26,658 nt of DNA, taken from positions 1 to 26,658 of IMG/VR virus record IMGVR_UViG_3300030737_000039; one strand, given 5' to 3'. The DNA is from a virus. Its lineage: Duplodnaviria > Caudoviricetes. Both the position numbers and the translations under genes were made by a program. This document shows, piece by piece, positions 1 through 26,658 of the stretch (positions within the stretch are counted from its first letter, which is position 1; the number at the start of each line of letters is the position of its first letter). The notes under the pieces are model-generated. The model was not told the DNA's origin, did not search any database, and saw only the letters and a list, made by a program, of their open reading frames with translations.

Positions 1-1
1 C

Positions 2-973
2 AATCTCGCGATGGATGCTCAGCCGCAACTCGTGACGGCGCCGAACTCAGGAATCCCGGCGTATCTGACGTACTTCCTCGACCCGGATATTCTGCGCGTT
101 GCAACCGCAGAACTGGAAGCCGCAAACATTTTCGGCGAGCTGCAAAAAGGCGACTGGACCAGCTCGGAACTGATCTTCCCGGTTGTGGAGCGGACATACG
201 AGGTGAGTTCGTATGGAGACTTCGTTGAAAACGGTCGCTCGGGTATCAACACGAACTTCCCGTCGCGCCAGCCGTATCTCTTCCAAGTGATGGCGGAGTA
301 TGGCGATTTGGAAATCGAAAAAGTTGGCCTGGCAAAGATCGGCTTTGTTTCGGAACAGAAAGAGGCTGCTATTTACGGCTTGAATCAGTACACGAACCTG
401 ACGTATTTCAAGGGCGTGGCTGGACTAGCCAACTACGGTGCGCTCAACGACCCCTCGCTTTACCCGGCGATCGCGCCGATCCCTAAAGCGAATGGCGGCA
501 TCGCCTGGCTTAACGGCACGTCGATCAACGCAAGTGCAAACGAGATCTTCTCGGACATCCAGGCGGTTGTGATTCAGTCGATCAACCAGTCGTCGGGGCA
601 GATCAACACGAAGTCGAAATTTGTTTTGAACATGTCGCCGCGCAGCGAAGGCGCGATGACCGCGACCAACTCGTTCAATGTGAATGTTGCGGCGCTGTTG
701 AAGCTCAACTTTCCGAACCTCGAAGTCAAGACCGCCATGCAGTATGGCGCGCTGACCGCGCAGAATCCGCAGGGTTCGGCATTGGGCGAGATCGTTCAGT
801 TGTGGGCTCCGGAAGCTGGCGGCCAAAAGTCTGGCTACTGCGCTTTCAATACCAAGCTTCGCGCAGGCCCGGTTATCAGAGCCACCAGCTCCTATAAACA
901 AAAATTAATGCAAGGAACGGCTGGATTTGTAATGAGGCAGCCATTTGCGATGTCGCAACTTATAGGTGTTTGA
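2..973 (+). CDS. Major capsid protein (DUF2184-like), probably 5'-truncated by the window edge
   Basis: Frame is open to the window start (N-L-A-MDAQPQLVT...). Motifs 'NSGIPAYLT..LDP', 'KGDWT', 'SSYGDF', 'YGALNDP' match my recollection of Bcep781-like capsid proteins; lies directly before the neck genes. Confidence 0.85.
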   Translation, partial: NLAMDAQPQLVTAPNSGIPAYLTYFLDPDILRVATAELEAANIFGELQKGDWTSSELIFPVVERTYEVSSYGDFVENGRSGINTNFPSRQPYLFQVMAEYGDLEIEKVGLAKIGFVSEQKEAAIYGLNQYTNLTYFKGVAGLANYGALNDPSLYPAIAPIPKANGGIAWLNGTSINASANEIFSDIQAVVIQSINQSSGQINTKSKFVLNMSPRSEGAMTATNSFNVNVAALLKLNFPNLEVKTAMQYGALTAQNPQGSALGEIVQLWAPEAGGQKSGYCAFNTKLRAGPVIRATSSYKQKLMQGTAGFVMRQPFAMSQLIGV

Positions 974-988
974 TGTAAGATTGCAGAG

Positions 989-1076
989 CACGCCTAGGCT
1001 TAGCGGCCGAAAACCCCTTGAACAAGGGCTGGCGTGTCATCTCTCGTTCGATAATCCTCCGTTCAAGGATTGAACC
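989..1076 (+). promoter_or_regulatory. Structured 5' leader (three-way junction, copy 1) upstream of the HNH gene
   Basis: P1 CACGCC 989-994/GGCGTG 1031-1036; P2 GGC 997-999/GCC 1006-1008; GAAAA; P3 CCCTTG 1015-1020/CAAGGG 1023-1028. CCTTGAAC (1016-1023) is complementary to GTTCAAGG (1061-1068), which overlaps the SD. Confidence 0.6.
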
Positions 1077-1904
1077 ATGATTACCAAATTCTGCCGCAAG
1101 TGCGGCGTAGAGCAGTCTATTTCGGCATTTTCAGCGCACCGAAGAAGTGCTGACGGGCTAGATTCTCGATGCAAAATGTGTATCCGGCTTCGTGACACGG
1201 AGCGGCGCGCGAAAAGTGCCTCAGCAGCCAGAGCAGCGGCCGCACAAGCCAAGTTTGATGACAAGATGACGCGCGGGGTGAAATGGTGTCATGCCTGTTC
1301 CTCGGAAAAGACTCGCGAGTCTTTTGCTGTGCAGAAGCGCACTAAGGATGGCCTGCAATCTATGTGCAAGGCATGCCGCGCCTCCCACTACGCGGAGAAT
1401 TCCAAGCGCATTCTAGCTAATCAATCCCAGTATTACGTATTGAATGCAGATAGGATAAAGGCCAGAGAGGCCGCCCGATATGCATCTGATCCGGATAGGA
1501 TTAAAGATCGTGTAAAGCAGTACTACCTCAAAAACACTGACGCAAAAAAGGCATACAACGCCGTCTATAGCATGCAATTCAGGGCGCACAACCGCGAGAA
1601 GATCAAGGCTTGGCGGGATGCGTGGCGCGCAGCTAATCCGCATAAATACAATGCCTATTGGATGAAGAGGAAGGCAGCTAAGCTGCGCGCCACGCCAATT
1701 TGGGCGGACGATCAAAAAATAGAAGAGTTCTACTTCGCTGCAGATTTCCTTGGAATGATTACTGGCATATGGCATGAAGTGGATCACGTCGTGCCGCTGC
1801 AAGGGAAAATCGTATGCGGCTTGCATGTCCATACTAATATGCAAATCCTGACGCGGTCCGCGAATCGCAGCAAAGGCCACCTCCAATGGCCTGATATGCC
1901 GTAA
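1077..1904 (+). CDS. Free-standing HNH endonuclease with two N-terminal Zn-finger-like repeats
   Basis: Two CxxC...DGLxSxCKxC repeats, a basic helical linker, and C-terminal 'HEVDHVVPLQGKIVCGLHVHTNMQILTRSANRSK' HNH motif; SD AAGGA. Confidence 0.9.
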   Translation: MITKFCRKCGVEQSISAFSAHRRSADGLDSRCKMCIRLRDTERRAKSASAARAAAAQAKFDDKMTRGVKWCHACSSEKTRESFAVQKRTKDGLQSMCKACRASHYAENSKRILANQSQYYVLNADRIKAREAARYASDPDRIKDRVKQYYLKNTDAKKAYNAVYSMQFRAHNREKIKAWRDAWRAANPHKYNAYWMKRKAAKLRATPIWADDQKIEEFYFAADFLGMITGIWHEVDHVVPLQGKIVCGLHVHTNMQILTRSANRSKGHLQWPDMP

Positions 1905-1924
1905 CGCGCAGAAAACCGAACACC

Positions 1925-1948
1925 AAGCCACCTAAGGGTGGCTTTTTT
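1925..1948 (+). terminator. Rho-independent terminator
   Basis: AAGCCACC-TAAG-GGTGGCTT followed by a T tract. Confidence 0.85.
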
Positions 1949-1965
1949 ATTGCCCAGAGTTTTAC

Positions 1966-2058
1966 CCACGCGCATAGGGTAGCACCCGAAACGTCGGCCT
2001 GACCGTACCGGCTGGCGCGTGGTCCTATTTTAACGGTCTCATATTTCAAGGCGGTCAC
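1966..2058 (+). promoter_or_regulatory. Structured 5' leader (three-way junction, copy 2) upstream of the 2059 ORF
   Basis: P1 CCACGCGC 1966-1973/GCGCGTGG 2015-2022; P2 GGGT/ACCC; GAAA; P3 GTCGG 1993-1997/CCGGC 2008-2012. Loop (T)GACCGT is complementary to ACGGTC 2033-2038 and GCGGTCA 2051-2057, next to the ATG. Confidence 0.6.
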
Positions 2059-2538
2059 ATGGCTGGCGACACACTTACGATTAAGAAGCACAACGACTCA
2101 CCGTCCAACGCGACCGTCACCGTCGCATCGAAGTTTCCGATGGATTTCATCCTCCGGCTTCACGACTTCCAGAAGAAGTTTGAGCCGGTGATGGGCGGCG
2201 GATCGCGCGAGTACACGATCGCTGTACCACGTCGCGGCGCCAAAGCGTTTGTCATTCAGGGCAACTCGTTCGCCCAGAACAAGGGTGCCCATCAGCAGAT
2301 CGTCGCCGGCTATGCCTTCACGCACGACATCCCGAAAGCATTCTGGGACGAGTGGGTCGAGCAAAACAAAGACGCCGACTTCATCGTCAACAAGATGCTG
2401 TTTGCTCATTCCGAATCGGCCAGCACCGTATCTCAGTCGAAAGAGATGGAAGCCGAGAAATCAGGCCTTGAACGTATGGACCCGAAGGAAATCTATAAGC
2501 ATGGGCTGGAAACGGCAAGCGAACGTCGGGCCTCCTGA
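2059..2538 (+). CDS. Conserved phage hypothetical protein following the capsid gene (probably virion/head associated)
   Basis: GC3-rich ORF with 'TVTVASKFP', 'IPKAFWDEWVEQNKD', 'EKSGLERMDP' motifs typical of the post-capsid gene in this phage group; synteny. Confidence 0.7.
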   Translation: MAGDTLTIKKHNDSPSNATVTVASKFPMDFILRLHDFQKKFEPVMGGGSREYTIAVPRRGAKAFVIQGNSFAQNKGAHQQIVAGYAFTHDIPKAFWDEWVEQNKDADFIVNKMLFAHSESASTVSQSKEMEAEKSGLERMDPKEIYKHGLETASERRAS

Positions 2539-2540
2539 TC

Positions 2541-3005
2541 ATGTCCTGCGTCTACGGCGGCATCGTCACCTTTTCATACGAGGACTGGAGCGCGGCATAT
2601 CCGGAACTTTCGAATTACGTGTTCCAGCCGCAGGCGCAGCAGTATTTCAACCAGGCTCAGCTTTACTGCGACAACACGCCGCGCAGTCCGATCACGGATA
2701 GCAGCGTGGGCGGCCAGCGTGAGACGTTACTTAATATGCTCACCGCTCATATCGCTGCATTGAATGCTCCGCTCAATGGGCAACCGTCATCTCCATTGGT
2801 TGGCCGTATCAGCAACGCCACACAGGGCAGCGTGAGCGTCGCCACGCAATACGATCAGCCGGCTGGCTCGGCGCAATGGTTTTCTCAGACAAAATATGGG
2901 GCTGCGTATTGGGCCGCCACTGCGCAATTCCGCTCTATGACCTACGTGCCCGGCTATGCGCCCTTCAACAACCGGCGTGGCTTCGGCAATCCTTGGGGTG
3001 GGTGA
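2541..3005 (+). CDS. Head-tail connector/adaptor protein (DUF4054-like)
   Basis: 'YPEL', 'LLNMLTAHIAAL', 'VGRISNATQGSVSV', 'WFSQTKYGAAYW' motifs; position. Confidence 0.85.
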   Translation: MSCVYGGIVTFSYEDWSAAYPELSNYVFQPQAQQYFNQAQLYCDNTPRSPITDSSVGGQRETLLNMLTAHIAALNAPLNGQPSSPLVGRISNATQGSVSVATQYDQPAGSAQWFSQTKYGAAYWAATAQFRSMTYVPGYAPFNNRRGFGNPWGG

Positions 3006-3589
3006 TGGCAGTCAAGGGCGGCGACAAACTCAGGGCGAAGCTCGAAGAAATCGCCAAGATGGCCAGCAAGTCCGATGTGGTCAATGTCGGCTTTCTCGCC
3101 GGCGCGACTTACCCGGAGAGTGAAGGCGGCTTGCCTGTAGCCGCTGTCGCTGTCATTCAGGAATACGGCGGCACGATCAATGTCCCGGAACATACGACGA
3201 CGATCAATCGCAATATCACAGCCTCAGGTGATTTCAAGAACGGCGGCAGATTTGCCAAAGCATCAAACGCCAATTTCCAGTCTCGGCACATTGTTCCCGC
3301 ACACACGATCACCATTCCGGCTCGCCCATTCTTCCGCGGCATGATCGCGGCGAATAAAGGTGACTGGGGTCCGCAGCTTGGAAAAATCATTAAGGCTGCC
3401 GACTACGATTCATCCTTGGCATTGGGTCGGATGGGCGAAAACATCAAGGGCCAGTTGCAGCAGTCGATCCGGGATATGAAAAGTCCCGGGAACGCAGATT
3501 CGACCATTGCAAAAAAAGGGTTCGATGACCCGCTGATTGATACGGGGCACATGATGAACTCGGTAGATTACGAAGTTAAAGAATCCTAA
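3005..3589 (+). CDS. Neck/tail-completion (virion morphogenesis) protein
   Basis: Start reassigned to the ATG at 3005 (TGATG coupling). Motifs 'VGF...ATYP', 'QEYG', 'IPARPFFR', 'NADSTIAKKGFDDPLIDTGHMMNSV'. Confidence 0.8.
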   Translation: MAVKGGDKLRAKLEEIAKMASKSDVVNVGFLAGATYPESEGGLPVAAVAVIQEYGGTINVPEHTTTINRNITASGDFKNGGRFAKASNANFQSRHIVPAHTITIPARPFFRGMIAANKGDWGPQLGKIIKAADYDSSLALGRMGENIKGQLQQSIRDMKSPGNADSTIAKKGFDDPLIDTGHMMNSVDYEVKES

Positions 3590-3600
3590 AGGAGTTTCCA

Positions 3601-4221
3601 GTGCTTACCGTTTTCAGTTCCACCCTCGGCGACGTTCAAATTCCCTTTTCTCCCACTGGCGCGCAGTTGTCTTCCGCTGGTTTGCAGGGCGGACAAGCGT
3701 CTCCGTTCGTTCGCACCTGCGGTAACGCAAGCGTTCAGGTCAGCGCGGCCGGCCTGGGTAACGCTGCCGCCACAACTGACACGGTGCTGTTCACCTATGC
3801 GTTGCCAGCCAGTGCATTCGATGTAGCCGGACGTCAGGCAACGATCACCGCTGCCGGCTCATTTGCCGCGAACGCGAACAACAAGCGCGTCAAAATCTGG
3901 TGGGGCACCACGACGCAAACCGTGGGCGCTGTTGTCGCCGGCGGTACGCTGATCGCTGACTCGGGTGTTGTCACGACCAATGCAGGCGGCTGGGCAGCGA
4001 GCGTGCAGGTCCAAAAGTATGGTGCTACCGGTTCCAACACACAGATCGCGACGTGCGCGTTGATGGCTGCAGGTTCCACGCATCTCGGTACGTCTGCTCC
4101 GGTAGCGCTGACTGCTGCCGAGAATGCCGTGATCAATATCACACTCACAGGCGCGAGCTCGACGACGGGCGCGGCCAATGACGTGCTCGGTCAGATGCTC
4201 GACATCGCGTTCAACAATTAA
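3601..4221 (+). CDS. Hypothetical beta-rich virion (decoration-like) protein
   Basis: Strong SD AAAGGAG before GTG; A/G/T/S-rich beta-strand composition; sits within the neck operon. Function not recognised. Confidence 0.6.
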   Translation: MLTVFSSTLGDVQIPFSPTGAQLSSAGLQGGQASPFVRTCGNASVQVSAAGLGNAAATTDTVLFTYALPASAFDVAGRQATITAAGSFAANANNKRVKIWWGTTTQTVGAVVAGGTLIADSGVVTTNAGGWAASVQVQKYGATGSNTQIATCALMAAGSTHLGTSAPVALTAAENAVINITLTGASSTTGAANDVLGQMLDIAFNN

Positions 4222-4224
4222 GCC

Positions 4225-4608
4225 ATGAACCTGAACGCGGTCGCCGGTCCGATATGCGCTGCGGTGAATGATTGGGTCACCGCGTGGATGCAACAGTCGC
4301 AGGGCTATACGACCAACCTTGACGGTTCTCGAGTTCCCGCCTATGGCCCATTGACGCCGATGACGGTGCAGATCCAAGCGTTGCAATACAACGATTTGAT
4401 GCAGGTCAGTGGGCTGAATATCACCGGCATCCGCCATGCGATGTATATCAATGGCTCGTGGGAAGCGGTGGTTCGGTCTCAGCAAGAGGGCGGTGATCTG
4501 GTGACGTTGGCCGATGGTAGCGTCTGGCTGATAGTGTTCCTGTTCGAGAACTGGGCGCGCACTGGTGGGTGGAGCAAGGTTTGTATAACGCTACAAGATA
4601 ACTCATGA
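4225..4608 (+). CDS. Head-closure / head-tail joining protein
   Basis: 'SQGYTT..DGSRVPAY', 'QIQAL', 'GGDLV', 'ENW...WSKV' motifs; overlaps the next gene; synteny. Confidence 0.75.
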   Translation: MNLNAVAGPICAAVNDWVTAWMQQSQGYTTNLDGSRVPAYGPLTPMTVQIQALQYNDLMQVSGLNITGIRHAMYINGSWEAVVRSQQEGGDLVTLADGSVWLIVFLFENWARTGGWSKVCITLQDNS

Positions 4609-5330
4609 GCGTCGCACTTTCATTCACCGAATCGCAGACGTTCGCGGCTCTTCGATCATTCCTGTTGTCGATCCTCCCCGCCGGCATTGAGGTCGTACGA
4701 GGCCAGGACAACCGTGTGCCGGAACCCGAAGGTAGTGATTTTGTGGTGATGACGCCAATCTTAAGAGAGAGGCTTGAGACGAACGTCGACACTTATTCCG
4801 ATACGGCCTTCATCGGGTCGATTTCTGGGGCCACGCTGACGGTTACGTCGGTCAGCCTCGGCGCGATTGCGGCGGGCGCGCAGTTGCTTGGAAACAATCT
4901 TGCTGGCAATACCGTAGTGACTGCGCTCGGGACGGGTGCTGGTGGCATCGGTACTTACACCGTTTCGCCGTCACAGGCAGTCGCAAGTCAAGTCATTGCG
5001 GCGGGCACACAGATGCTGCTGCAACCGACCAAAGTAACGATTCAGTTGGATGTTCACGGGCCAAATTCCGGGGACAACACGCAGATTATCTCGACGACAT
5101 GGCGCGATGAATATGCGGTCGACCAATTCGCAACATCTGGGGTCGATGTAACGCCTCTGTACGCGAGTGAGCCGCGGCAAGTCCCGTTTATGAACGCGGA
5201 ACAGCAGTTCGAGAATCGTTGGACGATCGATGTCGTCATGCAAGCGAATCAGGTCGTTACCGTGCCGCAGCAGTTCGCCTCGGCGCTGAATGTCGAACTC
5301 ATCGAAGTCGATGCGACTTATCCGCCCTAA
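4605..5330 (+). CDS. Tail terminator / neck protein with an inserted beta-rich domain
   Basis: 'VVRGQDNRVPEP', 'IQLDVHGP', 'PLYASEPRQ.PF.NAEQQFENRW'; immediately precedes the sheath. Insert at 4803-5006. Confidence 0.8.
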   Translation: MSVALSFTESQTFAALRSFLLSILPAGIEVVRGQDNRVPEPEGSDFVVMTPILRERLETNVDTYSDTAFIGSISGATLTVTSVSLGAIAAGAQLLGNNLAGNTVVTALGTGAGGIGTYTVSPSQAVASQVIAAGTQMLLQPTKVTIQLDVHGPNSGDNTQIISTTWRDEYAVDQFATSGVDVTPLYASEPRQVPFMNAEQQFENRWTIDVVMQANQVVTVPQQFASALNVELIEVDATYPP

Positions 5331-5352
5331 GTAAGTTTCGCCCCATCAAATC

Positions 5353-5407
5353 AACCCGGCCGAGTGCCGGGTTTTTCGTTTCTAGAGCCCGCCGAGTGCG
5401 GGTTTTT
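5353..5407 (+). terminator. Two tandem near-duplicate terminator hairpins
   Basis: AACCCGGC-CGAGT-GCCGGGTTTTT (5353-5376) and AGCCCGC-CGAGT-GCGGGTTTTT (5386-5407), with identical loops. Confidence 0.8.
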
Positions 5408-5421
5408 CATTTGGAGCCGCA

Positions 5422-7359
5422 ATGCCGAGTATTCCCGCGTCACAAATAGTTGGCGTAAATCCGAGCGTCATCGGCGCTGGCGGTTCGGCGCTGCAATTGA
5501 TCGGACTTTGCTTGACCAATGGTACGCGCACGCCGATTGGTACCGTGCCGTCGTTTCCGGCTGCCGCGTCCGTGTCGAGCTATTACGGCCCGGCATCGCC
5601 CGAAGCTGCTGCTGCTGCGATCTACTTCGCCGGTTATCAGGGTTCAAGCGTGCTCCCGGCGGCGATGCTGTTCGCGCAATACAACCAGTCAGCAGTTTCC
5701 GCTTATCTGCGCGGCGGCTCGCTTTCCCTGACTCTCGCGCAATTGCAGGCTTTGTCCGGCACCTTGACGGTGACGGTGGAAGGTGTTGCCAAGACCAGCA
5801 GCACGATCAACCTCTCGGCGGCGACCAGCTTCTCGAATGCGGCCGGCCTGATCCAGACCGGTTTCGCGGCGTACGACGCTGTGACCGCGGCGACCACGAC
5901 CATTGCAGCAGGTACGGCGACCAGCGTCACCGGCTCGATTACGGGCTACACGCTGACGGTTACGGCCGTTAGCACGGGCGCTCTGGTAGTGGGTGGTGTT
6001 CTGTCCGGCACTGGAGTGACCGCCGGGACGACCATCACGGGTCAATTGACCGGCACGACGGGTGGCATCGGCACCTATACGGTATCCGCCAACCAGACCG
6101 TTGCGTCGACCGCAGTCACGCAGAGCTACGGTCTGATGACGGTTGCGACCGTTTCAAGCGGCACGCTGGCTGTTGGTCAGGTCATCAGCGGCGGCACGAT
6201 CGTCGCAGGCACTACCATCACGGCGCTCGGCACCGGTACGGGTCAGGCAGGTACGTACATCACCAGCGGCGGCGCACAGACCGTCTCTGCAACGGCTGTT
6301 AGCGCCGGTCCTTTGACTTGTGCATACGACAGCGTGTCGAGCGCGTTCGTCCTGACGGGCGGCACGCCGGGCACCGCCGGCACGATCGGGTTCGCGACGG
6401 GCTCGCTGTCGGCTTCGCTGAATCTCACCTCTGCGACAGGCGCAGTGACTTCGCAGGGCGCGGCTCCTGCTGTACCGGCCACGTTCATGCCGGCGATCGT
6501 CGCGCAGACGACCAACTGGGCCACGTTCTTCACGATCTTCGATCCGGACAACGGGTATGGCAACGCGACGAAATATCTGTTCTCGCAGTGGGTCGGCACC
6601 ACGAACGACGAATTCAAATATGTCTGTGAAGACACCGACGTTACGCCGACTGCATCGAACAATGCGGCGGCGTCGCTGGGGCAACTGATCAAGGCCGCCG
6701 GCATCTCCGGCGTGGTATTGGAGTGGGTGCCGACGATCCCTTACGGGCTGGCTGCATTCGAGGCAGGCGCGGTTGCGTCGATCAACTTCAATGCGACGAA
6801 CGGCGAAGCGACGCTCGCGTTCAAGTCTCAATCTGGTCTGGTTGCAACGGTGACGAATGCGACGGTCGCGGCTAACCTGATCGCGAACGGCTATAACTAC
6901 TACGGCAGTTACGCCACAGCAAACCAGCAATTCACGTTCCACTATCCCGGCTCTATCTCGGGTCCGTTCAAGTGGATTGATGCGTATGTCGGCCAGATTT
7001 ATCTCAACAGCCAGTTCCAGTTGTCGGTGATGACGTTGCTCACGACGGTGGGCTCCATCCCGTACAACGCTGCTGGCTATGCGTTGATCTACGCCGCGAT
7101 GCAGACCCCGATCGCGCAGTTGACGAACTTCGGTTTGATCACTCCTGGCACTTCGCTGTCAGCGCTGCAGATTGCGGAAGTGAACAACGCCGCCGGTCTG
7201 AGCATCGCGAACGTCCTGCAAGCGCAGGGGTGGTACCTGCAGATTACGCCGGCCACTGCGCAGATTCGCGGCGCGCGCACATCGCCGGGTATTAACTTCT
7301 GGTACTGCCAGGGCGGATCCGTGCAGTTGGTCCAAATCGCATCAATTGAGGTTCAATAA
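5422..7359 (+). CDS. Contractile tail sheath protein (DUF3383-like)
   Basis: '[19 protein letters not shown]', 'NWATF', '[16 protein letters not shown]', 'SIPYN..G', 'GWYLQI', '[10 protein letters not shown]'; 645 aa including beta-domain inserts. Confidence 0.92.
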
Positions 7360-7793
7360 TGGCCGATATCACGTCCGCAAATTCAATTTTGGCCCTTGGG
7401 GTTACCAACTTTTACCCTGCCCCGCAAACGCTATCCGGGTTTGCAGCCGACGACATGTATTCGATGGCGAACGTCGACATCAAGGAGGTGTTGCTTGGTG
7501 CCGATGGCCGTCTGTCGGCCGGTTGGATTCCGCAGATCAAGGTCTTGGAGATCATGTTGCAGGCCGACAGTCCAAGCACAACTTTCTTCGAAGCGGTCTA
7601 TGCGGCAGAACAAGCCGCGCAGGCGCCGTTCTTCTTCTTTGGCTCCCTTATTCAACCAGCGGTCAAGAAGCTTTACACGCTCGGTAATGGCGTGATGAAG
7701 AACTATTCGCCCCTTGCGGACGGCAAGAAAGTCCTTCAGCCGCGGAAGTTTGAGATTCACTTCCAAAGCGTTATCGGAGCGCCGACGCCATGA
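7359..7793 (+). CDS. Tail tube protein
   Basis: 'ITSANS', 'LSGFAADD', 'GADGRLSAGW', 'LQADSPS', 'KKVLQP'; coupled (TAATG) to the sheath gene. Confidence 0.88.
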   Translation: MADITSANSILALGVTNFYPAPQTLSGFAADDMYSMANVDIKEVLLGADGRLSAGWIPQIKVLEIMLQADSPSTTFFEAVYAAEQAAQAPFFFFGSLIQPAVKKLYTLGNGVMKNYSPLADGKKVLQPRKFEIHFQSVIGAPTP

Positions 7794-8245
7794 GAAAAAC
7801 CAAAACGCTCGTGATCGAATCGGCGGGTCGCGATCACGGCAAGATGTTCCACATTACCGAGCTCCCGGCATCGCAGAGCGAAGCATGGGCGACGCGCGCC
7901 TTGTTCGTCATGATGAATTGCGGCGTCGAGATCCCGGACGATCTTCTGTCGGCTGGTCTCGCGGGCATCGCCGCCATCGGCATCAAGTCGTTGTCGAAGG
8001 TGCCGTATGAACTGGCCAAACCGCTCTTTGACGAGATGATGGATTGCATCGCGATTGTTCCTGATCCGAGGCAACCGCTTGTCAAGCGCGGGTATGGCGG
8101 TGTCGGCCCGATCATCGAGGATGACATCGAGGAAGTGTCGACGCGGCTGCAACTACGGAAGGCTGTGCTCGAATTGCACCTTGATTTTTTTCTAGCCGCC
8201 GCCCGCTCAAAATCAGACGAGGCGGCAGCAGCGACGAAGGCCTGA
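7790..8245 (+). CDS. Tail assembly chaperone (gpG-like)
   Basis: Between tube and tape measure; 'GRDHGKMFHITELPASQSEAWA', 'DDIEEVSTRLQLR..V.ELH.DFF'. Confidence 0.85.
   Translation: MRKTKTLVIESAGRDHGKMFHITELPASQSEAWATRALFVMMNCGVEIPDDLLSAGLAGIAAIGIKSLSKVPYELAKPLFDEMMDCIAIVPDPRQPLVKRGYGGVGPIIEDDIEEVSTRLQLRKAVLELHLDFFLAAARSKSDEAAAATKA
8185..8191 (+). promoter_or_regulatory. -1 ribosomal frameshift slippery heptamer T TTT TTT
   Basis: GAT TTT TTT CTA in the chaperone frame; the -1 frame is open for 73 codons to TAG 8410-8412. Confidence 0.75.
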
Positions 8246-8412
8246 TTGAGTACGCGAACATCCCGCGTTCGATCGGTACGGTCGTTTCTCGGAAGTACGC
8301 CACGCTCCACGAATTGCAGACAGTGTTCGGCGCAGAGGATCTTTACGATCTGCTCGAAATCATCGTGGTCGACGGGCGTAACGAGCACGTGCTCAGCACG
8401 CGGAAAGAGTAG
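8191..8412 (+). CDS. Frameshift extension of the tail chaperone (gpGT-like; fusion 7790..8412, about 207 aa)
   Basis: -1 frame reads SSRRPLKIRRGGSSDEGLIEYANIPRSIGTVVSRKYATLHELQTVFGAEDLYDLLEIIVVDGRNEHVLSTRKE*; no ATG in frame; not in the ORF track. Confidence 0.75.
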   Translation, partial: SSRRPLKIRRGGSSDEGLIEYANIPRSIGTVVSRKYATLHELQTVFGAEDLYDLLEIIVVDGRNEHVLSTRKE

Positions 8413-8413
8413 G

Positions 8414-8740
8414 TCACTGGAATGGCTTGGGCTTGCCATGCGGGTAAAGGCAGGCTTGATATACCTGATTTGCAAGAGCAGGGCCGCCGGCATTTACAAA
8501 GCCGGGGTCTGAGTAGACCAGATTGACGATCTGCTTGCCCTGCTCGATAGAGATTCCCCATGCCGACGATGCGGTGATCGTATTGAGCGCTGTTTTCGGT
8601 GGCCAGTTGCTGTCTCGGCCTTGAGCGACCATCTGATAAGCCATTCCGAGTCTCATGCAGTGGTCCTGCTGCGGTGGAGCCTGTTGAGCGATCGCGCAGA
8701 CAGGCGCGAGCAAGGCCAAGAAAAACGTCTTTTTCATCAT
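8414..8740 (-). CDS. Small secreted/periplasmic protein (antisense moron)
   Basis: SD AGGAG 5 nt before the ATG at 8740; signal peptide MMKKTFFLALLAPVCAIA; two Cys in the mature part; only credible minus-strand gene. Confidence 0.75.
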   Translation of the reverse strand: MMKKTFFLALLAPVCAIAQQAPPQQDHCMRLGMAYQMVAQGRDSNWPPKTALNTITASSAWGISIEQGKQIVNLVYSDPGFVNAGGPALANQVYQACLYPHGKPKPFQ

Positions 8741-8783
8741 TTTTGCTCCTGAGTTGGGGTGATACAAAGTCTAAGGGATATTC

Positions 8784-10622
8784 ATGGCCGGCACTGTGAT
8801 CGACGCGCTGTTCGTGACACTCGGCTTGGACGCCAAAGCATTTATTACCGGCAAGAATCAGGTAACGGACGCCACTAAAAAGCTGTCGGCCGAAGAAACT
8901 AAGGCCACGAAGGACATCGAGACGCGGAACAAAGCCGCCGCAGAGTCGTTCAAGAAAGTGCGCAATGAAGTCCTGGCACTGCTCGCGGTCTTCACCGCCG
9001 GCATGGGCCTGAAGGACTTCACCGAAAGCACCATCGGCGCGGCGGTCAATCTTGGCTATATGGCCAAGAATCTGCAGATGAGCACGCAGGACCTGTCTGC
9101 ATGGCAGCGCGCAGCAGAACGGGCGGGCGGTAGCGCAGAAGGTATCACGAACACGTTGCAGGACTCCCAGCAGCAGATCGCCGGATTTCGCTTAGGTAAG
9201 GTCAGTGATCAGATCCAAATGTTTCTGCGCTTCGGCGGGAAAACCAGTGATCTGAAGGATGGGAATTCATTCCTGCTCGCGCGCGCCAAGATCGTTCAGA
9301 ACCTGTTCAATGTCGATCCGGCCCGCGCTAAATATGTTGCTCAGGCAATGGGCATCAGCGGTGAAGAGTTCAATTTCATCAAGCAGGGACCCCAGGCGAT
9401 TCTCGCTTTGGTTGCTGCTCAGGAAAAGAATTCAGCGATCACCGAGAAGCAGGCCGAGCAGGCGCTAAAACTCAAGAATGCGTGGCTTGATCTTCGTGAC
9501 CGGCTGCAGTACGTCGGGACGACGATCCTGCTCGAACTGATTCCGGTATTCGAAACGTGGCTGCAGAAACTGCAAAAGATGGCTGACTGGGTGGCTGATC
9601 ACAAGGCCGATATCAGTCTGTGGGTTGAGAACGCAGTGACATCGGTTCAGAAGTTTGTCCAATGGGCAGATAAGGCGGCAGATTCGGTAGGTGGCTGGAA
9701 GAACGTTCTGATCGCACTGGCTGCGCTGAAGATACTCTCGATTGCCACCCCTTTGCTCCAATTAGCCGCAGCGCTATCCGGGGTTGGCGGCGGTCTCGCA
9801 TCAATCGCCCTATCTGGACCCGGCGCGATTGCTGCTCTTGCTGGCGTGGCGGTTGCTGCTGAACTGGCACGAAAATCTGCGTTCGATAAAGCGATTGCCG
9901 CAGGCCCGAACCATGACCAGTATGTCGCCGAAGCAATGGCTGGCGGCATCGTCACGCCGGATGTAGCCCCGCCTCCTGCCGGGGGTTTCGGCAAGTTAGG
10001 TGAATTGTTTAAGCAAGGCCCGCATGCGCCTCGCGGCATTCGAAACAACAACCCTGGCAATATCAGATACGGTGATTTCGCCTATAAGAATGGCGCAACA
10101 GGGAGAGACAGCGGCGGGTTCGCCATATTTCCGTCAATGGAAGCAGGAGTAGCTGCCCAGCGCGCGCTTCTGCAAAACTACCTTCTGCAAGGTAACGACA
10201 CGATTCGGAAGGTTGTGAGCAAATATGCGCCGTCAAGCGAAAACGATACTTCTGGCTACATCGCGGAAGTATCGAGGAAGCTTGGAGTCGGAGCCGACCA
10301 GAAGCTCTCTTCGGCAAATATTGACGCTCTTTCTAGTGCTATTTTCGCGCGCGAAGTCGGAGCCAAGAATGCCGCTGATCTGGGTTCTGCTGCAGCCAGA
10401 GCTAATGCCGGCTTGATCGCTTCTCAGTCGGCCGGCGCTAGAGGTGCTGGTTCATGGGCGTCTCGGGTGTCGAGCATGACGTCGAGTGCCGAGACAAACA
10501 TCAACGGCCCGATCACGATCCATACGCAGGCCACCGACGCGCAAGGCATTGCGAAAGAGTTCGGTAAGGCCGTTGGCAAATACAGCTTCACCGTTCCGCA
10601 GGCAAATACAGGGCTCACGTAA
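8784..10622 (+). CDS. Tape measure protein with C-terminal lysozyme-like domain
   Basis: N-terminal 'TVIDALFVTLGLD', Ala-rich helical body, then 'RGIRNNNPGNIRYG...FAIFPS.EAG...KYAPSSENDT..YI' muralytic-type motif. Confidence 0.9.
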   Translation: MAGTVIDALFVTLGLDAKAFITGKNQVTDATKKLSAEETKATKDIETRNKAAAESFKKVRNEVLALLAVFTAGMGLKDFTESTIGAAVNLGYMAKNLQMSTQDLSAWQRAAERAGGSAEGITNTLQDSQQQIAGFRLGKVSDQIQMFLRFGGKTSDLKDGNSFLLARAKIVQNLFNVDPARAKYVAQAMGISGEEFNFIKQGPQAILALVAAQEKNSAITEKQAEQALKLKNAWLDLRDRLQYVGTTILLELIPVFETWLQKLQKMADWVADHKADISLWVENAVTSVQKFVQWADKAADSVGGWKNVLIALAALKILSIATPLLQLAAALSGVGGGLASIALSGPGAIAALAGVAVAAELARKSAFDKAIAAGPNHDQYVAEAMAGGIVTPDVAPPPAGGFGKLGELFKQGPHAPRGIRNNNPGNIRYGDFAYKNGATGRDSGGFAIFPSMEAGVAAQRALLQNYLLQGNDTIRKVVSKYAPSSENDTSGYIAEVSRKLGVGADQKLSSANIDALSSAIFAREVGAKNAADLGSAAARANAGLIASQSAGARGAGSWASRVSSMTSSAETNINGPITIHTQATDAQGIAKEFGKAVGKYSFTVPQANTGLT

Positions 10623-11221
10623 TGGCAAATGGAATTCCGGCTCTGCTCGGGCAGCTTGCCAATGTCACGAACACGGCCGTGCTGCTGGTTGCGGATGCCC
10701 TGAATGTCATCGGCCTTTTTGCTGGTCCGCAATGGGGCATCTTTAATCAAGACGGAACGCTGGCCTTGGAGCCGGATTCCATGATCAGCCTGGATTTCAA
10801 ACGGGACTGGAAAATTCCGAATTACCCAGTCGAAGAGGGCTCGTTCCAGTCTTATAACAAGGTTGCATTGCCGAGCGATACGCGGATTCGTCTATCAAAA
10901 GGCGGCACGGTAGCGGATCGGCAGGCGTTTCTTGATCAGGTTGCCGCGGTCGCCGAATCGCTTGATCTGTTTGACGTGGTGATGCCGGAGGGAGCGTTGA
11001 TTCAGAACGTCAACTTCGTCAGCTACGCGCTGCACCGGACCTCGACGAACGGCGTTGGCCTGATCTCTGTCGATCTTGAACTTGAGGAAGTCAGGGAGAC
11101 GGCCACGGCAACGTTTTCAAACACGGCTGCTCCGAGTGGCGCTGATCCGGTGAGCACCGGGAGCGTCCAGCCGCAAACGCCAACCACCGCACAATCGGCA
11201 GCCGCGAGTCAGTCACAATAG
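10622..11221 (+). CDS. Baseplate hub / tube-initiator (Dit-like) protein
   Basis: 'QWGIF', 'YPVEEGSFQSYNKV..P', 'LEEVRET'; follows the tape measure. Confidence 0.8.
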   Translation: MANGIPALLGQLANVTNTAVLLVADALNVIGLFAGPQWGIFNQDGTLALEPDSMISLDFKRDWKIPNYPVEEGSFQSYNKVALPSDTRIRLSKGGTVADRQAFLDQVAAVAESLDLFDVVMPEGALIQNVNFVSYALHRTSTNGVGLISVDLELEEVRETATATFSNTAAPSGADPVSTGSVQPQTPTTAQSAAASQSQ

Positions 11222-11223
11222 CC

Positions 11224-11562
11224 ATGCAAATCATCCCGATCAACGACGTCTTTTCGCAGACGATTCCTTCGGTGCAGCTTGGCGGTCAGAACACGCAAAT
11301 CAATCTGTACCAAAAGAACAACAATCATCTGTACTGCGATGTGTCTGTCAATAATTCACCGATCATTACTGGCGTTCTTTGCCTGAACATGGTTCGGATT
11401 GTGCGGAGCGCGTACTTGGGATTTATTGGCGATCTGATGTTTATCGACCAACAGGGAACGTTCACGCCACCGAGCACGGGTCTCGACCCTTCGTCGCCCG
11501 GTCTTGGTACGCGGTTCCTGCTCTGCTATTTGACCCCGGCAGATCTAAATGGGGCGGCTTGA
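11224..11562 (+). CDS. Small baseplate (plug-like) protein
   Basis: 'IVRSAYLGFIGDLMFIDQQG...DP...GLGTRFLL.Y'; synteny. Confidence 0.75.
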   Translation: MQIIPINDVFSQTIPSVQLGGQNTQINLYQKNNNHLYCDVSVNNSPIITGVLCLNMVRIVRSAYLGFIGDLMFIDQQGTFTPPSTGLDPSSPGLGTRFLLCYLTPADLNGAA

Positions 11563-12422
11563 TGGCCTTCACCCAGAAACAGATTCAGCTCACGATAGGG
11601 CTTGGCACCGGCCAATTTGGTGACACGGGCGCCAACACGGTAACGCTCACGGGTTTGCGCATCAAGGCTGAGATTCAGCAGTTCGGCGGCGACGCGATGC
11701 CGCAAGTCCAGTTGTTGGTCTATGGCCTGCCTCCCGCCATGATCAACCAGTTGACGACAATCGGCCCGATCAACTCGGCAGTGATGTATCAAAACTCGGT
11801 GCTGATCGCGGTGGGCGACGCGGATTCGGCGCTCACAACGATCTATAACGGGACGATCTGGCAGGCGTGGGGGGATTACAACCAGATCCCCGACACGGCG
11901 CTGAATATCGCCGCGGTAGGCGGTCTCGCCGCTTCACTCAAGCCGGTGGGCGCGTCCAGCTATCCCGGCGCCGCTGATGTCGGGACGATCATGCAATCGC
12001 TGGCGACGATGGCCGGATTGAACTTCGTGAACAACGGCGTCTCAGTGCAGTTGTCAAACCCGTATTTCCCGGGAACGGCTCTCGCTCAGATACGGGAGTG
12101 CGCGCAGGCGGCGGACATCAACTTCGCAATCGATGTCGGCACGTTGCAAATTTGGCCGAAGGGCGGGGCGCGCAACACATCGACGCCGGTTATTTCCACG
12201 GCAACGGGGATGGTTGGTTATCCGACGTTCTCAAGTAACGGCCTGATGGTCACGACGATATTCAATCCATCGGTCGTCATAGGCGGGTTGGTTCAGGTGC
12301 AAAGCTCGATCCCAGCGGCTTGCGGTCAGTGGATCGCGACGCAGATATCTCATTCGCTTGAAAGCGAAATGCCTGGCGGTCAGTGGTTCACGCACATTCT
12401 TGGAGTGCCGTTCAGTGGTTAA
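11562..12422 (+). CDS. Baseplate hub protein
   Basis: Start reassigned to 11562 (TGATG coupling). 'TGMVGYPTF', 'NNGV..QLSNPY.PG', 'H.LESEMPGGQWFT'. Confidence 0.8.
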   Translation: MAFTQKQIQLTIGLGTGQFGDTGANTVTLTGLRIKAEIQQFGGDAMPQVQLLVYGLPPAMINQLTTIGPINSAVMYQNSVLIAVGDADSALTTIYNGTIWQAWGDYNQIPDTALNIAAVGGLAASLKPVGASSYPGAADVGTIMQSLATMAGLNFVNNGVSVQLSNPYFPGTALAQIRECAQAADINFAIDVGTLQIWPKGGARNTSTPVISTATGMVGYPTFSSNGLMVTTIFNPSVVIGGLVQVQSSIPAACGQWIATQISHSLESEMPGGQWFTHILGVPFSG

Positions 12423-13176
12423 TCCGGTCGGATATCTAGGCACTGCGGAAGCGACAGACAACGGCTCGGACTACAACGCCAACACGTTTCTGGTCTGGTC
12501 GATTCTGGCGCGCGTGCGCACGATGCAACCATGCCAAGTGTTGAGCGTGACGAACGCCGGTGGGGTCTCGCCGGTGGGCTTTGTGAGCCTGCAACCGCTG
12601 GTGAATCAGCTTGATGGATATAACAACGCGGAGCCGCACGGGCCGCTTTACAACGTACCGTACTTCAGACTTCAGGGCGGCGCGAACGCAATCATCATTG
12701 ATCCACAAGTTGGCGACATCGGCTTTGCTGGGTTCGCTGATCGCGATATCTCAAGCGTGAAGGCCACGAAGGCGCAAGCTAATCCGGGCAGCAAACGTCG
12801 TTTCTCGATGTCGGATGCGGTCTACTTCGGCGGGATATTGAACGGAACGCCGAGCCAGTACATCGCGTTTAGCTCGACCGGCATTGCTGTGACGTCGCCG
12901 ACCCAGATTACTTTGACGGCGCCGGTCATAGTCAACAACGCATCGACGTCTTTCACGGTCAACTCGCCTCAATCAAACTTTAGCGGCGCTGTGATTATCC
13001 AAGGCCTGTTGTCGTGGCTCGCTGGCATGACGGGCAGCGTCGGTAGCGGAGTCGCATCGCTGATTACAGGTGCGGTGCAGTTCGTCGGGTCTATCACTTC
13101 AAACGGCCATGCGATAGACAGCACGCACCAGCATACCGCCTCGGGCGGAACGGGCCTCGGTGGCCCTCCGCAATAG
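12415..13176 (+). CDS. Baseplate central spike (Gp138/gpV-like)
   Basis: GTG start at 12415 after GGAG; 'VPYFRLQGG..AIIIDPQVGDIG...FADRDIS'; C-terminal 'HQH' (HxH) metal-binding apex motif. Confidence 0.88.
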   Translation: MVNPVGYLGTAEATDNGSDYNANTFLVWSILARVRTMQPCQVLSVTNAGGVSPVGFVSLQPLVNQLDGYNNAEPHGPLYNVPYFRLQGGANAIIIDPQVGDIGFAGFADRDISSVKATKAQANPGSKRRFSMSDAVYFGGILNGTPSQYIAFSSTGIAVTSPTQITLTAPVIVNNASTSFTVNSPQSNFSGAVIIQGLLSWLAGMTGSVGSGVASLITGAVQFVGSITSNGHAIDSTHQHTASGGTGLGGPPQ

Positions 13177-13199
13177 TCTCTTGCGTACAAGGAAATGCG

Positions 13200-13550
13200 A
13201 TGAACAGTTTGTACTTGAATCCATCGACATGGGATCTTGCCGTTGATAGCTTTGGGAATATTGCCGTTGCGTCGGACCCGTATGCTCTAGCTCAGAATGC
13301 TGCCACGGCATGCCGGACGTTCATAAATGACGTGTATTACGATCAAACGGTGGGCATCCCCTATTTCACACAGATCCTAGGCCAACTCCCGACTCTGCAA
13401 TATGTCAAGGCGCAACTGGTCGCGGCTGCAGAAACGGTGCAGGGAGTGGTTAGCGCGCAAGCGTTCATAACCGAGTTTGCGGGTCGCCAAATTCAAGGAC
13501 AGATTCAAGTGACGGATACAGCCGGCGTCACGACTGCTGCCAGTTTCTAG
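13200..13550 (+). CDS. Baseplate wedge / sheath-initiator (gp25/W-like) protein
   Basis: 'WDLAVDSFGNIAVA..PYALAQ', 'YYDQTVGIPYF.QILG'; position before J. Confidence 0.8.
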   Translation: MNSLYLNPSTWDLAVDSFGNIAVASDPYALAQNAATACRTFINDVYYDQTVGIPYFTQILGQLPTLQYVKAQLVAAAETVQGVVSAQAFITEFAGRQIQGQIQVTDTAGVTTAASF

Positions 13551-13571
13551 TCCTGACCGTTCAAGATAACC

Positions 13572-13598
13572 AAGCCACCCATTCGGGTGGCTTTTTTT
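13572..13598 (+). terminator. Rho-independent terminator
   Basis: AAGCCACCC-ATTC-GGGTGGCTT followed by a T tract. Confidence 0.8.
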
Positions 13599-13609
13599 AT
13601 GGCTGATCC

Positions 13610-15025
13610 ATGGCAACAACTAACGTTCCGTCGCCTACGTTCGGGGCAACCGGGTTCGTTCTGCCGGCAGAGTCCGCAATTCTGACTGGCGTACAGGCAG
13701 ATATCAACCAGGCCTTCGGCGGGACGCTTGACCAGTCACTTACGACGCCTCAGGGCCAACTTGCGCAATCGGAAGCGGCGATTGTGGGCGATGCCAATTC
13801 TCAGTTCCTTTACATCACCAATAACGTTGACCCGGCCTTCGCGTCGGGCCGGTGGCAAGACGGCATAGCGGCCATCTACTTCTTGACGCGTCTTGCCGCG
13901 CAGCCGACGACGCTGCAAATCGCGTGCGTTGGGTTGGTCAATGTGCCGATCCCTGTTGGCGCGCAGATTCAGGACGCAAGCGGGAACATCTATGCCTGCA
14001 CAGTCGGCGGCACGATTCCGATTAGCGGCACGATCACGCTCGCTTTTGCTTGCCTGACGACCGGCCCTATCGCGGTTCCTGCAAGCAATGCCGTCACGAT
14101 CTATCAGGCTATTCCGGGCTGGGACACCGTTACGTGTACGTCGGGCGTAATCGGGCGCGCTGTTGAAAGTCGCGCAGCTTTCGAATTGCGCCGGCAGCAG
14201 AGCGTTGCGCTTAATTCTGTAGGGATGCTCGACTCGATCCTCGCCAATGTGTTGAGTGTGCCAGGTGTGGTCGATGCTTATGTGATCGACAACGATCTCG
14301 GAACCCCCGCGACGATCGGCGGCATTACGCTCAACGCGAATAGCCTCTATGTTTGCGTGGCAGGGAGTTACACCAATCTGGCGGTCGCACAGGCGATCTG
14401 GCTTAAAAAGCCGCCCGGCTGTAATTACACCGGCAACACGCCCGTCACGGTCACAGACCCGAATCCTCTTTATTCGTCGCCGCCCAGCTACACGGTGTCG
14501 TTCCAGACAGCGATCAATACACCAATCTTCTTTTTGGTGACGCTTAAGAACAGTGCGGCAGTTCCGTCGACTGCGTTGGCGCAGATTCAAGCCGCGTTTG
14601 TCTCGGCCTTTTCCGGTCAGGACGGCGGCACTGTGCCGCGCCTTGGCTCCGAACTCTTCGCGAGCCGGTTCTATTCCGATGTCGCCGCACTGGGCTCGTG
14701 GGCACAGATCATTTCGTTGCAGATCGGGTGCATCAACGTCCCGTCTGCCACGTTCACCGGCTCCATCGCTGCAAACACGCTGACTGTCTCAAGCGTCGCA
14801 TCGGGCACGATCGCAATCGGCCAGTTCATAGCCGACGCGTCAGGCCACATCGTATCGGGTACTCAGATCACAGCCGGTAGCGGAACGTCGTGGACAGTGA
14901 GCATTGCGCAAACGGTAACGAGCGAAACGATGGTTGGAGTGATTCCGAACCAGAACGACGTCACCATGAATATCAATCAGGAGCCGACGTTTGCCGCGGC
15001 GAATGTGCTTTTGACGTTGGTCTGA
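13610..15025 (+). CDS. Baseplate J-like wedge protein
   Basis: 'TPQGQLA', 'VDPAFASGRWQDGIAAIYFL.R', 'ESRAAFELRRQQSVA'; beta-domain insert at 14747-14938. Confidence 0.9.
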   Translation: MATTNVPSPTFGATGFVLPAESAILTGVQADINQAFGGTLDQSLTTPQGQLAQSEAAIVGDANSQFLYITNNVDPAFASGRWQDGIAAIYFLTRLAAQPTTLQIACVGLVNVPIPVGAQIQDASGNIYACTVGGTIPISGTITLAFACLTTGPIAVPASNAVTIYQAIPGWDTVTCTSGVIGRAVESRAAFELRRQQSVALNSVGMLDSILANVLSVPGVVDAYVIDNDLGTPATIGGITLNANSLYVCVAGSYTNLAVAQAIWLKKPPGCNYTGNTPVTVTDPNPLYSSPPSYTVSFQTAINTPIFFLVTLKNSAAVPSTALAQIQAAFVSAFSGQDGGTVPRLGSELFASRFYSDVAALGSWAQIISLQIGCINVPSATFTGSIAANTLTVSSVASGTIAIGQFIADASGHIVSGTQITAGSGTSWTVSIAQTVTSETMVGVIPNQNDVTMNINQEPTFAAANVLLTLV

Positions 15026-15026
15026 T

Positions 15027-15881
15027 ATGGCTGATTCCTTCAACTATCAGGAAACGATACTCAGCCAGTTCGCGAACAGCCCGACGATTCTTAGCCTCAT
15101 TGGCAGCTTCAGCGCAGCAGTCGATCCAAGCGCGAACATCGATGCCTTTTACAACAGCATTTGGAACGTATTAACGGCAACTGGTTACGGTCTCGACGTG
15201 TGGGGTCGAATCGTCGGCGTTAACAGAGTCCTACAAGTATCAAGCGGCGCGTGGCTTGGATTTGAGGAGGCTGGCGACGGTCTCGTGGAAACGCCGTTTA
15301 ACCAGGCGCCGTTCTATAGCGGAGCAGCGACGACGGGCAACTACGCACTGACAGACCAAGCCTTTTTGCAACTGATCCTCGCGAAAGCCTACGCGAACAT
15401 CAGCAACGGCTCGATCGCGAGCATCAATCAGATCCTGATGACGTTGTTTGGTTCGTCCGGAGAATGTTGGTGTACCGATGGTCAGAACATGACCATGACC
15501 TACACCTTCGAATTCACGCTGTCTCCAGTTCAATACGCGATTGTTGCTCAGTCAGGAGTACTGCCAAGACCCGCCGGTGTACAGGTTGGAATAGTTCAAC
15601 TCGGATTCTTTAGCGATGGCGGCGTTCTCGCCATGGGCGCGGGGATCATTGGCTACCCGACATCTCCATCGGGGTTACTGGCAGGCGCTCTCTGGGACAA
15701 CGGCGGTGTCGTTTCTGTTGCAGGCACCACGACGCCGAATCCGACTGCGGCGCCCGTCTATTTCCCGGGCATTTCACCCTCGGCTTTGCTTTATCTCACT
15801 GGCGCAAATCTCCCGCTTTCCAATCCCGGAATTGGCACTGGCCAACTCTGGAATAACGGTGGCGTCGTGTCCATCGCCTGA
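15027..15881 (+). CDS. Baseplate protein (DUF2612 / gpI-like) with C-terminal extension
   Basis: 'TILSQFANSP', 'WNVLTATGYGLDVWGRIVGV', 'LILAKAYANI', 'LPRPAGV', then about 90 extra residues with LW(D/N)NGGVVS repeats. Confidence 0.88.
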   Translation: MADSFNYQETILSQFANSPTILSLIGSFSAAVDPSANIDAFYNSIWNVLTATGYGLDVWGRIVGVNRVLQVSSGAWLGFEEAGDGLVETPFNQAPFYSGAATTGNYALTDQAFLQLILAKAYANISNGSIASINQILMTLFGSSGECWCTDGQNMTMTYTFEFTLSPVQYAIVAQSGVLPRPAGVQVGIVQLGFFSDGGVLAMGAGIIGYPTSPSGLLAGALWDNGGVVSVAGTTTPNPTAAPVYFPGISPSALLYLTGANLPLSNPGIGTGQLWNNGGVVSIA

Positions 15882-15895
15882 CCTATTGAGAATTT

Positions 15896-17119
15896 ATGCT
15901 CGCATCCCAGTCGCCCACTCCTTTCGTTGCGCCGTTTGCTCATGCCGCCGGTGCTGGGTTTATCAGGACGATTCCTGCCGCATCGCAGATCGGGATAACC
16001 GCTGGCGCAGCGTCACTCAATGACGGCTATCCGCCCGTTACCTTTGTTGCGGTCGCGGCCGGCGGAACGCCTCCTTTTGGCCAAGATACGAACGGCATAC
16101 TCTACCAAACCACGGCCGGCGTTCAATGGAGCCAAGTGGGTGGAGAGCCGATCTTTAATACTGCATTCGCTGAGGCAATCGGAGGCTATCCGAATGGCGC
16201 CATTCTTCAAAGCGCGGACTACACGGGCTTTTGGCGGTCAACCGCCGACAACAACCTATCCGATCCTGACGCGGCGAGTGCATCCTTCGCCGGCTCCATC
16301 TCTGGCACCGTTCTAACGGTTACCGCAGTTGCTTCCGGGACTGTGACGGTCGGGCAAATCCTGTCCGGTACGGGGGTTACCTCGGGCACGCAGATCATTT
16401 CGCTGGGTACTGGCACAGGTGGCACGGGAACATACAACGTCCAGACCTCGCAGAGCGCATCGAGCACCACGATCGCGGCTACGGGGGGCGTGAACTGGTT
16501 ACCGATGTTCTTCTCGACATCCGCATCGATTGCCTTGACGAACGCGAATGTCACGCTCTCGGCGGCGCAGTACTCGAAACCGATCATTGTCCTGACTGGC
16601 ACGCTGACCGGAGCGGTGGCGCTGACTTTTCCGGCCTTCGCTCAGGAATGGGATGTCATCAATGCGACCACGGGTGCATTCGTTGTCACCGCGCTCACCA
16701 GCGGCGGCGCGTCGGTCACGCTGGCGCAAGGCGGGAAGACTCAATTGCGAGGCAATGGAACGAACGTCGTTGTGGATGCCCTCCAAGTAGGGCCAGCGAC
16801 GCAACCTTCTCAAGCTCTCAATCTCGGCCAGTTTCCCTCAAGTGTCGGATTGAACGGTTGGAGAAAATTTCCCGATGGAACGATAGAGCAGTGGGGAGCC
16901 GTTAATGGCACGGCCAGCGCAAATCAATTTATAACGTTCCCGATTCCATTTACTAGCGCCTCGTTCTCATTAACTGGAACCTGCGTCAATTCTAGTGGGC
17001 CATTGGCTACCTTCCCTTCGTTTGGAGCAGTGAGTGCCACTGGCTTCAATGTCACTACATGGAATTTGTCAGGAGCATTCGCGGCCGCATCCTTCACGTG
17101 GAGAGCTATAGGTGTTTAA
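15896..17119 (+). CDS. Tail fibre protein
   Basis: N-terminal anchor '[13 protein letters not shown]...[15 protein letters not shown]', '[11 protein letters not shown]'; C-terminal gp53-like '[15 protein letters not shown]...FPIPF...WRAIG'. Confidence 0.9.
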
Positions 17120-17348
17120 TCAAACGGTAGAAATCTATGGACTTCCTCAGCCAATAACCGGCGCAGAACTGGTCACGATTTATCAGTCTCAGAATGGTCA
17201 ATTGGCTAAGTGCACGATGCCGCTTTCGCAACTCGCCGCGATATTGACCTCGGGCTCATCGACTGCATGGGCCACCGGCCTTCCGACAACTCTGCCTGCT
17301 TCTGCTGGCGTCGTATGGAATAACAAAGGGGCAATCTCGATATCATGA
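17112..17348 (+). CDS. Small fibre-associated hypothetical protein
   Basis: Overlaps both neighbours; C-terminal '[22 protein letters not shown]' resembles the extension of the 15027 protein. Confidence 0.7.
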
Positions 17349-19075
17349 AAAGAACCATTCTCGCAGCATTGCTTATCCCAGCACTTGCTTTTGGGCAGAC
17401 CTATCCGTCTCCTACGTTCAGTTCCCTGACTTTGCAAACGCCACTGGGTGCAGTGAACGGAGGGACAGGTGCCACGACATCGACTGGCACCGGCTCGACT
17501 GTGCTATCCAATTCACCAGCGTTGGCAACGCCAGCTATCGCAAGCCCCACCATCACCGGCTCATTGACTGCGACCGGGCTTGTAACGCCAGCCGATCACG
17601 CGACGCAAGCAGCGAATACTATCCTCGGGAATGGTGCAGCTTCGACCGCAAGCCCCACGGCTTTGGCCGTACCAAGCTGCAGCACATCGGCAGGCGCGCT
17701 GGGCTGGGCAAGCGGGACCGGGTTCGTATGCAATAGCGCAATCAATGCGGCAACTCTTGGTGGCGCTACTTTCGCTTCGCCTGGAGCGATCGGCGGCACG
17801 ACGCCCGGGGCAGTTGCAGCGACAAGCGTATCGGTGCCGATCGGCGGCACTACAGCGACCTTTGCTGGCACGAACGGCGTGCAGATCACGGGCGGGGGCG
17901 CCCAGTCGACTACGCCTGTCGGCAACGGATTCCTTGCGTACGGAAACTTCTTCGACAACTACACGACTACGCAAGCTTCGCTGCCTGAGTGGGGTTTCCA
18001 GATCAACATGACGGCCAATACCGGGAATGGTCTGGGTACGCCAAACAGCGATAAGGTTGCATTCTTTTCCGGTGTTAGCCAAGTTGCCGGCGCTGGGTCC
18101 GCCTGGGCCGCTAACCTCGTAGCACAGTCCGGTTCGGGTGTCGGCTCTAATGGCCTGATCGGGCTGGAAATCGACTACAACAACAGTAATGCCAATAATT
18201 ACGTCACAGTCGCAAATCCTTATAATGCTGGACTGCTTTTTTCTGGGGCGGGGTCGTTCAAATCTCAAGCCGCCATTATCATAAGTGGTGCCAATGATAT
18301 GTGGCAACGCGGGATTTATTTTGATAGTGCGAATAGCGGGGCTATTGCTGGAAGCTCGATTGAGGATGAAGGCACCGCAACTCAGTCTTATCTTTTGGCC
18401 GGTACGCACACGTATGGCGTCAACATGCAGAACGCCGCGATTAGCACCGCGGGGATCGCATTGCCGAACAACGCACCCATCAGCGCATTGACAAGCGGCG
18501 CTGTTTTGCAGCCGATACTCAACATGTCGGCTGCAAATAATGTGGTACTCGGTTATACCGGGGGGGCGGAGGTGATGGCGGGAATTACCGAGCCGATCAC
18601 AAGCAATACATTCACGCTAGGGTCTTCTACCAATCTGTGGTCTTCCGTCTACGGCAAGAACTACGTCGGCACGACCACTAACGACAACGCGAACGCCGGA
18701 GCGATTGGCGAGTACCAGCCAGCTACAACATCAGGAACGTCTCTTTCGTCCACAATTCCCAACAATTGTGCCAGTGAGAGCTTAACTGCTGGCGATTGGG
18801 ACGTGAGTGGTACGGTGCAATTCACCAACATAGGTTCCGTTACGTCGCTCACATTAATCGATGCTGGCATTAGCACGACATCAGCAACGCTAGGCGCTGT
18901 CGGTCTTTGGAACGGCTCGTCGACCAGTTTCGCTATTGCCCAGCAAATCATGTCAACCCCCGTAGTACGGGAGAGTCTTGCGACAACGACCACCGTGTAT
19001 TTAACCTGCGAAGCCGGGTATGCCGGAACCGGGCTGACTGGAACCGGCGTAATCCGTGCACGTCGCATTCGGTAA
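17345..19075 (+). CDS. Fibre/tailspike-like beta-rich protein with N-terminal signal-peptide-like sequence
   Basis: 576 aa, G/S/T/A/N-rich; 'LGAVNGGTGA' fibre-type motif; C-terminal 'GTTTNDNANAGAIGEY...LTAGDWDV...IRARRIR' domain; N-terminus [17 protein letters not shown]. Confidence 0.65.
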   Translation: MKRTILAALLIPALAFGQTYPSPTFSSLTLQTPLGAVNGGTGATTSTGTGSTVLSNSPALATPAIASPTITGSLTATGLVTPADHATQAANTILGNGAASTASPTALAVPSCSTSAGALGWASGTGFVCNSAINAATLGGATFASPGAIGGTTPGAVAATSVSVPIGGTTATFAGTNGVQITGGGAQSTTPVGNGFLAYGNFFDNYTTTQASLPEWGFQINMTANTGNGLGTPNSDKVAFFSGVSQVAGAGSAWAANLVAQSGSGVGSNGLIGLEIDYNNSNANNYVTVANPYNAGLLFSGAGSFKSQAAIIISGANDMWQRGIYFDSANSGAIAGSSIEDEGTATQSYLLAGTHTYGVNMQNAAISTAGIALPNNAPISALTSGAVLQPILNMSAANNVVLGYTGGAEVMAGITEPITSNTFTLGSSTNLWSSVYGKNYVGTTTNDNANAGAIGEYQPATTSGTSLSSTIPNNCASESLTAGDWDVSGTVQFTNIGSVTSLTLIDAGISTTSATLGAVGLWNGSSTSFAIAQQIMSTPVVRESLATTTTVYLTCEAGYAGTGLTGTGVIRARRIR

Positions 19076-19087
19076 GCGGTGGTTCCA

Positions 19088-19096
19088 TGATAATGT
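19088..19096 (+). promoter_or_regulatory. Possible extended -10 promoter for the acyltransferase
   Basis: TG-A-TAATGT in the intergenic gap 42 nt before the GTG. Confidence 0.35.
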
Positions 19097-19138
19097 GGCG
19101 GCTTTCGCCGCGACGCGGCTCGAATCGAGGGTCTCCCG

Positions 19139-20275
19139 GTGGAAAGGAAATTGCAAGATACCAAAAGCAGCTTTGCCGCTGATAAGAAATTAGCAGGAAT
19201 CCATGGCTTGCGATTCCTGGCATTTTTTATGGTCTTGATTTTTCATTTAAGGGATGTGGCTGGCATCGCTCCCTCGGGTGGCTTCGACAGGAATCTTGGT
19301 TCGGGCGTTCGTCTGTTCTTCGTTATTAGCGCATTCTCGCTGATGTACTCGACCACTCGATACATGGCGCGTCCAGACTGGATCAAGGTGTTCGCTGTTA
19401 AGCGATTTTTCAGGATCGCGCCCCTGTTCTATTTGATGATCATCGCAACGTCTTTTGTGGGGATCATGGGTCCTCACAATCTCGTTGATGCGATTCTGAG
19501 TTTCGGTTTTGTTTTCAATTTCATGCCGGACCAGCAGGGGAGCCTAGTCTGGGCCGGCTGGACCGTCGGTGTCGAAATGATCTTCTACGCCATGATGCCG
19601 TTGATTATCGGCTGCATCATTGGCGTCCGCAGTTCCATATTATTTCTGGGTGCTGGGATTGTCTTGGGCTACGCCGCCCTGAATGCACAAGTACACCCGG
19701 GGATGCCGCACCTATTCTCTTACATGACATTCCCGGGGCAGATACAGTTTTTCGCAGCAGGGACCGCAGCATACTTCATCTACCTTGCGGCACAAAAGTC
19801 CGTAGCGAATGTCATGCCAGTCGTCATCGCTCTGGCGATCGTGGTCGCAGTCGGAGCGTGGTCAATCGTGACTCCGAGAATTTCGTCCCTTCCGGTATCG
19901 ACCGAGTTGGAAAGAAATTACGCATCGTGCATTCTGGTGTTCGGCGCGCTTGTAATCTGGCAGGCGATCAAACCGAGCTGGGTATTCTCAAATCGGTTCG
20001 TTGTCTACTGGGGCGAGCGCAGTTACAGCATGTATCTTCTGCACGGCCCTATCTTGATTTTTGGCCATCCACTCTGGGTAAATATCGTCGCGCGGGTAGG
20101 GCTGACTTTGGGCTATCCGGCTGTTGCCATAGTCGCTCTTGTCTTGGTTCTCTGTTCGTCGTGGGTCACTTATCGATTCATAGAGCGGCCGGGAATGCAG
20201 CTTGGGTCTAGGTTATATCGAGCAAGAGAAGACATATCTGCGCCTTCACGAACAAAAGTGATCGGGGAGTGGTGA
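19139..20275 (+). CDS. Acyltransferase-3 (OafA/Oac-like) membrane O-acyltransferase
   Basis: Many hydrophobic segments; motifs 'IHGLRFLA....IFH', 'GVRLFFVISAF', 'KRFFRIAP', 'WTVGVEMIFY', 'GERSYSMYLLH', 'YRFIERP'. No SGNH fusion. Confidence 0.92.
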   Translation: MERKLQDTKSSFAADKKLAGIHGLRFLAFFMVLIFHLRDVAGIAPSGGFDRNLGSGVRLFFVISAFSLMYSTTRYMARPDWIKVFAVKRFFRIAPLFYLMIIATSFVGIMGPHNLVDAILSFGFVFNFMPDQQGSLVWAGWTVGVEMIFYAMMPLIIGCIIGVRSSILFLGAGIVLGYAALNAQVHPGMPHLFSYMTFPGQIQFFAAGTAAYFIYLAAQKSVANVMPVVIALAIVVAVGAWSIVTPRISSLPVSTELERNYASCILVFGALVIWQAIKPSWVFSNRFVVYWGERSYSMYLLHGPILIFGHPLWVNIVARVGLTLGYPAVAIVALVLVLCSSWVTYRFIERPGMQLGSRLYRAREDISAPSRTKVIGEW

Positions 20276-20306
20276 ACTAAACACTTCTGATTTAGAAAAA
20301 GCATAC

Positions 20307-20329
20307 AACCGCCTCCGGGCGGTTTTTTT
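20307..20329 (+). terminator. Rho-independent terminator
   Basis: AACCGCC-TCCG-GGCGGTTTTTTT. Confidence 0.85.
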
Positions 20330-20346
20330 ATTCCCGGAGCAATTGA

Positions 20347-20745
20347 ATGACCGACCAAGACCAGCAGGGTCTATCCGAAGATGAATTCGAGAGCCTGACC
20401 ACCGATGACAAACGATGGAAGGGCGTAGCAAAACAGTTTGCAGCGGTCAATCTTCGGCTCAGTAGCCAGGACGTAGTGATCAACGGGCAGGGCGAGAAGA
20501 TCGACGCTCTAGCGACCGTCATAGGAAAGATATCCGAAGACACGGGCGCAATGCGCTCCGCGTGGAACGAAGGCGTTGCCACGAAGCGGTTCTTTTGTCG
20601 GCTCGCTGAAGCGTGGAAGTTCCTCTACAAGCAGATGTTTATTCCACTCGTCGTGCCGGGGATTTTTCTGTACGCCGCGGGGTATTACGCCGTGAACGGG
20701 ACATTCCCCAAGTTTGTAGTCGCAGTCTATAAGGCGTTCTTCTGA
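20347..20745 (+). CDS. Membrane protein upstream of the endolysin (putative holin-like)
   Basis: SD GGAG; acidic/coiled N-terminus and hydrophobic C-terminal segment(s); lysis-cassette position. Confidence 0.55.
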   Translation: MTDQDQQGLSEDEFESLTTDDKRWKGVAKQFAAVNLRLSSQDVVINGQGEKIDALATVIGKISEDTGAMRSAWNEGVATKRFFCRLAEAWKFLYKQMFIPLVVPGIFLYAAGYYAVNGTFPKFVVAVYKAFF

Positions 20746-20753
20746 GGTATCTC

Positions 20754-21215
20754 ATGGATATGACGTTGATGATCGCCGAGCTTAGGCGCGATGAGGGCGT
20801 GGAGTATTCGCCTTACGTGGATACGACCGGCCACCAAACCGTTGGCGTCGGCCACAATTTGGACGTATCTCCGCTTCCCGCAGGTTGGACCTATCCGCTG
20901 TCCGATGAGCAAGTCAATGCACTGCTCACCAGCGACCTGGGCGTTACCTTTGGTCTGCTCGACCATGCTCTGCCGTGGTGGCGCGGCCTCGATGAAGTGC
21001 GCCAGCGCGTGGTCGCGAACATGGCCTTTAACCTAGGCATCGGCACGCTGCTGACATTTCACAACACGCTCGGTGCGATGCAGCGCGGCGCGTATGCGGT
21101 GGCTGCAGCGGGGATGCTTAATTCTGCGTGGGCGACTCAAGTTGGCGCGCGTGCCCAACGATTGGCCGTCGCCATGGAATCAGACGTGATGCCCGACGAA
21201 CCCGCGACCACGTAA
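20754..21215 (+). CDS. Endolysin, T4-lysozyme-like (GH24)
   Basis: E-x8-D-x5-T triad in 'DEGVEYSPYVDTTGHQTVGVGHNL'; 'NMAFNLG'; 'MLNSAWATQVGARA'; no SAR/signal sequence. Confidence 0.93.
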   Translation: MDMTLMIAELRRDEGVEYSPYVDTTGHQTVGVGHNLDVSPLPAGWTYPLSDEQVNALLTSDLGVTFGLLDHALPWWRGLDEVRQRVVANMAFNLGIGTLLTFHNTLGAMQRGAYAVAAAGMLNSAWATQVGARAQRLAVAMESDVMPDEPATT

Positions 21216-21241
21216 CACCACCCCGCACCACCGAATATCCC

Positions 21242-21264
21242 AGCCACCCATGCGGTGGCTTTTT
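21242..21264 (+). terminator. Rho-independent terminator
   Basis: AGCCACC-CATGC-GGTGGCTTTTT. Confidence 0.75.
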
Positions 21265-21281
21265 GCGTTTACGAGGGTTGA

Positions 21282-23603
21282 ATGGCCTATACAAAGTTTT
21301 GGGTCATTACCGCGACCGGCCCCAACTCCGGGGTTATGCCATCGGACTTCAACCCCCTGAACAACAAGGTTGAAGTCCTATCAGGTGCCGGCGGCGGATC
21401 CAACGGTCTAGGCGAAAGCGGTGGTGCTGGGGCTAGTTATTCCAGCGTCACCAACATCTCGCTTGCCGCCGGCGCGGCGGTGAATTGGAGCGTCGGTACC
21501 GGTGGCGGCGGCGGCACGGCTGGCACGTCTCTCGTCTCTGGCAGCGCGGGTGCTGATACGTGGTTTGGCGCGACCACTATCGCGGCTTCTCTGGTTGGTG
21601 CGAAGGGCAGTACAGGCGGTGGTAATGGCGTAGGCGGTGTAGCTACCACGACCGGTGCCATCGGTACGGTCAAGACTTTGGGTGGTGCCGGCGGCGCATC
21701 AGTGAGTTGGGCCGGTGGCGGTGGTGGTGCGGCCGGTCCTAATGGTGTAGGGGCAGCAGGCGGCACATCAGGGGCTAACTTTGGCGGCGGCGGTGGCGGC
21801 GGCGCTGATGGCGGCGCGACTCCAGCCGCTAACACAGGCAATCCCGGCGCAACGGGGGGCACAGGTCCAGGTAGTTCCGCCGGCGGTATCGGCGGCGCAT
21901 CCACGGCCTCGCCGAATGGCGGTACAGGTGCCGCTGGCGCAGGCGGCGGCGGGGCGTTTGGCGACGGTGGCACGACTACCAGCGGTAACGGCGGTGCGGG
22001 CGGCGCTGGCACCGACATGGCTAACGGTGCTGCGGGTGCCGGCGGTGGCGGCGGTGGTTGCGGTTCGGGTACTGGCGCTAATACGGGCGGTGCAGGCGGC
22101 GCATATGGTGGTGGTGGTGGCGGCGGTGGATATAACGCCGGCACTGGTGGGGCAGGCGGGGCAGGCTCGCAAGGCCTTATCGTTGTCAGCTATACGCCGG
22201 TTGCTACGGGCTCCGTGGCGTCAACGCAGCAGCCAAACACTGCGGCCGCTGCGAGCAATATCGCCATCAGCGCTTCGGTAGCGTCATCTCAACACGCGAA
22301 CACCGCAGCAGCATCGAGCAGCATTGGCGTAAGCGCGGCCGCAGCAAGTACGCAGCAGAAAAACACCAGCAGCGCGGCCGCGGCAATTGGCCTATCGGCA
22401 ACAGCCGCCAGTACGCAGCAACCGAACGCCAGTTCCGCGTCGGCTTCGGTCGGTTCCACGGCGCTCACCGCTTCGGTCGCAGCGACGCAAGCGCCTAACA
22501 CGAGCGCGGCTTCAGCTTCGGTGTCGCTGGCGGCAACTGCGACAAGTACGCAGGGCGGCAACGTCGCATCGGCATCGGGGCAAGTCTCGGTGTCTTCGGC
22601 GGCATCGGCCACGCAGAGCGGCAACACGGCGTCGGCAAGCGCGAGCGTGCCGGTCAATGGCGCGGCTGCATCAACCCAAGCGAAGAATGCCGCAGCGAGT
22701 GGGGCAACTATTTTGGCGACGGCTTCGGCCGCACCGACTCAGCAGCCCAATGTAAGCAGTGCGTCAAGTGCGGTCGGCGTAACGTCGGCAGCAGCGAGTA
22801 CGCAAGCAGTCAATGTCGCTATAGCATCCAGCGGGGTATTGGCATCGGGTGCCGCCGCCTCGACGCAAGCCAAGAACGTAGCAGCATCGGCCAGCTCGAT
22901 ATCTGTCGGCGCATCGGCCGCGCCGGCGCAACAACCGAACGCGAGCAACGCACTCAGTGCAGTAGCCATCGCAACATCCGCAGCGAGCACTCAAGCACCA
23001 AACGTAGCGAACTCGACGGCGGCGATCGGCAGCATTGCGCTGGCATCGGCCGCGCCCGTGCAGGCACCGAACGCCGCGTCAGTCTCAGCGACGATCGGCG
23101 TTGCTGGCTCTGTGGCAGTCGCGCAGCACCCGAATTCGTCAGCGGCGTCGGGTGTAGTGGCGACAGCTTCTACCGGATCAGCGACGCAGGCGAAGAACGT
23201 CGGCGCAGCGGCAGGTTCGGTTGCTCTCTCAAGCGTGGCAGCATCTGTTCAAGGCGCGAATGTCGCTGTCTCGACGAGTGCCGTCGGCATCGCAGCATCG
23301 GGTAGTTCAGTTCAGCAGCCCAACACTGCGGCCGCAACGGCGCTTGTCATCGGCAATACGGTCACCGCGACTGCGGCGGCTACTCAGCAACCAAACGCCT
23401 CAGCCGCGAGCGCGTCGATCTCGTGGGTGTTTGTCGACCCGATCGTGTTCACGGTCCCAGCTGAGAACCGAAGCTTCATGGTTCCCGCTGAGACTCGGTC
23501 TTTTGCGGTTCCGGCTGAAAACCGGTCGCTCACCGTTCCGCCTCAGAACCGAAGTTTCGTTGTCCCTGCGGAGGATCGATCTTTCGTGGTTGGCCCCCGG
23601 TAA
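21282..23603 (+). CDS. Fibre-like virion protein: glycine-rich domain, 21-aa QxxN repeats and 9-aa C-terminal repeats
   Basis: About 305-aa Gly-rich domain bounded by 'VEVLSGAGGG' and 'GAGSQGLIVVSY', 19 Ala/Ser repeats, then 5 VPAENRSF-type repeats. Confidence 0.75.
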   Translation: MAYTKFWVITATGPNSGVMPSDFNPLNNKVEVLSGAGGGSNGLGESGGAGASYSSVTNISLAAGAAVNWSVGTGGGGGTAGTSLVSGSAGADTWFGATTIAASLVGAKGSTGGGNGVGGVATTTGAIGTVKTLGGAGGASVSWAGGGGGAAGPNGVGAAGGTSGANFGGGGGGGADGGATPAANTGNPGATGGTGPGSSAGGIGGASTASPNGGTGAAGAGGGGAFGDGGTTTSGNGGAGGAGTDMANGAAGAGGGGGGCGSGTGANTGGAGGAYGGGGGGGGYNAGTGGAGGAGSQGLIVVSYTPVATGSVASTQQPNTAAAASNIAISASVASSQHANTAAASSSIGVSAAAASTQQKNTSSAAAAIGLSATAASTQQPNASSASASVGSTALTASVAATQAPNTSAASASVSLAATATSTQGGNVASASGQVSVSSAASATQSGNTASASASVPVNGAAASTQAKNAAASGATILATASAAPTQQPNVSSASSAVGVTSAAASTQAVNVAIASSGVLASGAAASTQAKNVAASASSISVGASAAPAQQPNASNALSAVAIATSAASTQAPNVANSTAAIGSIALASAAPVQAPNAASVSATIGVAGSVAVAQHPNSSAASGVVATASTGSATQAKNVGAAAGSVALSSVAASVQGANVAVSTSAVGIAASGSSVQQPNTAAATALVIGNTVTATAAATQQPNASAASASISWVFVDPIVFTVPAENRSFMVPAETRSFAVPAENRSLTVPPQNRSFVVPAEDRSFVVGPR
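22218..23420 (+). repeat. 19 degenerate 21-24-aa (about 63-nt) coding repeats, consensus ASTQxPNxxxAxxxIxxxxxA
   Basis: QxxN recurs 19 times in the translation; DNA diverged at synonymous sites. Confidence 0.85.
23454..23588 (+). repeat. Five tandem 27-nt coding repeats (VPAENRSFx)
   Basis: VPAENRSFM-VPAETRSFA-VPAENRSLT-VPPQNRSFV-VPAEDRSFV. Confidence 0.9.
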
Positions 23604-23620
23604 TCTTTTTCGGAGCCGCA

Positions 23621-23911
23621 ATGGCGTTCCCAAGCTTCAACAATATTCCGCCAAAGGATCCTTTGGATGTGCTGCCCTACGCATTCGATTGGACGAATTT
23701 TTTGCCTCCAGGCGTAACGATCACCAGCGCGACTATCACCGTTCAAGCCCCGGCGACGCTGGCTTCACCAGTCGTTATAAATGGGATGGTCGTGAACTTC
23801 TATCTGTCGGGCGGCATTGCCAATAACGCCTATCTGGTATCCAACTTCATAGAGACCAACGTACCCGACACGGCAAATCGTTCGTTCACGCTGCAAGTTA
23901 AAAATCTCTGA
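23621..23911 (+). CDS. Fibre-attachment adaptor-like protein
   Basis: 'KDPLDVLPYAFDW', 'LSGG....YLV...IET....ANRSF.L.V' resemble small phage fibre-tail adaptor proteins; SD GGAG. Confidence 0.7.
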   Translation: MAFPSFNNIPPKDPLDVLPYAFDWTNFLPPGVTITSATITVQAPATLASPVVINGMVVNFYLSGGIANNAYLVSNFIETNVPDTANRSFTLQVKNL

Positions 23912-23930
23912 TCTTCCCTCACTTGATACG

Positions 23931-23952
23931 AGCCGCCTCCGGGCGGCTTTTT
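23931..23952 (+). terminator. Rho-independent terminator
   Basis: AGCCGCC-TCCG-GGCGGCTTTTT. Confidence 0.8.
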
Positions 23953-23972
23953 ATTTGCCTCGGAGTTTATGA

Positions 23973-24392
23973 ATGGCCTCGAATCTTAAGTACAGCGCCG
24001 TATTGAAGAACGCGCAACAGGCGGCAATCACGTCCACCGTGGGCGCGAGTGCGCTGTTGCTGATCTACAGCGGTACGCAGCCGACGAATCCCGATACGGC
24101 GATCACGTCTCAGGTTCTGCTCGCCACGCTTACCTGCAATGCAACCTTCGCGCCCGCGCCGTCCGGCGGCGTCCTAACGCTGAACTCGATCACTTCTGGC
24201 ACGGGTACGGCAGGCGCCGGCGCAGGTACGGCCGCAACGTGGTTTCGGATTACCACATCGGGCAGCACGCCGCATATCGACGGGACTTGCGGCGTCACCA
24301 GTGGCTTCGATATGAACTTCGTCGGCAGCGCCACGATCGCCACTGGCCAGACAGTTTCGGACTCGTCGTTCACGTTGACCAACGGCAACTAA
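23973..24392 (+). CDS. Putative virion structural (fibre-module) protein
   Basis: 'LLIYSGTQP...D......LLATL', 'GTAATWFRI', 'IDG.CG' resemble a widespread small phage structural family; SD GGAG. Confidence 0.7.
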   Translation: MASNLKYSAVLKNAQQAAITSTVGASALLLIYSGTQPTNPDTAITSQVLLATLTCNATFAPAPSGGVLTLNSITSGTGTAGAGAGTAATWFRITTSGSTPHIDGTCGVTSGFDMNFVGSATIATGQTVSDSSFTLTNGN

Positions 24393-24432
24393 GCCAATCC
24401 CGTAGCACCTCACCAACCATCAAGGAAACACC

Positions 24433-24729
24433 ATGAGCACCGTTATCGTCGCAGTCGAAACCCAATCGCAACCCTTCGCCGCTGGCACCGTTTCGGCGGG
24501 CGTGTCCATCAGCCTGTCCGGCGGCGCAGTTCCTGCGCAAGTCATCTCGGTCGCGCCGTACTCGGCAACGTTCGCTGATGTCGCTCCCGGCGTTTATACC
24601 GCAAGCGCTCAAGCCGTTGACGCATCCGGCACAGCAATTGGCGCTGCCGCTGTCTCGGCAGAGTTCACCATCGCCGCTCCCGATGTTTCGATCGATATTC
24701 CCTCGGTTGTGACCGTAACGGTGTCCTGA
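24433..24729 (+). CDS. Small Ig-like beta-sandwich protein
   Basis: 'APYSATFADVAPGVYTASAQAVDASG' resembles bacterial Ig-like (Big) repeats; SD AAGGA. Confidence 0.65.
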   Translation: MSTVIVAVETQSQPFAAGTVSAGVSISLSGGAVPAQVISVAPYSATFADVAPGVYTASAQAVDASGTAIGAAAVSAEFTIAAPDVSIDIPSVVTVTVS

Positions 24730-24839
24730 TGCGCGCGGCGCTGCGTTGGCGGCCTCGCTGGCCGCGCTGGTGCCGCCGCAAGGTTGTCGTCGCGGTGCCG
24801 GTGAGTTTCCGCATTCACACCATTCATGGCCGCCACTGA
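24729..24839 (+). CDS. Putative 36-aa Arg/Trp-rich peptide
   Basis: TGATG coupling to the upstream gene; MRAALRWRPRWPRWCRRKVVVAVPVSFRIHTIHGRH*; fills the gap up to the hairpin. Below the ORF-track cutoff. Confidence 0.5.
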   Translation: MRAALRWRPRWPRWCRRKVVVAVPVSFRIHTIHGRH

Positions 24840-24853
24840 GCGGCTTTATTTTT
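24828..24853 (+). terminator. Possible weak terminator
   Basis: GGCCGC-CACTGA-GCGGCT followed by TTATTTTT. Confidence 0.5.
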
Positions 24854-24862
24854 GGAGCATCC

Positions 24863-25102
24863 ATGAACAAATCCAGCGTCAGCACGGGCGGCCTCGTCGT
24901 CAGTGCTGCATCCCTCGTGCCCGCCGTTGATTGGGTTATGGCTGGCTGTCACACACCTGTTCCCGCGGCTGTTTCAGCACTTGTAGCCGGACTGCTCGCA
25001 GCAGGCATTCACGCGACCTACAACCACTTCAATCCGGACGACGAGCCTGATGCAACGCCGGCCGCGCCGGTTGCTGCGCCAACGGTAATCGTCAAGTCGT
25101 GA
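24863..25102 (+). CDS. Small two-TM membrane protein (putative holin)
   Basis: Start reassigned to the ATG at 24863 after GGAG; 79 aa; two hydrophobic segments and an acidic/Pro-rich tail. Confidence 0.6.
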   Translation: MNKSSVSTGGLVVSAASLVPAVDWVMAGCHTPVPAAVSALVAGLLAAGIHATYNHFNPDDEPDATPAAPVAAPTVIVKS

Positions 25103-25413
25103 TCCGCGCCGCGCTCGTCCTCATGGCTGCGTCGCTCTCCGGGTGCGCCGGCACGGCCACTTATTCAGTGAAGCCGTTCTATGAGCCAAACCTTCAAAAG
25201 ATGGTGTGTTGCGAGGCCTTAGCGATCAACGGGAAGGACATCAGCGCCTTGACGTTCGATCTGACAACGTCTGCCGAGAACGTCGTAACCGTGCATTTCC
25301 AAGAAACCGGTGTGGGAGCGACAGCACCCCTTACTGCGCAAGGCGCTGTCATTTCAAATGTGGCTACTGCTGTCGGTAACACCGCTGCCGCTGTCGTGAA
25401 ACTTACCCCTTAG
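25099..25413 (+). CDS. Lipoprotein (possible spanin-like)
   Basis: Lipobox LSG-C; GTGA overlap with the upstream gene; beta-rich body with a CC pair. Confidence 0.7.
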   Translation: MIRAALVLMAASLSGCAGTATYSVKPFYEPNLQKMVCCEALAINGKDISALTFDLTTSAENVVTVHFQETGVGATAPLTAQGAVISNVATAVGNTAAAVVKLTP

Positions 25414-25422
25414 GAAACCATC

Positions 25423-25908
25423 ATGAAACGCAATCTTATGCCGTTCGCGGCAGCTTTCGTCGCGCTCGCTCTCTCCGCGTGCAATGGCTCAATGCCGACG
25501 CTGACATTTACTCAGCAGGTCGCGATCGTCTGCGCGGACTCCACTACCGCTGTTCAAATTCTCACGGATGACGGCGTCTTCACGGGCGGCGCACAAGCCA
25601 CCCTCACGAACGATTTTCAGCCCGCACTCGCGAAAGTATGCACGGCCGGCGCGACCGTCACCACGCCGAATCTTCAGAACTTGGCCAACACGGCATTGCC
25701 ACTGCTCAAGGCCGCTGTCGCCGCATCGAGTCTCGCGGCGCAAACGAAGAACGAAGCGAACGCAGCTATCGACTTGGTGACGCTCGCGATCAACACCGCA
25801 GTCGCTCTGCAACCGGCCGTCGTGCCTACGTCAACGCCCCTCACTGGCGCACCGATCACTCCTGCGCCGGCCGCCCCCGTTGCAGCGAGCACTGCTGTGG
25901 TCGCGTAA
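25423..25908 (+). CDS. Lipoprotein, helical with Pro/Ala-rich tail
   Basis: SD AGGA; lipobox LSA-C; two further Cys. Confidence 0.75.
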   Translation: MKRNLMPFAAAFVALALSACNGSMPTLTFTQQVAIVCADSTTAVQILTDDGVFTGGAQATLTNDFQPALAKVCTAGATVTTPNLQNLANTALPLLKAAVAASSLAAQTKNEANAAIDLVTLAINTAVALQPAVVPTSTPLTGAPITPAPAAPVAASTAVVA

Positions 25909-25940
25909 CACCCCTATCGTTCAAATCGCAGGAGCCTTTC

Positions 25941-26658
25941 ATGGCACTCGTAATAACTTCGCCCGCCGCGGGCGCGACAGTTAGCGGCACTATCAATCTC
26001 ACCGGTACCGATGGCGGTGTAACTGTTCAGGCAATGAACGGTACCGCCATCCTAGGTTCGGTGGTTCTCGTGCAGCCGGTGCCTTTTAGTGTTCCTGTCG
26101 ATACGACACAACTCGCAAACGGGGCTCAAACTCTCTCGTTTAGCGATGGCGTGAACGTCGCCACGGTCAGTGTCGTCGTGAACAATGTCGCTGTAGTTGT
26201 GCCACCGCCTGCGCCTGCCGCTAATTTGCTGACGGTCAGCTCGCCTGTGGCTAATGCTGCAGAGAGCGCCACGTTTAACGTCGTCGGCGTAGCTGGCTCG
26301 CAGTGGGTCAACGTCGCGGTGTGGGATAACGCCTCTGGCAACAAGGTTGGTGCCGATATAACCCCGGGTGCGAGCGGCGCATTTACAGTTCCCGTCAACA
26401 TGGGCGCGCTCACCGGTACTTGCCAACTTAACGTGATCGCGTTCAGCGTGGCGGCCGGGCAATCGGGCGGCACTCAGGCGACGGTCTCGGTGAGCGTTGT
26501 CGTGGCTGCACCGGTTGTCGTTACACCTCCTGTCACCGTGACGCCGCCTGCGACGACCGCCGACCTGTATTGGGGCGCGGACATTCACCCTGCTCAAGGC
26601 GGCATCTACACCTCGCGGTCCGTTGCTCAGCAAAAAGCGGATTGTCAGCAGATTGGGC
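25941..26658 (+). CDS. Ig-like-domain protein with probable glycoside hydrolase domain (3'-truncated)
   Basis: SD AGGAG; open to the window end, so absent from the ORF track. MALVITSPAAGATVSGT...DTTQLANG (Big-type), a second Ig-like unit, Pro-rich linkers, then 'LYWGADIHPAQGGIY..RSVAQQKADCQQIG', resembling the start of a clan GH-A barrel. Confidence 0.7.
   Translation, partial: MALVITSPAAGATVSGTINLTGTDGGVTVQAMNGTAILGSVVLVQPVPFSVPVDTTQLANGAQTLSFSDGVNVATVSVVVNNVAVVVPPPAPAANLLTVSSPVANAAESATFNVVGVAGSQWVNVAVWDNASGNKVGADITPGASGAFTVPVNMGALTGTCQLNVIAFSVAAGQSGGTQATVSVSVVVAAPVVVTPPVTVTPPATTADLYWGADIHPAQGGIYTSRSVAQQKADCQQIG

Follow-up and report, generated by a model that had tools for sequence, protein, structure and literature searches.

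The window analysed here (the whole stretch of 26,658 nucleotides) is a 26.7-kb virus record from a phage with a contractile tail, with genes for head, tail and lysis assigned by PHROGs and Pfam matches; where homologues of its genes are named, they belong to Paraburkholderia and relatives. Near its start, the capsid gene is followed by a first structured RNA (copy 1), an HNH endonuclease gene, a terminator-like hairpin, a second structured RNA (copy 2) and a gene of unknown function. The features of this interval are given below; energies are those of isolated loop-site duplexes, not of pseudoknot models.

11..973, plus strand: major capsid protein gene (phrog_264, E 5.5e-47)
976..981, plus strand: -10-like hexamer TAAGAT, 7 nt 5' of stem P1 of copy 1, 4/6 match
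988..1037, plus strand: RNA copy 1, treated as int-alpA, leader of the HNH gene (RF02996, 32.7 bits, E 0.0029; fold)
1046..1051, plus strand: proximal (putative decoy) site of copy 1 (6 bp, one G-U; loop duplex -5.9 kcal/mol)
1061..1068, plus strand: ribosome-binding-site (RBS) site of copy 1, overlapping the AAGGA Shine-Dalgarno (loop duplex -9.3 kcal/mol)
1077..1904, plus strand: free-standing HNH endonuclease gene (phrog_1035, phrog_2340, phrog_2255)
1925..1950, plus strand: intrinsic-terminator-like hairpin with T run, closing the nuclease cassette (terminator scan)
1966..2022, plus strand: int-alpA RNA copy 2, leader of the 2059..2538 gene (RF02996, 37.1 bits, E 0.00021)
2033..2038, plus strand: proximal (putative decoy) site of copy 2 (loop duplex -10.1 kcal/mol)
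2051..2057, plus strand: RBS site of copy 2, overlapping the Shine-Dalgarno-like AGGCGGU (loop duplex -11.6 kcal/mol)
2059..2538, plus strand: conserved gene of unknown function, between the capsid and DUF4054 virion genes (phrog_2085)

The two RNAs had initially been described as flanking the HNH gene, which is right as to position and misleading as to sense, as each copy leads its own downstream gene. The HNH gene, for which no Pfam match was found, likely encodes a homing endonuclease; it is inserted after the capsid gene, is not present in L006 and L007, and has a homologue at the same site in the relative L763. The capsid gene is AT-rich at its 3' end, with a GC3 of 0.40 in the last 30 codons versus 0.68 earlier, and this end was possibly recoded along with the nuclease insertion; the nuclease-bearing L763 shows no such drop (0.60 vs. 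0.62). The TAAGAT hexamer is also present after the capsid stop in L763 and is predicted to act as a weak promoter that drives the nuclease cassette; the promoter scan gave no call at 976-981. A short GCAG(T/C)A-like motif lies just 5' of P1 in the window (983-988) and at the orthologous loci L753-L781, and also precedes the terminator-like hairpin in leaderless relatives. The gene at 2059-2538 has 67 homologues, the named ones in Paraburkholderia, Burkholderia and Robbsia, and in the Atlas it is found in unnamed viral clusters only.

Both RNAs match the Rfam family int-alpA (RF02996) full-length, over model positions 1-71, at E-values that make a chance match unlikely (0.0029 for copy 1 and 0.00021 for copy 2). 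Copy 2 passes the gathering cut-off of the family (37.1 vs. 35.8 bits); copy 1 falls just under it (32.7 bits), with int-alpA as its best family, and is treated here as a divergent int-alpA copy and not as a formal member. On covariance model R1, which was built with copy 1 included, copy 1 scores 47.2 bits. The three-way junctions carry the int-alpA consensus junction letters, save for an unpaired A in place of the consensus C at position 1974 of copy 2. The initial annotation had considered the RNA unrecognised, and perhaps an undescribed family, and had proposed an Rfam scan; with that scan run, a new RNA family is ruled out, since the family is already catalogued.

The int-alpA motif reportedly originates in the 2017 survey of Weinberg et al. 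Rfam types RF02996 as 'Gene; sRNA' and gives no function, and because its consensus loop and 3' tail are mutually complementary, the pairing of the loop with the proximal site (site 1) may already be known to the Rfam curators or drawn in the original int-alpA description. The term 'alpA' does not occur in the accessible part of the main text of PMC5737381. In the literature searched, where subscription papers are mostly outside coverage, we found no functional study of int-alpA; in the partial texts available, the term is used for a gene order, and the RNA appears as a table entry. The two copies share with RF02996 the three-way junction, the junction letters and the 3' tail, and differ from it in the second site, which overlaps the RBS and lies outside the Rfam model. 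While the family name implies an integrase-alpA module, the copies described here lie in a head-gene region and lead an HNH gene and a capsid-adjacent gene. Among 14 bacterial int-alpA loci checked, an integrase lies directly upstream in six, and alpA is the first downstream ORF in none.

Further int-alpA elements above the cut-off were seen at L267:782-849 (minus strand) and in L271, the former placed between an array of five tRNAs, which it directly follows, and a replication-initiation gene; a strong GGAGGT-type RBS suggests a non-proteobacterial host. In K1G-type phages, the operon of the tail assembly chaperone begins with an int-alpA-like leader that has a -10-like box, as in Escherichia phage K1G (L808, NC_027993.1, leader at about 14800-14890) and, of the same kind, in L012 (33.5 bits, under the cut-off), which offers a culturable model for testing. 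No match to the L011-type element was found in annotated phages.

In their minimum-energy folds, both copies are three-way junctions, and the sequence and folds bear out the two junctions described initially at these positions. In copy 1, P1 pairs 988/989-994 with 1031-1036/1037 and P2 pairs 997-1000 with 1005-1008, followed by GAAAA at 1009-1013 and the P3 hairpin at 1014-1028 with the guide loop at 1017-1023; the P3 stem is short, and the fold can bury part of the guide. In copy 2, P1 pairs 1966-1973 with 2015-2022, P2 1977-1979 with 1985-1987 and P3 1993-1997 with 2008-2012, with the guide loop at 1998-2007. The stability of the folds is unexceptional (z -1.59 for copy 1 and -1.30 for copy 2 vs. 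shuffles), and for a longer fragment, 1955-2085, the centroid structure differs. The four loop-complementary sites of the initial annotation were found where it had placed them (1046-1051, 1061-1068, 2033-2038 and 2051-2057), the last ending 1 nt 5' of the start codon. In copy 1, the guide sequence is repeated at 1070-1075, where it can close a weak local hairpin over the RBS site (1061..1075, -3.7 kcal/mol). Each loop pairs more weakly with the region of the other copy (-5.8 and -5.3 kcal/mol). Model R1 found no convincing third copy in the window; its weaker matches there (E at least 0.07) are terminator-like hairpins.

Homologues were gathered by six pattern scans that fixed the junction letters and the inner P1 pairs and left the P3 loop free, which, together with previously gathered loci, yielded at least 726 loci. 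A stem filter blind to the downstream sequence retained at least 322 matches, at least 225 of them distinct, that form 76 single-linkage clusters, each counted once through one representative, including the largest with 95 elements. Within a selection of 20 loci, 19 match RF02996, 15 of them above the cut-off, and one, L043, has no match. Junction invariance in this set is imposed by the search patterns, and the pairing in stem alignment A1 (91.6% of cells paired, 248 two-sided changes) is not independent evidence of stem covariation, because the patterns and the filter selected those stems.

Across the 76 clusters, the P3 loop pairs with its own proximal window (+8 to +25) at -8.20 kcal/mol, as compared to -3.89 kcal/mol for permuted pairs (z -19.5), and with its own RBS window (+26 to +55) at -8.18 versus -5.70 kcal/mol (z -11.0); for each window, the own-pair value was reached by 0 of 10000 permutations. 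Control windows in the coding region and upstream (-40 to -10) gave no loop signal (z -0.2 and -0.5), and neither did P2 when taken as the guide (z -0.1 and -0.6, first 60 clusters). The 18 guides that do not resemble an anti-Shine-Dalgarno, having no anti-SD-like triplets, keep the signal (z -8.0 proximal, -5.8 RBS), so that the covariation is not just a Shine-Dalgarno bias, and it is also present in the 30 clusters represented by loci from later scans (z -11.1 proximal, -5.3 RBS). The loop-to-RBS covariation that had been put forward as a test of the initial annotation is thus strongly positive, and the initial picture, in which a variable loop resembling a guide sits on a conserved scaffold and matches two sites within the cognate initiation region, holds over the 76 clusters.

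Both sites pair with the loop at -4 kcal/mol or better in 68 of the 76 clusters; in the other eight, one or both are weaker, and some of these may be chance pattern matches. Within the 68, an ATG at RBS spacing follows site 2 in 51 clusters and site 1 in 10, site 1 begins 13-17 nt past the P1 junction in 59, and its string takes 64 different forms. The linker before site 1 is poor in G (34 in 579 nt) and contains 37% T; with this composition, and with neither copy in the window flagged by the terminator scan, the possibility that the leader itself is an intrinsic terminator was rejected. The two sites pair with stretches of one loop that overlap and are slightly offset, with site 1 preferring the 3' side, and are therefore mutually exclusive. 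Their strengths are about equal across the family (31 stronger, 25 weaker and 12 ties in the 68 clusters), so that sequence alone does not set the direction of the switch.

A -10 box of at least 5/6 that ends 10-16 nt before the UA junction was found in 26 of 74 clusters, as compared to 0-6 in seven control windows, and many copies therefore likely lie at the 5' end of a transcript; copy 1 has its 4/6 box in this family register (976-981), and copy 2 has none. PHROGs families could be assigned to 38 of 98 downstream ORFs (98 of 100 listed, many of them incomplete or related), 24 of which are HNH, GIY-YIG or endonuclease-VII-like nucleases, the other annotated genes encoding tail assembly chaperones, a methyltransferase and replication proteins. 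Among further downstream ORFs, 7 of 24 are nucleases (24 of 99 listed).

Orthologues of the 2059-2538 gene provide 45 distinct upstream regions, of which 36 were analysed and nine excluded as incomplete, near-duplicate, of other context or with a start that was not located; a Burkholderiaceae-level genome search contributed one close orthologue, L739, among the genomes scored (five were unscored). The copy-2 leader and both its sites are found at 22 of the 36 loci, 16 of them directly after the capsid stop with 100-118 nt from stop to start, and copy 2 is therefore the leader resident upstream of the capsid-adjacent gene. In these 22 leaders the loop is nearly invariant and both sites are kept, the RBS site lying at -7 or -8 in 21 and at -11 in one, whereas the stems and the spacer have diverged. 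In six of the 22, this phage included, the gap is longer and a terminator-like hairpin precedes the leader; no hairpin like that at 1925-1950 was found in the 16 loci where the leader directly follows the capsid stop. Half of the 14 leaderless loci have a terminator-like hairpin in the gap, and the other seven have none. In these relatives, the copy-2 leader thus alternates with a predicted, terminator-like hairpin between the capsid gene and the gene behind it, and this alternation within the same gap points to a dampening, or step-down, role.

In L763, the homologous HNH gene has its own junction RNA scaffold and a doubled 5-mer downstream; its loop pairs with this 5-mer through 4 bp at -2.1 kcal/mol, no better than with foreign sites, and we rejected the idea that it provides another code at this site. 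With model R1, we found no leader travelling with the nuclease family in six distant homologues (31-49% identity). At L773, L774, L780 and L781, leaders that model R1 missed lie some 100 nt 5' of the orthologous gene; in these, the UAG and GAAA junction letters are lost and the three stems, the loop and both sites are kept; the int-alpA family is in this respect wider than its consensus. Between the capsid stop and the terminator, L751 (the L006 contig) carries a partial second copy of the capsid 3' end, possibly a scar of nuclease cassette loss. A more distant relative has a different element, with no Rfam match, in the gap after the capsid terminator (L008:5025-5070).

From what was observed above, namely the family membership, the fold, the complementarity and covariation between loop and sites, and the genes around them, we infer the formation of the pairings, their order, the direction of their effect and the promoter of copy 1. 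We consider it probable, though well short of established, that both copies are int-alpA leaders that act as translational attenuators in cis, each with two exclusive pseudoknots, one to the decoy and one to the RBS. With the loop on the proximal decoy site, the RBS would be free and initiation possible; with the loop on the RBS site, initiation would be blocked. The decoy pairing (the ON pseudoknot) would form first and leave the RBS open, since transcription reaches the decoy before the RBS site and the decoy's distance from P1 is nearly fixed, and the RNA would then drift towards the OFF state, because the RBS duplex is the stronger one in both copies here, which would result in low or short-lived output. 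Copy 2 would in this way make expression of the following gene lower than that of the capsid gene, and copy 1 would have come in with the HNH gene, carrying a different loop code, so that the two should not cross-talk. As to the cis translational switch that was suggested initially, the cis role survives as the best reading, with the loop-site covariation behind it. RBS-masking RNA is a known restraint on phage endonuclease genes, as described in the available excerpt of PMC3014915.

Several observations stand against the attenuator and its step-down role, among them the about equal strength of the two sites over the family, the eight clusters in which one or both sites are weak and the short P3 stem of copy 1. 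In addition, the nuclease leader of L763 pairs only weakly with its own sites (-2.1 kcal/mol), half of the leaderless orthologues (7/14) are without a terminator-like hairpin, and a fixed equilibrium in cis leaves unexplained the self-complementarity of P2 across the family. Palindromes of at least 4 nt occur in 24 of 39 distinct P2 loops, as compared to 9.9 ± 2.4 in shuffles (0 of 5000), with nine different central 4-mers, although the shuffle test overstates independence because the loops are related; in P3 loops, such palindromes are instead rarer than expected (7 of 119 vs. 17.8). The commonest P2 loop is GACG, and most non-palindromic P2 loops are either GACG or UAGC-type. This self-complementarity hints at RNA dimers, and GACG tetraloops form loop-loop contacts in MuLV dimers, according to the accessible part of PMC5874298. 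The kissing loops SL-C and SL-D described there share the GACG tetraloop with the commonest P2 loop, but MuLV is an unrelated virus in which they have another role, and neither copy here has GACG, so we take this as a resemblance only.

The possible, if somewhat doubtful, alternative that draws on these data is that the RNA senses itself: its own loop would be parked on site 1, and a second molecule, either another leader or a stable fragment cut before site 1, would dock via P2-P2 kissing and bring its free loop to site 2, so that translation falls as the RNA accumulates, following the logic of c4 and CI with a dimerisation handle added. It would account for the two equal sites per loop, and phage RNAs that act in trans on their own mRNA are known in IsrK and P4 CI (available excerpt of PMC4825925). 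In the present locus, however, the P2 loops (UAGC/UUAGCG and UAGCA) have a self-complementary core of 2 nt only, and a 4-nt palindrome is found in just 2 of the 22 orthologous copy-2 P2 loops, yet all 22 keep the guide loop and both sites; P2 dimerisation may thus matter for the family and looks dispensable in this lineage. In addition, the Rfam model runs through site 1, which would occupy the loop, and the processed species is hypothetical. We give limited credence to int-alpA being, by extension, a portable and recodable feedback device made of RNA only, with a guide parked in cis, docking through P2 and a free guide directed to the RBS. If it were, a rise in the concentration of an mRNA would curb the translation of that mRNA; different loop codes, as in the two copies here, would provide independent channels within one genome, and behind the capsid gene the device could take the place of a terminator in stepping expression down.

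A switch triggered by a ligand or protein, in which a factor from host or phage would be bound at the conserved junction and shift the loop from decoy to RBS or back, seems unlikely to us. Two exclusive pairings match the usual layout of an expression platform, and a multistem junction with a likely pseudoknot flags a demanding function, as stated in the accessible part of PMC5737381. However, no common pathway is apparent downstream, where nucleases, tail chaperones, a methyltransferase, replication proteins and a Rha-like regulator are found, the leaders of L773, L774, L780 and L781 lack the UAG and GAAA junction letters and have nevertheless kept loop and sites, and the invariance of the junction in our set is a product of the search patterns.

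Less likely still, the fold would protect or activate the mRNA, as a 5' stabiliser or as a pseudoknot that opens the RBS, with site 2 being incidental. Many copies begin just past a -10 box, so that a closed P1 would shield the 5' end, and the loop of copy 1 could open the local RBS hairpin at 1061-1075; this hairpin, however, was not found in the leader of the L763 nuclease gene, the covariation of site 2 with the loop extends to guides that are not anti-SD-like (z -5.8), and site 2 and the ribosome footprint overlap, so that a duplex there should keep the ribosome from binding. That the RNA is a self-cleaving ribozyme, cutting the capsid mRNA apart from that of the following gene, is hardly credible: the three-way junction with GAAA after P2 is loosely hammerhead-like, but no ribozyme family was found in the window at Rfam E-values up to 10, and a UA-only junction of 2 nt stands in place of the CUGANGA catalytic core that precedes stem II in hammerheads.

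P1 c4 shares with the leaders described here that it is a structured RNA from a phage leader with complementarity to sites in the same transcript, and one such pairing sets downstream expression. P4 CI and Gifsy-1 IsrK are likewise phage leader RNAs complementary to sites in their own transcripts, one pairing of which governs downstream expression (available excerpt of PMC4825925), as is predicted here for the attenuator. While the targets of P4 CI, seqA and seqC, lie upstream and downstream of CI according to the same excerpt, both sites lie downstream here, and the upstream window (-40 to -10) carries no signal (z -0.5). There is furthermore no sequence or Rfam match to P4 CI, c4 or IsrK, with no C4-type Rfam family found in the window at E-values up to 10, and the processed antisense RNA suggested initially is a possibility only, with processing and action in trans hypothetical in our case.

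In T4-like phages, hairpins sequester the RBS of I-TevI, I-TevII, I-TevIII, mobE and segB (available excerpt of PMC3014915), and they have in common with the present leaders an RNA pairing across the Shine-Dalgarno of a phage endonuclease gene. In contrast to these hairpins, which the same excerpt describes as simple, local and removed by promoter choice, int-alpA has a portable three-way junction, a recodable loop and a putative decoy, and also serves genes other than nucleases.

An orphan Rfam motif gains a specific, testable mechanism, with a recodable loop, a decoy and an RBS target, and with covariation over dozens of codes; to this the present locus adds two differently coded copies in one operon, and its relatives the alternation of leader and terminator-like hairpin in one and the same gap behind the capsid gene. 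What is new here is the permutation evidence over 76 clusters and this post-capsid alternation. If the proposed attenuation holds true, selfish nuclease genes would arrive in strongly transcribed late operons with a brake of their own, and the leader would be a compact, orthogonal part for translation control; if P2 dimerisation holds true as well, it would make an unusual concentration-sensing mRNA.

Elsewhere in the window, a small ORF with a signal-peptide-like start lies on the opposite strand (8414-8767, minus strand), just before a tape-measure-sized gene, and has no PHROGs or Pfam match. An O-acetyltransferase gene (Acyl_transf_3; 19139-20275, plus strand), which resembles an add-on surface-modifying gene, is followed by a terminator-like hairpin, and 3' of the lysozyme gene lies a repetitive ORF of 773 aa that is rich in Gly, Ala and Ser (21282-23603, plus strand).
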